Of a stretch of DNA of 64,000 nucleotides, positions 1 through 64,000 are shown in pieces. The stretch lies in IMG/VR virus record IMGVR_UViG_3300045988_156524; one strand, 5' to 3'. How positions within the stretch are numbered: the first letter of the stretch is position 1; each line of letters opens with the position of its first letter. Source of the stretch: a virus (taxonomy: Duplodnaviria > Heunggongvirae > Uroviricota > Caudoviricetes). The notes below the pieces were generated by a model. The model worked only from the letters and a program-made list of their open reading frames with translations. It had not been told where the DNA came from and made no database searches. The position numbers were made by a program, and so were the translations under genes.

Positions 1-119
1 CTTTTCAGAAGAAAATGCTGCACCATTGCATTTCAGCCACCCCGTTGGCGGTGTGGCTGAGGGCCATGGAATAGGTACACCAACGGGCAGCGCCGAGCCT
101 TCCCCTAAACCAACGTTTT
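1..119. repeat. Direct repeat copy 1 (about 118 bp, 6 mismatches versus 440-558); carries the 5' end of a minus-strand tail-fibre cassette and ends in a cix-like site
   Basis: Read directly: 1-119 aligns base-for-base with 440-558 in the same orientation. Confidence 0.85.
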
Positions 120-129
120 TATGCCGCCC
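1..129 (-). CDS. Tail-fibre variable cassette, 5' end only (continues past window start); begins GRHKNVGLGEGSALPVG
   Basis: Minus-strand frame open from 129 down to position 1; near-identical to the start of the cassette at 441-556. Confidence 0.4.
100..125. other. cix-like crossover site for the Cin-family invertase (12-2-12 layout, core AA at 112-113)
   Basis: TTCCCCTAAACC-AA-CGTTTTTATGCC resembles hix/gix half-sites (TT....AAAACC); sits at a cassette junction. Confidence 0.55.
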
Positions 130-556
130 TTACGATGTAATTAAATGCGATATTTCGCGGCCTGACAGCAACAAAATTTATACCATCACCTACAGAGTTA
201 CTGGTGAAATTAAATCGTGAAAATCCTGGCTGATTTCCGACGATGCCATCATGAAAATTAATTGCGTGCCCTGCACCATCGCCTATATTTCCGGCACGAT
301 GAGAAAAGTTTGTAGCCTCTTGGCTGCTTAATAATGCTCGCCGATTGTCCACACCTCGTCCATCATCCCAACCTCGAATAAATTCGCCCCGTAGATCCGG
401 CAATTTATTAGTGGGGTAAACCTTTGCCAGATTTGGGTACTTTTCAGAAGAAAATGCTGCTCCGTTACATTTCAGCCACCCCGTTGGTGGTGTGGCGGAG
501 GGCCATGGAACAGGTACACCAACGGGCAGCGCCGAGCCTTCCCCTAAACCAACGTT
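119..556 (-). CDS. Promoterless tail-fibre C-terminal variable cassette (Sv-like, 145 codons) with tail-collar motif LPDLRGEFIRGWDDGRGVD
   Basis: Minus-strand frame open 556 to 122, stop 119-121; PWPSATPPTGW and LPDLRGEF motifs; no ATG at the 5' end (track ORF 119-403 starts on TTG). Confidence 0.6.
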   Translation of the reverse strand, partial: NVGLGEGSALPVGVPVPWPSATPPTGWLKCNGAAFSSEKYPNLAKVYPTNKLPDLRGEFIRGWDDGRGVDNRRALLSSQEATNFSHRAGNIGDGAGHAINFHDGIVGNQPGFSRFNFTSNSVGDGINFVAVRPRNIAFNYIVRAA

Positions 557-558
557 TT
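440..558. repeat. Direct repeat copy 2 (partner of 1-119)
   Basis: Read directly; about 95% identical to copy 1. Confidence 0.85.
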
Positions 559-564
559 AGTCTT
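539..564. other. cix-like crossover site immediately upstream of cin (core AA at 551-552)
   Basis: TTCCCCTAAACC-AA-CGTTTTAGTCTT; left half identical to site at 100-125, right half differs. Confidence 0.55.
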
Positions 565-618
565 AATCCCTACCTATACCAACGATGTATTTTTAACTAA
601 ACAAAGAGGTTGTTTTTC

Positions 619-1191
619 ATGCAAATTGGCTACATTCGTGTGTCAACAAATGACCAAAACACAGATTTACAAAGAAATGCACTGAACTGCGCAGGATGTG
701 AACTGATTTTTGAAGATAAAATAAGCGGAACAAAGTCAGCCAGACCAGGCTTGAAAAAGCTGCTCAGAACGTTATCAGAAGGAGATACGCTGGTTGTCTG
801 GAAGCTGGATAGGCTTGGCAGAAGTATGAAACACCTTATCACGCTTATAGAGGAGTTGCGGGAAAAAGGTGTTAATTTCCGTAGTCTGACAGACAGTATT
901 GACACATCAACACCCATGGGGCGTTTCTTTTTTCATGTCATGGGTGCTTTAGCAGAAATGGAACGTGAATTAATTGTTGAGAGAACACTGGCCGGACTGG
1001 CAGCTGCACGCGAACAGGGACGCATTGGCGGACGTCGCCCGAAGTTGACAAAAGAACAACATGAGCAAATAGCGAGGTTGATCGAAAATGGCTACAGCAG
1101 GAAACAGTTGGCAATTATTTACGATATCGGTGTATCGACGATTTATCGTTATCATCCTGTAGAGAAGCGCCAAACTCAATCTGAGCTGTAA
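619..1191 (+). CDS. cin: Serine recombinase, DNA invertase of the Hin/Gin/Cin family (190 aa)
   Basis: MQIGYIRVSTNDQNTDLQ...VVWKLDRLGRS resolvase/invertase signature with catalytic Ser; ATG 619 preceded by AGAGG; next to tail-fibre cassettes. Confidence 0.9.
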   Translation: MQIGYIRVSTNDQNTDLQRNALNCAGCELIFEDKISGTKSARPGLKKLLRTLSEGDTLVVWKLDRLGRSMKHLITLIEELREKGVNFRSLTDSIDTSTPMGRFFFHVMGALAEMERELIVERTLAGLAAAREQGRIGGRRPKLTKEQHEQIARLIENGYSRKQLAIIYDIGVSTIYRYHPVEKRQTQSEL

Positions 1192-1626
1192 TTCTAATGC
1201 CGCGTCGGTGTAATTTATCTTGATAGAATAGGTACATTTATCGCGCGGCACATCAATTCGATGTATCTAGCGCCTGCTGACCGCTAATGAAAACTGTTCT
1301 CGAAATGTTGTCCCTAGTCCGAGACTAGGGTATCACCTCTGGAAAGCATACGCAGAACCTTTTTTAACCCAGGGTGCCCAGCTTTTTTGCTGCTCGCCTT
1401 ATTCGCAAAAATTAGCTCACATCCTGCGCTTTCAAGTGCTTTTCACTGCATAGCTGTGTTTTGTTCATTTGTCTATATGCGTACATAGCCTATTAGCATA
1501 TTTTCTGCCCACTATCGTTATTTATTGCAAGCTACAGGTTTTAATTAACAAAACCAGTGTGTGTGGAAATCACAAAGTGCATACCGTTCTCAAATGTTGT
1601 TCAACTTACTGTTGTATAGGTAAAAA

Positions 1627-1890
1627 ATGACATTTTATGTACATATCGTGATGTTATCCCTTCTTGGTGGGGTGTATTCGTATTTGAGTGGGCTATGTGA
1701 AAACCGTTACGAGTCTTCATGCAAGAAATTGCTGGCCGAATGTATTTCCGCCGTACTTGCTGGCTTTATTGGCATGTATCTCGCGGAATATAAGGACATG
1801 AATGAAAGCCTTCAGAGCTGCATGGTTCTTATTTTCAGCGCCAATAGCAGGCTTATTATTGAAGGTTCCAAAAGTCGGTTGAATAGGTAA
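1627..1890 (+). CDS. Small membrane protein (87 aa), possible lysis accessory
   Basis: ATG ORF with two hydrophobic segments upstream of the holin-like gene; weak RBS. Confidence 0.3.
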   Translation: MTFYVHIVMLSLLGGVYSYLSGLCENRYESSCKKLLAECISAVLAGFIGMYLAEYKDMNESLQSCMVLIFSANSRLIIEGSKSRLNR

Positions 1891-1964
1891 GTCTCTTATG
1901 CAACATAACCGGTTGAGAAGTTACTTTGCATACCATTACCTCCTGACAACGTAGGAGGGAACTT

Positions 1965-2294
1965 GTGCTTGACACACAGGAATTAGCTCCAGTTGCTATT
2001 GCGCTCCTGCTTTCAGTAATTGGTGGGATAGGCACGTTCCTGATGGATGTCCGAGACGGTCGCCAGTCTGGCAATTTGTTGGGATTGGTTACGGAGATCT
2101 TTGTTGCAGTGACAGCTGGCGCGGTGGCGTACCTATTGGGGCAACACGAGGGCTGGGAGTTATCAATTACGTACTTAATGGTAACGATAGCCAGCAATAA
2201 CGGTCATGAGGTGATTTCAGGGATGAAACGAGTGAATATCGATAGCATTCTGAATGTTCTTACAAGTTTGGTGAAAAAGGGAGGCGGGAAATGA
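1965..2294 (+). CDS. lydA: Holin-like protein, 3 predicted TM segments (109 aa)
   Basis: GTG start after AGGAGGGA; hydrophobic segments LAPVAIALLLSVIGGIGTFL and LLGLVTEIFVAVTAGAVAYLL; position matches P1 lydA by synteny (from memory). Confidence 0.5.
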   Translation: MLDTQELAPVAIALLLSVIGGIGTFLMDVRDGRQSGNLLGLVTEIFVAVTAGAVAYLLGQHEGWELSITYLMVTIASNNGHEVISGMKRVNIDSILNVLTSLVKKGGGK

Positions 2295-2734
2295 TTGGCT
2301 GGGGTGTATGCGTTCTTGCGTTAGCCTTAGCCGATCGCTATTTGCTAAAACGCAAGGACATCACGCATTTAGAACTTGGTGATGTGGAAATTAAACCGGG
2401 TTTCATCCGGGTGCCGTTCAAATACCGGTCTAAATTCCCGTTTTTGCGCGGCGCAACGGTCAGATATTGGATCCGCGATGTTCAGAAGCCGACGACAGTG
2501 ATTGAAGGCGAACAACGTTGTTTGACGTCGGCTGAACAGGGCGAAAACAGTGAATGGTTGTACATACCCACTGAATATATGGGTAAAGGAGAGCGACTGT
2601 GGCATTTCAACGTCATGGTTACGCATGGCGACTCGTTCATTAACCCGTTGTATCGGATTTTCCCTGTTACTCAGCAAATCCGCAGAAGTTACGTAATAAA
2701 TCTCGCACAGGATGTGTCAGATGACGAAAAATAA
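2291..2734 (+). CDS. lydB: Antiholin-like protein (147 aa)
   Basis: ATG overlaps the holin stop; GGGAGG RBS; synteny with P1 lydA-lydB (from memory). Confidence 0.45.
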   Translation: MIGWGVCVLALALADRYLLKRKDITHLELGDVEIKPGFIRVPFKYRSKFPFLRGATVRYWIRDVQKPTTVIEGEQRCLTSAEQGENSEWLYIPTEYMGKGERLWHFNVMVTHGDSFINPLYRIFPVTQQIRRSYVINLAQDVSDDEK

Positions 2735-3323
2735 GTATGCAACGGTCGATTTTGACCAGGTTAATGAAAAGGGGCTGAAATCCCTTATCGCGGCGATCAA
2801 TAAAACCGGTGTTACGGTAATTGAGGTTGACTCCAGCAACCGCGCAACAACGAAAGATGGCGTTAAAGTTAAAACCGCAAAGCTGGTTCTTAACGACGGA
2901 CAAATTCTTGCCATACAGGTAAACGATACTGGCGATATATCGTCTGTGAGGCTGAATGGAAAAGCTATTCCTAACGCTCAGTCGCCGGATATCAAGACGC
3001 TTGGTACCGTCATGGGGCAAGCGGCCCGCAAAAACTCCGCAAAATTCCAGAAATCACTGATCGCCAAAGCGAAACGTGTTGCCAATCCGGTAGACAAGAA
3101 ACCGGCAGTAAAATCCAACTTTCAGCGCCTGCAAGAGGCAAAACAGCGGAATGCTCAGGTGGTTGCCGCTTATAAATCAGCGCAGAACTCGGTGTCTTTC
3201 AATCAACAGCAGATCACTGATTTGCGGGCGAAGCTGGATAAGGAGACAGGCCGACTCAATAACGAAAAGGCCCGAAATGGCGAACTCAAACGCCGTCTTA
3301 AGCAACTGAAAGCAGGAAATTAA
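2712..3323 (+). CDS. hdf: DarA-related protein (203 aa)
   Basis: Shares the KNSAKFQ segment and coiled-coil tail with the next gene; synteny. Confidence 0.5.
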   Translation: MCQMTKNKYATVDFDQVNEKGLKSLIAAINKTGVTVIEVDSSNRATTKDGVKVKTAKLVLNDGQILAIQVNDTGDISSVRLNGKAIPNAQSPDIKTLGTVMGQAARKNSAKFQKSLIAKAKRVANPVDKKPAVKSNFQRLQEAKQRNAQVVAAYKSAQNSVSFNQQQITDLRAKLDKETGRLNNEKARNGELKRRLKQLKAGN

Positions 3324-3324
3324 C

Positions 3325-5244
3325 ATGGAACAGTTCAATATCAATAAAGGGGTGACGATCAAGCCTGGGCTTGACGTGCTTCCCCCGCCAGTGACTGATG
3401 ATGAATATCGCGCATTAATGGCCGGTGAGGACCGCTATCTGATGACGGAATCCAACACCCTGGAGGAAATCGAGGCTACGTTCTTCTATGACACGCCGAT
3501 CCACTGGTGTGCTACGGATTTACTGGAGGCGATTAGTTCTACTCGTTTGCAGTTACACCGGACCATGCAGGCATTTGTCCGGGCATTGAACCAGAAGCTG
3601 AATGGTACCGGAATCTCTGCGGGGAGTGATAAAACGGGGGATGTGGCCCAGAGCGGCGCGCGCGCGATCGGCGGTGCTGAAATTGGCCGGGCACGTAACG
3701 TTAACGGGCTGCCGGTCCTGCCAGCCATTATTCCGCTCAGTGATGGTCAGACTATCAGCATTCTGTTTCATAGCCCGACAGCGGAAAACCGGATCACCAA
3801 TAGCGATACGCTGGTTGCTTTCCAGTTCTTACTGAATAAAAAAGACGTTACTCACACCGTTGCTCCGATGAGTGGACGTGATATGACGCTGGCGCAGGTC
3901 ACCATGAAACTTGCCAACCTTGCAGAGAAAAACTCGGCAAAATTTCAGCGTGCGCAGAAGAAGAAAAAAGCCCTTGTTGATGAAATAACCCAACTACAGG
4001 CTGACAGTGACCAGAAAGAGGATGCCATGAGCGACCTCGTGGATCAGGTGGCAGCGGTAGAAGGGCAGAAGGTAGATCTGGAGCAGAAAATTAACGCTGT
4101 TGCATCGGAAGCGGATTCTCTTTATGAAGAGAATGAGCGTTTGCAGACGGAGATTGATCAGCTCAATCGCACTGGTGGGCGCGATACCATTGCTCCTGCG
4201 GGGATGACTGGTGGACACTCTCGCGCGATGACGGATCGCCTTGCCAGTATCAAAAATCGTATGCATATGAACGGGGAAGTGACGCTCAGTAATGGTGCAT
4301 CAATGAAGCAATTCATTGAGGACGGCGAAGGGTATATCCAGTTAACCGATTCGGATGGCAGCGTGTACATGATCAAGGCTAAATCCATACAGGGTGTGGA
4401 CATGGCAGATGCGATCGGCAAGCTGTTTAAAGCCTATAAAGCGGGTAATGTATCGGAATACCTGGTCCAACCAGAAGAACATAAACCGGAAAACGTCGAA
4501 CCTGAACCAGCGGAGGATACCGGTAGCTCTTCGCCTGAACCAGAAGTCTCTGTAGGTGCATATCGATATGCCCTGCAAATGCGTCCGGCGGCCCCTGGCG
4601 CAATACCTGAAGGTAACAAAGCAATTCTGCCGCGCCCTGATGAAGGTGACCCGTATTATGAATATGCACGCTACGGCATTGCTACTTACGATACCCCGCT
4701 TTCTGATCAGCAAATGAGTGAGTACGACCTGAAGTTATTGCCTCGCGAGGATTCTTTCGACTTCCTGGCGAAGACACTTACTAATGGTCCGTTTGGCAAA
4801 TATGCACAAAAAGCTCTGGAGCTGGCCACCAGCTCACCAGACGAGTTCCGCGTAATGCTGAAAACTCAGTTTCAAAAAACTTTCCCCAATATTGCGTTTC
4901 CGGGGGGCGCTGGCACCGAGAAAATGGTGCAGAGCATGATCAATGCATTGCAGGCCGAAGTCGGTGAGATTACTCAGCCAGAACCTGCCCCGGCACAGCC
5001 TGATGAAACGGTTAGCGAAGCAGATGCAGAGGCTAATAAAGCCATTGAATATCTCAATAACGTGATGGATATGCAAAGCACTGACATGGCGGAGATCCGT
5101 AACGCCCGGGGTAATGTCCGGGAAGCGATTGCAGCCCTTCAGGCTGCCGGGCGTTTTGAGGAAAACGAAGAGCTGGTTAATGGCGCTGCTCGCCACTTGG
5201 CTGATCTGCTGGTAGCAATCCAGAAAGCGGGGGTAGCGGCATGA
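3325..5244 (+). CDS. darA: Head-internal antirestriction protein DarA-like (639 aa)
   Basis: ATG 3325 with AGGAAA RBS; size and operon position match P1 darA as I recall it. Confidence 0.55.
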   Translation: MEQFNINKGVTIKPGLDVLPPPVTDDEYRALMAGEDRYLMTESNTLEEIEATFFYDTPIHWCATDLLEAISSTRLQLHRTMQAFVRALNQKLNGTGISAGSDKTGDVAQSGARAIGGAEIGRARNVNGLPVLPAIIPLSDGQTISILFHSPTAENRITNSDTLVAFQFLLNKKDVTHTVAPMSGRDMTLAQVTMKLANLAEKNSAKFQRAQKKKKALVDEITQLQADSDQKEDAMSDLVDQVAAVEGQKVDLEQKINAVASEADSLYEENERLQTEIDQLNRTGGRDTIAPAGMTGGHSRAMTDRLASIKNRMHMNGEVTLSNGASMKQFIEDGEGYIQLTDSDGSVYMIKAKSIQGVDMADAIGKLFKAYKAGNVSEYLVQPEEHKPENVEPEPAEDTGSSSPEPEVSVGAYRYALQMRPAAPGAIPEGNKAILPRPDEGDPYYEYARYGIATYDTPLSDQQMSEYDLKLLPREDSFDFLAKTLTNGPFGKYAQKALELATSSPDEFRVMLKTQFQKTFPNIAFPGGAGTEKMVQSMINALQAEVGEITQPEPAPAQPDETVSEADAEANKAIEYLNNVMDMQSTDMAEIRNARGNVREAIAALQAAGRFEENEELVNGAARHLADLLVAIQKAGVAA

Positions 5245-5606
5245 CACTATCAGCTATTGAGTTAATGGATCTCAGCGATAAGTTGGATGCTTTGATGTCC
5301 AAAGCGGCTACCGCGAGTGGCATGGAGTTGCTGGATATCAGCGATGAAATTGACCAGATCATGCAACAGATGGGGTACGGTGTGTCCGGCGGCAGTAGTG
5401 GCGAGGAAAAACAACCTTCGGTACATGATGGTGTGCCAAAACTGGTTGCTGATTTCCTGGCTGATAAATTCGTCGATCAGAGCACCGATGCATTTATCGG
5501 TACCTTGCAGGATTTGAGTCAATATGTTGGCACATACATCGACCTGGACCAGGTTAAACAGCACACGGCGGCATGGATAGCCGCCAACATTAAAGAGGCA
5601 GCATAA
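5241..5606 (+). CDS. ddrA: Small dar-operon protein (121 aa)
   Basis: ATG overlaps darA stop (translational coupling); synteny. Confidence 0.45.
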   Translation: MTLSAIELMDLSDKLDALMSKAATASGMELLDISDEIDQIMQQMGYGVSGGSSGEEKQPSVHDGVPKLVADFLADKFVDQSTDAFIGTLQDLSQYVGTYIDLDQVKQHTAAWIAANIKEAA

Positions 5607-5617
5607 GGCGTAACAGG

Positions 5618-8605
5618 ATGAGCTTAAGCGATCAGGTGGTAATGGCCACCAGCATAGAAACGCTGATCGAGCTGCTAAAGAACCTGCCCGGTTATGGGCG
5701 GGTTTCGTATGTGGTGACAGCGAAGGGAGACGAGGTAAAAACAGCGTTTGATATCGTCGATGCCTCAGCTCTTTTGGTATCCAATACTCTGGATGGGAAA
5801 ATTAATCCTGACTATCCCCAGGAACTTCAGCCGCGCGACCGGACCCGCGCATCCAGCCTTCTTCAGGTTAACCAGATATCCAAAGATTTGCGGCCTGCTC
5901 AGCTTACTGATTCCGGTTTATCCAGCCATGGTGCGCCGATAATTGGTGAGGACAATGCCGTTGAGTCAGGTAATGGACGGACCATGGGGATCATCAAAGC
6001 CTATCAGGACGGCAATGCGGATCGGTATCGTGAGTACCTGATTGATCATGCGACCGAATTCGGCATACGACCTGAAAAGGTTGAATCAATGACGGCTCCG
6101 GTACTGGTGCGCCGCCGGTTAACCAAGGTTGACCGCGTTCAGTTTGCCAAGGACTCAAATATTTCTGATCTTCAGGAAATGGCAGCCAGTGAAAAGGCTT
6201 TTGTTGATGCCGACAGCATAACACCGGCGATGATGGCGCTTTTTAACCCGTCAGAAAGCGGAGATCTGCTTAGCCGCAGTAATGACGCGTTTATTCGCGG
6301 ATTTATGACGCAAGTTGGTGCCACACAGGCGGCTGGCCTTGTAACGGAAGATGGGCGACCAACGCGGCAACTTGTTGACCGTATACAAAACGCGATCTTT
6401 GCCAAGGCATATAAGGATGCGCGCCTGGTAAGGATGGTTGCAGAAGAACCTGATCCGGATATGCGTAATGTTCTGACGGCGCTTAATGCGGCAGCCAATG
6501 ATTTTGTCCAGATGCAGGCTTTATCAGGAGAAGCGCACAAGCAGGCTGTGACAACTATTGTTGATGGCATTGAGACAGCGGATAGCCTCGATAAAAAGGC
6601 GCTGGCGGCATTGAAAGATGCGGTAGACCTGGTAAGGCAATCGAAGGAGTCAGGCCAGCATATTACCGATGTTATTGCTCAGGGGGATATGTTCAGCGAA
6701 ACGGCCCCGGAAGTGAAAGCACTCGCGTTGTTCATCGTCGCGAATAACCGTAGCGCGAAGCGTATGGCCACCGCCTTTAAGTTGATGGCTCAACGTATCA
6801 ATGATGAGTTACAGCACCAGGGCCAGGCGCTGGGGGATATGTTTGGCGGTGGTGATGTGTCGTTACAGGATATCCTTCGCCAGGTGTCTCAGGAACTGGA
6901 AAACGAAGGCATGCAAGGGATATCCGGCGGTCTTTTCGAGTCCGTTTCCGGCGGTAGTTACAATGGTGTTGCTCCATATACCAGTTTGCTATTACATCGG
7001 GCATCCGGCATCAAAGACATTATTCATCTGATCAGGCTGCTTTCCCGTACAGATCCCCAGGATGAACAGCTTGTACAAGTGCTTGCGCATTTTGTTCGAA
7101 TGCCTGTTGCCGACGTGAAAAAATGGTGCCGATTATTCGGTATCAGCAATTCGTTACTTCGCGGCTTGTTAAATCACGCATCCTCCCTTGGGCGCGATGG
7201 CTTTGACGAGATAGCGCAGGCGATAAAAAACGGAGATATGCCACCAGCTATTGACTGGTTTTCCATTCGCCCAACCAGGGTGAAAGCATTCCTTAGCGCG
7301 GCGCATTCGGCATCACCATTGGCAGAAATGGTTCAGAGGTTGTCGCTCATATTCACAGACCATACCGCGTTGGGTGATCTGACTCTGGACGAGATGAAAG
7401 AAGCCTCCATTCAGTGGGCCGATCAACAAAATGAGGTTAACTATGACTTCTTGCCAGCATTCAGGAAGGCCGTTAGTAAAGCTGATGATGCCCGTGGAAT
7501 TCTGAGGGCATTTAAGGCATTGCAAAGTCAGGTTAATAAACATGTCGGTGATATCGATGGGGTAACGGCGGAAGGCAGGGATATCCTTAAAGAGCACGGC
7601 ATAACGCCAGAGTTTATTGATGAGATCAGGACTGATATGCAGCGTGAGGTCGTATCGTCCCTGCAAATCGTAGCCAGAGCGTTGGCGGATGCTAATCCGA
7701 AGAGTGCGGCCATTGTTAACCGTGTTATTGGTGATATTGAAGCATCGGAGGGCATGGGGGCGCTGAAACTCTTCCTTTCGCGAGCGTTTAATCCTAACGG
7801 CAATATTCTCCCCGGCATTATTGGTGAGGCTAAAAAGTATGTCAGCGAAGAAGAACTTGAGCATCTTGACCAACTACTTAAGCGATTCTCATATAACCCG
7901 CAGACACGCTGGCAAATGAATCAGCAAAGTATGGGTTCGGTCCACGAGAAAGTGTTATCTGCCATGAACAGTGCGATCGCCAACTCATCCGTATCTGAAG
8001 AAAAAGCTCTTGAGTGGGCCGACTCTTTTATCACGGAAGAAGTGGAAGAAGCCCGCGCTGGACAGAATGGTGGGATAGACCTGCGCAAGGAACTTGCTGA
8101 TATTTATCGCCTGACCGGCGGTAAAATTTCGACCTTATCAAAGGTGGTTCACCACCAGGGAAGGGCATATGCAAATATTAATGGTGTTGTTGCTGTCAAT
8201 TTGAACGATGAAAATGCAAGTGCACTGTGGCACGAGCTGGGTCATCATCTTGAGTACAGTAACCCTGGTTTGTTAGAGAAAGCCCGGTCATTCCTGAAGG
8301 CCAATGTTGAAGGGGATAAGCCATCTTTCGTTAATATCGGTGGGCGTGGCAAGCCTGAATGGTGCTTCAGATCTCGATTGAGTAATATTTATATGGCGAA
8401 GGTATACCCGCCAGCCTCAGTAAGTAACACCGGGAAAATTCGGCAGAAATCACCGACTATTTCCAAAACGTCAGCAACGGAAGTATTCTCTATGGCTCTT
8501 CAGTTGTATCATGACAAAGAGGCCGCTGCCGCATCACTGATGAATGGTGACGGATTGCTGGAACTGTTATTAGGTGTGGCAAAGGAGCTAAATAATGCAG
8601 ATTAA
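5618..8605 (+). CDS. ddrB: Large dar-operon protein (995 aa) with an HELGHH zinc-metallopeptidase-like motif
   Basis: ATG 5618; HExxH motif (WHELGHHLEY) near C-terminus; synteny. Confidence 0.5.
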   Translation: MSLSDQVVMATSIETLIELLKNLPGYGRVSYVVTAKGDEVKTAFDIVDASALLVSNTLDGKINPDYPQELQPRDRTRASSLLQVNQISKDLRPAQLTDSGLSSHGAPIIGEDNAVESGNGRTMGIIKAYQDGNADRYREYLIDHATEFGIRPEKVESMTAPVLVRRRLTKVDRVQFAKDSNISDLQEMAASEKAFVDADSITPAMMALFNPSESGDLLSRSNDAFIRGFMTQVGATQAAGLVTEDGRPTRQLVDRIQNAIFAKAYKDARLVRMVAEEPDPDMRNVLTALNAAANDFVQMQALSGEAHKQAVTTIVDGIETADSLDKKALAALKDAVDLVRQSKESGQHITDVIAQGDMFSETAPEVKALALFIVANNRSAKRMATAFKLMAQRINDELQHQGQALGDMFGGGDVSLQDILRQVSQELENEGMQGISGGLFESVSGGSYNGVAPYTSLLLHRASGIKDIIHLIRLLSRTDPQDEQLVQVLAHFVRMPVADVKKWCRLFGISNSLLRGLLNHASSLGRDGFDEIAQAIKNGDMPPAIDWFSIRPTRVKAFLSAAHSASPLAEMVQRLSLIFTDHTALGDLTLDEMKEASIQWADQQNEVNYDFLPAFRKAVSKADDARGILRAFKALQSQVNKHVGDIDGVTAEGRDILKEHGITPEFIDEIRTDMQREVVSSLQIVARALADANPKSAAIVNRVIGDIEASEGMGALKLFLSRAFNPNGNILPGIIGEAKKYVSEEELEHLDQLLKRFSYNPQTRWQMNQQSMGSVHEKVLSAMNSAIANSSVSEEKALEWADSFITEEVEEARAGQNGGIDLRKELADIYRLTGGKISTLSKVVHHQGRAYANINGVVAVNLNDENASALWHELGHHLEYSNPGLLEKARSFLKANVEGDKPSFVNIGGRGKPEWCFRSRLSNIYMAKVYPPASVSNTGKIRQKSPTISKTSATEVFSMALQLYHDKEAAAASLMNGDGLLELLLGVAKELNNAD

Positions 8606-8906
8606 AATCGCAGCGCCATTAGGCGGAGATGCCATTATCGAATTTGATGATAATGAAGAAGTTTCCGGGCGTTTAAGCATTATCTCCGGTGACATTACCG
8701 AGGACATGATCGCTGAAGCCATAGCTGGGGCAAATCCCAATAGCTATATGGGATTCGTTAACACCCTTGATGCTCCCGCAAGTGATGTTCTCCGAACGCT
8801 GCATCTTTACGCTGGCTGGTTTGTTGATTGGCCAGCAGTAGATGGTGGCGATGAGGACGACGACGACGATGATTTTGGTGATCATGTAGACCAGATCGTA
8901 TATTGA
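8595..8906 (+). CDS. Acidic hypothetical protein (103 aa, poly-Asp tail)
   Basis: ATG with AAGGAG RBS, overlaps upstream stop. Confidence 0.4.
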   Translation: MQIKIAAPLGGDAIIEFDDNEEVSGRLSIISGDITEDMIAEAIAGANPNSYMGFVNTLDAPASDVLRTLHLYAGWFVDWPAVDGGDEDDDDDDFGDHVDQIVY

Positions 8907-8936
8907 AGAAATCCCGCCAATTGGCGGGATTTTTAC
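8906..8936. terminator. Bidirectional rho-independent terminator between convergent genes
   Basis: Perfect palindrome AAATCCCGCCAA/TTGGCGGGATTT flanked by T runs on both strands. Confidence 0.7.
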
Positions 8937-8937
8937 C

Positions 8938-10032
8938 TCACGAGAAACTCTTTTCTGATGTCAGCCAACAGTGCTCGTGCATATCTCTTGGTGGTTTTTC
9001 GACAAATGCCTCTTCAGCCACATCCTGCCAGGGGATTTGTTTAGCCCATTCAGTTATAGCGTTATGGTTTGCCGAGAATAACGGTATTGTATAGGCCTTC
9101 AGCCAGTCTAATGTGCTGGAGTTGTGTTTTTGAGCGTGATGTTTCGCATGGTGTTTGGCGATCACGATCGTAGGCACTACCCATTTACTACCGTCAGTCA
9201 TTGTGAAGTGCATATTACGGGGAACAGATGACTTTTCCATCAACTCCCGAATCCCGGGGAATTTCCCCAAGATCAATCGGCGATATTCATCGCTATTGCG
9301 CCCACCAAACTCTTTGGCTTTGAATTCAAGATATGCTTCAGAAACGAGAGGTGAATCCTCTGTGTTTAGAGTTATCGCCGTGAAAAAACCAGCAGGATTG
9401 TTTTTACTATGGGCCAACCGGTGATGCGAATCATAAAAGTACCCTTTCTCGCGTTCCGATGGTTTCGACAGCAACAGCAGGCGCGAGTCATAATTGGTTA
9501 AATTGCCAGTTATCACTGCATGAGCGCGATCGCTGATTTCCGCCGAGTTAATAACGATGAAAAGATCGTGCGGTCCAGTAAAACCAGCCAGAGACTCTTC
9601 GTTATTCAGACAATAGGTTATATAGACGCATCCCCATGTTTCACTGATATGCACCAACCCTTTGTCAGGGTGTATTCTGAAATAATTGCCAAGAAAAGGG
9701 TGTTTTTGGGTAACTCGCTCCCAATAACGGAACATATAGTCAATTATTGTTTTTCGACAATCGTTAATCGCAGGAGAAACAACCACTGTACGGGAACACG
9801 AATACAGTATTGTTTGCAGGATGCTAATCACTGCCACAATAGAGGTTTCCCCAATACCATGTGGTGTGGTGGCAGTGATTTTGGCTCCGGTGTTCTTTAT
9901 CGCGTTAATAATTTTTGCTTGATGAGGTGTTAACTCAATATCAAGCAACTCTTTTGCTGCCAGTTCCCAATTGTCTTTATACCGTTCTATCAGTGCTAAC
10001 CAGGCAGATTCATTCTGTATACGATTAATCAC
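8938..10032 (-). CDS. PacB-like terminase large-subunit paralog, ATPase domain only, Walker motifs degenerate (364 aa)
   Basis: Aligns with PacB at 30474-31958 (shared block LLLLSKP...[11 protein letters not shown]); Walker A GHGTGKS replaced by PHGIGETS, Walker B IIDEAS by VINSAE. Confidence 0.6.
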   Translation of the reverse strand: MINRIQNESAWLALIERYKDNWELAAKELLDIELTPHQAKIINAIKNTGAKITATTPHGIGETSIVAVISILQTILYSCSRTVVVSPAINDCRKTIIDYMFRYWERVTQKHPFLGNYFRIHPDKGLVHISETWGCVYITYCLNNEESLAGFTGPHDLFIVINSAEISDRAHAVITGNLTNYDSRLLLLSKPSEREKGYFYDSHHRLAHSKNNPAGFFTAITLNTEDSPLVSEAYLEFKAKEFGGRNSDEYRRLILGKFPGIRELMEKSSVPRNMHFTMTDGSKWVVPTIVIAKHHAKHHAQKHNSSTLDWLKAYTIPLFSANHNAITEWAKQIPWQDVAEEAFVEKPPRDMHEHCWLTSEKSFS

Positions 10033-10813
10033 TTTCCACCTCTTCCGTGGTGTTTTCTTGCAGTTCTGTTAATGCAGCACGACATAGGTTCCGGGCATTG
10101 GCTATAGCCACACTTTTGACTTCATCCGTCATCGTGCAGGTAATGTACTGATCGAGTTCTTCAGCGCGGATGATGCTTTTGCCAATCAGAAACTGTATTT
10201 GCCATAGCAGATCGGCATCCATAATCAGAATTTCTGCCGGGCCTTCAGGGCCAGCCGGGAAGGAAACATAAGACTGTTTGCCCAGGCCGACAACTCGACA
10301 ACTTGCTTCAAGAATTGCGCGCTTGAGGTCTGACTTTATAACGGAAACAGGTTGATTTTCACCAGTGATTACGCCGTTGACATGGAAAGGCATGTAGCTT
10401 GAAATACGCTCTACTTTCCACACGCCAGCAAGCGATCCTTCATGCAGCACAATGGGGGTAACCGCGAGTTTCATCTCACCATATAACTGCTGGCAGATAG
10501 CTGGATTGCTGAATACATCTAAAGGCTCACATTCAAACAGCGGCGCAATCTGCATGAGGTCCATCATGGTCATCCCTGGGGTACGAGCAGTAATGAATTT
10601 GCGCATACCAGTATCCATTGCGCTCCAGATTGCTACACCATGCTTTTTGCTCACTTCTTCAGTAAAGCCAAGGTGGCACATGATGGTTTTTTCGATAGCC
10701 AGATCAGAGATAGAAACCTTTTCGCCAGGTACTCCATCATTATTGATGGTCACTTCGACACTCTGGCCATTACGTAGGCGGTATTGAATGGTTTTAGTAT
10801 TTTGTGCTGTCAT
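10025..10813 (-). CDS. Hypothetical protein (262 aa from ATG at 10813)
   Basis: Long ORF co-directional with the PacB paralog; start uncertain. Confidence 0.4.
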   Translation of the reverse strand: MTAQNTKTIQYRLRNGQSVEVTINNDGVPGEKVSISDLAIEKTIMCHLGFTEEVSKKHGVAIWSAMDTGMRKFITARTPGMTMMDLMQIAPLFECEPLDVFSNPAICQQLYGEMKLAVTPIVLHEGSLAGVWKVERISSYMPFHVNGVITGENQPVSVIKSDLKRAILEASCRVVGLGKQSYVSFPAGPEGPAEILIMDADLLWQIQFLIGKSIIRAEELDQYITCTMTDEVKSVAIANARNLCRAALTELQENTTEEVESD

Positions 10814-11015
10814 AGTCTTTTCTCTGCTTAAAAACTGATGTATTGCGTCTTCAGGTGGGTTAGGAATGTTTTCCCACCAGCGAAAGCAATATCTCGTGGT
10901 GTTCTGTTCGTTAAAAACGCGTGCCATTGCCAACTTTGGCGTTTTTTAGCGAGTTCGTGCTTTTGTTGGCGTTTGGACCACCGCTTTTCTTTCAGTCGTT
11001 TTTTACTCATAAACT

Positions 11016-11504
11016 CTAAAACGGAATATCGTCTTCAAAGTCCATTGGAGGTTCGTTATTGGCGCTGCTCTGAGGTTTGCCGCCACCGCTGTATTGCTGG
11101 TGGTTTTGAGGTTGGTTTGACTGCCCCCTGCCATTTGAGGACTGTGAATCGTCGCGGCGAGTGCCGATCATTTGCATGGTGCCGCCCTGGCTGACGATAA
11201 TTTCCGTCGTGTAACGTTCTACACCGGCGTCATCAGTCCACTTACGGGTTTTAAGTTTCCCTTCGATGTAGACCTGAGAACCTTTTCGTAAATACTCACT
11301 CGCAATTTCAGCAAGTTTTCCGAACAAAACGACTTTATGCCATTCTGTTTGCTCTTTCTGTTGGCCCGTTTGCTTATCGCGCCATGATTCATTCGTTGCG
11401 ATGCTGAGTCTTCCGACTGCGCCGCCATTTGGTATATACCTGATCTCCGGGTCTTGCCCCAGGGTACCAATCAGGATGACTTTGTTTACACCGCGTTGTG
11501 CCAC
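11016..11504 (-). CDS. ssb: Single-stranded DNA-binding protein
   Basis: [21 protein letters not shown]-fold N-terminus, Gly/Gln-rich linker, acidic DDIPF tail; GTG start. Confidence 0.9.
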
Positions 11505-11523
11505 TTTTCTTACCTAATAAAAT

Positions 11524-11540
11524 AAATTAATTAGAGCAAT
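11524..11540 (-). promoter_or_regulatory. C1 repressor operator-like site
   Basis: Reverse complement ATTGCTCTAATTAATTT, one mismatch to the 17-bp C1 operator consensus ATTGCTCTAATAAATTT as I recall it. Confidence 0.55.
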
Positions 11541-11563
11541 AATGTATATCTTTGAAACGTGGC

Positions 11564-11586
11564 TAACAAGTGATTTGCATTATCCT
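11564..11586 (+). promoter_or_regulatory. Candidate late promoter upstream of lyz (TAACAAGTGATT, 5 nt, TATCCT)
   Basis: One of five instances of a T.ACAA.TGACT-like box followed 5 nt later by a -10-like hexamer, each upstream of a late-type operon. Confidence 0.4.
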
Positions 11587-11673
11587 GTTCCTTCTAAAGG
11601 GATCGAGTCAGTCGGTATTGGCTGTGAATGAGTGTTTGTCCTGGAGCGTAAAAAATTCGCTTATGAGGTCTTT

Positions 11674-12231
11674 ATGAAGGGAAAAACAGCCGCAGGAGGC
11701 GGTGCAATTTGCGCTATCGCGGTGATGATTACCATCGTGATGGGTAATGGCAATGTGCGAACCAACCAGGCGGGGCTTGAGCTGATTGGTAACGCTGAAG
11801 GTTGCCGACGTGATCCATACATGTGCCCGGCGGGGGTATGGACTGACGGGATCGGTAATACACACGGGGTAACGCCGGGTGTGCGAAAAACCGACCAGCA
11901 AATCGCCGCTGATTGGGAAAAGAATATCCTGATCGCTGAACGCTGTATTAATCAGCACTTCCGGGGCAAAGACATGCCCGATAATGCCTTCAGTGCAATG
12001 ACAAGCGCGGCATTCAATATGGGATGCAATAGCTTACGGACCTACTACAGCAAAGCGCGAGGCATGCGAGTAGAAACGTCCATCCACAAGTGGGCGCAGA
12101 AAGGGGAATGGGTGAATATGTGTAACCATCTCCCTGATTTCGTGAACAGTAACGGCGTGCCCCTGCGAGGTTTAAAGATTCGCCGTGAAAAAGAACGCCA
12201 GCTTTGCCTGACGGGGCTTGTCAATGAATAA
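11674..12231 (+). CDS. lyz: SAR endolysin, T4-lysozyme-like (185 aa)
   Basis: N-terminal signal-anchor MKGKTAAGGGAICAIAVMITIVMG followed by a lysozyme catalytic region; ATG with GAGG RBS. Confidence 0.85.
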   Translation: MKGKTAAGGGAICAIAVMITIVMGNGNVRTNQAGLELIGNAEGCRRDPYMCPAGVWTDGIGNTHGVTPGVRKTDQQIAADWEKNILIAERCINQHFRGKDMPDNAFSAMTSAAFNMGCNSLRTYYSKARGMRVETSIHKWAQKGEWVNMCNHLPDFVNSNGVPLRGLKIRREKERQLCLTGLVNE

Positions 12232-12478
12232 ACTCCGGCAGCTCCGCCGACTTTCGACAATGAAGTTATCGCTGGCGGCGATAGTTTTTGACTCGATTTT
12301 CATGGCGGTATATGTGCTCAATGAGACGTGGCCACTGGAACCGCTATTGTATGCCGGGCTTCGGCTGTGCCTGACATTTTTGAGCATGGCTGCGAGATTG
12401 ATGCAGCAGAAAGAAACCGCTTCAGATTGTCCACGCCGCGCGGTGCGCAAATATATGGCACGCAGGCGAAGGCGATAA
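12224..12478 (+). CDS. Small membrane protein with poly-Arg C-terminus (84 aa), putative lysis accessory
   Basis: ATG overlaps lyz 3' end; two hydrophobic segments; followed by a terminator. Confidence 0.4.
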   Translation: MNKLRQLRRLSTMKLSLAAIVFDSIFMAVYVLNETWPLEPLLYAGLRLCLTFLSMAARLMQQKETASDCPRRAVRKYMARRRRR

Positions 12479-12488
12479 TAGTTAACGA

Positions 12489-12518
12489 GAACCCCGGCAG
12501 CTGCCGGGGTTATTTTTG
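12489..12518. terminator. Bidirectional rho-independent terminator
   Basis: CCCCGGCAG/CTGCCGGGG palindrome then TTATTTTT. Confidence 0.7.
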
Positions 12519-12522
12519 GTGG

Positions 12523-15253
<2,731 letters not shown>

Positions 15254-15287
15254 TTAATTAGAATAATTCGCATCGTGTTTGAACGGA

Positions 15288-15310
15288 AATTTAACACTAG
15301 TCACTTGTTA
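15288..15310 (-). promoter_or_regulatory. Candidate late promoter for prt-pro (TAACAAGTGACT, 5 nt, TAAATT on minus strand)
   Basis: Motif family member; divergent from darB. Confidence 0.4.
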
Positions 15311-15320
15311 AGGATTACCA

Positions 15321-18300
15321 ATGAACAAGCTATCTATGGGGGTGTTTCGCTGTTCAAGTGTCAGCGAAATATTGAAATACATTAGGGCAATAACATCTCA
15401 CCGAGCGCCGATTAAATACGGCGTGGAAAAGGTGGAAGGCAAAAGCTATGACCGACTGCGCCGTGAGGCGAATCAGAAGGCGATAGATTTGCTTAATTCG
15501 CTGGTGGACGGCGCGACACTGACAGATGAACAGCGCCAGATCCTGGCTGGGTACACCGGTGAAGGCGGCATTGGCGGGTCCGTCTCCGAATATTACACAC
15601 CAAAGCCGATCGCTGAAGGTGTCTGGGAGATCATGAAGCTCTACGGCGCGGACGTAGGTAACACTCTGGAACCATCGGCGGGAACCGGCGTTTTTAATGA
15701 GACAAAACCGGTTGGTACGGTGATGACCGCGACTGAGATCAGCAGTGTTTCCGGTCGTATAAACCAGCTGTTGCACCCGGAAGACAGCGTACAGATTTCT
15801 CCGTTCGAACAACTGGCTGTAAGCACGCCTAACGATTCATTCGACCATGTTGTGGGTAACGTTCCGTTCGGTGGTCGTGATAACACACGCAACATCGATA
15901 AGCCTTACGCAGAAGAAACGGACATGGGTTCTTACTTCATGCTCCGCATGCTGGACAAGATAAAGCCAGGCGGATTCATGTGCGTGATTGTGCCGCCGTC
16001 CATTGTTTCAGGTTCAAACATGAAGCGGTTACGCCTGCGCCTATCACGGAAAGCTGAATTTCTTGGTGCCCACCGCTTGCCTACCGGTACTTTTGACGCA
16101 AACGGGACCAGTACAGTTGTTGATGTGGTGCTGATGCGCAAACATCCGGCAGAGATGGCTGAGAAAATCCCCCTGGTGGATGAAAGCACTCTCGAATCGG
16201 CAAATGTGCTTTGGCCAACGTTTATTTCTGGCAAGTGGTTTGAAAAGGACGGCCGCCGGTTTGTTCATGGCACCCAGGAAAAGGGCTTCCAGGGGCGTAT
16301 TGAGGTTCGTGCCGACGGTCAGATTGATAACCAGGCTCTTAAAGCGAAGCTGATTCATCGTTTCGAAAGCCGTATCGACTGGTCTTTGCTCGATATGGCT
16401 GAACCGTCACCGACCGCAGACGTTGTTGGTGAAGGGGAAATGCGCCTGATTAATGGCGTATGGCAAAAATATGCTGGTGGTCGCTGGATTGAAGCTGATG
16501 CCGGGAAGGAACTTAAGATCGATGCTGCCAGTTATGGCGCGGATAGCTGGGAGGCTCTTCAGCGTAACCTGACTACAACAGAAGGCCGTCTCGGCATGAC
16601 ATTTACCCAGATGGCAAATGTCCGCGATAAGTACACCACATCAATCAGCGACGATATGGTGCAGCTGGTGGACTGGATTAACAGCCAGCCTGAAAAATAC
16701 CGTGAACGCTTGTATCGCGGGGCGATGATTGGCCGGATGTTAATTGAATATCAGGACATGAAGGCCGCCGGGCATAGTGCTGAACAAATCGAACAGCAGC
16801 GCCTTTCTCTGGTATCCCGTTTGCAGGCAGAGATTGACCGTTTTGGTAACCCCGGTCGCGGTCCGATAGCGAAATTGTCGGGGAGCGGTGCGCGCGCCTG
16901 GTTTGCTTTCCGTGGTGCAATTAAGCTGGATGGCACTATTTCTGACGAGCTGACAGGGAAGCTGGTTACGCATGATTCCAGCGCAAGTTATGACTCCACC
17001 AGCTATCAGGACACCCTGCGTTATCTCTATAGCGATCTCACCCGCGATCCAATCCAGCTCGATGATTTCCGCCTTGCGTTTACCGGCGAACTGCCAGCCA
17101 GTGATGAAGAGTTGCTTAATTTATTGGCCAGCACCCCTGGTATTGCGGTTTCACCGTATGGCGGGATTGTTCCGTTCGCCCGCGCCACCAGCGGCGACAT
17201 TAACGAGATAGTGGCTCCAAAACAGGAATTCCTCGCCACACTCCCCGACGGTCCAGTAAAGAACAACGTCCTTAATCAGCTGGCAGCTATCGAAGAGAAG
17301 CGCATCAAGACGCCAGCAGAGAATATCCGGTTTAAGCTCAATAGCCGTTGGTTCGACCGTTCCGTCATTCTGGAATTTTTGCAGGAAAACGGCTATCCGG
17401 ATCTGCGCTATGTGCAGTCAGTGCAGCTGGAAGGCGACGAAATGGTTTCTGACACCTATCACGGTGGTGATGGTCTGTTCGTCGGGCACCGATACGGTGT
17501 CGTCCAGCGCAAGGATAAAGAAACAGGTGAGATTCGCTACGAGTGGGACCGTAAATCAGGTGAAAACGCGACCGGGTTCCCGGCACAGCTGGAAAAGTAT
17601 CTCAATGGTGCGCGTATCGGTGGCAAAGATAGCGCGACGGCGAACGGCTACCGCGAGCAGATGGCACTGCTTGAGGACCAGTTCAATAAGTGGATCAAGA
17701 CGCACGATCGCTACGATGAGCTGGTTGCCAAATACAACGATGTGTTCAATAGCAATATCCCGTATGAACACTCTGGCGATCCGCTTGGGTTGAAGGGATT
17801 AAGCGGTAAGCGCCAGCCATTTGATTACCAGAATAGCGAGGTGCGCCGACTGTCCGAAGATGGGCGCGGCATCCTGGGCTTCGGCACCGGGCTGGGTAAA
17901 ACCACGACCGCGCTGGCGCTTGAGGCGTTCAACTATGAGAACGGTCGCTCCACCCGTACTGCGTATGTAGTGCCTAAATCAGTGCTGGAAAACTGGTATT
18001 ACGAAGCAAAAGAATTCCTGAGTGAAGAGGCATTCAGTAACTACCTGTTCGTCGGTCTTGATGTGCTGATGGATGGCGATCAGATTCGCCAGGTGCAGGT
18101 GCTCGATGAGAACGGTAAACCTGTTCTTGGTACTGATGGCACTCCAGTTATGCGCGATGCTCTTAAGCTGGCAGATGAAGCCACTATCACGGCGCGGATG
18201 AACGCGATCCCGCACTCAAATTACCGTGCAGTCGTGTTTACCAAAGAACAATACGCCCGCATTCCGCTACGTGATGACACCGTAGATGAGCATGCACAGG

Positions 18301-21300
18301 ATATGCTTTATGACTTCGTTGCCGCCGGACGCGTAGCCAGCGCAATGGACTCCGACTCCCACCGCAAAGAGGCCGCGCGTCGCCGGGTATTGTCGGAGTA
18401 TTCAGATACCGGCACCGAAAAAGCAGAGAAGTATCCGTACTTTGAGGATATGGGCTTCGATAGTGTGATCGCTGACGAAGGTCACAACTACCGCAATAGC
18501 TATAAAAATGGTCGCGAAGCGTCACAACTGGCCTATCTGCCCACCAGCGCGGTGGCGCAATCGGCGCGAGATATGGCAATTAAAAACGCGTACCTGATGA
18601 AAAAGAATGGTGGGCGCGGGCCGGTTCTCCTGACTGCAACGCCAGTCGTTAACACCCCGATCGATGCATACAACATGCTTTCTCATGTTCTGCCGAAGGA
18701 ATACTGGCAGAACATGGGGATCTACGGTCCTGATGACTTCGTTAAATTCTTCGGCAAGACCAGGCTGGAAACGGTACAGAAAATTAGCGGTGAAGTTGAA
18801 GAAAAAATGGCGCTGGTGGGCTTTGAAAACCTTGATGCGCTGCGCGGTATATTCCATCGCTGGGTAACGCTTAAAACGGCGGAAGACGTTAAGGATACCG
18901 TGGAGATCCCGGAGCTGGACGAACACCAGCAGGATGCACCACTTACTGAAGAACAACTGGCGGCGTATGAAGAATTGCGTCAGCAGGCGGAAGCGGCGGC
19001 CAAAGCCAACAATGGCGTAACGACCTCGGTCAATGAAGACGGCGTGATTGAGCACGAGAAAGCCCGTCCGATCTTCTCAATAATCAGGGATATGGACCGC
19101 GTATGTACTGACATGGACCTGTACTATCGCCGGATCACCTATCGTTTCCTGCCGGAGTACGCCGATGCGGTGCAGCAGCTGGCGGACAGTTTGCCTAAAC
19201 AAGCCACCAGCGAAGACGACGACAGTGATGATTCAATCACGCAGCAATCGCAATACTCCCTGATAGATAAGGGCGAGTTTATTCAGTTGCAGGTTCCGGA
19301 AGCGTTCGAGCAGGAAGTGAATAAGCGCCTGGCCAGGTTTGGCATTGACGAACAGACCGTAACTCACCCCGTTACGCCCAAATACGCGAAGCTGATTGCC
19401 ACGCTGAAGGAGTTTTTCCCGGAAGGTAAGCAAATCATCTTCACCGATGAAAAAACGCAGCACCAGAAGCTCAAGCGCATTATCTGCAATGCTCTTAACC
19501 TTGAACCTTCAAAGGTGGGGATACTGAATGCTCAGACGGTTGCCGAGGCAGGTAAAACCGGTAAGAAACTGAAAGCGGTTAAACCGCCGAAAGAGTTACC
19601 GGATGAACCAACAGATGCACAGATAGCGAAATACAACGAGCAAATGGCTCTGTATGACGCCTATATCGCGCAGCAAAATGAAATGTCGTTGGGCGGTCTG
19701 GAAAAGATTGCAGCCGACTTCCAGGAGGGCCGGACTCCGATCATCATCTGCAACAAAAAGGCAGAGGTGGGTATCAACCTGCATCGAGGAACGACTGACA
19801 TCCATCATCTGACGTTGCCATGGACTCCAGCCAGTATTGCGCAACGAAACGGTCGCGGTGCCCGAGTTGGCTCCAACCGTGCAAGCGTTCGCGTTCACTA
19901 CTACTGCGGCAAGGGGTCTTTCGATGAATACCGACTGAAGACGCTGAAGCGTAAAGCAGGCTGGATCTCCGATATCCTCCGTTCAGATAAGTCAGAAATG
20001 GAGAACGCCGACGCCAACGATATGATCGAAATGCAGATGTATACCGCGAAGGATGACGGCGAACGTCTGGCAATGATGCAGGTTCAAATGGATAAGGCGA
20101 AAGCTGCGAAACGCGCTCGCCAGAAAGAACAGGCTACTATCGACCTTCAGAACTACATCAAGGCGCAGCACGCAGCTGGTGAGGATGTGGAGGTACTTAC
20201 CGCTGAATTGGAGCGAAGCAAAGCGGAACTTGAAAAGACCACCGCCGACGTCGCCAAATTCAAACAGGCGGTAATGGCCAAAGCAGCTGATAACGCAGAC
20301 TGGAAAGCCCGCTGGGGTAGCGTCCATCACACAGACCGTATGTTGTTAGCACAGTATCGCGCGTCGTTGAAAAGCGCCATTCAGCGCAAGGCTAATATCT
20401 CTCAGGCCATCTCCCGCTATGAGAAATTATTGAACCGTACTCAGAAGGCCGCGACGGATATCAAACGCCTGCGCCCGCTGGTGGAGGATGCAATAAATAA
20501 AGGCATTCTGGATGTTGATCCTGATCTGGTTAACCATGCGAATGAGTTCCTTGTTATCGGCGATCGCTCATGGCGTGTAGGCCAATACTATGATTGTGCC
20601 GGTGATATCGTTCGCATTAAGTCGCTGGACTTCGACAGCCAGCGCGCAGACGTGGAGATCATCTTTACCTTCAAAGGCACCAAATCGGGTAACTGGGATG
20701 TGAAGACGCTGGATAAACAGGTTGATGTAACTCCCGATGAAGATGCTGTTATGCAGAAAATCAGTGGTGGCGTCTCCATCGCCGGGATTAACGACATCGT
20801 TTCCTGTGACGATTTCTACCGTTTCCAGCAGCGCGGCATGATCAAAATCACTGACTCATACGGCGTTCAGACTACAGAGTCAGGCTATAGCATTGATTTT
20901 GTTGGTACCTATACGGACCCACTGAAGCATGCGGTTTACCCGGATCGCCGTGACGGCGCGCTGAAGTCGTCAATTGCAAAATGGGTGCTTGGTATGATGT
21001 CGGAAGGGAATAACCGCCAGATCCGTTCGGCAGAAACATTCCTGGTTGAACTGTTTGGCTCCAATTATGGCGATGTAATCGCGTCATACGGAGATACGCT
21101 ATCCCCTGAAGCAATTCAGGAGAAAATAGCGGATGCGATCGCCAGAATGCCGGAAAAAACAAGCCAGGGGGCTACTCGTAACGGGGATTCTGAACTTGAA
21201 GTCACCAATGCCATTTTCGGTACCAATGAGTTCCGGGCGTCAGATTATGAGATCACCACAGCACAGTTTGGCACCATTGGCATTTACAGCAATAAAGACG

Positions 21301-22088
21301 AGATCAAGCAGACAATGGACGCAGCAAGCGCGCGCATTGCAGCAGAACGGAAAGCCAATCTGAATCATGCAGTCGCCGCGCTGACTCAATCGTGGGTAAC
21401 AGCAATCAGGGAGGCCGCCACCACAGGGAAAATCACACCGGCAATTGCGGATGTCGTAAACGACGGCTCTAAATTTATGGATGCCTATCAAATGGATGCG
21501 GTGCAGTTGCCATCAGCCTATGGGCAACTCAGCTATCGCATGACCTACAACCTGGTATCAATGTTTACCGACCTTGCCATCCTTGGGCTGGTGGATCTTA
21601 ACGAGGTTACGCCGGAATTGCTCAGCATGCGCAAGAATCATGTGGAGATATTGCACAGAATTAACACGGTACTTGCCGGGCGCACCGATGAAGAGAAACA
21701 GGCAGACGCTGATCGGATAAACCTGGCCCTTGGCAACATCACGGAGGAAGAAATTGCCGCCAGAAACGAGAAACAAGAAGAGTTATCATCAATACAGGGT
21801 GATGCCACCAGCATAGCTCAGTCTCTTGGTCTGAATTATCGCGTATCCACCGCCGACCTGAAGATGATGTACGCACCAAAATTCGCCGCTGGCGAGGTAT
21901 TTGGGCTTCAGGAAGCCTCCGGCATGAAAGGGGTTCTTTTCCGTGCGAAAGACGCAATCAAGGCGAAATTCGGCGCTCGCTGGTTGCCAGCGAAGGCGAA
22001 GAACAGCGACTTCCCAGGTAACTGGTGGATTATCGAGACAAAACACAACGTGGCGGACGTTCTGGCCGTCATCCAACAATACGCATAA
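15321..22088 (+). CDS. darB: DarB-like antirestriction protein: N6-methyltransferase-like plus SF2 helicase-like (2255 aa)
   Basis: EPSAGTGVF (SAM motif I), VGNVPFGG (motif IV variant), GFGTGLGKTT (Walker A), IADEGHNYRN (DExH); size matches P1 DarB. Confidence 0.85.
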   Translation: MNKLSMGVFRCSSVSEILKYIRAITSHRAPIKYGVEKVEGKSYDRLRREANQKAIDLLNSLVDGATLTDEQRQILAGYTGEGGIGGSVSEYYTPKPIAEGVWEIMKLYGADVGNTLEPSAGTGVFNETKPVGTVMTATEISSVSGRINQLLHPEDSVQISPFEQLAVSTPNDSFDHVVGNVPFGGRDNTRNIDKPYAEETDMGSYFMLRMLDKIKPGGFMCVIVPPSIVSGSNMKRLRLRLSRKAEFLGAHRLPTGTFDANGTSTVVDVVLMRKHPAEMAEKIPLVDESTLESANVLWPTFISGKWFEKDGRRFVHGTQEKGFQGRIEVRADGQIDNQALKAKLIHRFESRIDWSLLDMAEPSPTADVVGEGEMRLINGVWQKYAGGRWIEADAGKELKIDAASYGADSWEALQRNLTTTEGRLGMTFTQMANVRDKYTTSISDDMVQLVDWINSQPEKYRERLYRGAMIGRMLIEYQDMKAAGHSAEQIEQQRLSLVSRLQAEIDRFGNPGRGPIAKLSGSGARAWFAFRGAIKLDGTISDELTGKLVTHDSSASYDSTSYQDTLRYLYSDLTRDPIQLDDFRLAFTGELPASDEELLNLLASTPGIAVSPYGGIVPFARATSGDINEIVAPKQEFLATLPDGPVKNNVLNQLAAIEEKRIKTPAENIRFKLNSRWFDRSVILEFLQENGYPDLRYVQSVQLEGDEMVSDTYHGGDGLFVGHRYGVVQRKDKETGEIRYEWDRKSGENATGFPAQLEKYLNGARIGGKDSATANGYREQMALLEDQFNKWIKTHDRYDELVAKYNDVFNSNIPYEHSGDPLGLKGLSGKRQPFDYQNSEVRRLSEDGRGILGFGTGLGKTTTALALEAFNYENGRSTRTAYVVPKSVLENWYYEAKEFLSEEAFSNYLFVGLDVLMDGDQIRQVQVLDENGKPVLGTDGTPVMRDALKLADEATITARMNAIPHSNYRAVVFTKEQYARIPLRDDTVDEHAQDMLYDFVAAGRVASAMDSDSHRKEAARRRVLSEYSDTGTEKAEKYPYFEDMGFDSVIADEGHNYRNSYKNGREASQLAYLPTSAVAQSARDMAIKNAYLMKKNGGRGPVLLTATPVVNTPIDAYNMLSHVLPKEYWQNMGIYGPDDFVKFFGKTRLETVQKISGEVEEKMALVGFENLDALRGIFHRWVTLKTAEDVKDTVEIPELDEHQQDAPLTEEQLAAYEELRQQAEAAAKANNGVTTSVNEDGVIEHEKARPIFSIIRDMDRVCTDMDLYYRRITYRFLPEYADAVQQLADSLPKQATSEDDDSDDSITQQSQYSLIDKGEFIQLQVPEAFEQEVNKRLARFGIDEQTVTHPVTPKYAKLIATLKEFFPEGKQIIFTDEKTQHQKLKRIICNALNLEPSKVGILNAQTVAEAGKTGKKLKAVKPPKELPDEPTDAQIAKYNEQMALYDAYIAQQNEMSLGGLEKIAADFQEGRTPIIICNKKAEVGINLHRGTTDIHHLTLPWTPASIAQRNGRGARVGSNRASVRVHYYCGKGSFDEYRLKTLKRKAGWISDILRSDKSEMENADANDMIEMQMYTAKDDGERLAMMQVQMDKAKAAKRARQKEQATIDLQNYIKAQHAAGEDVEVLTAELERSKAELEKTTADVAKFKQAVMAKAADNADWKARWGSVHHTDRMLLAQYRASLKSAIQRKANISQAISRYEKLLNRTQKAATDIKRLRPLVEDAINKGILDVDPDLVNHANEFLVIGDRSWRVGQYYDCAGDIVRIKSLDFDSQRADVEIIFTFKGTKSGNWDVKTLDKQVDVTPDEDAVMQKISGGVSIAGINDIVSCDDFYRFQQRGMIKITDSYGVQTTESGYSIDFVGTYTDPLKHAVYPDRRDGALKSSIAKWVLGMMSEGNNRQIRSAETFLVELFGSNYGDVIASYGDTLSPEAIQEKIADAIARMPEKTSQGATRNGDSELEVTNAIFGTNEFRASDYEITTAQFGTIGIYSNKDEIKQTMDAASARIAAERKANLNHAVAALTQSWVTAIREAATTGKITPAIADVVNDGSKFMDAYQMDAVQLPSAYGQLSYRMTYNLVSMFTDLAILGLVDLNEVTPELLSMRKNHVEILHRINTVLAGRTDEEKQADADRINLALGNITEEEIAARNEKQEELSSIQGDATSIAQSLGLNYRVSTADLKMMYAPKFAAGEVFGLQEASGMKGVLFRAKDAIKAKFGARWLPAKAKNSDFPGNWWIIETKHNVADVLAVIQQYA

Positions 22089-22121
22089 CAGGAGCGCCCG
22101 GTTCGCCGGGCGTCGCATAAT

Positions 22122-22562
22122 ATGGCCACACTATCTGATACAATAAAACCGAATAAAACATATCTTGAGGCGGTACTCCGTACAGCGTTGTTAGGAAAGA
22201 CAGAAGACGAATACGTTGATTTCTTCCTGTCAGGGCTACGCGGGCGATTACTGAAAAATCCCCGCCTGTACCGCAGCTATGGTCCATACTGGCCGGAAAT
22301 TAAAAAATTATTACTGGAGCGCGGTTATGGTAATTTCGGTCGTCTCGTTGACCGTGACGTTCGCAAAATTTACCGTTATGACCGCCCGGCGCTAACACTC
22401 ATAGCCGCGACGCTCTACAGCCAGGAGCGTTTTGATAATGGTCAGATATACTCAGCCTGGCATTTACTGCCAGTGCCTGAAGAAGTTGACGACCAGGACT
22501 ATGAGTTTGAGTCTTACGATTTGGAAGTTGAAGCCTTGGCACAGGCTGGAGAGAAAACTTGA
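22122..22562 (+). CDS. ulx: Hypothetical protein upstream of lxc (146 aa)
   Basis: ATG ORF immediately after darB; synteny (from memory). Confidence 0.45.
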   Translation: MATLSDTIKPNKTYLEAVLRTALLGKTEDEYVDFFLSGLRGRLLKNPRLYRSYGPYWPEIKKLLLERGYGNFGRLVDRDVRKIYRYDRPALTLIAATLYSQERFDNGQIYSAWHLLPVPEEVDDQDYEFESYDLEVEALAQAGEKT

Positions 22563-22807
22563 AAAAGCGATACTACACAGTAAAGCATGGGACGCTACGA
22601 GCATTACAAGAGTTTGCTGATAAGCATAACGTTGAGGTGCGCAGGGAAGGGGGAAGTAAAGCTCTGCGCATGTACCGCCCGGACGGGAAATGGCGGACGG
22701 TGGTCGATTTCAAAACTAACAGTGTTCCCCAGGGCGTCCGCGATCGGGCATTCGAAGAATGGGAGCAGATCATCATAGATAACGCATTGCTCCTGAATGC
22801 AGATTGA
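22559..22807 (+). CDS. lxc: Small basic protein, putative C1 co-repressor Lxc/Bof-like (82 aa)
   Basis: TTG start overlaps ulx stop; size and position match P1 lxc as I recall. Confidence 0.45.
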   Translation: MKKRYYTVKHGTLRALQEFADKHNVEVRREGGSKALRMYRPDGKWRTVVDFKTNSVPQGVRDRAFEEWEQIIIDNALLLNAD

Positions 22808-22808
22808 C

Positions 22809-22837
22809 AATTTTGCCCGGAATTACCGGGCAAAATT
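22809..22837. terminator. Bidirectional terminator between lxc and the convergent toxSAS gene
   Basis: AATTTTGCCCGG-aatta-CCGGGCAAAATT hairpin. Confidence 0.65.
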
Positions 22838-23184
22838 AAGCAACTATCCTTCGTTACGAAGATGCTTATCTAAGAATTTTGTAAACTGGTTTGTTGAGCC
22901 AAAATAGTTGGGGTAGGCTTTTTTTAGTGACTTAATGTTATCTGTAGCAACGAGAACAGATATCAATACATTAGGATTAGAATCGTCTTTATTTAAGGCC
23001 TCAAGGGCTTCATCTGCTTCTTTTGTTTTAAATGCGCGAACAGACACTAGGAACATTTTTTTGTTTTTTGTATTGGGCTTGTTTTCTGCATTTCTCATTG
23101 TTACTAAGTAATGCCCCTTATGATTTTTTGGCAACTTCTTAATCAAATTCGCGTCAGAAGTTAAATTTAAGGCGATGGTGTATG

Positions 23185-23193
23185 TGCTTAGTT
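23185..23193. repeat. IS10 target-site duplication, left copy TGCTTAGTT
   Basis: Identical 9-mer at 24523-24531 flanking the IS. Confidence 0.9.
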
Positions 23194-24522
23194 CTGATGA
23201 ATCCCCTAATGATTTTTATCAAAATCATTAAGTTAAGGTGGATACACATCTTGTCATATGATCAAATGGTTTCGCCAAAAATCAATAATCAGACAACAAA
23301 ATGTGCGAACTCGATATTTTACACGACTCTCTTTACCAATTCTGCCCCGAATTACACTTAAAACGACTCAACAGCTTAACGTTGGCTTGCCACGCCTTAC
23401 TTGACTGTAAAACTCTCACTCTTACCGAACTTGGCCGTAACCTGCCAACCAAAGCGAGAACAAAACATAACATCAAACGAATCGACCGATTGTTAGGTAA
23501 TCGTCACCTCCACAAAGAGCGACTCGCTGTATACCGTTGGCATGCTAGCTTTATCTGTTCGGGCAATACGATGCCCATTGTACTTGTTGACTGGTCTGAT
23601 ATCCGTGAGCAAAAACGGCTTATGGTATTGCGAGCTTCAGTCGCACTACACGGTCGTTCTGTTACTCTTTATGAGAAAGCGTTCCCGCTTTCAGAGCAAT
23701 GTTCAAAGAAAGCTCATGACCAATTTCTAGCCGACCTTGCGAGCATTCTACCGAGTAACACCACACCGCTCATTGTCAGTGATGCTGGCTTTAAAGTGCC
23801 ATGGTATAAATCCGTTGAGAAGCTGGGTTGGTACTGGTTAAGTCGAGTAAGAGGAAAAGTACAATATGCAGACCTAGGAGCGGAAAACTGGAAACCTATC
23901 AGCAACTTACATGATATGTCATCTAGTCACTCAAAGACTTTAGGCTATAAGAGGCTGACTAAAAGCAATCCAATCTCATGCCAAATTCTATTGTATAAAT
24001 CTCGCTCTAAAGGCCGAAAAAATCAGCGCTCGACACGGACTCATTGTCACCACCCGTCACCTAAAATCTACTCAGCGTCGGCAAAGGAGCCATGGATTCT
24101 AGCAACTAACTTACCTGTTGAAATTCGAACACCCAAACAACTTGTTAATATCTATTCGAAGCGAATGCAGATTGAAGAAACCTTCCGAGACTTGAAAAGT
24201 CCTGCCTACGGACTAGGCCTACGCCATAGCCGAACGAGCAGCTCAGAGCGTTTTGATATCATGCTGCTAATCGCCCTGATGCTTCAACTAACATGTTGGC
24301 TTGCGGGCGTTCATGCTCAGAAACAAGGTTGGGACAAGCACTTCCAGGCTAACACAGTCAGAAATCGAAACGTACTCTCAACAGTTCGCTTAGGCATGGA
24401 AGTTTTGCGGCATTCTGGCTACACAATAACAAGGGAAGACTCACTCGTGGCTGCAACCCTGCTTACTCAAAATCTATTCACACATGGTTACGTTTTGGGG
24501 AAATTATGAGGGGATCTCTCAG
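23194..24522 (+). mobile_element. IS10 (IS4 family), complete, 1329 bp
   Basis: Ends CTGATGAATCCCCTAATGATTTT ... GGGGATCTCTCAG; 402-aa transposase; perfect 9-bp TSD. Confidence 0.95.
23301..24509 (+). CDS. IS10 transposase (402 aa)
   Basis: MCELDILHDSLYQFCPELHLKRLNSL... recognised as the IS10/Tn10 transposase. Confidence 0.95.
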   Translation: MCELDILHDSLYQFCPELHLKRLNSLTLACHALLDCKTLTLTELGRNLPTKARTKHNIKRIDRLLGNRHLHKERLAVYRWHASFICSGNTMPIVLVDWSDIREQKRLMVLRASVALHGRSVTLYEKAFPLSEQCSKKAHDQFLADLASILPSNTTPLIVSDAGFKVPWYKSVEKLGWYWLSRVRGKVQYADLGAENWKPISNLHDMSSSHSKTLGYKRLTKSNPISCQILLYKSRSKGRKNQRSTRTHCHHPSPKIYSASAKEPWILATNLPVEIRTPKQLVNIYSKRMQIEETFRDLKSPAYGLGLRHSRTSSSERFDIMLLIALMLQLTCWLAGVHAQKQGWDKHFQANTVRNRNVLSTVRLGMEVLRHSGYTITREDSLVAATLLTQNLFTHGYVLGKL

Positions 24523-24531
24523 TGCTTAGTT
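24523..24531. repeat. IS10 target-site duplication, right copy TGCTTAGTT
   Basis: Read directly. Confidence 0.9.
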
Positions 24532-25411
24532 TCCTCCGTACAGATAAAGTCCGTTCCAGCTCTTTAAGCTCGCCTTCATACTGAGATACAACTAGCTCAT
24601 CAAGAGTGCAGGCTTTTTCGTCGTGCGCTACAAGACATCCGGCTAGATAGAAAAATCGTCTCCATTCTGGATGCCCTTCACTTGAAGTTTTCAGCTTGAT
24701 ACCTTCAAGGGTATCAATTATTTCAAGGCTAGTAGCCCAAGCATGCTGCAATTGAGTTCTTAACTGTATCTCAATCTTTGTTTTTCGCCACGGATATTGA
24801 TCCTCTTTCTGATCGAAGCAACTGTATGCAAGGTGGATTCCACTATAGCCGCTGTCTTTGGGAGTAAGATAATCATACTCTTTAACAATCCTATGAACAG
24901 ATTTGCTTTTTAAAAGACGTTCCTTTAGCTGTATCAACTGGTCTAAGTTTCTGACAATGGCCCTACATCCGCCAACGTCCTGCATCCGTGTTAATTTAAT
25001 TGCATTGCTAGTTCTGCCTCCATCAAGACTAGGACGCTCTAGTTTATCTATTATGGTAGAAAGTCGCTTAAGTCTTCTTGCAACGAGAATCTTTTTGTCC
25101 TTGTCAACCTTAGCAGCTGCTCTTGCTAAATGATTTTTCATGAGCATTAATGGATAAAGATGCAGCTCACGGAAATTTTGTATCATTTCAATAGATTGCT
25201 GCCTTTCTTCGTCACTACACCCGTGCCTTATCAATTGAGCAGCCCTATCAATTTGAGATTTTGAATATTTCAACTTGCATTTTTGACTTTGATAAACTTC
25301 ATTCCCCATTGCTTTCATCCATTTTAAATGATTTACATGCTGTTACATCTAATGATAAAGCGGTTAGAAAATCAATGGAGAATGTAACCACAAAATTACT
25401 GTATGTAATTG

Positions 25412-26053
25412 TTAAAAATAATTATGCTTGCCTGTTAATACCCCTTTCGGCACTTTTTTTTGTTCCAGTATCTGGGTGCCCAGAATTATGTTAATCAGTG
25501 GACTTAGTAACGATGGTTCTTGGCGGGCCTCAACTTCTCCAGCCATTGCCCTGATGTAGTCGGCGCTGGCAACGTTGTTGTATTCCGTCGCAAAGCAACA
25601 TAGTAACGTCAGAACATGCTCTGTCGTTATTTCGCTCCAGTTGATGTTGAAAAATTCATCGCCTTTTTTATCGTGTTCGGAATCGAAGATGCTTTGGTGG
25701 AGAATGTATTTGCCGGATTCCTTGCGCGGTAACTTGATTGCTTTCTGGCGTTCCAGCTCCTTATAAATCTGCATTGCCTCAATTAGTACCGGCCTGCCGT
25801 TCATGAAGGGATCGCGCAACCTTACACGCTGGCCAACTCGACCAGTAATAAAGCTGTTTTCCTCTTCCACCAGCACGATAAAACCCTTTTCCTCTTTTTC
25901 TCGCAATTCGCGCAGCAGCTGGAGTTCCATATCGCGGCGGCGTTCAGGGTAGCTGGTCCGCTCAGCCATTATCAGCTCGTTATTGATCCATGCAGCAGTC
26001 ATTGACGCCGGTTTGCCGACGCTCATCGAAACAACGCATATTTTCTTATCCAT
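25412..26053 (-). CDS. mat: Hypothetical protein at the P1 mat position (213 aa)
   Basis: ATG 26053 with AGGGGG RBS; synteny between ref and the res-mod slot. Confidence 0.4.
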   Translation of the reverse strand: MDKKICVVSMSVGKPASMTAAWINNELIMAERTSYPERRRDMELQLLRELREKEEKGFIVLVEEENSFITGRVGQRVRLRDPFMNGRPVLIEAMQIYKELERQKAIKLPRKESGKYILHQSIFDSEHDKKGDEFFNINWSEITTEHVLTLLCCFATEYNNVASADYIRAMAGEVEARQEPSLLSPLINIILGTQILEQKKVPKGVLTGKHNYF

Positions 26054-26183
26054 AGCGCCCCCTACAAAAAAGAAAAGCCACCAGCGGCGGCTTAGCAATA
26101 CAACTGAAGGTAGCGCCCGGTACTCAGACTGTGCCGTCCATGGAATATTTGAAAAGGGATCCATCCGTACCGGGCATGTGATG

Positions 26184-26206
26184 ATTCTGACTGAAGTCAC
26201 TTGTCA
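26184..26206 (-). promoter_or_regulatory. Candidate late promoter for mat (TGACAAGTGACT, 5 nt, CAGAAT on minus strand)
   Basis: Motif family member. Confidence 0.35.
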
Positions 26207-26242
26207 GTTGTCAATCATTTATCATTAAAAATAATATATTTA

Positions 26243-26803
26243 TTAGTGCATGATGTTTGCCATCTCATAGGCGTCAGCCAGTAACTCCATCTCTGACTTG
26301 TTCAGCAGGGTGAATTCTTTCTTGCCTCCAACCACACCATCGGCATGAACAGGGACCAGCCAGGGGTATTTTGCTCTTACTTCAGCCGGTGCTGCATGCT
26401 GGTGGTGCCATCTACAAAGTGGCAATTGCTTTTTATGACAACCCGGCGCGGTACGACCGGCGATATGGTGCAGAGACACCTCATTAGATATTACTCCATG
26501 CATATAGCAGGCAATGCAGGGGAGAGTGCCAAGAGCATTGGCGATGCGCCGTTCCTCCGCCGTTGGTGTTCTCCCCTTCAAGCCACGAGATTTTATTTTT
26601 ACCGCACTTTTCCGCGTTTTGCTGGCTGGTGGGCGCTCTTTCTGTTTAGCGATACGGCGGTCGATAGAATCCCGCATTTTCTGATATTGCGATTCTCGCC
26701 AGGCGGGGTCAGCCAACTTTTCCCGTTGCCGAGCGATCGCTCGTTCTCTGGCTGCCTTCTGCCACTCGCGGCGCTGTTCAAGTTTTTGTTCGATTGTTTT
26801 CAT
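26243..26803 (-). CDS. ref: Recombination enhancement function, HNH endonuclease (186 aa)
   Basis: Cys/His-rich HNH region (CIACYMHG...HH...CRWHH); size and position as P1 Ref. Confidence 0.8.
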   Translation of the reverse strand: MKTIEQKLEQRREWQKAARERAIARQREKLADPAWRESQYQKMRDSIDRRIAKQKERPPASKTRKSAVKIKSRGLKGRTPTAEERRIANALGTLPCIACYMHGVISNEVSLHHIAGRTAPGCHKKQLPLCRWHHQHAAPAEVRAKYPWLVPVHADGVVGGKKEFTLLNKSEMELLADAYEMANIMH

Positions 26804-26807
26804 ATGG

Positions 26808-26833
26808 CAAAAAAAGGCGGCCTAATGGCCGCC
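26808..26833 (-). terminator. Hairpin plus T-run on minus strand, 5 nt upstream of the ref start codon
   Basis: GGCGGCC-taat-GGCCGCC followed by TTTTTTT on the minus strand. Confidence 0.4.
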
Positions 26834-26900
26834 AATGATGTCAAGGAGTGAAGTAATGGCAACGTCTTCGTAGTTGACAAAAACTGCGGCTAAATTATAG

Positions 26901-26917
26901 CAATCAATTAGAGCAAT
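26901..26917 (-). promoter_or_regulatory. C1 operator-like site upstream of ref
   Basis: Reverse complement ATTGCTCTAATTGATTG, 3 mismatches to consensus. Confidence 0.4.
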
Positions 26918-27049
26918 GGTAGATATTTTGTTTCTCGCGAATCACATTTTTTCACTTCAGTACCTGTGTGCTATACTCCTTCTTGATTGATTGGATGCGG
27001 AATACAAACCCGCTCTTTTGTGCAGCCTGGCTCCTTGCCAGGCTTTTTT

Positions 27050-27361
27050 TTATTTCATCATGGAAGCTGTTAACGCTTTGGACCTTGCTGAACTGATTGA
27101 AAGGGCATTGTTTACCTTACCCAGGAGTTCGCCAAATTCCCCCATCACTCTAGTAAGCCCGCGCCGCGCTTCCTCCTCCGTTGCATTCATCACAAAATGT
27201 TCAGCACTCCGCATGCTTTTAACGGGGAACGCAACAGATATCGAGTCGATATCAGGCATCCTATCGCTCAACTTTACGGTGACAATGACAGATGGCGACA
27301 GAATATTAGTGCTTACAGACAGCACTACATATTTTCCGTCGATGTTGAAATCCTTTCTCAT
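27050..27361 (-). CDS. cra: Small protein downstream of cre (103 aa)
   Basis: ATG ORF co-directional with cre; position matches P1 cra (from memory). Confidence 0.4.
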   Translation of the reverse strand: MRKDFNIDGKYVVLSVSTNILSPSVIVTVKLSDRMPDIDSISVAFPVKSMRSAEHFVMNATEEEARRGLTRVMGEFGELLGKVNNALSISSARSKALTASMMK

Positions 27362-27411
27362 ATGCCACCATAAATATCAAAGAATTAGAGCAATCATTTA
27401 CGTGTTAATGG

Positions 27412-28443
27412 CTAATTGCCATCTTCCAGCAGGCGCACCATTGCCCCTGTTTCACTATCCAGGTTACGGATATAGTTCATGACAATATTTACGTTGGTCC
27501 AGCCACCAGCTTGCATGATCTCCGGTATTGAAACTCCAGCGCGGGCCATATCTCGCGCGGCTCCGACACGGGCACTGTGTCCAGACCAGGCCAGGTATCT
27601 CTGACCAGAGTCATCCTTAGCGCCGTAAATCAATCGATGAGTTGCTTCAAAAATCCCTTCCAGGGCGCGAGTTGATAGCTGGCTGGTGGCAGATGGCGCG
27701 GCAACACCATTTTTTCTGACCCGGCAAAACAGGTAGTTATTCGGATCATCAGCTACACCAGAGACGGAAATCCATCGCTCGACCAGTTTAGTTACCCCCA
27801 GGCTAAGTGCCTTCTCTACACCTGCGGTGCTAACCAGCGTTTTCGTTCTGCCAATATGGATTAACATTCTCCCACCGTCAGTACGTGAGATATCTTTAAC
27901 CCTGATCCTGGAAATTTCGGCTATACGTAACAGGGTGTTATAAGCAATCCCCAGAAATGCCAGATTACGTATATCCTGGCAGCGATCGCTATTTTCCATG
28001 AGTGAACGAACCTGGTCGAAATCAGTGCGTTCGAACGCCAGCGCCTGTTTTGCACGCTCACCGGCATCAACGTTTTCTTTTCGGATCCGTCGCATGACGA
28101 GTGAAACAGCATTGCTGTCACTTGGTCGTGGCAGACCGGACCGACGATGAAGCATATTTAGCTGGCCCAAATGTTGCTGGATAGTTTTCACTGCCAGACC
28201 GCGCGCCTGAAGATATAGAAGATAATCGCGAACATCTTCAGGTTCTGCGGGAAACCACTTCCGGTTATTCAACTTGCACCATGCCGCCCACGACCGGCAA
28301 ACGGACAGAAGCATTTTCCAGGTATGCTCAGAAAACGCCTGGCGATCCCTGAACATGTCCATCAGGTTCTTGCGAACCTCATCACTCGTTGCATCGACCG
28401 GTAATGCAGGCAAATTTTGGTGTACGGTCAGTAAATTGGACAT
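27412..28443 (-). CDS. cre: Cre tyrosine recombinase (343 aa)
   Basis: MSNLLTVHQNLPALPVDATSDEVRKNLMDMFRDRQAFSEHTWKML... recognised; loxP lies 419 bp upstream. Confidence 0.97.
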   Translation of the reverse strand: MSNLLTVHQNLPALPVDATSDEVRKNLMDMFRDRQAFSEHTWKMLLSVCRSWAAWCKLNNRKWFPAEPEDVRDYLLYLQARGLAVKTIQQHLGQLNMLHRRSGLPRPSDSNAVSLVMRRIRKENVDAGERAKQALAFERTDFDQVRSLMENSDRCQDIRNLAFLGIAYNTLLRIAEISRIRVKDISRTDGGRMLIHIGRTKTLVSTAGVEKALSLGVTKLVERWISVSGVADDPNNYLFCRVRKNGVAAPSATSQLSTRALEGIFEATHRLIYGAKDDSGQRYLAWSGHSARVGAARDMARAGVSIPEIMQAGGWTNVNIVMNYIRNLDSETGAMVRLLEDGN

Positions 28444-28861
28444 TTAACACTCAGATAATGGTTTTAAGTAAAGTGTACAGGATCGGCTCTGCCTTTACCT
28501 GTTTATGGTTCTCGTCATAGAAACGCCAGCGACCGCGCGTGCGTTCTATTTTCTCTTCACCGCGAGATAATGACAGTTGGTAACTATCACGCTCAAACCC
28601 TTTTGCCCGCCAGTAACCACGGTTTTTCTCAAGCTCAAGATGAGTGGACACTTTAGCAGCTGAATATCCCATTTTTCACCTCTGATTGATTGGTGGTGCT
28701 AAGTGCGCTACGCGAAATCTGGAGCACTAACACTGCCAACATTTCGCAGATTTTACGTAGCGCAACCTTGATCAAATGATCAAGTGATCACTATTTGACC
28801 TGATAAGGTATTGAACTGTATGGATTTACAGGTAAATTGATCATGTTCAATAACCCTTAAT

Positions 28862-28895
28862 ATAACTTCGTATAATGTATGCTATACGAAGTTAT
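28862..28895. other. loxP site
   Basis: Exact ATAACTTCGTATA-ATGTATGC-TATACGAAGTTAT. Confidence 0.98.
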
Positions 28896-28938
28896 TAGGT
28901 CTGATGAGGAGTTTACGTCCAGCCGTGTAGAAAAATCA

Positions 28939-28955
28939 AGAATTATTAGAGCAAT
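28939..28955 (-). promoter_or_regulatory. C1 operator
   Basis: Reverse complement ATTGCTCTAATAATTCT. Confidence 0.55.
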
Positions 28956-29022
28956 AAAAAATTGAGAGTAAAATCCCACTCCACCAGCCAAATACTGGAT
29001 TGTTTTTCATAGTCGTTTGACA

Positions 29023-29039
29023 ATTGCTCTAATAAATTA
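29023..29039 (+). promoter_or_regulatory. C1 operator
   Basis: ATTGCTCTAATAAATTA, 1 mismatch to consensus. Confidence 0.6.
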
Positions 29040-29277
29040 TAGTTTTGCCGCCGTTTCGTAATACGACTTTGGACTCACTACTTAATGTGTCTTCAGCGTT
29101 GTAGAGCGGCTCAGAAGGAAATGAGCAAACAGGGAAACCTTATACAACGGCATTACCGCTATGCATTGCTCATCTTACACACAGCGCAATGTTGATAGAT
29201 AACCCCAGCATGGAACATGGGTGAAACAGTAGGTCAGAGCTTCAGGCTCTGTGTTGTCAATACAGTGAGGCATAATT

Positions 29278-29487
29278 ATGGCTTTCATTCCACCAACCAT
29301 CGACGACGTTAGACATTGCTCTAACGCTTTATCTGTAGACCCTGCCGAAACCGACGCTGCCCGCGCCATTGCTGAACACTACTCAAAGATATCCAATCAG
29401 GAGTACCGCATCACCCAAGACGACCTGGATGATCTCACTGACACAATCGAATATCTCATGGCCACTAACCAGCCAGACTCACAATAA
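29278..29487 (+). CDS. coi: C1 inactivator Coi (69 aa)
   Basis: MAFIPPTIDDVRHCSNALS...; immediately upstream of c1; GTGAGG RBS. Confidence 0.8.
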   Translation: MAFIPPTIDDVRHCSNALSVDPAETDAARAIAEHYSKISNQEYRITQDDLDDLTDTIEYLMATNQPDSQ

Positions 29488-29503
29488 ATGCACTAATAAA
29501 TCT
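29487..29503 (+). promoter_or_regulatory. Weak C1 operator-like site between coi and c1
   Basis: AATGCACTAATAAATCT, 14/17 match. Confidence 0.35.
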
Positions 29504-29597
29504 ATTATTTTCGTTGGATCCTTCTATAATGGTGGCCAACAACTCCCAGTGTAATCCGCTGTGAGTTGTTGGCCATGTCAATTCTGGAGGAGGATCA

Positions 29598-30449
29598 ATG
29601 ATAAATTATGTCTACGGCGAACAACTGTACCAGGAGTTCGTCAGCTTCAGGGATCTCTTTCTAAAAAAAGCTGTTGCACGCGCCCAACACGTTGATGCCG
29701 CCAGCGACGGTCGTCCTGTTCGCCCGGTTGTCGTTCTGCCGTTCAAAGAAACGGACAGCATTCAGGCTGAAATTGATAAATGGACTTTAATGGCGCGGGA
29801 ACTGGAACAGTACCCAGACCTCAATATCCCAAAGACTATTTTATATCCTGTGCCTAACATCCTTCGCGGTGTGCGTAAGGTTACGACTTATCAGACAGAA
29901 GCTGTGAACAGCGTCAACATGACCGCTGGCCGCATTATTCATCTGATTGATAAGGACATTCGCATCCAGAAAAGCGCGGGGATCAATGAGCACAGTGCGA
30001 AATACATAGAGAACCTGGAAGCAACAAAAGAGCTAATGAAGCAGTACCCGGAGGATGAAAAATTCCGTATGCGTGTACACGGCTTTAGCGAAACAATGCT
30101 GCGCGTCCATTACATTTCCAGTAGCCCTAACTACAATGATGGTAAATCAGTTAGTTACCATGTGCCGCTGTGTGGTGTGTTTATCTGCGATGAAACTCTC
30201 CGTGATGGAATCATCATCAACGGTGAATTCGAGAAAGCAAAATTTAGCCTTTATGACTCTATAGAACCGATCATCTGCGACCGCTGGCCGCAGGCAAAAA
30301 TATATCGCCTGGCAGATATTGAAAATGTAAAAAAACAAATTGCCATCACTCGCGAAGAGAAAAAGGTCAAATCAGCCGCATCAGTTACGCGCAGCCGCAA
30401 AACTAAGAAGGGGCAGCCAGTAAACGACAACCCCGAAAGCGCGCAATAG
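29598..30449 (+). CDS. c1: C1 repressor of lytic functions (283 aa)
   Basis: MINYVYGEQLYQEFVSFRDLFLKKAVARAQ... recognised; GGAGGAGG RBS. Confidence 0.92.
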   Translation: MINYVYGEQLYQEFVSFRDLFLKKAVARAQHVDAASDGRPVRPVVVLPFKETDSIQAEIDKWTLMARELEQYPDLNIPKTILYPVPNILRGVRKVTTYQTEAVNSVNMTAGRIIHLIDKDIRIQKSAGINEHSAKYIENLEATKELMKQYPEDEKFRMRVHGFSETMLRVHYISSSPNYNDGKSVSYHVPLCGVFICDETLRDGIIINGEFEKAKFSLYDSIEPIICDRWPQAKIYRLADIENVKKQIAITREEKKVKSAASVTRSRKTKKGQPVNDNPESAQ

Positions 30450-30473
30450 TTTCCATCCGGCATGGTTAATGAG

Positions 30474-31958
30474 TTATTCATTAAGCCATGCCAGAGCTTC
30501 ATCAACCTGCGCTTCGTCTTCGACGCTAAGCACTTCATCCTGGGGAACATAGTTCGCCAACATAGCGAAACAATATGTATCCCAATGGTCCGGTGAGTGC
30601 AGGTTGAGTTTTTTCTTCATATCTTCCTTTGACATCACCTTCCATTGACCTGCGGAATTTATCCCTACCGGTATCTTTGATGCTTCCTCTATAGTCGCAG
30701 CCCCCTTATCAAGCCTCATACGCCCTGATTTTACAGCTTCTGCCGCCTGAATATTCGCGAAAGCGCGCATATCGAAATAAAGGCTTTTATCTTCACGGCT
30801 GTGCATCTTTTTACCCCAGCGGATACGCTGGACGGTAATGCCATAGCGTTCGTACATTAGATCAGCCGTCGATTTCCCCAAGCCATCGCCATCAATAGCT
30901 ATGGTTATGTTCGGGAACCGTTCTGGGTTACATTCTGCGAAAATCTTGGCGGCTAACTGCGTTTCTGTAACGTCTGTGTATTCCAGCATACGATAGTTGA
31001 TTACACGGCGTTTATTTCGCTGGCCGGACACCATCATGATATTAATAACGGACTTATCTCGTCCTGTGCCACCAGCAACGTCAACACATGCAACCCAGCC
31101 CCATCCTTTGGCAATCTTGACCTTTCGCCGCGTCGCCCGCTCAACCTCATCACGACCAAGAAGAAAGCCATCTTGAGATTTGGGAAATTCACCACGTACT
31201 TTGATCATGTACATGGGGTTATCACGACCGCCATACTCCGCAAGTTTTGCTCGTATAAATTTTGCATCTACAAGCGGAGATTCTTCACTATTCAGTATTA
31301 TCGCAGTAAACAATCCATCAGGATTTCCCGGGCGAATAGCTAGTCTGTGGTGTGAATCGTAGAAATAGCCTGAAGGTCGCGTAGGCTGGGAAAGAAGCAG
31401 AATACGGTTATCCTTACCGGTCAGCGCACCTGTTATCACACTGAATGCTTTATCACTCACACCCGACGCTTCGTCGATGATATACAAGAGATGATCGGCG
31501 TGTTCACCAGCCAACGCCTCCTCATTCCCGGGGCGACAGGACTTTATCAATATTGTCCAAACACCCTTGCCAGTCACCTCAAAAAAAGACGTTTCTGTAA
31601 GAATGAAATACTTCGACAACCACGGGAATCTGCTAACAGCAGTAGCCCAATTGCTCTTTATGTATTTGAAAATACCATCAAGGACTTGCTGTCTTTTGTT
31701 AGCGACCAGAATGACGCGAGCGCCGGGGAAAAACATGATGAAGAGTATTGCAATGATACTCGTCATATCCGATTTACCAGTACCATGGCCGGAGGTCACA
31801 CTTGTCCAACTGCCGTCCTGCTGCGTGGACTCAATGATCTCATCCTGCTGCCAGGTTGGTGTCTTCCCAAACAACACATCAGCGGCCGCAATCCAGTCAT
31901 AACGATATAGCGCCACCAGCTCGCGCCAACGTGGGTCCGTTACGCAACTTCTGGCCAT
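30474..31958 (-). CDS. pacB: Terminase large subunit PacB (494 aa)
   Basis: Walker A GHGTGKS, Walker B IIDEAS, downstream nuclease domain; ATG overlaps pacA stop. Confidence 0.9.
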
Positions 31959-33151
31959 TAATCATCATCCCCGTACAGTTTGCGGGTAACTTCTTCGTCT
32001 TCCTCCTCGTCTTCGTCCAGATCCTGTTCAAGCCATGCTTCGTTTGATATGCCTTCCGCATCGACATCACCATAACCACCTGTATCGACGATATCGGCAA
32101 TTTCTTCTCTACGATGCTCAATCCACAATGCGGCATCAGCGCGGCGGCTGGCGGCCCGTTCTCGCGCGATTTTATCCAGATCTTCAAGTGATGGAGCGCC
32201 AGATGCTGTTTGGTTTTCCTCATCATCGGTATTGGTCTTAGGAGCACGCAGATCGGCTTTGATTTGCTCCAGCATCAGGGGAGGCACTTTTCCTCCATGC
32301 GCCTCGATGAATTCAGCCGCTTCCAGCACTGACCAGTTATTTTCACGCTTTCGTTCGTATGCCAGCTTAACAATGCCAGCTTGCCCCATAGATAAAGCGT
32401 GCTTTTCCGCCTCCCGGCTTTCTTTTCGATAGTTATTCCGGATGCTGTAAATGGTGTTGATCAGGCTGCTTATCTGCGCGGAACAGCTGTTTAGCATGCT
32501 CGCGATACGGTATTCAGGCGGAGTACCTTCATCATCGTCTTTTTGCTGATCGCGCATTTCCTGCACCAGGCGAATACACGTATCCCTGGCGTTCTCCAGC
32601 ATAAGGAGATGAGAAAGAGACTTTTCCAGAAGAGTGGTTTCCAGAACATCGGCCCCGGACCGACGCAACATAGCGCGCGCGGCCTTCCGCGCTTCAACGT
32701 TATCTATCAGGTAATCGCCAGCTTCGAATTCAAAGCGTTCACCATCATCATCCAGGGTGTCGCGTTCCAGGCGATCACGTAAGGTACGGTGGGCGCGGGT
32801 GATCACGTCATGATCATCAGAACGATCATTTATGCGCTTATTTTGGCGCTTAGCGTTCTCGACTGCGGCACTGACAACGGCATTAACTCTTTGTTTTTCC
32901 GCTGTTTCAGCCGCAAGGTGATCACCTGCATGTTGATCATTAGAGTGATCAATGATCATGCTTTTTAGAGGCTTCCTGACTGGCTTATTTGGCTTGCGGC
33001 TGTCCGCTGTCCTGGTGTCTTCTTTGAAGGCACGGAGATAACGACGTGCGGTATTAGGGTTAAGATTAAACTCGGCGGCATACTGTGCGATGGTGTAACC
33101 ACCATCTCGCGCCAGGCGAGCAAAATTCTTCTTGTGATCGTCCCAGGTCAC
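31958..33151 (-). CDS. pacA: Terminase small subunit / pac-recognition protein PacA (397 aa)
   Basis: [28 protein letters not shown]...; contains the pac site; acidic C-terminus. Confidence 0.9.
32801..32959. other. pac packaging site: 3 + 4 TGATCA/G-type hexamers flanking a roughly 90-bp spacer
   Basis: GATC hexamers at 32801, 32812, 32824 and 32920, 32935, 32947, 32954. Confidence 0.85.
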
Positions 33152-33186
33152 TTATGCTTCCTTTCGTAAAAACTCTTTTTGACGCG

Positions 33187-33209
33187 AGGGTAACGAAAGT
33201 CACATGTCA
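33187..33209 (-). promoter_or_regulatory. Candidate late promoter for pacA-pacB (TGACATGTGACT box, weak -10)
   Basis: Motif family member with one mismatch. Confidence 0.3.
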
Positions 33210-33236
33210 AAAGGCCCGGAACGGGCAAGCAATCAA

Positions 33237-33689
33237 TCAGATACGTGCGGATGTGGCATTACCGTAATGACGGTGCTGACGGGCTACCTTATTGAAAAGT
33301 TGACGCGCCATTACCCAAGGCTGGTGTTCCCGGCGTTCCTTTTCGTCCTGCGTCATATAGAGTTCGTTCTGGAGTTTTTCATCAAACCGGCGCGGCGCGC
33401 GGCTGCGGCGAAAGAATTCAGGATTCAGAGAGTGGATCTGAAATCTACGTGGGCGTGTACTGTCATCAATCAAAACAGACGAATACTTAGACACAGCGAT
33501 AGCCTTTAAGCGCAGATAAACATCGCGCTTATCGACATCCAGATGCGGGTATTCCTTTTCAAGAATTGCTGCGAGTTCTTTCGCTGATAGAAGAGATTTA
33601 GTGCGGATCATGTAATCCGCAATCTCGTACGATGTTATTCGTGAGTGATTTATTTCCATGAAGTGGCGTCCCTGCCAGTTAAGTAACAT
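33237..33689 (-). CDS. lpa: Late promoter activator Lpa-like (150 aa)
   Basis: Size and position adjacent to pacA; operator-like site directly upstream. Confidence 0.6.
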   Translation of the reverse strand: MLLNWQGRHFMEINHSRITSYEIADYMIRTKSLLSAKELAAILEKEYPHLDVDKRDVYLRLKAIAVSKYSSVLIDDSTRPRRFQIHSLNPEFFRRSRAPRRFDEKLQNELYMTQDEKERREHQPWVMARQLFNKVARQHRHYGNATSARI

Positions 33690-33760
33690 CCTGTCACCTA
33701 CTGATTAGCCCATGTCAACTAATCAACGTGGAATATAATACCCTCGATTAAAGAAATAGC

Positions 33761-33777
33761 AATACATTAGAGCAATT
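33761..33777 (-). promoter_or_regulatory. C1 operator-like site upstream of lpa
   Basis: Reverse complement ATTGCTCTAATGTATT. Confidence 0.5.
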
Positions 33778-34821
33778 TTATCTAACGCTCGACGAGTGAC
33801 TTGTGATAGCGCCGACTCCAAGCGCGTAATCAAAGAACAATCGTTGATGCATCGCCAGCCTACCGTGCGTCTTCTCCCAATTATCGCGGTCACGCTCAAT
33901 ATCACGCTGGCATGACTGGCACAGAGGAATTGCGTAAATGTCATGCGCGCATAATCGACTATGACGAACGATATAAGGCGTAATGTGAGCGCCAGCTCCC
34001 GCCGCTCCACACCCACAGCATGGACGGGAAGCAACAAAGTCCATGTACTCAGGTAATTTTAGCGATTGCAGTTTTGGTATTTTGAAATGCGCCATGCCAG
34101 GGTCGGAGTCAACATCCACAGGGCATACTTTTGCACGCATCGGCGCGGCGCGTTCTTCCATCATCTGAACATATGCTGTAGCGCGATCGTCATACGGGCG
34201 AATATCCGCCTCTTTCAGAGGTCCGCTATCCTGCGTTGCGGCTTTCATCTTATTTATTGATATACGGCAAACTTCTTCCGGCATCAGGTGCATCATGTTG
34301 CGCATGAAAGCCCACCAGCACAGTTCCTGAATACTTAAATCATGGCCATCTGAAAGCCCCATTTCCTGACGGGCGACATCCAGTATCCAGTTAACGCGAT
34401 TATTATGCAGCGTTTCTTTCAGCTCATTAAAACCACGCATCCGGTAATGGTTATCGTGATGCCAGCACAACAACACCGCGCTATTGTCTCGTTCTGCGTG
34501 GACAATATGGTTGTCACACCAGCTACGATCTGCGGCCTGGCATTGCCCCTCTTTCCTGCGCAACCACGCCACCAGCGCGTCAATTCCACCAATACGGCGA
34601 AACAGTTCATCGCTGTTAAAAAACGGCTGCAACGCCTCATTTGTTGCCATAGTTTGCTCGGAAACAACGAGGCCGTCGTCCATGTGCTCGATTAACTCAC
34701 GCGGCACCGGCTCCATAATAAATTTACGGCCAGCCTCCACCAGCTTTCTGACTTCCTGATCCACTTTGAATGTGGCGACGCCAAGCTCTTTTTGTACAAA
34801 GGGAGTAATTACGGCTTTCAC
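33778..34821 (-). CDS. Hypothetical protein with Cys/His-rich C-terminus (347 aa)
   Basis: GTG start; C-terminal CCGCG...H...C..H...C..C cluster. Confidence 0.45.
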
Positions 34822-34848
34822 ATCACACCTTTCATCACTGATTGGGCT

Positions 34849-35028
34849 TTATCTGCTGCCCGGCATTCTCTGTTTAAGCACAACCATTTCCTGACGGCAT
34901 AACACAGCAATAGCAGTCCTGGCTCCAATTTGCTTACCAACCAGGTATTGCTTTACCTCGCGGCGACTCACGCCATCAAGAAGCATCTTTAACGCTTCAC
35001 GGGACAATTTGTTGTATTTGCGTGCCAT
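34849..35028 (-). CDS. Small basic protein downstream of doc (59 aa from ATG 35028)
   Basis: ORF with GGAG RBS. Confidence 0.3.
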   Translation of the reverse strand: MARKYNKLSREALKMLLDGVSRREVKQYLVGKQIGARTAIAVLCRQEMVVLKQRMPGSR

Positions 35029-35032
35029 TAAT

Positions 35033-35413
35033 CTACTCCGCAGAACCATACAATCTACGCAACGTGTCGGCGACAGAAGATACAGATATCTCGCCAGTCG
35101 CAGCGCCTACAGTAAGGTCTGCCAGTTCAGGTGAATCAAATACCTGCACCCCGTTACGGCGTAGAAATAGCAGCGCGCTGTTTAGCGCGGTACGCTTATT
35201 GGCATCATTGAATATATGCCCTCTCGCTGTAGCCACCAGGTAGGTGGCGGAGACTTCGAAAAGGTCGGTGATCTCTTCGTAGGCAACTCTGGCCTGAACT
35301 CTCCCGATAATGGCCTCTGCCCTGCCCGGATCTGACATGCCAGGCAGGCCGCCGTAGCGGCTTATATTCGCATCATGAAGCGCAATAAGTTCTTCCGGTG
35401 ATATATGCCTCAT
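35033..35413 (-). CDS. doc: Doc toxin (126 aa)
   Basis: [39 protein letters not shown]... recognised; Fic-type fold. Confidence 0.92.
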
Positions 35414-35634
35414 TATCGGTTAACCAGTTCCTTGTTGGTGGAGTCCAGGGTGTCAAACAGGGATGCAAATTCAGCATCCAGCGCCGCTTTTTTGTAGGCT
35501 TCGAAAGTAGCCTTGCTGACAATTACTGCTGGCTCACGGCCTCTGCGGGTGATTTCAACCTCTTCCCCGGCTTCAACATTGTTGAGCACTTCAGAAAGGT
35601 TGCCGCGCGCGGTACGGAAGTTAATGGATTGCAT
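35413..35634 (-). CDS. phd: Phd antitoxin (73 aa)
   Basis: [40 protein letters not shown] recognised; stop overlaps doc start. Confidence 0.92.
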
Positions 35635-35706
35635 AAACACCTCGTGTACTCGTTATGTGTACACAATTATAAACCTCACAGGCATAAAGCACCAGCCCTT
35701 TGCAGC

Positions 35707-36096
35707 TTAAATAACCGGACAATCATCAAACTCCCCACTTCGGGCATCATTGATGACATGAGTGATCACACCAAAAACAGCATTACTGCCCGTGCATCCA
35801 TCGTCATCTACTGGTAACGCCTCTTTCTTCCCGGTGCTTAAATCCTCCAGGTGCTGGCGCGGATACTTCCTGTATCTCTTTATGCGATATTCACCCTCCA
35901 TAGCGCACACAAGCAGCGAACCATCAACTGGAGTAAGCGAAGAATCAACCACCAGCAAAGCACCCTGCAATATTCCCTCACGGTGATGGCTATCAGCTGC
36001 CCGCATGAAGTAGGTTGCTGATGGATGTCTAATTATCTGCTGATCAAGAGAAATTCGGCTTTCAACATAATCCGCCGCAGGAGAAGGGAAACCCAT
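35707..36096 (-). CDS. humD: UmuD-like protein HumD (129 aa)
   Basis: Peptidase S24 fold region (LLVVDSSLTPVDGSLLV, EGEYRIKRY); LexA box upstream. Confidence 0.8.
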   Translation of the reverse strand: MGFPSPAADYVESRISLDQQIIRHPSATYFMRAADSHHREGILQGALLVVDSSLTPVDGSLLVCAMEGEYRIKRYRKYPRQHLEDLSTGKKEALPVDDDGCTGSNAVFGVITHVINDARSGEFDDCPVI

Positions 36097-36114
36097 AGCG
36101 TTTTACCTCAAAAA

Positions 36115-36134
36115 TACTGTTTATCTGTACAGTA
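36115..36134. promoter_or_regulatory. LexA (SOS) box between humD and the divergent gene
   Basis: TACTGT-TTATCTGT-ACAGTA fits CTGT-N8-ACAG. Confidence 0.75.
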
Positions 36135-36270
36135 TACATTAAAGAAGCACCTTTGGTGCAAACGCGTTATGTACATCAACCACCGCTGATGATTTTTGTG
36201 CGCTTTGCTACTATTCATCACCGCGGGATCAGCGTAACCTCGTTGCCAATCAGTTAATAAGGAATTAGCT

Positions 36271-36855
36271 ATGCCTAATCGCATTCCTCTCGATCCTGTA
36301 TTGCCCAAAAATTTTGACTGCACTCCTAACGAGAAACGCTCTAAAGCTCAGCTGGACGCCTGGTGGGACCATCCATATGGGGTTACACAACCTGACGGGA
36401 AAATTGTAGTTTATTGTCTGAATGGTGGGGCGTGGGACCGTCCATCCGTGCTTTGTTTGGCAGATAACTATGATGAAGCCTGTGAACTTGCCGAAAGACA
36501 GCAGGCAAGCTGGGTAAAAACACGGTCTGAACCGACATTCATGTTTTCAAAAGAACCGCCATTTATACTGGCGAGGATGCCGCAGCGACCGGATCATCAA
36601 CAAGAAATTGTTGCTGAATTTTCCTCAAGGGATGAGATGAATCTCTTCTCATTAAAGCAGGAAGAAAGGGATCGCGTCGAAGTGTCTCCAACTCTCGACC
36701 ACAACCGGATGAACCTGGCCCAGCTCGCCTGGTACAGCAAAGAATTAGAGATGTCTATTTCCCGGCTTGAAAACGAAAAAGCCGCTATCCAAGTCCAGCA
36801 CGAAGTAGTTCTGAACCGGATTAGAGAAATGCAAAACGATAACAGGGGATTTTGA
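36271..36855 (+). CDS. Hypothetical protein divergent from humD, possibly LexA-regulated (194 aa)
   Basis: ATG with TAAGGAA RBS. Confidence 0.5.
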   Translation: MPNRIPLDPVLPKNFDCTPNEKRSKAQLDAWWDHPYGVTQPDGKIVVYCLNGGAWDRPSVLCLADNYDEACELAERQQASWVKTRSEPTFMFSKEPPFILARMPQRPDHQQEIVAEFSSRDEMNLFSLKQEERDRVEVSPTLDHNRMNLAQLAWYSKELEMSISRLENEKAAIQVQHEVVLNRIREMQNDNRGF

Positions 36856-37212
36856 ATGGCTAAAATCGAGTACCATCGCGATCGCGGTAATTACCTGGAA
36901 ATATACGATCATGAATCTCTTAACGATATCAACGATGCGTTATATGAATACTGTGAAAAAACGAGCATCACAGATGCACCTGATGCATTTGTCGAGCTGC
37001 CGGTATATCTCCGCGACATCTATGCAATACGAACACCGCCCGTATCGGTGATTCACATTGGCTATGTCCGCCTGTCCATCAAAGAAGATGAAGATCGTTA
37101 TATCGTGCGCCACTATACATTGGACAGAAAAGAACTTCCTAATGAATGGAACATGAGTAATTTCTACAACGGTGAATATGGCTTAAAATCCGCTAATAAT
37201 TTACGGTCATAA
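36856..37212 (+). CDS. Hypothetical protein (118 aa)
   Basis: ATG overlapping upstream stop; AGGGGA RBS. Confidence 0.45.
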   Translation: MAKIEYHRDRGNYLEIYDHESLNDINDALYEYCEKTSITDAPDAFVELPVYLRDIYAIRTPPVSVIHIGYVRLSIKEDEDRYIVRHYTLDRKELPNEWNMSNFYNGEYGLKSANNLRS

Positions 37213-38074
37213 TCTATACAGGCATGTATAACAACAATGAGCCTATTAGCTGTCAACAACGTTATTTTCTCAAATAAGAAAAAGCAGAAAACAAATTGTT
37301 TAAGGTCACAAATTGTGGCCTTGATGGAGGAGGGAGGCTTATTGGCTATGGCTAAAAATCAAATTAGACACTTCATGTTGCTGTAGCTCATCAAGATCCG
37401 AGGCCACAAAACCTTTTCCGAAAAACTTCACAAGTAACTCACTAGCCGCATCATTGTCACCTATTACACGAAAGTCATACGGCAACGTCGCAAGCTGACG
37501 ATGTAATCCTGCTGAGAAAGTCGAATCTAACAGCGCCCAGAATTCCCACCGCAGGATAATACTCGCCTCTTAATACTGTATATATGTTGTTACGATATGT
37601 TTTTCTGTCTCTAAAAAAAGATGTTAATAGAATGCTAACCATTGAAGGGGATAAAAATATACAATTCCAACAAACGTTATTTTTAACAATTTTTTTCTTT
37701 GCGTTGACTTTCCCGGACACCTTGTCTGACCGAAGGTGCGCGAAAGCCACTTTTTCCTTCCTGAGTTATCCACAAAGTTATGCACTTGCAAGAGGGCCAT
37801 TTTCTACATATTGTGGTGGCTAACAGATGAAATGAATGTAGATTAATTGAAGATAAGGAGAAAATTTGAGATGCAATCATGACGTTAATAGATAGGGTCT
37901 GCATTACAGACCCCACCTGCATCAAGGAATTAGCCGTTCCCTGATGTTTTTCCGAAAACATGTGCCGTAAGCTCACGTTAACGACTTTCATTCACCGAAT
38001 CCAACTATATAGGGGTTGGGTTTCTACGTCAACGTGAGCAAGTGCACCTTTACATTTGACAAGGAACCACCTGA

Positions 38075-38212
38075 ATGAACGCTTTTTTTCAGTTCCTGAG
38101 TGCATTTTTAGATGCGCCTATTATTAGCCAGATTCTGGCTATTATCCTCATCATCGTTTTGATTTTGCTTTTAAGGTCAGTAAAAAATGGAATTATGCAC
38201 TGGCTTACTTAA
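38075..38212 (+). CDS. Small hydrophobic peptide, 45 aa (MNAFFQFLSAFLDAPIISQILAIILIIVLILLLRSVKNGIMHWLT)
   Basis: ATG with AAGGAACC RBS; single TM helix; followed by a short hairpin; below the track size cut-off. Confidence 0.4.
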   Translation: MNAFFQFLSAFLDAPIISQILAIILIIVLILLLRSVKNGIMHWLT

Positions 38213-38287
38213 TGTTTCAGTGAAACATTAAAATCTCCTTGATGTGGAAACAATCATTTTCTGTATGTGCTGGTGGGCACCTGTAGT

Positions 38288-38650
38288 TCAGCTTTCGTTG
38301 ACATTTAACTTCGTCTTTGCTTTCTCCACCAGCAACTTCCAGATGCCTATTTCATTAGCAGCCGCCTTGATGGCGGCATAAAAAGCATCTTGCTGATCGT
38401 AACGCTGGATCTGTTTTTTCAGTTTTGCCTCCACCAATTTAATTTCATTACGTGCTTTCTGAAGCCGCATCACCGCCCGGTTACGTCTGTTCTTGTATAG
38501 CGTGTTAATCTCTGACAATTGTTTTAATTTACCAGCCTGACTGCGGATTATCGCCTCCCTGGCTTCTGCCGTGCGTCTCATCTGATCTCTTAAGAGTTCA
38601 CCGTTTTCGATAATTCTTTCAAGGTGTTTGATGTGATCTGCAACTCTCAT
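38288..38650 (-). CDS. Hypothetical coiled-coil protein (120 aa)
   Basis: ORF in tightly packed leftward operon. Confidence 0.45.
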   Translation of the reverse strand: MRVADHIKHLERIIENGELLRDQMRRTAEAREAIIRSQAGKLKQLSEINTLYKNRRNRAVMRLQKARNEIKLVEAKLKKQIQRYDQQDAFYAAIKAAANEIGIWKLLVEKAKTKLNVNES

Positions 38651-39321
38651 ACTTCACCCTCGCTTGTATCACCAGCGTCCACCAACGACAATAAAGCCCT
38701 GGCCATCTTATGAACCAACAGTGCATCAATAATGCCAAGCGTATGCCCCGGCTTAATGTTTAATGCCGCCTCAAGGTGACACCTTTCCAGGTCACTTTTC
38801 TCGGCTTGTTTATGATGATCTGGCGTAATAACGTCGCCCAAAACACGGCTAATTCTTTCTCGTAATTGCTGAGTGCCAGCACACTTGATCGCTGTATCGT
38901 GGAGACGGTTAACCAGTTCGCGATAAACATGCGGCTTAATGCGGATACGTTCACCGGTGACGCCCTTTCCTGGCGCTGGCACCGAACTATCCGGAATATC
39001 CGGATAGTTGCCAGCCTCGTAAGCTACCCGCAGCCAGTGCATGAATGTTTCAGTGGACACACAACCACAGTCCACATCGATTTTCCCGCGTTGCTGTTCC
39101 AGCCACTGCTCAAAATTCAATCTACACGTATTACTTTCATGTTGCTCTTTTTGTCTCAAGGCCAGCACCTGTTGGGCCAGTTCCAGAACGATACCGGGTG
39201 ACGCTAACCTCTCAAATTCCAATAAATAGTTTGCGTCAGGATGACAAGTAGCCTCGCCTGCAAAAAATACCAATTGCTGTAAGTATGCTGTCGTTAGAGT
39301 AGTCATTTCTTTTTGCGCCAT
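38647..39321 (-). CDS. Hypothetical protein (224 aa)
   Basis: ORF overlapping neighbours by 4 nt. Confidence 0.45.
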   Translation of the reverse strand: MAQKEMTTLTTAYLQQLVFFAGEATCHPDANYLLEFERLASPGIVLELAQQVLALRQKEQHESNTCRLNFEQWLEQQRGKIDVDCGCVSTETFMHWLRVAYEAGNYPDIPDSSVPAPGKGVTGERIRIKPHVYRELVNRLHDTAIKCAGTQQLRERISRVLGDVITPDHHKQAEKSDLERCHLEAALNIKPGHTLGIIDALLVHKMARALLSLVDAGDTSEGEV

Positions 39322-39677
39322 TTCTTTTCACATTCCTTAGTCCATTTTTCAATGTTCATTTTGGCAATATCAGTCATTCCATCACCTAAGAAATACTTTT
39401 TCCGGTACGTCTTGCACTTAAACCACACTACAACAGCCACCAGCCAGAAAATAAAAGGCCATACGGCAATACCAACTCCAGCCGCGATAAAGCCCAATAT
39501 CCATAAATGAAGCTCTCCAACTTCTGTTTCCGGCAATATTCTTAAAGAATTAAACAGCAGGCTGAACGAATGGTCGTATGCATTGGCAGTATAAGACATG
39601 CAATCCATATAATTAAAGTCATAGCCTGCGGCTGCCGCCCATAATGGGCGGTCAAGAAAATGTTTTAGTGTCATCAT
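39303..39677 (-). CDS. Hypothetical membrane protein (124 aa)
   Basis: Hydrophobic segment LWILGFIAAGVGIAVWPFIFWLVAVVVWF. Confidence 0.4.
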   Translation of the reverse strand: MMTLKHFLDRPLWAAAAGYDFNYMDCMSYTANAYDHSFSLLFNSLRILPETEVGELHLWILGFIAAGVGIAVWPFIFWLVAVVVWFKCKTYRKKYFLGDGMTDIAKMNIEKWTKECEKKWRKKK

Positions 39678-39683
39678 ATTAAT

Positions 39684-39977
39684 TTAAGGTTCAGACCAGT
39701 TATCTTCAATAGCAATGCTTAATCTTTGTAGCCATTCTGCTAATTTCAGCATTGCTTCTCTTTCGCTTAAACCACACGGAAAATCATCAAGCGATATTGT
39801 TGGCTTGAAGTTTCCCAAATTATCCATTTCAACGGTCAGATTTTGCTCCAGAACGGTATTTCTTACGCGGCTATTGTGCCGAAGCAAATATACTGAACGT
39901 GATTTATTGGTTTTGTGGTCGAACGTATATTCGGTAAGTATCATCTGACTTCCGCCATGATTATTACCGCGCCACAT
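39684..39977 (-). CDS. Hypothetical protein (97 aa)
   Basis: ORF in operon. Confidence 0.4.
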   Translation of the reverse strand: MWRGNNHGGSQMILTEYTFDHKTNKSRSVYLLRHNSRVRNTVLEQNLTVEMDNLGNFKPTISLDDFPCGLSEREAMLKLAEWLQRLSIAIEDNWSEP

Positions 39978-40000
39978 AATTACTCCGTGTTAATTGAAAT

Positions 40001-40303
40001 TTAGCTATTAATCTTCACTTTTATCGCGAACACCTTTACCGGTTTATCACCGAAGTGTGGATGTGTGATTGTTTTTATTTCATATCCGTTATACGGGACG
40101 TCAATTCTGCGACTGAAGTCTTCGCGCTTCGGATATCCCTTTGTGATAATCAGGCGGTAATACTTACGGTTAACGAGGCGCTTATTCCAGTAGTCATTAC
40201 ACAGGCGATACTCTTCCGTTTTCTCCCCGCGAATCATGGCATCGAAGTATTCACCTTTAACGGCAAGTTGCAGGTTAGCCATTACCTCACCTCCAGTCTC
40301 CAT
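40001..40303 (-). CDS. Hypothetical protein (100 aa)
   Basis: ORF in operon. Confidence 0.4.
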   Translation of the reverse strand: METGGEVMANLQLAVKGEYFDAMIRGEKTEEYRLCNDYWNKRLVNRKYYRLIITKGYPKREDFSRRIDVPYNGYEIKTITHPHFGDKPVKVFAIKVKINS

Positions 40304-40542
40304 ACCGCCTGACCAATCCGGCTGGCATGGGTATCTTTGGATACTGTTCCGTCTTTAGCCAGCTCCATAAGAATTTTGCGCAAATCTGCCGAACGCCATT
40401 CTTCATCAGGAAATTCCTTCTCCATTGCCAACCGCAGATTCCAGGTTGCCATCCTGAATGGATATTCCCCGCCGAGAGCTTTATCTTGCAGGGCAGCCCG
40501 GGAACGCATCACCTGCAAAACCTTCTCTTTTACATCCATCAT
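40282..40542 (-). CDS. Hypothetical protein (86 aa from ATG 40542)
   Basis: ATGA overlap with upstream stop; track ORF extended to an earlier alternative start. Confidence 0.4.
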   Translation of the reverse strand: MMDVKEKVLQVMRSRAALQDKALGGEYPFRMATWNLRLAMEKEFPDEEWRSADLRKILMELAKDGTVSKDTHASRIGQAVWRLEVR

Positions 40543-41078
40543 TTCGCCTCCTGCGGCGGTTCTGGTAGCGGCATCCAGAACAAGGCGTTCCCTAACCACG
40601 ATAAAGTGCCGTCGCTCAACTCCACGTATTCCCCTTGTACCTGTCCTGCCATATACTCGCCGTGCTTTGAATAAATTAAAATCCAATCATCTTGAGGGGG
40701 CATTCGCTCACTACAGCTTATCCAGCCATCCGGTGTTACCGGAGAGTTGCCATTTACATCGAAGTTTGGCTCTGCGTCCTGAACCAGGAGGATGTAACCA
40801 TTCTTGGCTGTATCAAGTTCTAACGCCTCGGTGACGGTGCCGAAATAGCGATTACCTAAATCAGCATCACAAGTGCTTACATCAATGGAAACTTCCATGC
40901 CTTCGATTAATTCTGGTAAGTTGTAAGTTTGGTTTACAGGCTCTGCTTCCAGCGATGCCAGAGCAATTCGTGCCAGTTCTTCCGCTTCTTCTGCTGGCAG
41001 TACAACGTTGCTACCCGGTCCGTATGTTTCGCGCCACTGCTTGATTGTCAGCAGTCGCTCTTTGGTAATAGTGATCAT
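40539..41078 (-). CDS. DUF551-like phage protein (179 aa)
   Basis: C-terminal DGWISCSERMPP...LFWMPLPEPP pattern; N-terminal module shared with 41953-42315. Confidence 0.45.
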   Translation of the reverse strand: MITITKERLLTIKQWRETYGPGSNVVLPAEEAEELARIALASLEAEPVNQTYNLPELIEGMEVSIDVSTCDADLGNRYFGTVTEALELDTAKNGYILLVQDAEPNFDVNGNSPVTPDGWISCSERMPPQDDWILIYSKHGEYMAGQVQGEYVELSDGTLSWLGNALFWMPLPEPPQEAK

Positions 41079-41590
41079 GCCGCGTTTCCTTCTTTCTTAT
41101 TAACAATTACACCGTCATATATTTCATTAAGGTGCCCTCTCAACTCCATGCGCCTTAATGCAGATAACATGTAATCGCATTCAACCTGCTTATTTCCAGT
41201 AAATGGCTTATCGTCAGGATTACCCCAACAGCAATTACCCTTGGGCCACCCATGTACTTTCCGTACTCTTCCGTTAACAACGTGAAGTAATCCCCAGCCA
41301 GGTGGTAAATCCTCAACTGAAATAATTCCCGGCTCACTAATAAAGAATCGCCAGTCGCCCATTCCAAGAGATGGATTTTTACGAAAACGCTTTTTTCTAT
41401 CTGCCAACAAGTCAGCACGAGAACACTTCGCCTCTATCAGGCATGATGCTGAATTTCTGAATCCCATAGCATCTGGCTGTTCTCCGGTACTGGTTACAGC
41501 TATAAAGCGGTCATGAAAACAAACCTTGAACCCGTTACGCTTAAGGAACTTATACGCAATCTGACAGAGTTCGCGGTGTGTTAACGCCAT
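41075..41590 (-). CDS. Putative PD-(D/E)xK-type nuclease-fold protein (171 aa from ATG 41590)
   Basis: D...LIEAKCSR motif; strong AAGGAGAG RBS. Confidence 0.4.
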   Translation of the reverse strand: MALTHRELCQIAYKFLKRNGFKVCFHDRFIAVTSTGEQPDAMGFRNSASCLIEAKCSRADLLADRKKRFRKNPSLGMGDWRFFISEPGIISVEDLPPGWGLLHVVNGRVRKVHGWPKGNCCWGNPDDKPFTGNKQVECDYMLSALRRMELRGHLNEIYDGVIVNKKEGNAA

Positions 41591-41952
41591 ATCACTCTCC
41601 TTTAGTGCGCAAGTGGTTTTTCCAGCGGTTTTGCGCCGCGCTGGGCTTTTTGCAAAAACCACAATCCATCATCCCGTAATATTTCATCAACCCCATCCGT
41701 CGGTTGCTGAGTCTCACCCACTGCCAGACGCCAGGAGCGTTTCTACGAACTAACAGAATCTTTGCTTTACGGTTTTTCATCGCTTTGCTCTCCTGCGTCT
41801 CTTTGCTGCTCGTCGTGCCGCTGCAATACCGGTATGGCGGCGCTTTGGTGCCGGGATGATGTTGTCAGCCATCAGGACATGTGGCTTTGCAATTAGCGCA
41901 GAAGCCCAAAAACGAGTCGGGTACGGTAACAAGCCGAAAAATGCCACACGCA

Positions 41953-42315
41953 TTACTCACCTCCCTTACCCTGAAGCATGGCAGCGCGGCAGGCGTTCCA
42001 GCCATCAACATAATCAAACGTATTGCTATCGTCTGGCTCGATTTCATCCGGCACTACCGGCTCTGGTTGGATAGTGACGTTGGCAAAGGCAGCACGCAAA
42101 CCGGCCTTAATTTCCTCTACTTCATCAGCGCCTAGCGATGAATCTGACAATGCGTGATGGAATGCGTAAGCCATGTCGTCGTTTACTGCAACCGGTTCGG
42201 CTTCCAGTGATGCCAGCGCAATTCGTGCCAGTTCCATTTGTTCGCCACGGGTAAGCCCGTTATCAAGCGGATTTTTAATGAATAATTCGATACGTTCTTT
42301 GGTAATAGTGGTCAT
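41953..42315 (-). CDS. Hypothetical protein sharing N-terminal module with the DUF551-like protein (120 aa)
   Basis: MTTITKERIELFIK...ELARIALASLEAEPV versus MITITKERLLTIKQ...ELARIALASLEAEPV. Confidence 0.45.
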   Translation of the reverse strand: MTTITKERIELFIKNPLDNGLTRGEQMELARIALASLEAEPVAVNDDMAYAFHHALSDSSLGADEVEEIKAGLRAAFANVTIQPEPVVPDEIEPDDSNTFDYVDGWNACRAAMLQGKGGE

Positions 42316-42521
42316 TTGTTAATCCTCAAAACTTTATGCCCGGGCGCAAAAGCACGTGTTTTGTCTTTACTTATTCGCCACCCGTCTTTACGGGCCTCTT
42401 TTGCACAACCAGACCATGACGTACCGATATACTCACCGAAGTCTGGCACTGGATATACACCTTCCGTACACTGGCGGCAGTCACAATAGAGATGCATGGT
42501 GTAACTTGCAGCGATAGCCAT
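42312..42521 (-). CDS. Small Cys-rich protein (69 aa from ATG 42521)
   Basis: HLYCDCRQC...C motif; same RBS context as 41590. Confidence 0.4.
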   Translation of the reverse strand: MAIAASYTMHLYCDCRQCTEGVYPVPDFGEYIGTSWSGCAKEARKDGWRISKDKTRAFAPGHKVLRINK

Positions 42522-42522
42522 A

Positions 42523-42966
42523 TCACTCTCCTTTGATGCGAATGCCTGTTGCAATGCTGTTTATGATGCTGTCAGTGCATGGGGTAGAAAGCTGGGCATC
42601 TCCAGCAATTTTCATGACATCAACATCTGCATATCGAATACCGAGGTGTATCAGACCGGCTATACCTGACTTAAGCCGAGCATTTTCCATAAACAGATCC
42701 TTTGCCCGCTGTTTTTCTGCCTCAAGCTCAACGCGCAACTTCCCTACCGTTAGCGCAATATCCTCGTTCTCCTGGTCGCGGGATTTGATGTATTGCTGGT
42801 TTCTTTCCCGTTCATCCAACAATACCAGCGCGATATCTGGCGAAAAGTGCTTCATAAAATCGTTAAGCGCATTAATTCGCTGATCGAAAGGCATTACAGG
42901 TGCTTCACCAGCAATTTTTGTTTTTTCAGCGATTTCACGAAGCTTTTGATAATCAATCTTGCTCAC
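42523..42966 (-). CDS. Hypothetical coiled-coil protein (147 aa)
   Basis: ORF in operon. Confidence 0.4.
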   Translation of the reverse strand: MSKIDYQKLREIAEKTKIAGEAPVMPFDQRINALNDFMKHFSPDIALVLLDERERNQQYIKSRDQENEDIALTVGKLRVELEAEKQRAKDLFMENARLKSGIAGLIHLGIRYADVDVMKIAGDAQLSTPCTDSIINSIATGIRIKGE

Positions 42967-43697
42967 TGGTTGCCTCCTTTGCGAAGCTGGGCAGCAAAGT
43001 CAACTAACCACTCAGTCATTTCAACCTTCCCTACCAAGTCTGAACCAGGGTGCATACAGCAATCACTCTGCGCCGCTTTGAAATCCTTATACTCATATTC
43101 TTGGGCCACCAGATTTTTTGCAGCTTCTATAGCAGCATCCACCCCCTGCGCCCGGACTTCAGCCAAGAAAGCGTCGGTGGCTGACATATTTCCTGTTGCC
43201 TTCATGGCCTTCAAAATAACCAGAACGCCATCTCGCCCAACCACCTCAGCGATAACCTCGGTGTTGTCGCCAACAACATCGCAGAATGCCTGAACTGCCT
43301 TACGAGCCAGCTCATTCTCCACTGCCAGCGCCGTGCGATTACCCTCCAGCTCTGCAATGCGCTGTTTTGCGGCATCCAGTTCAATCGACAATTTTTCCAA
43401 CTGCTCTTGATGCTTCTTGTATTCCTGATATGCGTGCCAAGACTGACCTTTGCGCACACTATCAGTGATATCAGTAATCTGTTCTGGTGTTAGCGTGGTC
43501 AGTGGCTGTGATGGGAAAATAAGCACTTTCCCGGAATCCCAATCAAAACCAGCGTGAATTGACTGAACCTCAACTGAAGGTGTTGAACCAATGCTGCCAG
43601 GCGAATGAACAACGATTGTTACATCCATATCGCGACGATGGCTGTGGTTGTTGGACAAAATACGATTCACCAACTCAGAAAATTTGGAAATTTTCAT
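42963..43697 (-). CDS. Hypothetical protein, paralog A (244 aa)
   Basis: Shares C-terminal module ATDAFLAEVRAQG with 43981-44691. Confidence 0.45.
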   Translation of the reverse strand: MKISKFSELVNRILSNNHSHRRDMDVTIVVHSPGSIGSTPSVEVQSIHAGFDWDSGKVLIFPSQPLTTLTPEQITDITDSVRKGQSWHAYQEYKKHQEQLEKLSIELDAAKQRIAELEGNRTALAVENELARKAVQAFCDVVGDNTEVIAEVVGRDGVLVILKAMKATGNMSATDAFLAEVRAQGVDAAIEAAKNLVAQEYEYKDFKAAQSDCCMHPGSDLVGKVEMTEWLVDFAAQLRKGGNQ

Positions 43698-44017
43698 GCT
43701 GATTCCCCTTTCTCTGCTCTCTCCTGTCGGAACATCACTATCATCAGGTCGCCTTTTGTCGCTATCCTGGCTGTTGTACCTGGTTCAATGCGGCTAAGCT
43801 CAAATGCGTCATAGAACGCTTCTAATGCCTTCTGGCGTAGTTCCTGTTTGCGCCGTTTTTTCCACTGTTTTAGGAAAATGGAACCCAGCCATCGCCATGT
43901 GCGGGACATGATGTAAAGCCAACCGAGAAGTGCCAGACCGGTATTTAGGAGCGTATCGATCGTTATTGTCGTGTCGATATTCACTGGCTGCTTCCTTTGC
44001 GAATCTGTTCCGCCCAT
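43694..44017 (-). CDS. Small membrane protein (107 aa)
   Basis: Hydrophobic segment LALLGWLYIMS. Confidence 0.35.
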   Translation of the reverse strand: MGGTDSQRKQPVNIDTTITIDTLLNTGLALLGWLYIMSRTWRWLGSIFLKQWKKRRKQELRQKALEAFYDAFELSRIEPGTTARIATKGDLMIVMFRQERAEKGESA

Positions 44018-44691
44018 TCTTCAAGGGATTTCTCCGCATATTCACCAGACAGGCCATCAATCGGATGCGCTTCATTAGCCAACTCTTCTTTCGCTGACAA
44101 AATCATGCGTGTAACGTCGAAAACTTCACGCAAAGACTTATTGATAAATCCGTGATTGAACGCAGCAGCAAGACGGCTGGCGGTATAGTTAATCCCCTCG
44201 TTGCGTGCTTCCGCACGAATTTCAGCCAGAAAAGCATCGGTAGCTGGAGTTTCGCTGTGGTGCAGGGCATCGTTGATAATCATTGCAGCAACTCCGGCCT
44301 GCCCTGCATCCGTGACCGACACATGATCAAGAGTTACAGCCATTGCGAGTTTCAGCCCGGCGTTCTCTGCCACCAGAGCCGCGAGCTTAGTCTCAAGCGG
44401 TGCTATTCGGCACATAGCATCAATATTTGTGTCCTCCAGGCGCTTAATTTCGCCCAGGAGTGCCAGCGCAACTTTTGGTGGGATAGCCGCGATATAACGG
44501 GCATTAGCACCAGCATTCCTTTGCCCATCAATGCCAGGCCAGTCAATAAAGTATCCGCAATGCCTACCCTCAGACGTGCGCGCAGGATAAATGCCGTTAT
44601 GACCCGGCAAAATATATGCTACCCATTCATCTTGCGTTGCCTGTTCCGCCGCCTCGCGCAGTTCTTGATAGTCAATTGTCATTCTCGCCAT
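43981..44691 (-). CDS. Hypothetical protein, paralog B (236 aa)
   Basis: Shares ATDAFLAEIRAEA module with paralog A. Confidence 0.45.
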   Translation of the reverse strand: MARMTIDYQELREAAEQATQDEWVAYILPGHNGIYPARTSEGRHCGYFIDWPGIDGQRNAGANARYIAAIPPKVALALLGEIKRLEDTNIDAMCRIAPLETKLAALVAENAGLKLAMAVTLDHVSVTDAGQAGVAAMIINDALHHSETPATDAFLAEIRAEARNEGINYTASRLAAAFNHGFINKSLREVFDVTRMILSAKEELANEAHPIDGLSGEYAEKSLEEWAEQIRKGSSQ

Positions 44692-45323
44692 CCTTCACAG
44701 TTGTAATCACGACAGCCTTCAAAATCATATGGGCTGTACTGCCAGGTGATTTTTCCGCAATGCGGACAATTCCAACGCACCTTCCCGCTTCGCGACTTCT
44801 TTCTTCTGTTCTGCTTTTTCAACCAGTCAGGCATGATCAAACCTGCGCCCTGAACCATTGTTCTGCGGTTAAAGTTATTGATATTGAACGTCCGGCGCTT
44901 TGCTGCATCAGCAATGGAAAATGGCAACCAAACTATTCCTGGTTCGTTTTTGTTGGCGACGCTAAAGATGGTCGCTTTACTGAAGTCATCTGTTGGCAAT
45001 CCACCGTGTTGAAGCCAGTAAACATCGTTGCCGTTCCAGCTACCTTTTTTGTAGGCCACATACGCAGTGCAATCTGACTCAATCAGGCTTTCTGTAGGGA
45101 TGTACTGGCAATCAACGTGCCACACAGCCATTGCATCCACACTATCGGCACAAACAGGCTGATCGATATCTCGCCCACAATTCCAGGCTTTTTGGGCTTC
45201 TTCCAGCGTGTAAACATGAGCGCGATCGATATCAGAACTGTAACCATTGCCGTTATGGCAATGGAATGAGGCGTTATTACCCACAGTTTCACGCAAGCAC
45301 ATCATGTAAAAACGGTTACTCAC
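44679..45323 (-). CDS. Hypothetical protein with C-terminal zinc-ribbon (214 aa)
   Basis: CPHCG...C..C motif. Confidence 0.4.
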   Translation of the reverse strand: MSNRFYMMCLRETVGNNASFHCHNGNGYSSDIDRAHVYTLEEAQKAWNCGRDIDQPVCADSVDAMAVWHVDCQYIPTESLIESDCTAYVAYKKGSWNGNDVYWLQHGGLPTDDFSKATIFSVANKNEPGIVWLPFSIADAAKRRTFNINNFNRRTMVQGAGLIMPDWLKKQNRRKKSRSGKVRWNCPHCGKITWQYSPYDFEGCRDYNCEGWRE

Positions 45324-45531
45324 TGGATGCCTCCCAGCAAATTTGTCTTATATAAGAACTGTTAACGCGCTTTACTTTCCCGTCGAACTCCAGTTTCTTT
45401 AGACGACGCAAAACGTATGCCGTTTTGAGTGTGCGATATTTATCCCTAAGCCAGTTGGTCACGACGTAAGTCATACAGCGCCCGTGTTCTTCCAACACCC
45501 GAACTATTTCTTCGTCGGTTGGCTTGCTCAT
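45316..45531 (-). CDS. Small putative DNA-binding protein (71 aa)
   Basis: ORF in operon; basic. Confidence 0.35.
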   Translation of the reverse strand: MSKPTDEEIVRVLEEHGRCMTYVVTNWLRDKYRTLKTAYVLRRLKKLEFDGKVKRVNSSYIRQICWEASSE

Positions 45532-45749
45532 TTTGTCGCTCCTTCAGCTTTCTCTACTTTCGCTGCCATGATTTCCAGCTTTTGTGCTGCCGATGCCGCT
45601 AACCTGTGAAATTCTTCATCTGTTTCAACTGGAATTGGTACAAACCTGACACCAATTTGAGCAAGGCTATGCGCCATTTCGAGACTTGCTCTTAACTCTG
45701 CTGGGGATGCTTTATTCAGGCCGACTTCCTCACAAATAACTGATTGCAT
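45528..45749 (-). CDS. Small hypothetical protein (73 aa)
   Basis: ORF in operon. Confidence 0.35.
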   Translation of the reverse strand: MQSVICEEVGLNKASPAELRASLEMAHSLAQIGVRFVPIPVETDEEFHRLAASAAQKLEIMAAKVEKAEGATK

Positions 45750-45758
45750 ACGCTCGCC

Positions 45759-46484
45759 CTACTGAATACGCTCAAACTCGATTACCCAAACCCAGGGATT
45801 AGCGCTCCAGCTTTCTTCGCCGTAGATGGATTCCCACAGGCGCTGGAACGCAACCTTGGCCATTGCGAAATCCCCCTTGGGAGTAAGGAATGTTCCCGGG
45901 TGATCAGGAAGCAAACTTCCAGCAGGCGGAACACCCTCATCCCTTGCATCGCATTCGCTGATATCGTTCAACCGCTCAACGCGCACGTTGGTAATTTCCA
46001 CCAGGATGCGTGATGCCCATCGCGGCATGTGAATTGATGGACGCCACCCACCATCAAACTTTTCATTCACAGTGTGAGGTTTCCAGTCGGCATCATCGGG
46101 TATCGACCATAAACCGTAATCACCAGGCTTTTGCTCACAACTGGCCCGATAAATCCTTGCTGCGTTCTTCTCATCGCCACGACAAAGGTTGTCGTTCCAG
46201 TCCACACTGCAACCATCTTCATTGCCTAATATCGCCCATGTTTCACGAACCCAAATTCGATCGCCGACGATACCAAAGGGGCAATTGAAAACACTGCTTA
46301 CACCATCAGCCCCGTACCACTGAAAACCTGCACCAATTTTTCTAACCATCACTGGTGCTTCTGGACCAACTTCCGCAGGCTGATTTTTCATTATCCGCCG
46401 CGTCTGCGTTTTCCTTCCTTCGAGGATGGCCCGGACCATCTCATCGTTAAAAATCATGCCGCGCTCTTTCACTTCGCCTTTCAT
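45759..46484 (-). CDS. Hypothetical protein (241 aa)
   Basis: ATG with GGGGG RBS directly after the 28-aa peptide gene. Confidence 0.45.
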   Translation of the reverse strand: MKGEVKERGMIFNDEMVRAILEGRKTQTRRIMKNQPAEVGPEAPVMVRKIGAGFQWYGADGVSSVFNCPFGIVGDRIWVRETWAILGNEDGCSVDWNDNLCRGDEKNAARIYRASCEQKPGDYGLWSIPDDADWKPHTVNEKFDGGWRPSIHMPRWASRILVEITNVRVERLNDISECDARDEGVPPAGSLLPDHPGTFLTPKGDFAMAKVAFQRLWESIYGEESWSANPWVWVIEFERIQ

Positions 46485-46493
46485 GCATCCCCC

Positions 46494-46580
46494 TTACCCA
46501 TGTGCGACGATGCCGCCAAAAGTGATAGAGAACAGCCAGAAATAGATCGCGGCCATAATGATTTTGAATGCCGTGTTCAT
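46494..46580 (-). CDS. Small hydrophobic peptide, 28 aa (MNTAFKIIMAAIYFWLFSITFGGIVAHG)
   Basis: ATG with AGGAGCTG RBS; sits between a C1 operator/hairpin and the next gene; below track cut-off. Confidence 0.4.
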   Translation of the reverse strand: MNTAFKIIMAAIYFWLFSITFGGIVAHG

Positions 46581-46662
46581 ATTTTCAGCTCCTGTGATTG
46601 ATTGGATACATGCCGCGCCTTGCGGCATGTTTTTATTTTCACTTTCTCTGTTTTAAAAATCA

Positions 46663-46679
46663 AGATTTATTAGAGCAAT
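46663..46679 (-). promoter_or_regulatory. C1 operator
   Basis: Reverse complement ATTGCTCTAATAAATCT. Confidence 0.55.
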
Positions 46680-47185
46680 TATTGTTGGTGGAGAAGCGCG
46701 TTTTCATACTCCCTGACCATTAACGTAAGTACGCCGTGACTCCTGAAAACACGCGCCACTTCAATCTTATCTTCCAGCGCGAACGCAATTTTACTTAGAC
46801 CAATTTTCTTCAGGAGATCAATCTTTGCTGGACCGTCATTTCTGTCATCGGTGGCAGGACGCATAGATAGCAAAGGCTCAGCCCCATTTGTTACGTGCTT
46901 ACGCAACCAGGCTCGTGTTTTATCCCTGGCTATCTCACAGCGCCCGGTTACAAACCAGAGGGTGTAAATGCCGGACAACTGGCGCACCATATCAATAACT
47001 GGAGTGATGGGAGCATCAGTGTCACAGGCAAGGTTAAACTCGTTCCAGTGCTCTGTTAATGCACCTTTGCCAGGTGGTGGAAGTAAATGCAGCCTGTCTT
47101 CCGTTGCCTCTGATATCGTCCCATCAATATCTACTATGACGATGTACGGACGTTCCTGGTGTGCGTGTTTATTGAAAATACTCAA
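46679..47185 (-). CDS. HAD-superfamily phosphatase-like protein (168 aa)
   Basis: N-terminal IVIVDIDGTIS (DxDGT) motif; TTG start after GAGGAGGG. Confidence 0.55.
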   Translation of the reverse strand: MSIFNKHAHQERPYIVIVDIDGTISEATEDRLHLLPPPGKGALTEHWNEFNLACDTDAPITPVIDMVRQLSGIYTLWFVTGRCEIARDKTRAWLRKHVTNGAEPLLSMRPATDDRNDGPAKIDLLKKIGLSKIAFALEDKIEVARVFRSHGVLTLMVREYENALLHQQ

Positions 47186-47257
47186 ATGCCCTCCTCATTG
47201 GACGAAAAAAATGCTGGTGGGCGCACTCCACCAGCATTAAATGTGACACTGTAACTA

Positions 47258-48520
47258 TCAGCGAACGTAAATAGTGCCGCCGTTCTCTTTTTCCCATGCA
47301 TCGCTACGTGCATAGCAAACATCGAGAAGTCTTCTTGCCGCAGTTTCCTCTAAACCCAATTCAACAACCAACTGCTCATGACGGCGGGTAACTACATCAA
47401 ATAGGCTATGCAGCCCTTTATTGGCCAGTTCATCAATGAATTCCGGTTCGAACGGCAGCTCTACCTCTGCCAACATAACCTCTTGCGCCCACTCAACTCG
47501 ACGGACCAGTTCCGGGCGGCGGCTTTCCATCTCTTTACAGATCAATTCATGGAAGAACTCTACCCAACCTTCCGGCTGGAACTCGCGGAAAATGGCCAAC
47601 GGCTGGAAGTTTGGCATCAACCATTCGTTGATCCGGATATCAATGGCATAGCCCATGTCGCAGCAGAACTGATAAGCAAAGTCCAGCTTAGAAACGATAT
47701 AAGGACGCTCGTTATTGAACTCTTTAGGCGATGAGATCCCATAAGCCAGGAGGCGCGGGAAGAAGGAGATTTGCCCTAACGTCGGATGAAGTTTGCTTGC
47801 AGGGAAACGGCGCTCAGTAATGCCATACATTTCCTTCTTGAGCGTCGCAAATTTGGCATTCTCATTAACCAGCGCGGTAACCTCTGCTTTTTTATTAGCA
47901 AATGCCACGCGCGCTTCGCTTGCATCTTTAATAGTTTTTTTGAGCTGTTGGTTAAGGTCGGCGACCTGCTTACGCAGTTCCTGTCGCTCGCTTTTAGCTT
48001 TGTTATAGCGTTTCTCAAGGTTAAAAGGATCAAGTTTCATGATCTCTTTATATTGAGATTTTAGCGTTGAAATCTGTGAGTTCCGCAGTTCAACCATCGC
48101 GGTCATTTCATTGAGTTTTGTTTCCAGCTCAATGCTTATACGTTCGGCATTATCAGCACGCTGGTTGGCGTCATGCGTCGCATCGTCGATCGCGTCCTGT
48201 TGCTGGCGTTTCAAATGTTCAATTTGCAGCTGAAGCTCTTCAATTTCTTTACCCTTCAGACCGAGATCCAACTGCATATTTTCAGCTGCATCTACCAGGG
48301 AGTTATGGCTATCAGCTTCTGCGTTATAAACATCAATAAGCTGTGCGTGAAGCATCTCCGCTGACTGAACCGCATTATCAAAAAAACGTGCTGTGAGGTC
48401 ATCACAACTAACGCGGCGTTGCGCGGCCCGGATGTTCTGGATAATGGCCGGGATACCGGCATTCAGGACATCAGGGATAGATACATTTTCGATTGATTGG
48501 TTTTGTGCTGAAGTGCTCAT
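47258..48520 (-). CDS. Hypothetical coiled-coil protein (420 aa)
   Basis: ATG ORF; long heptad-like central region. Confidence 0.5.
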   Translation of the reverse strand: MSTSAQNQSIENVSIPDVLNAGIPAIIQNIRAAQRRVSCDDLTARFFDNAVQSAEMLHAQLIDVYNAEADSHNSLVDAAENMQLDLGLKGKEIEELQLQIEHLKRQQQDAIDDATHDANQRADNAERISIELETKLNEMTAMVELRNSQISTLKSQYKEIMKLDPFNLEKRYNKAKSERQELRKQVADLNQQLKKTIKDASEARVAFANKKAEVTALVNENAKFATLKKEMYGITERRFPASKLHPTLGQISFFPRLLAYGISSPKEFNNERPYIVSKLDFAYQFCCDMGYAIDIRINEWLMPNFQPLAIFREFQPEGWVEFFHELICKEMESRRPELVRRVEWAQEVMLAEVELPFEPEFIDELANKGLHSLFDVVTRRHEQLVVELGLEETAARRLLDVCYARSDAWEKENGGTIYVR

Positions 48521-48521
48521 T

Positions 48522-48740
48522 TCAAAGTTCCGTATTAGCTTGTGCTTCGGTCATTTTTCCTAAGTATGAAGGAGGAAGGACTACGCAATTTGTATCCAGT
48601 CCCTCACCTATGGCAGCCTGTAAAATTCTGGCTAAGGTGAGTCTCTTGTTGCGATACCTGGTGATGACATGCCTGATACCGCCGGTCGGCGTAACAAAGG
48701 CGATCAGCCAGTAGTGATATTTCCGTCGGAATGGCCACAT
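48522..48740 (-). CDS. Small hypothetical protein (72 aa)
   Basis: ORF downstream of a divergent operator pair. Confidence 0.35.
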   Translation of the reverse strand: MWPFRRKYHYWLIAFVTPTGGIRHVITRYRNKRLTLARILQAAIGEGLDTNCVVLPPSYLGKMTEAQANTEL

Positions 48741-48754
48741 AGTGCACCTTGTAG

Positions 48755-48771
48755 ATTGCTCTAATAAAAAA
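48755..48771 (+). promoter_or_regulatory. C1 operator
   Basis: ATTGCTCTAATAAAAAA. Confidence 0.55.
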
Positions 48772-48803
48772 CGTGATGAGTGTACATCACGTTTTAAAAA
48801 TAT

Positions 48804-48820
48804 GGAATTATTAGAGCAAT
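48804..48820 (-). promoter_or_regulatory. C1 operator, inverted relative to 48755-48771
   Basis: Reverse complement ATTGCTCTAATAATTCC. Confidence 0.55.
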
Positions 48821-48821
48821 A

Positions 48822-49523
48822 TTATTCTGATTCTCGCTCAAAAAATGAGCTGATAAGGGGAAGCCAATCCTCTGACACTTCGCGAGGTCGCGGTTTGCCG
48901 TGGAAAAAGATTATTCGGCAGTCTTTTGGTAATGCCCCATTCCCCCTGGAGTAACGCGCGCTCGCATATTTTGAACCAGGTTCCACAACATCGGCCTTGT
49001 AACTTACAAACCATCCTGGATACAGATCCTGAAATGCTGGTGTATCATCGCCCATAACCTTTCGTAAGAACCCCTGGTCACCCCAACACTCAGTAGTGAC
49101 ACAACGAGAAATCCAACCTTCCGGATCTTGCCAGAATGAACTCCAGATATGCGCTTTAACACTATTTGGTATCCACAGGGCACCGCTGCCACGATATTGT
49201 GGATGGTAAAAATCCCTAAGCATGGTGAAGCTGGTTGGTGGATGCTCTAGGATTGGGCGTATATCACCGGCAATAACCGTGTCCAAATCCAGATAGAACA
49301 GATCATCGGTTATATCCGGTCGGAACAACTCGATTTTCGCCCACCAGCCACGGCACTTTTGCCACTGGTTGATCAATGGGACAACTTTGACGCCAGGTAC
49401 ATGTAAACGCTTCAGGTCTGTCAGGCAAATAATTTCATAGCCTTTTGGCAGTTGATTAACCAGCCACTGCACATCGGAAGCGTTATAGTCACCACCAGAG
49501 CGAAAAACTAAAGCAATCTTCAT
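48822..49523 (-). CDS. Hypothetical protein with DxD-type motif, possible nucleotide-sugar transferase (233 aa)
   Basis: YLDLDTV motif; ORF in operon. Confidence 0.4.
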
Positions 49524-50194
49524 GCTGCACCATCACCTTTCACTTTCATCAATGTCAGGTTTCCGCAAAATACGGCACCAGTGTCGATATACTGCTGATT
49601 CCAGAATGTCTTCGGGCTTTTCACCGGAGTGTGACCAAAGATAAAACGATCTGCGCCCGAAATTTCGCCACCAATATCATCCATCGAATCACTGATACGC
49701 TCGCGCGCCCAGACAACGTTGAAAAGCGGTACCTCCTTACCGAATTGGTATTCATTATCCGGATAGTCGGCATGGGCTATAACGATAGTTTCTTGCCCGG
49801 TGTTCAACTCAATGATATAGGGCAGACGCTTTACCAGCTCCACCAGCGCCCAGGCTAATATTTCCTGATCAGTGTCCAGCATGAAGAACCATTGTCCGCC
49901 ATTCATTAGCCAGTTATTCACGTTGCCATCTGGACTTAACGCATCAATCATCAGCCGCTCATGGTTCCCCATCACTGCCCTGAACCAGGGCATCTGCAAT
50001 AGTTCCAGACATTCGACATTTTCAGTACCGCGATCGATAAGGTCGCCGACCGATATCAGTAAATCCTGCGCCGGGTCAAAATCCACACGATGGAGTTCGG
50101 ACATCAGTCTGGTGTAGCAACCATGCAGATCACCAACAACCCAGACATTCCTGTATTTGGTACCGTCGATACGGTGATAAATTGTGGGTGCCAT
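49520..50194 (-). CDS. ppp: Ser/Thr protein phosphatase, lambda-PPase-like (224 aa from ATG 50194)
   Basis: GDLHG, GDLIDRG, GNHE metallophosphatase motifs; collinear with lambda phosphatase as I recall it. Confidence 0.75.
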
Positions 50195-50820
50195 CATGTA
50201 TTCTTCAGCCATTCTTTAAGAGTCATCTGCGGAATACCTCCCATTTTCCCGCATGAAACAACGTCAATCCGTTCACGCGCAGACTGGAATAACAAAGGCA
50301 GGTGACTTAGATTTTTTGGCGTGCCGCCGGAGTGAACGCGTGGTTCTTGTGTAGCGTCAACGCCCACCAGGGCGACATGTTTGAATCCGATATGGAAAGC
50401 CAGGTTCAGAGCACCATATGCACTATTGCCGCTGGCAATTTCATTCTCATCTTCGCAAAGTCCGAAATGTGCGGACCAGCGCCACGCCCACCACTCGGGA
50501 GAATTCGTATTTTTTGGCTCCATGCCACGTTCAGCCACACGACGGAAGCACAGAACGCCGTCTCTGACTTCACGTTCTTTAACATCGGGTAGTGCCATGC
50601 AATAACAAACACCACGGCGACGGCGGCCACGACCAACGCGCCGCATATTGTCTGGCGATGGATCAAGTGTGAAAAAATAAGAAGCGCGGTTCAGCCAGTC
50701 GATGGCCCCATTGACCGCTATAATCGGCACTCCGCGCGGCGCAACAAAGTTTGCGGCGCTTGGGCCACTGCCGACGATAATAACGCGATCACTGCCTCTA
50801 AATTTATTCTTGGGAAACAT
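50194..50820 (-). CDS. Maf/DUF115-like putative glycosyltransferase, paralog 2 (208 aa)
   Basis: [10 protein letters not shown] ... IIAVNGA motifs; overlaps upstream paralog by about 100 nt. Confidence 0.4.
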
Positions 50821-51380
50821 TGAATTGCACTGCTCCTACTTGCATTCAAAATATGTAAATCTGCGTGTTTTTTGCGGGTATCCAGGAACTGCTGTTGCCA
50901 TTTTGAAATAGACACCTGCGTTGGATTCCGTAGGGCTTGAGGGTGCGCGCCATGCCAATGAAGGCCGTTTTGCAGAGAACAGTCATAGCCGACTAATACC
51001 ACTACTTCAGCCCCTGATTCAGCAGCCAGACTGATAGCCTGCGCGCCGCTATTTACCCCTTCCGCCGGTCCACAATATCGCCTGTACTCCAACGAAAATG
51101 ATTTCGCCGCCGCCAGGTTGGCTGTCACTTTGCGGAATCTCCCTCCCGGTATGGTGGATCCGTATTGCTTCCACCATGACAAATCACCGGCGTATAAGGC
51201 ATAAATGTCATCGAACATCTGCCAGGAATTGTTAACCGCGATGATTGAACAGCCAGTTTTTTCTATAGCAGCACAGTCCTCACGAGTGAGTGACGGACCG
51301 CTACCGACACAAAAAACAGTCCTAGTCGCCCTGGGTGGTATGTTCATTCTCAGCTGCAAATTCAGCCTCCAGGCGAGCAT
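50718..51380 (-). CDS. Maf/DUF115-like putative glycosyltransferase, paralog 1 (220 aa)
   Basis: VFCVGSGPSL ... IIAVNNS motifs. Confidence 0.4.
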   Translation of the reverse strand: MLAWRLNLQLRMNIPPRATRTVFCVGSGPSLTREDCAAIEKTGCSIIAVNNSWQMFDDIYALYAGDLSWWKQYGSTIPGGRFRKVTANLAAAKSFSLEYRRYCGPAEGVNSGAQAISLAAESGAEVVVLVGYDCSLQNGLHWHGAHPQALRNPTQVSISKWQQQFLDTRKKHADLHILNASRSSAIQCFPRINLEAVIALLSSAVAQAPQTLLRRAECRL

Positions 51381-51543
51381 TCATTTCAGCGATTACAGGG
51401 TCCACTACAGCATCTGTTTCCTGTTCATTACGCGGCATGACCGATGCCAGCGACTCATAATTAACCTTGGATGACACGATTATTCTCCCGATGTTAAAGT
51501 GCACTACCACAAAGAGCGTAAATGCACTAATTAATTTATTATT

Positions 51544-52122
51544 TTAAGCAGCATACAACCACTTGTCGCCGTTCAATACATGCTCAATAGCCTCACCCTT
51601 TTTAAGGCTTATGTATTCCAGGATGGCGGTTATCGCTTGTTCTGCACCATACGCAAGAACGACGTAGTAACCTTCCTCTCTAAGCCTGCGCATCCAGGCG
51701 ATCTGCTCTTTCGTCGGGGCTTTACCATTTGGTTCTTTAAGCTCAATTCGCATGCCGTGATAAATACCGCATGCTTTATCGAGACTCATGTCCGGATAAC
51801 CTTTTTTCTGCCCTTCAGCCTTCATTTTCCCGGCGGTTGCTTTTGAACGTTTCCCTCCGTTAGGCGTTGCATGCAACAGCTCATAGATGTCAGGGTGCTT
51901 GCGTTCGAAGTAATCAAAAATGAAAACCTGCTCGAAGTGCTCGCAATTTCCGTCGCGCAGGTCTGGGTTCTTTGCAAGTGCTGCAAGTGCCTTCGCATGT
52001 GGAGAAACTTCTTTTACCGGCGCAAGCGATAAGAATGGATCCTTTTTGGTTTTTGGCCTGGACCGCCCCTTATTTCGACGCTCACTAAAAGCCTGAAACT
52101 CTTCCTCAGTAAAGCGCAACAT
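51544..52122 (-). CDS. VRR-NUC domain nuclease-like protein (192 aa)
   Basis: KKGYPDMSL...GMRIELKEPNG...Q pattern typical of VRR-NUC. Confidence 0.55.
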   Translation of the reverse strand: MLRFTEEEFQAFSERRNKGRSRPKTKKDPFLSLAPVKEVSPHAKALAALAKNPDLRDGNCEHFEQVFIFDYFERKHPDIYELLHATPNGGKRSKATAGKMKAEGQKKGYPDMSLDKACGIYHGMRIELKEPNGKAPTKEQIAWMRRLREEGYYVVLAYGAEQAITAILEYISLKKGEAIEHVLNGDKWLYAA

Positions 52123-52124
52123 AA

Positions 52125-64000: not shown

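What the first reader, a model, noticed from the sequence alone, without database searches (positions are those of the whole stretch)
46494..46680. 28-aa hydrophobic peptide gene behind a C1 operator and leader hairpin
A C1 operator (46663-46679), then a stable hairpin (ACATGCCGC-gcctt-GCGGCATGT), then a strongly SD-led 28-codon ORF (MNTAFKIIMAAIYFWLFSITFGGIVAHG), all immediately upstream of a 241-aa gene. The layout suggests a repressor-controlled unit with a leader peptide or a small membrane effector.
Basis: seen in the sequence. Interest (0 to 1): 0.5.

Follow-up and report, generated by a model that had tools for sequence, protein, structure and literature searches.

The report
Unannotated small membrane-protein gene in P1
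Behind a long-known repressor binding site of phage P1 lies a small gene missing from the reference annotation; it encodes a 28-residue membrane peptide, follows a conserved RNA hairpin, is kept in all P1-like phage-plasmids examined, and has no known function.

Summary
The window is a P1-like phage-plasmid. The operator is P1's annotated Op88/OpmgT, and the 241-aa gene is a PmgT homologue.

What is new is the comparative evidence. Six lineages of P1-like elements (Escherichia, Salmonella, Cronobacter and metagenomic) share the same layout:
- a C1 operator overlapping a -35 box, a 17-nt spacer and a NANAAT -10;
- a GC-rich hairpin starting 3-7 nt after the -10;
- a CA-rich unstructured linker, a GGAG Shine-Dalgarno sequence, and a short ORF.

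The hairpin sequence differs between lineages but keeps pairing through compensatory changes. The ORF (28-53 aa) is under protein-level purifying selection: synonymous sites are saturated and second codon positions are the most conserved. It encodes one transmembrane helix. It is intact in 83 of 84 P1-type loci, including those where a convergent type I restriction cassette leaves it as the only gene in the unit.

Best reading: this is the first cistron of the C1-repressed Op88 early operon. It encodes a small membrane protein, is expressed from an mRNA with a 5'-terminal stem-loop, and sits at the edge of a recombination hot spot with variable cargo downstream.

The attenuator and type I toxin/antisense readings are disfavoured. 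The peptide's function is untested. Known kind of thing; moderate interest.

The parts
46679..47185 (-). pap (3'-phosphatase / polynucleotide kinase-like, 168 aa). Its stop codon TAA (46681-46679) shares one base with the operator.
   Evidence: phrog_415, polynucleotide kinase. Absent in the Salmonella and L101 lineages, where the operator-hairpin-sORF unit follows pmgS directly.
46663..46679 (-). C1 repressor operator, homologous to P1 Op88 / OpmgT (ATTGCTCTAATAAATCT).
   Evidence: 1 mismatch to the consensus; 15 sites in the window against 0.37 expected. (annotated protein_bind OpmgT in NC_005856). Conserved in six lineages.
46635..46663 (-). Sigma-70-type promoter (Lobocka's predicted P1pmgT): -35 TTGATT 46663-46658, 17-nt spacer, -10 GAAAAT 46640-46635.
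   Evidence: annotation.: -35 TTGATT/TTGTTT, spacer exactly 17 nt and -10 NANAAT in all six lineages, although the spacer sequences differ. The simple consensus scan does not flag it (8 of 12 matches).
46608..46630 (-). GC-rich stem-loop (9 bp, loop AAGGC) starting 4 nt after the -10, so at the predicted 5' end of the mRNA. On the plus strand the same palindrome, followed by TTTTATTTT, looks like an intrinsic terminator.
   Evidence: A hairpin with a different sequence sits at the same place in five other lineages. Covariation is shown.
46589..46607 (-). Unstructured CA-rich linker (CAATCAATCA at 46604-46595) and SD AGGAG (46593-46589), 8 nt before the ATG.
   Evidence: unpaired in the MFE and centroid folds of all lineages; CAATCA...GGAG conserved.
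46494..46580 (-). Small ORF of 28 codons plus TAA, MNTAFKIIMAAIYFWLFSITFGGIVAHG: one transmembrane helix. First cistron of the Op88 unit.
   Evidence: pS 0.6-1.0 against pN 0.2-0.5, with codon position 2 least variable; intact in 83 of 84 loci; mean Kyte-Doolittle hydropathy (KD) 2.1 over residues 7-25; a family of 28-53 aa; helix over residues 2-27 in the 46-aa homologue.
46485..46493 (-). 9-nt gap holding the SD (GGGGGA) of the next gene. The recombination junction lies at 46490/46489, beyond which the downstream cargo differs between relatives.
   Evidence: matches end at query position 211 or 271, which is window 46490.
45759..46484 (-). 241-aa PmgT-like gene (function unknown), the first of the variable cargo genes of the operon.
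   Evidence: phrog_874, unknown function; only a sub-threshold ASCH hit.

Best explanation
This is the control region and first cistron of the C1-repressed Op88 (OpmgT) early operon of a P1-like phage-plasmid.

In the lysogen, C1 sits on the operator, whose last base is the first base of the -35 box, and blocks a sigma-70 promoter. When C1 is inactivated, transcription starts at or within a few bases of the foot of a GC-rich stem-loop. This gives the mRNA a 5'-terminal hairpin. By inference, the hairpin protects the mRNA from 5'-end-dependent decay by RNase E and RppH.

An unstructured CA-rich linker and a strong SD then drive translation of a 28-residue peptide. The peptide is essentially one transmembrane helix and is a small inner-membrane protein made early in lytic growth. 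The SD of the next gene lies at or just after the end of this ORF, so the variable downstream genes are probably translationally coupled to it.

Shown here: the identity of the operator, the conserved promoter geometry, the covarying hairpin, protein-level selection on the ORF, its hydrophobic helix, and the recombination junction at its 3' end.

Inferred, not shown: the transcription start site, the stabilising role of the hairpin, membrane insertion, translational coupling, and what the peptide does in the membrane.
For: Operator and predicted promoters are annotated in P1. The site matches the consensus at 16 of 17 positions.

Six lineages keep the same layout: operator, -35 TTGATT/TTGTTT, a spacer of exactly 17 nt, -10 NANAAT, a stem 3-7 nt further on, a 15-22-nt linker containing CAATCA, GGAG, and ATG. 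The distance from stem foot to ATG is 50-57 nt.

The stems differ in sequence but stay paired. On seven non-P1 sequences, 6 of 10 pairs carry changes on both sides. 87% of cells are paired, against 16-55% when the 3' partner is slid by 1-3 columns, and 0 of 500 shuffles reach the observed covariation score. The P1 stem is yet another sequence at the same place.

Single-sided changes mostly give G.U pairs in the sense RNA: 46622 C>U in 12 loci, 46629 C>U, L107, and L094. All six leaders fold into the 5' hairpin with the SD left free.

For the ORF, synonymous sites are saturated (pS 0.6-1.0) while pN is 0.2-0.5. Differences per codon position 1/2/3 are, for example, 9/5/15 and 12/4/19. M1, K6, A11 and W15 are invariant. 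The best 19-residue window has mean Kyte-Doolittle hydropathy (KD) 2.0-2.4. AlphaFold2 predicts a helix over residues 2-27.

The ORF has 28 intact codons in 83 of 84 P1-type loci. About 22 of these carry a convergent hsdR cassette, so the ORF is the only gene of the unit there.

The next gene starts 9 nt (P1) or 5 nt (Salmonella) after the stop, or overlaps it as ATGA or TGATG.

The full module is in 564 of 5,426 complete E. coli genomes.
Against: No transcription start site, ribosome-profiling, proteomic or phenotypic data exist for this ORF; none was found in the literature searches.

The promoter hexamers are weak (4 of 6 each) and the simple scan does not call them. P1's annotation also predicts a second promoter, P2pmgT, 15 nt upstream. 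Transcripts from it would carry the hairpin internally.

Within the closely related P1-type loci alone, the substitutions in the ORF are 5 synonymous and 9 non-synonymous. That is only weak selection at this scale.

The C-terminal tail (0-25 residues) is not conserved.

CRISPRi knock-down of pap, pmgT, pmgU and pmgV gave no plating defect (PMC10695390), so the operon is dispensable in the laboratory.
Confidence: 0.6

Rival explanations
1. The short ORF is only a cis-acting leader. Under this reading, what matters is that it is translated, not its product. Translation would open the mRNA and deliver ribosomes to whatever cargo gene recombination has placed behind it, like a natural 'bicistronic design' adaptor. 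An attenuation-type leader peptide is the other variant of this idea.
For: The ORF sits at the start of the operon, with the next gene's SD in its last codons or just after the stop. The recombination junction lies exactly after that SD at 46490/46489, and the downstream genes differ between relatives. PMC9603915 lists pmgT-humD as a hypervariable region. Junctions at the stop codon give peptides with unrelated tails, so the C-terminus is tolerant.
Against: The amino-acid sequence of the helix is conserved while synonymous sites are saturated. A pure 'any translation will do' leader would not need that. The ORF remains intact in about 22 loci where a convergent hsdR follows and there is nothing to couple to. 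For attenuation, no hairpin with a U-run and no alternative pairing lies between the ORF and the next gene, because the gap is at most 9 nt. The conserved part is N-terminal, not next to the stop codon.
Confidence: 0.17
2. Type I toxin-antitoxin-like module. The hydrophobic peptide would be a membrane toxin. An antisense RNA made from the plus strand, ending at the hairpin plus TTTTATTTT terminator, would silence it.
For: The peptide is small and hydrophobic. On the plus strand the palindrome followed by TTTTATTTTC scores as an intrinsic terminator. The plus-strand RNA folds better than shuffles (z = -2.86).
Against: The T-run on the antisense side exists only in the P1 type. The other five lineages have none on either side. 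Wobble pairs favour folding of the sense RNA, with one singleton going the other way. No promoter-like site was found on the plus strand. There is no match to any toxin family in Pfam or NCBIfam, and no match in PADLOC (anti-phage defence systems). The unit is already switched off by C1.
Confidence: 0.06
3. The hairpin is mainly a transcription terminator. It would either end pap transcription (sense strand) or stop convergent transcription, for example from an inserted hsdR cassette, from running back into pap and pmgS (antisense strand).
For: One search shows a canonical terminator on the plus strand in the P1 type. About a quarter of P1-type loci carry a convergent hsdR ending about 80 nt beyond the ORF. 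P1's annotation notes the same segment downstream of the EcoDXXI and R124/3 hsd loci.
Against: No U-run follows the stem on the sense strand in any lineage. There is no T-run on the antisense strand outside the P1 type. In the pap-less Salmonella and L101 lineages, pmgS is followed by a T-rich run upstream of the operator, yet the hairpin remains downstream of the promoter. The hairpin therefore travels with the promoter and sORF, not with pap. At most this is a secondary role confined to the P1 type.
Confidence: 0.1
4. The ORF is a chance open frame in a regulatory leader and is not translated.
For: It is absent from the P1 reference annotation. Other annotations use a different start, giving a 44-aa product.
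Against: Homologues with 32-58% identity to the Salmonella or P1 peptide sit at the same position in five other lineages. They show the substitution pattern of a coding sequence, and the other two frames show less contrast. The SD and its spacing are conserved. The frame is intact in 83 of 84 loci.
Confidence: 0.03

Closest known systems
Phage P1 operator Op88 / OpmgT with predicted promoters P1pmgT and P2pmgT (annotation of NC_005856)
   Same: Same locus: 16 of 17 matches to the C1 consensus, directly after pap and upstream of pmgT. The annotated -35 and -10 map onto 46663-46658 and 46640-46635.
   Different: The reference annotation has no gene and no RNA structure between the operator and pmgT. 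The hairpin and the 28-codon ORF are not annotated there.
5'-terminal stem-loops that stabilise E. coli mRNAs, such as the ompA 5' UTR hairpin (from my own knowledge of Belasco and colleagues' work)
   Same: A stable GC-rich hairpin within a few nucleotides of the predicted 5' end, followed by a single-stranded stretch and the ribosome binding site.
   Different: The 5' end is predicted from promoter geometry, not mapped. No half-life data exist. The loop sequence is partly conserved among the non-P1 lineages (xxxCUxxCA), which could mean a specific partner and not plain end protection.
Small (<=50 aa) single-helix membrane proteins of enterobacteria and their phages, such as MgrB, AcrZ, MgtS, PmrR and KdpF (from my own knowledge)
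   Same: Similar size, one hydrophobic helix, a strong ribosome binding site of its own, and omission from gene annotation.
   Different: No sequence similarity to any of them. The family is confined to P1-like elements: 12 proteins at E <= 0.001 among 1.84 billion representatives. No partner or phenotype is known.
Type I toxins (Hok, Ldr, TisB, Ibs, ShoB, ZorO, DinQ)
   Same: A short hydrophobic peptide. In the P1 type, a terminator-like hairpin faces the antisense direction.
   Different: No family match, no antisense promoter, and no conserved antisense terminator. Control is by a protein repressor.
Synthetic 'bicistronic design' translation-initiation cassettes (Mutalik et al. 2013, from my own knowledge), and natural translationally coupled leader cistrons
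   Same: A short leader ORF with a strong SD that carries the SD of the next gene at its 3' end and stops next to the next start codon. The leader is constant and the cargo is variable.
   Different: Here the leader's amino-acid sequence is itself under selection. It also persists where no cargo follows.

Membership tests
P1 C1-controlled operator (Op88/OpmgT) | 17-bp asymmetric site matching ATTGCTCTAATAAATTT | tested here: met
   16 of 17 matches at 46679-46663. The window has 15 such sites against 0.37 expected.
P1 C1-controlled operator (Op88/OpmgT) | Same position as the annotated OpmgT of P1 (overlapping the pap stop codon, upstream of pmgT) | tested here: met
   97-99% identical DNA; the feature table of NC_005856 places OpmgT there.
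P1 C1-controlled operator (Op88/OpmgT) | Binding by C1 and repression of the adjacent promoter | not testable with these tools
   Rests on the record's annotation, which points to GenBank M25414 and X98146. The original papers are not in the held library.
Sigma-70 promoter | -35 and -10 hexamers with a 16-18-nt spacer | tested here: inconclusive
   TTGATT, 17 nt, GAAAAT gives 8 of 12 matches, below the scan's threshold. The same geometry is kept in six lineages with diverged spacers.
5'-terminal stabilising stem-loop | A stable hairpin whose structure is conserved | tested here: met
   Folds. Covariation: 6 of 10 pairs changed on both sides, 87% of cells paired.
5'-terminal stabilising stem-loop | Hairpin within a few unpaired nucleotides of the mapped 5' end, and a longer mRNA half-life that depends on the stem | not testable with these tools
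   The stem starts 3-7 nt after the -10, so the start site should fall at its foot. No 5' end or half-life data are available.
Small single-pass membrane protein | One hydrophobic stretch of about 19 residues or more with high hydropathy, predicted to be helical | tested here: met
   Mean Kyte-Doolittle hydropathy (KD) 2.0-2.4 over 19 residues in all lineages. AlphaFold2 helix over residues 2-27, with pLDDT 86-92 over the first 20 residues.
Small single-pass membrane protein | Translated, and found in the membrane fraction | not testable with these tools
   Only indirect support: the coding substitution pattern and the conserved SD.
Type I toxin-antitoxin | Peptide belongs to a known toxin family | tested here: not met
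   No Pfam or NCBIfam match at E <= 1, and no PADLOC match at E <= 0.1.
Type I toxin-antitoxin | Antisense or divergent RNA gene with its own promoter and terminator overlapping the toxin mRNA | tested here: not met
   No plus-strand promoter-like site. The antisense T-run is present only in the P1 type. Rfam gives only a sub-threshold GcvB hit, 20 bits against a gathering score of 42.
Attenuation-type leader peptide | Terminator/antiterminator (or SD-sequestering) structures between the leader ORF and the regulated gene | tested here: not met
   The gap to the next gene is 9 nt or less, or the two overlap. No hairpin with a U-run lies downstream.
Sec signal peptide / lipoprotein precursor | Short hydrophobic region followed by a cleavage site and a mature domain | tested here: not met
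   Read directly from the sequences. The P1-type peptide ends 3 residues after the helix, so there is no mature part. There is no lipobox, and the hydrophobic region is about 19-20 residues. The Salmonella and L101 forms do have A-x-A-like motifs (AKA, VKA), but these are not conserved.

The most novel reading that the evidence does not exclude
The promoter, 5' hairpin, CA-rich linker and 28-codon ORF together form a conserved 'expression adaptor' at the edge of a recombination hot spot. Any cargo gene that recombination drops behind the ORF's stop codon inherits C1 control, a stabilised 5' end and a pre-made coupled ribosome binding site. The leader product itself would be a membrane-active early protein, for example one that acts on a host membrane protein or the membrane potential during the switch to lytic growth. 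This would be a natural counterpart of synthetic bicistronic insulators, doubling as a functional micro-protein.
Probability: 0.2. Interest if true: 0.6.

Novelty: new member of a known kind. Interest (0 to 1): 0.4.

Why it matters
P1 is one of the most used and best annotated phages, and P1-like phage-plasmids are common carriers of resistance genes. The full module is present in about 10% of complete E. coli genomes.

A conserved, repressor-controlled micro-protein at the head of the most variable early operon is missing from the reference annotation, and automatic pipelines give it the wrong start codon. Correcting this would:
- add a gene to P1;
- give a defined 5' leader whose role in mRNA stability and expression can be tested;
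- offer a handle on how swapped accessory genes are expressed after recombination.

It does not change any general concept. Small membrane proteins, 5' hairpins and coupled cistrons are all known devices.

Tried and rejected
1. Within-P1-type variation (80 IMG/VR loci) was too shallow to decide on coding: 5 synonymous against 9 non-synonymous variable sites. The case rests on the diverged lineages.

2. Pap-based tblastn found only unrelated siphovirus polynucleotide kinases at 40% identity or less, so it gave no synteny information.

3. The PmgS-based scan of species-representative genomes returned only two near-identical E. coli loci. The PmgS tblastn on plasmids showed that diverged relatives exist, but the 'spread' listing did not show them.

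4. MAFFT aligns the P1 hairpin 5 nt out of register with the others. The tool-based covariation count was therefore made on the seven non-P1 sequences only. The P1 stem was compared by position.

5. The 44-aa reading (ATG at 46628 inside the stem), used by PGAP and in SJ46, is rejected. It has no SD, its start codon is paired in the stem, and no other lineage has an in-frame upstream start.

6. The Rfam search gave only a sub-threshold GcvB hit on the plus strand (20 bits against a gathering score of 42). The likely cause is the terminator-like hairpin, and I treat the hit as chance.

7. The 84-bp copies of the ORF in F-type plasmids are not an independent module. They begin at codon 3 and lie between an IS1 element about 55 bp upstream and a convergent hsdR, so I read them as remnants of the hsd-carrying P1-type arrangement.

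8. Eight of the nine metagenome matches to the leader pattern were chance hits in unrelated GC-rich DNA.

9. Literature: no paper in the held library mentions the peptide or maps the Op88 transcript. Lobocka et al. 2004 is not held.
Full report
**What the window is.** The 1.6 kb around the finding is 97-99% identical to phage P1 and its relatives. In the P1 reference record the same stretch reads pmgS, pap, operator OpmgT (formerly Op88) with two predicted sigma-70 promoters, then pmgT. All of these lie on the window's minus strand.

**Check of the observation.**
- The operator ATTGCTCTAATAAATCT lies at 46679-46663. It has one mismatch to the consensus, and the window holds 15 consensus-like sites against 0.37 expected.
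- The palindrome ACATGCCGC/GCGGCATGT lies at 46630-46608.
- AGGAG lies at 46593-46589, 8 nt before the ATG at 46580.
- The ORF runs 28 codons to TAA at 46496-46494.
- The next gene starts 9 nt further on.
- The 67-nt leader folds at -20 kcal/mol, z = -3.0.

**Annotation status.** The P1 reference has nothing between the operator and pmgT. Phage SJ46 and some PGAP records annotate a 44-aa 'membrane protein' or hypothetical protein (WP_001312275.1) that starts at an ATG inside the hairpin. One NCBI record has the 28-aa form. No Pfam, NCBIfam, PHROG or PADLOC family matches the peptide.

**Close relatives are not decisive.** In 80 IMG/VR loci plus phage and plasmid records, the ORF has 28 intact codons in 83 of 84 cases and an identical peptide in 67. 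These sequences are only 1-8% diverged. Variable sites in the ORF split into 5 synonymous and 9 non-synonymous, which on its own is weak evidence.

These loci do show one useful thing. Similarity between relatives stops at 46490/46489, right after the stop codon and the GGGG of the next SD. Downstream there is one of three arrangements:
- a PmgT-like gene of 241-246 aa (309 aa in the P1 reference);
- a 192-195-aa Upf86.8-like gene;
- in about 22 loci, a convergent type I hsdR cassette, which leaves the small ORF as the only gene of the unit.

Several database proteins are the peptide fused to unrelated tails at its stop codon. PMC9603915 lists pmgT-humD as one of eight hypervariable regions of P1-like phage-plasmids.

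The 84-bp copies of the ORF in many F-type plasmids begin at codon 3. They lie between an IS1 element about 55 bp upstream and a convergent hsdR. I read them as IS1-truncated remnants of the hsd-carrying arrangement.

**Diverged relatives decide it.** tblastn with the peptide found a 58%-identical match in a Salmonella P1-like plasmid at the syntenic place, after ppp-pmgQ-pmgR-pmgS. Searching from that sequence, then with a profile, then with a leader DNA pattern, gave further lineages:
- Cronobacter phage JK004 and relatives (53 aa);
- two metagenomic lineages, L094/L095 and L096 (53 aa);
- L101 (48 aa).

An exhaustive profile search of 1.84 billion representatives found only 12 proteins at E <= 0.001, all from this family. 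The family is therefore confined to P1-like elements.

**The ORF is a protein-coding gene.** Over the first 25 codons, synonymous sites are saturated between lineages (pS 0.6-1.0), while pN is 0.2-0.5. Second codon positions, which set hydrophobicity, change least: differences at positions 1/2/3 are 9/5/15, 12/4/19 and 7/3/14 in three example pairs. The other two frames show less contrast.

M1, K6, A11 and W15 are invariant. Every member has a 19-residue window with mean Kyte-Doolittle hydropathy (KD) of 2.0-2.4. AlphaFold2 on the family alignment gives one confident helix over residues 2-27 and a low-confidence tail.

The tail is absent in the P1 type, 20-25 residues long elsewhere, and poorly conserved. 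Only the P1 type has the upstream in-frame ATG, so the conserved start is the SD-led one and the 44-aa annotation is a mis-start.

**The leader is conserved as an architecture.** In all six lineages the operator's last base is the first base of a -35 box (TTGATT or TTGTTT). A spacer of exactly 17 nt follows, with diverged sequence, and then a NANAAT -10. A GC-rich stem starts 3-7 nt later. After the stem comes a 15-22-nt linker containing CAATCA, then GGAG, then the ATG. The distance from stem foot to ATG is 50-57 nt (raw sequences).

This matches the promoter that the P1 record calls P1pmgT. With a start site about 7 nt after the -10 (established knowledge for sigma-70 promoters), the transcript would begin at the foot of the stem.

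**The hairpin is a selected RNA structure in the sense transcript.** The stems differ in sequence:

| Lineage | Stem (5' arm ... 3' arm) |
|---|---|
| P1 type | ACATGCCGC...GCGGCATGT |
| Salmonella | AGGCCAC...GTGGCCT |
| Cronobacter | GGCCGC...GCGGCC |
| L094 | TTGGCGGTCGC...GTGACCGCCGA |
| L096 | TTGGCAGTCAC...GTGACTGCCAA |

On the seven non-P1 sequences, 6 of 10 pairs carry changes on both sides. 87% of cells are paired, against 16-55% when the partners are slid, and 0 of 500 shuffles reach the observed covariation score. With so few, related sequences the shuffle count is only indicative. The slide control and the number of double changes carry more weight.

Single-sided changes give G.U pairs in the sense RNA. 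The same changes would be A.C mismatches in the antisense RNA. They occur in four independent cases, one of them shared by 12 loci. One singleton goes the other way.

All six leaders fold with the hairpin at the 5' end and the SD unpaired.

**The terminator look-alike.** On the window's plus strand the palindrome is followed by TTTTATTTT and scores as an intrinsic terminator. That T-run is simply the A-rich -10 and discriminator region of the P1 type read backwards. The other five lineages have no T-run on either side.

In the pap-less Salmonella and L101 lineages, pmgS is followed by a T-rich run upstream of the operator, while the hairpin stays downstream of the promoter. A conserved role as a terminator, or as the 3' end of an antisense RNA, is therefore unlikely. 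A secondary role against convergent hsdR transcripts in the P1 type remains possible.

No plus-strand promoter-like site was found. Rfam gives only a sub-threshold GcvB hit.

**Relation to the next gene.** The next start codon lies 9 nt (P1 type) or 5 nt (Salmonella) after the stop, or overlaps it as ATGA (Cronobacter, L094, L096) or TGATG (L101). Its SD lies at the end of the small ORF. This is the usual layout for translational coupling, which is inferred here, not shown.

No room or structure for attenuation lies between the two genes. The conserved part of the peptide is the N-terminal helix, not a stalling motif near the stop.

**Most likely mechanism.** C1 on Op88 occludes the -35 box. 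On derepression, an mRNA with a 5'-terminal stem-loop is made. By analogy with the ompA-type 5' hairpins (my own knowledge), the stem-loop should slow 5'-end-dependent decay.

The free CA-rich linker and the strong SD give efficient translation of a 28-residue single-helix membrane protein. Ribosomes that finish this ORF reinitiate on, or open the way to, the variable cargo genes.

My confidence in each step:

| Step | Confidence |
|---|---|
| Real protein-coding gene | about 0.9 |
| Hairpin is a functional sense-strand RNA structure | about 0.8 |
| Peptide is in the membrane | about 0.8 |
| Hairpin acts as an mRNA stabiliser | about 0.5 |
| Translational coupling to the next gene | about 0.5 |

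What the peptide does in the membrane is unknown. The operon is dispensable for plating in a CRISPRi screen (PMC10695390). A preprint on a delta-hfq host reports lower pmgT but higher pap, pmgU and pmgV transcript levels. That is suggestive of post-transcriptional control at this leader, and no more.

**Comparison and verdict.** The operator and promoter are already known. The hairpin and the small gene are not in the reference annotation, and I found no description of them in the held literature. The components themselves are familiar kinds: a 5' stem-loop, a small membrane protein, and a coupled leader cistron. I rate this a new member of a known kind with moderate interest.

It matters mainly because P1 is a reference phage and the module is common. 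The full module is in 564 of 5,426 complete E. coli genomes, and the remnant copy in about 320 more.

Noticed in passing
window 26984-26996 (minus strand): The 13-nt string ATCCAATCAATCA from the Op88 leader (46607-46595) occurs a second time. It lies between the terminator after c8 and the ref operator Oref, again followed by an SD-like AAGGAG but with no start codon. A 13-mer repeat is not expected by chance in 64 kb (my estimate, about 0.002). Its meaning is unknown.
   Followed up: partly
L010 3190-5383, and about 22 other IMG/VR loci (L089, L015, L018, L022, L028 ...): In about a quarter of P1-type loci, a type I restriction gene (hsdR, 703 aa) is inserted convergently directly after the small ORF's stop codon, with a 10-bp palindrome (TCTTGCGGGTT...AACCCGCAAGA) between them. 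This replaces the pmgT-type cargo.
   Followed up: partly
L003 4001-4084 (pZH193); about 320 E. coli genomes: F-type conjugative plasmids carry an 84-bp, 98.8%-identical copy of the small ORF from codon 3 to 4 nt past the stop. It lies between an IS1 element about 55 bp upstream and a convergent hsdR. I read it as a remnant of a P1-like hsd arrangement; it matches the notes on EcoDXXI and R124/3 in the P1 record.
   Followed up: partly
window 46494-46628 (minus strand): Automatic annotation (PGAP WP_001312275.1; SJ46 'membrane protein') starts this gene at an ATG inside the hairpin, giving 44 aa. Comparison with other lineages shows that the SD-led 28-codon start is the conserved one.
   Followed up: yes
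proteins P0009-P0013, P0017, P0019, P0032, P0033; L059, L082: Many database variants of the peptide have unrelated C-terminal extensions that begin at or just before the stop codon, or (P0032, P0033, P0020, L059) further inside the ORF at codon 18-20. Recombination junctions therefore fall repeatedly at the 3' end of this ORF.
   Followed up: partly
L001 3817-4746 against window 45759-46484: PmgT is 309 aa in the P1 reference and overlaps pmgU by about 195 nt. In this window and in most relatives it is 241-246 aa. The reference form may carry a frameshift or a recombinant 3' end.
   Followed up: no
L088, L091, L094, L096, L101 (gene after the small ORF): In all non-P1 lineages the gene coupled to the small ORF is a conserved winged-helix-like protein of about 104 aa (weak MarR_2 hit), followed by a 161-aa protein. 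The P1 type has different cargo at this position.
   Followed up: no
window 47210-47238 (minus strand): A canonical intrinsic terminator (11-bp stem followed by TTTTT) lies between pmgS and pap. This suggests that pap is not simply co-transcribed with pmgR-pmgS.
   Followed up: no
alignment A5 columns 11-19 (loops of the non-P1 hairpins): The 9-nt loops of the Salmonella, Cronobacter, L094/L096 and L101 hairpins share invariant positions (xxxCUxxCA), although the stems covary. This could indicate a sequence-specific partner. The P1-type loop (AAGGC) is different.
   Followed up: no
window 48755-48771 (+) and 48804-48820 (-); 63018-63045; 28939-29039: Further C1-operator-like sites occur in pairs. 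The pair at about 48.8 kb corresponds in position to P1's OpmgRa and OpmgRb (formerly Op86) upstream of pmgR. The other pairs were not mapped to P1 features.
   Followed up: no

Follow-up and report, generated by a model that had tools for sequence, protein, structure and literature searches.

A conserved set of phage genes (pmgO, pmgP and pmgQ) with predicted glycosyltransferase folds in a P1-type phage-plasmid, and its possible role in virion glycosylation

Gene content and regulation of the locus

The window analysed here, a stretch of 64,000 nucleotides of viral DNA, belongs to a P1-type phage-plasmid, with ~98.5-99.1% identity to P1 across the gene region (98.5% for positions 45789-58289). 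The open reading frames listed in a preliminary description of this DNA were all recovered on the minus strand with unchanged coordinates, and the cluster maps to pmgQ, ppp, pmgP and pmgO of P1; dbn lies a few genes away on the same strand (Table 1). These long-annotated P1 names had been missed in that description; pmgO, pmgP, ppp and pmgQ are already known, uncharacterised P1 genes. Compared with the P1 proteins, PmgO is identical, PmgP has 2 changed residues and PmgQ has 5.

RefSeq already labels pmgQ as "glycosyltransferase" and pmgO as "alpha-2,3-sialyltransferase". The latter label is probably misleading: E. coli K-12, the laboratory host of P1, makes no CMP-sialic acid, so the actual reaction there is unlikely to be the one named. 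Our literature search turned up no study of what pmgO, pmgP or pmgQ do, nor any on phage Maf-like enzymes. Many truncated gene calls that lack the GSGPS motif are present in the databases, a recurrent mis-annotation, and the misspelling "norphogenetic protein" has now spread through them.

The consensus of the C1 repressor operator is matched 15 times in the window, against 0.37 matches expected. The late promoter LPpmgL differs from that of P1 by 1 mismatch, within the -10 box, and probably also drives the genes downstream of pmgL-pmgM. Since a late promoter and a C1 operator lie upstream in P1, pmgO, pmgP and pmgQ should act in lytic growth and not in the lysogen.

Table 1. Genes and regulatory features of the pmg region (positions in the 64,000-nt window)
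Feature	Position	Strand	Description
C1 operators Op86b, Op86a and promoter PpmgR	48755..48820	.	Downstream module boundary; P1 annotation; identical to P1
pmgQ	48822..49523	-	233 aa; GT-A-type DxD glycosyltransferase (predicted), GT8-like; LDLDT = D79-x-D81
ppp	49520..50212	-	230 aa; lambda/NinI-type Ser/Thr protein phosphatase between pmgP and pmgQ
pmgP	50194..50820	-	208 aa; Maf/CstII/MptE-fold (PF01973-type); most conserved member of the module; PIIAVNG
pmgO/pmgP dual-coding overlap	50718..50820	-	103 nt; 3' end of pmgO and 5' end of pmgP
A_AAT_TTA heptamer, pmgO frame	50799..50805	-	Candidate slippery site, rejected
pmgP Shine-Dalgarno AGGAG	50833..50837	-	Within pmgO codons Ser-Arg(AGG)-Ser; 12 nt 5' of ATG; from sequence
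pmgO	50718..51380	-	220 aa; pmgP paralog, same fold; VFCVGSGPS, SIIAVNN
pmgN	51322..51477	-	51-aa ORF heading the operon; overlaps the annotated pmgO start; P1 annotation; protein identical to P1
C1 repressor operator Oppp (Op83)	51521..51537	+	Upstream of pmgN-O-P-ppp-Q; P1 annotation; 1 mismatch to P1; fits the C1 consensus
Late promoter LPpmgL (-10, -22 boxes)	52459..52477	-	Heads pmgL-pmgM; P1 annotation
dbn	57315..58289	-	324 aa; possible GT-B (GT4-like) glycosyltransferase; candidate fourth enzyme

PmgO and PmgP are paralogs with a Maf-type fold

Pairwise BLASTP relates PmgO to PmgP at E=0.003 only, but profile-profile comparison of the two families with hhalign, run with a natural O+P fusion taken out, aligned 164 columns with Prob 97.8% and E=1e-12. 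By this measure of their sequences the two are true paralogs, far beyond chance, as the preliminary description had proposed for the adjacent pair. Of the two motifs that it named, IIAVN is present in both proteins, and (V/F)xVGSGPS is matched exactly by PmgO (FCVGSGPS) but not by PmgP; because PmgP reads IIVGSGPS, only VGSGPS and IIAVN are strictly common. All 24 PmgO homologs keep G28, P29 and S30, and the corresponding motif residues G19, P20 and S21 are conserved at a level of at least 90% across 42 PmgP homologs. Both proteins have the N-terminal beta-strand and nucleotide-binding G-x-G-P-S loop of the PF01973 type, and invariant histidines are found at H141, H143 and H146 of PmgO and at H173 of PmgP.

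The AF2 model of PmgO has a pLDDT of 86, falling to 59-74 in the tail, which is clade-specific (residues ~203 to 220). In Foldseek searches this model matched Maf (5mu5, prob 1.0, TM 0.57) and CstII (1ro7, prob 1.0, TM 0.50); the models of PmgO and PmgP both match the Maf flagellin glycosyltransferase, which is the best structural match for each, Campylobacter CstI/II and also the archaeal MptE pyrophosphokinase, and this three-dimensional fold is common to all of these enzymes. The likeness to Maf/DUF115-type proteins that had been suggested from motifs is borne out by the structural models, while the P1 proteins themselves score below the PF01973 gathering threshold of 34.6 (PmgO 23.4 bits, PmgP 21.0 bits). 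A PmgP-family member (P0259) scores 44.1 bits with PF01973, and many homologs have precomputed matches to it. PmgO also matches phrog_4603 (E=4.4e-74). Single-sequence searches of the PDB with PmgO and with PmgP gave noise only.

PmgQ, Ppp and Dbn

As a single sequence PmgQ has no Pfam match at E<=1, GT8 (PF01501) included, and its PDB search gave a weak GT8 hint. The profile of its family matches GT8 enzymes of known structure (6mw5, E=1.6e-6; 5gvv, E=2.5e-3) in alignments that span the DxD region, and D79-L-D81 aligns with the DAD of 6mw5 and the DSD of 5gvv. Across 33 homologs D79, D81, H208, G209, P211 and P213 do not vary, nor does the C-terminal H-G-x-P-R-P motif, and PmgQ matches phrog_1962 "glycosyltransferase" (E=2.5e-128). 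These family-profile matches support the reading of the DxD protein as a glycosyltransferase and contradict the outcome considered beforehand, in which none of the three proteins would have a glycosyltransferase fold.

The neighbouring phosphatase of the preliminary description is Ppp (Metallophos, 59.3 bits; NinI-like phrog_246, E=5e-113), whose translation contains the lambda-type PPP phosphatase motifs GDLHG, GDLIDRG and GNHE. None of the non-P1 loci has a ppp gene between P and Q, and several diverged P1-like loci lack it there too; ppp is not part of the conserved module and occurs only in a sub-clade of P1.

The more distant GT-B-like protein of the preliminary description exists as an open reading frame, namely dbn, but its GT-B signal is weak: Glycos_transf_1 is matched with E=2.2e-5 and a score of 24.5 bits, short of the 26.4 required, and this match is confined to residues 221-307 at the C-terminal end; the PDB sequence search gave no match. 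The P1 annotation of dbn carries the note "possible glycosyltransferase", and its RCS47 homolog is called "glycosyltransferase family 4 protein". Homologs of dbn lie at most ~4 kb from pmgP/pmgQ homologs in L004 and L099, and within the same locus in L125.

The overlap between pmgO and pmgP

The overlap of about 100 nt reported between the two paralogs is real and measures 103 nt; relative to pmgO, the reading frame of pmgP is -1. The codons of the conserved GSGPS of PmgP (50772-50758) fall within it, and database gene calls that avoid the overlap (e.g. P0095, starting MPIIAVN, and P0003, starting MFDDIY) lose family-invariant motifs. In relatives the overlap is shorter: 7 nt in L096 and L100, ~13 nt in L095, ~40 nt in L088 (as read by eye from the junction) and 49 nt in L087. 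The length in P1 reflects the loss of a stop codon in the P1 clade, since the TAG stop of L087 reads TCG in P1. The Shine-Dalgarno AGGAG is kept in L087, and L088 has GGAGA.

It had been asked whether this overlap hides a programmed -1 ribosomal frameshift, by which P1 would make a PmgO-PmgP fusion protein. The relative frame of pmgP is the appropriate one, two heptamers of the form X_XXY_YYZ lie in the overlap (T_TTC_CCA, 50817-50811, and A_AAT_TTA, Table 1), and an in-frame O+P fusion occurs naturally in another phage (P0051). However, A_AAT_TTA is missing in the 72%-identical L087 and in all other relatives, and the conserved codons for C-F-P in PmgO and M-F-P in PmgP account for the survival of T_TTC_CCA. 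A slip at either heptamer would remove the conserved C-terminal LE helix of PmgO, which the natural fusion keeps, and the RNA downstream of the heptamer is no more structured than its shuffles (z=+0.41). Moreover, pmgP has its own AGGAG and ATG, the overlap of distant relatives is just 7-13 nt, and by our estimate ~0.13 such heptamers are expected by chance per 34 codons. Taken together, these observations make a programmed frameshift extremely improbable.

Conservation, fusions and genomic context of the module

The PmgP family comprises 620 clusters at 50% identity (E<=1e-3). A scan of viral contigs with the PmgP alignment returned near-identical P1 copies only, and a second alignment was led by distant members. 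Among the 31 non-P1 loci, with genes counted from unfiltered ORFs, O, P and Q occur together in 22, P and Q in 7, and O and P in 2, both of which end at a contig edge; P and Q are thus found together in 29/31. Natural fusions join O+P (P0051), P+Q (P0220, P0285) and Q+P (P0305), and others include a methyltransferase (Q+P+methyltransferase in P0271, methyltransferase+P in P0306). Methyltransferases of the FkbM type or of class I lie within or adjoin the module in relatives, and in L003 an extra GT-A-like ORF follows it.

Families of portal proteins, major head proteins and head proteases prevail among the three ORFs upstream of the module, and those of head-tail adaptor, head closure and Neck1 proteins among the ORFs downstream. 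In L095, L110, L129, L137 and L124 the module directly follows the major capsid gene, the first large gene on its upstream side. This synteny is not uniform. Indeed, the module of a Sinomicrobium locus (L101) lies among replication and nucleotide metabolism genes (MazG, RNR, DNA polymerase), that of L003, L004 and L099 lies near lysis genes, and the single upstream ORF of L109 that was annotated individually is a DNA methyltransferase. The named hosts are all Gram-negative (Enterobacterales, Pseudomonas, Ochrobactrum, Brevundimonas, Sinomicrobium, Longimicrobiales). The co-occurrence of P/Q and of O/P/Q, the fusions and the frequent setting among head genes are new here.

Possible function of the module

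Because it often adjoins head genes, the module may decorate the virus particle with sugars. We tentatively favour the view that pmgO, pmgP and pmgQ form a conserved phage glycosylation module, active in the lytic cycle and with a virion protein as the most likely acceptor, a proposal that we rate as slightly likelier to fail than to hold. PmgO and PmgP would be paralogous single-domain enzymes of ~200 aa with the nucleotide-sugar transferase fold of the Maf/CstII type, and PmgQ a GT8-like DxD enzyme; the three would probably form one complex, with PmgP and PmgQ as its core and PmgO as an accessory paralog, that builds a short glycan from host nucleotide sugars. The donor of PmgQ may be a UDP-hexose and that of PmgO/PmgP a CMP-activated ulosonic acid, of which CMP-Kdo is the only one available in E. 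coli K-12. SAM methyltransferases are added in many relatives, and in P1 the GT4-like Dbn may belong to the pathway too. The named top matches are enzymes of protein O-glycans: Maf modifies flagellin, 6mw5 modifies Skp1 and the substrate of GlyE is the PsrP adhesin. The acceptor would probably be a head protein, by analogy with the mycobacteriophages, for which extensive virion glycosylation has been reported (Freeman et al. 2023, as cited in PMC12582341). Several points count against this proposal. In published screens, P1 still formed plaques when pmgO, pmgP, pmgQ, ppp or dbn was deleted in frame or knocked down by CRISPRi, and virion glycosylation goes unmentioned in the paper on the P1 virion proteome. 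The sub-threshold PF01973 scores of the P1 proteins, the lack of a Pfam GT8 match for PmgQ and the uneven synteny also weigh against it.

The main rival explanation, which we consider unlikely although far from negligible, is that the module modifies an envelope glycan of the host, likeliest the LPS core that serves as the P1 receptor; the addition of Kdo or of a hexose would mask the receptor, which could reduce superinfection or the loss of progeny on cell debris. Bacterial GT8 enzymes are typically transferases of the LPS or LOS core, and in a comparison with seven Waa proteins of K-12, WaaJ (hhalign Prob 37%) and WaaO gave the best scores with the profile of PmgQ, and WaaZ, if weakly, with those of PmgO and PmgP. 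The O+P fusion has a faint precomputed match to Pfam WaaZ_KDO_III and matches the NCBIfam WaaZ model with E=2.9e-4, every named host is Gram-negative, and several loci adjoin lysis genes, a typical position for morons. The links to WaaZ are, however, far below threshold (NCBIfam 11.9 bits for PmgP and 20.3 for the O+P fusion against a cutoff of 200; hhalign Prob 8-14% with K-12 WaaZ), and we know of no LPS conversion by P1. With a C1 operator and a late promoter in P1, the operon should moreover be silent in lysogens, where receptor conversion would be most useful; LPS made late in the lytic cycle presumably cannot replace that already on the surface, and the position that the module has in many phages, between capsid and connector genes, agrees better with a function in the virion and joint expression.

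The shared fold also admits another chemistry, in which PmgO and PmgP, like MptE or thiamin pyrophosphokinase, would catalyse the transfer of pyrophosphate or of a nucleotidyl group, with a sugar or small molecule as acceptor, and PmgQ and the methyltransferases would process the product, e.g. in a pathway for a metabolite or against host defence. In favour of this, members match a Pfam family that carries the MptE name, and the module of L101 is set among nucleotide-metabolism genes. We nevertheless judge this improbable: the best structural match of both paralogs is the glycosyltransferase Maf, the PmgO model matches CstII with full Foldseek probability, and two local motifs align with the GNGPS and ITSG...LSGID of CstII, an alignment that is not significant by sequence (E ~0.8). 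The obligatory partner is, furthermore, a DxD GT-A enzyme, even fused to PmgP, and the co-occurring FkbM-type methyltransferases and extra GT-like genes are the typical make-up of a glycan pathway. Still less probable is a glycosylation of phage DNA against restriction in the manner of the T-even phages, a target suggested in the preliminary description. The replication or nucleotide-metabolism block of L101, a single locus, and the DNA methyltransferase ORF upstream in L109 would suit it; most loci, however, are head-gene blocks, and no base-hypermodification gene was recognised among the neighbours of the module. P1 DNA is not known to carry hydroxymethylated or other glycosylatable bases, and the DNA glucosyltransferases that we know of have GT-B or other folds and not that of Maf/CstII.

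The proposal of virion glycosylation can be stated in a bolder form, which we regard as doubtful, namely that P1 and hundreds of other phages of Gram-negative bacteria might coat their virion proteins, probably of the capsid, with a short, Kdo-containing and often methylated glycan made by a hitherto unrecognised three-enzyme complex of PmgO/PmgP with PmgQ. As far as we know, virion glycosylation has been established among tailed phages only for mycobacteriophages; if the proposal is true, it extends to the classic coliphage P1, and phage stability, immune recognition in therapy or adsorption could be affected. P1 is among the phages most used in genetics, and this "putative morphogenetic" block has had no assigned role. 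A tightly linked and often fused set of enzymes, frequently lying among head genes, turns a vague annotation into a testable hypothesis, and pmg deletion mutants have already been made (Gonzales et al. 2022).

Comparison with known systems

Maf proteins (PF01973/DUF115, 5mu5) have ~600 aa and carry further domains on either side of the catalytic core, whereas PmgO and PmgP, at ~200 aa, consist of the catalytic domain alone and occur as two paralogs accompanied by a GT8-like enzyme. The sequence similarity of PmgO and PmgP to CstI/CstII (CAZy GT42; 1ro7, 2p56) is not significant, and the family profiles place them outside GT42 by sequence (E=0.79-0.82 with PDB CstII, E=1.4 with Cst-I). WaaZ, the transferase of Kdo III in the LPS inner core (TIGR04437 / PF27901), has a similar layout (VIIFLSGPTS...IIAVNGS...SGLD) and uses CMP-Kdo, a donor universal in Gram-negative hosts; membership of the WaaZ family was considered for PmgP and for the O+P fusion and was rejected. 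The MptE 6-hydroxymethylpterin and thiamin pyrophosphokinases (8sd5, 2omk) catalyse ATP-dependent pyrophosphoryl transfer and have neither a GT-A partner nor a phage context. With GT8 enzymes (Gat1/AgtA 6mw5, GlyE 5gvv, WaaJ/WaaO, LgtC) the alignment of the PmgQ profile extends over ~150 residues and takes in both the DxD and a His/Pro motif at the C-terminal end; PmgQ is shorter (~230 aa) and has no match to the GT8 family of Pfam. The C-terminal motif of GT8 is H-x5-K-P-W, and that of PmgQ is 2-3 residues shorter.

As regards phage systems, glycosyltransferases of mycobacteriophages are described as acting in the lytic cycle, as expected for the pmg enzymes, and decorating capsid and tail proteins (Freeman et al. 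2023, cited in PMC12582341; PMC11256854). There the glycosylation has been demonstrated by experiment and the hosts are Actinobacteria, whereas for the pmg module we infer it. The Gtr or O-antigen modules of seroconverting prophages resemble pmg in that they are carried by phages, modify glycans, as proposed here for pmg, and are not needed for growth. The Gtr proteins reside in the membrane, are made in the lysogen and act in the periplasm; in contrast, PmgO, PmgP and PmgQ are encoded behind a C1 operator and a late promoter.

Gene identity and organisation

The genes that the preliminary description had read as a glycosyltransferase-like cluster beside a phosphatase, four in all, were recovered from a six-frame ORF list as closely packed minus-strand genes, in a stretch 99.1% identical to phage P1 and 99.9% identical to P1-type plasmids (megablast). 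Gene names were transferred from the curated P1 record. Upstream of pmgO lie pmgN, pmgM (encoding a VRR-NUC protein) and pmgL, and downstream of pmgQ lie pmgR and pmgS. Compared with the P1 proteins, PmgO is identical, PmgP has 2 differing residues and PmgQ has 5. The RefSeq re-annotation labels pmgQ "glycosyltransferase" and pmgO "alpha-2,3-sialyltransferase", and the original P1 record has dbn as "possible glycosyltransferase"; the cluster was therefore already known at annotation level and, these being old, annotated P1 genes, the finding itself is not new. A literature search found no experimental work on the pmgO/pmgP/ppp/pmgQ cluster.

Features of the window discussed in the text (positions in the window)
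Feature	Position	Strand	Remark	Source
pmgQ	48822-49523	-		P1 record
ppp	49520-50212	-		P1 record
pmgP	50194-50820	-		P1 record
pmgO	50718-51380	-		P1 record
dbn	57315-58289		ORF first described as GT-B-like	P1 record
pmgN	51322-51477
LPpmgL -10 box	52459-52464		late promoter
241-aa ORF	45759-46484		phrog_874, weak ASCH-like N-terminus
dbn-ban insertion	58290-58577		288 nt, relative to P1
Insertion ORF	58286-58591		101 aa, TTG start

The pmgM note of the 2004 P1 record is the origin of the misspelling "norphogenetic", and the product name "norphogenetic protein" is now carried by hundreds of E. coli, Salmonella, Pantoea, Citrobacter and Ochrobactrum entries, which are homologs of PmgM, PmgO and PmgP. 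Colinearity between the window and P1 begins only at 45789, within P1 pmgT, so that the 241-aa ORF differs from P1 PmgT at one end. Between dbn and ban, the insertion replaces the first 8 P1 dbn codons, hence a dbn product of 324 aa in the window versus 332 aa in P1. At the search threshold the insert had no match among phage records; it occurs in 52 plasmid records at 95-100% identity, 47 of them at 99% or more.

A published CRISPRi study shows that none of the five genes (pmgO, pmgP, pmgQ, ppp, dbn) is needed for plaque formation, and its table refers to reference 73 of that paper for their non-essentiality (PMC10695390); in-frame deletion strains exist for each (PMC9024508 supplement). By contrast, pmgN was scored essential by CRISPRi (EOP 1.4e-2; PMC10695390), although the same table lists it as non-essential by its reference 73, an in-frame deletion strain is available (PMC9024508 supplement) and all genes downstream of it through pmgQ are non-essential; a polar effect on pmgR or on regional transcription could account for this discrepancy.

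Paralogy and folds of the products

Both PmgO and PmgP carry VGSGPS and IIAVN; the longer motif initially proposed, (V/F)xVGSGPS, is exact in PmgO and approximate in PmgP. Their pairwise BLASTP match is marginal (E=0.003), but profiles of the two families, made from 23 PmgO and 42 PmgP homologs, can be aligned from end to end (Prob 97.8%, E=1e-12), which establishes that these adjacent genes are paralogs, as had been suggested. The DxD protein beside them is PmgQ (D79-x-D81, invariant), and the phosphatase is Ppp, a standard lambda/NinI-type metallophosphatase by domain and family matches.

AlphaFold2 models computed from family alignments were confident (pLDDT 86 for PmgO, 95 for PmgP). Foldseek against the PDB matched PmgO to the Maf glycosyltransferase 5mu5 (prob 1.0, TM 0.57) and to CstII 1ro7 (prob 1.0, TM 0.50), the other matches being generic Rossmann folds at TM 0.2-0.3; on these models and matches, PmgO and PmgP are predicted to adopt the PF01973-type fold. 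Pfam scores of the P1 proteins for PF01973 fall under the gathering threshold, which is passed by one family member (P0259), and many homologs have precomputed PF01973 matches. The PmgQ family profile matches two solved GT8 enzymes (E=1.6e-6 and 2.5e-3) in an alignment spanning the DxD core and a C-terminal His/Pro motif. For the ORF thought to be GT-B-like, the ORF stands as dbn, and its match to the GT-B C-terminal domain is sub-threshold.

Two PmgP homologs (P0332 and P0342) are extended at the C-terminus by a domain of about 200 aa that has no Pfam match and bears the motifs LVLGxA...VVAAxxxG...WVTLHPE...GSSGLFAV...LGF...VLCGxPxD; by this motif pattern the domain resembles one more PF01973-like paralog, a highly divergent one.

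The pmgO/pmgP overlap

The paralogs' overlap, estimated earlier at about 100 nt, measures 103 nt, and pmgP is read in the -1 frame relative to pmgO. The overlap represents genuine dual coding, since the invariant GSGPS codons of PmgP fall within it, and database gene calls that dodge it (P0095, P0003) are without the invariant motifs. These calls, a PmgO starting at MFDDIY (P0003, 173 member sequences) and a PmgP starting at MPIIAVN (P0095, 373 members), are N-terminally truncated and lack GSGPS, apparently because gene callers avoid the overlap. A further cluster of 48 members (P0002) is a frameshifted PmgO variant ending in the pmgP-frame peptide TRRFTYFECK.

When junctions were compared, the two genes overlapped by 7 nt in the Commensalibacter and Brevundimonas loci and by about 13 nt in that of Zhongshania. 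Chimaeribacter (L088) shows about 40 nt, as read from its junction, a Pantoea P1-like element 49 nt and P1 itself 103 nt. Throughout the P1-like clade, the conserved Cys-Phe-Pro codons of pmgO contain the pmgP ATG. The extra length in P1 results from loss of the pmgO TAG stop (GTA GCC in the related locus L087, GTC GGC in P1), a change that also turned VASGPS of PmgP into VGSGPS; the resulting 17-residue PmgO tail is non-conserved and modelled with low confidence.

The programmed frameshift that had been suggested did not hold up. The A_AAT_TTA heptamer is non-conserved, and the RNA downstream of it is no more structured than shuffled sequences (z=+0.41). The pmgP gene is served by a separate AGGAG, formed by the pmgO Ser-Arg(AGG)-Ser codons, and a slip at the heptamer would delete the conserved C-terminal helix of PmgO, which is retained in a natural fusion. 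We therefore conclude that this is an ordinary gene overlap and not recoding; the two genes are probably translationally coupled.

A conserved, frequently fused module

Loci containing PmgP were gathered from GTDB species genomes and IMG/VR, and all their ORFs were scanned with custom HMMs. Among 31 non-P1 loci, 22 have pmgO, pmgP and pmgQ and 7 have pmgP and pmgQ; pmgQ is absent from two, both of which end at a contig edge. Named hosts are all Gram-negative: Enterobacterales, Zhongshania, Methylophilaceae, Commensalibacter, Brevundimonas, Sinomicrobium (Bacteroidota) and Longimicrobiales (Gemmatimonadota). An exhaustive profile search (E<=1e-3) yielded 620 clusters at 50% identity.

Natural fusions connect each pair of genes: PmgO+PmgP with a PmgQ gene directly after (P0051), PmgP+PmgQ (P0220, P0285), PmgQ+PmgP (P0305), PmgQ+PmgP+SAM methyltransferase (P0271) and methyltransferase+PmgP (P0306). 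Judging from gene content and fusions, the three genes would form one functional unit. Class-I or FkbM-type methyltransferases lie within or adjoin the module in about 10 of 27 loci. As ppp separates pmgP from pmgQ in some P1-like elements and nowhere else, it is to be seen as inserted DNA rather than as part of the module. In Serratia (L004) and Buttiauxella (L099), dbn homologs lie within about 4 kb of pmgP or pmgQ homologs, and a diverged P1-like element (L125) has one in the same locus. The Serratia locus, from an S. plymuthica chromosome, is a degraded prophage region (L004 590-17785); its dbn homolog, its pmgP and pmgQ genes and two separate copies of pmgO are dispersed across 17 kb, with lipase, lipoxygenase, Big_1 and fimbrial genes between them.

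Genomic neighbourhood and expression control

The Zhongshania prophage (L095) reads terminase, portal, protease, major head protein, then pmgO-pmgP-methyltransferase-pmgQ, followed by head-tail adaptor, neck, tail tube and tape measure. Across 27 diverse loci, portal, major head protein and head protease are the commonest families among the three upstream ORFs, and head-tail adaptor, head closure and Neck1 among the downstream ORFs. In five loci (L095, L110, L129, L137, L124) the closest large gene upstream encodes a phrog_10 major head protein; in others that place is taken by a portal, a MuF-like protein, a protease or a terminase. Exceptions are Sinomicrobium L101, with the module in a replication block, L003, L004 and L099, with modules near lysis genes, and L109, whose single individually annotated upstream ORF is a DNA methyltransferase.

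The P1 module genes lie downstream of the late promoter LPpmgL, behind Op83, an operator of the C1 repressor, so that expression is expected during lytic growth and not in the lysogen. The window retains both elements, with a single mismatch that falls in the -10 box (plus strand AATATT in P1, AATAAT in the window). The window's transcribed-strand hexamer is thus ATTATT, losing the A at position 2, which might weaken late transcription of the operon in this variant.

Proposed function

The preliminary description was correct in its observations, and its interpretation is supported, the frameshift excepted. We tentatively propose, as the best-supported reading, that the module encodes an enzyme complex which glycosylates virion proteins, probably those of the head, during the lytic cycle. 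The donor would be a UDP-hexose for PmgQ and a CMP-ulosonic acid for PmgO and PmgP. To our knowledge, CMP-Kdo is the sole possible CMP-ulosonic acid donor in E. coli K-12, and this donor fits the exclusively Gram-negative host range. The PF01973-type fold is common to CMP-ulosonic-acid transferases and pyrophosphokinases, so PmgO and PmgP might instead perform non-glycosyl pyrophosphokinase chemistry. This we regard as improbable: a set made up of two PF01973 enzymes and a GT-A DxD enzyme, joined in some loci by methyltransferases and additional GT-like genes, looks like a small glycan-assembly pathway, a composition that argues for sugar transferases rather than kinases.

The main rival concerns the target. 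The LPS core is the P1 receptor, and the family profiles show weak affinity to WaaZ (PmgO and PmgP) and to WaaJ/WaaO (PmgQ), as would suit a module that modifies it; the placement among head genes and the C1 and late control of the P1 genes speak against this, and we consider it rather unlikely. Glycosylation of DNA appears very improbable.

New here are the recognition of PmgP, earlier listed as of "unknown function", as a Maf-fold paralog of PmgO, of pmgO, pmgP and pmgQ as a widespread, frequently fused module with ppp as an interloper, and of a recurrent home among head genes, which leads to a cheaply testable hypothesis of virion glycosylation for P1 and many phages of Gram-negative hosts. 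The virion-protein reading draws on this synteny, on the closest solved relatives and on a phage precedent. These relatives are protein-directed: Maf acts on flagellin, Gat1 on Skp1 and GlyE on a serine-rich adhesin. Extensive glycosylation of mycobacteriophage virions is reported by Freeman et al. 2023, as cited in PMC12582341.
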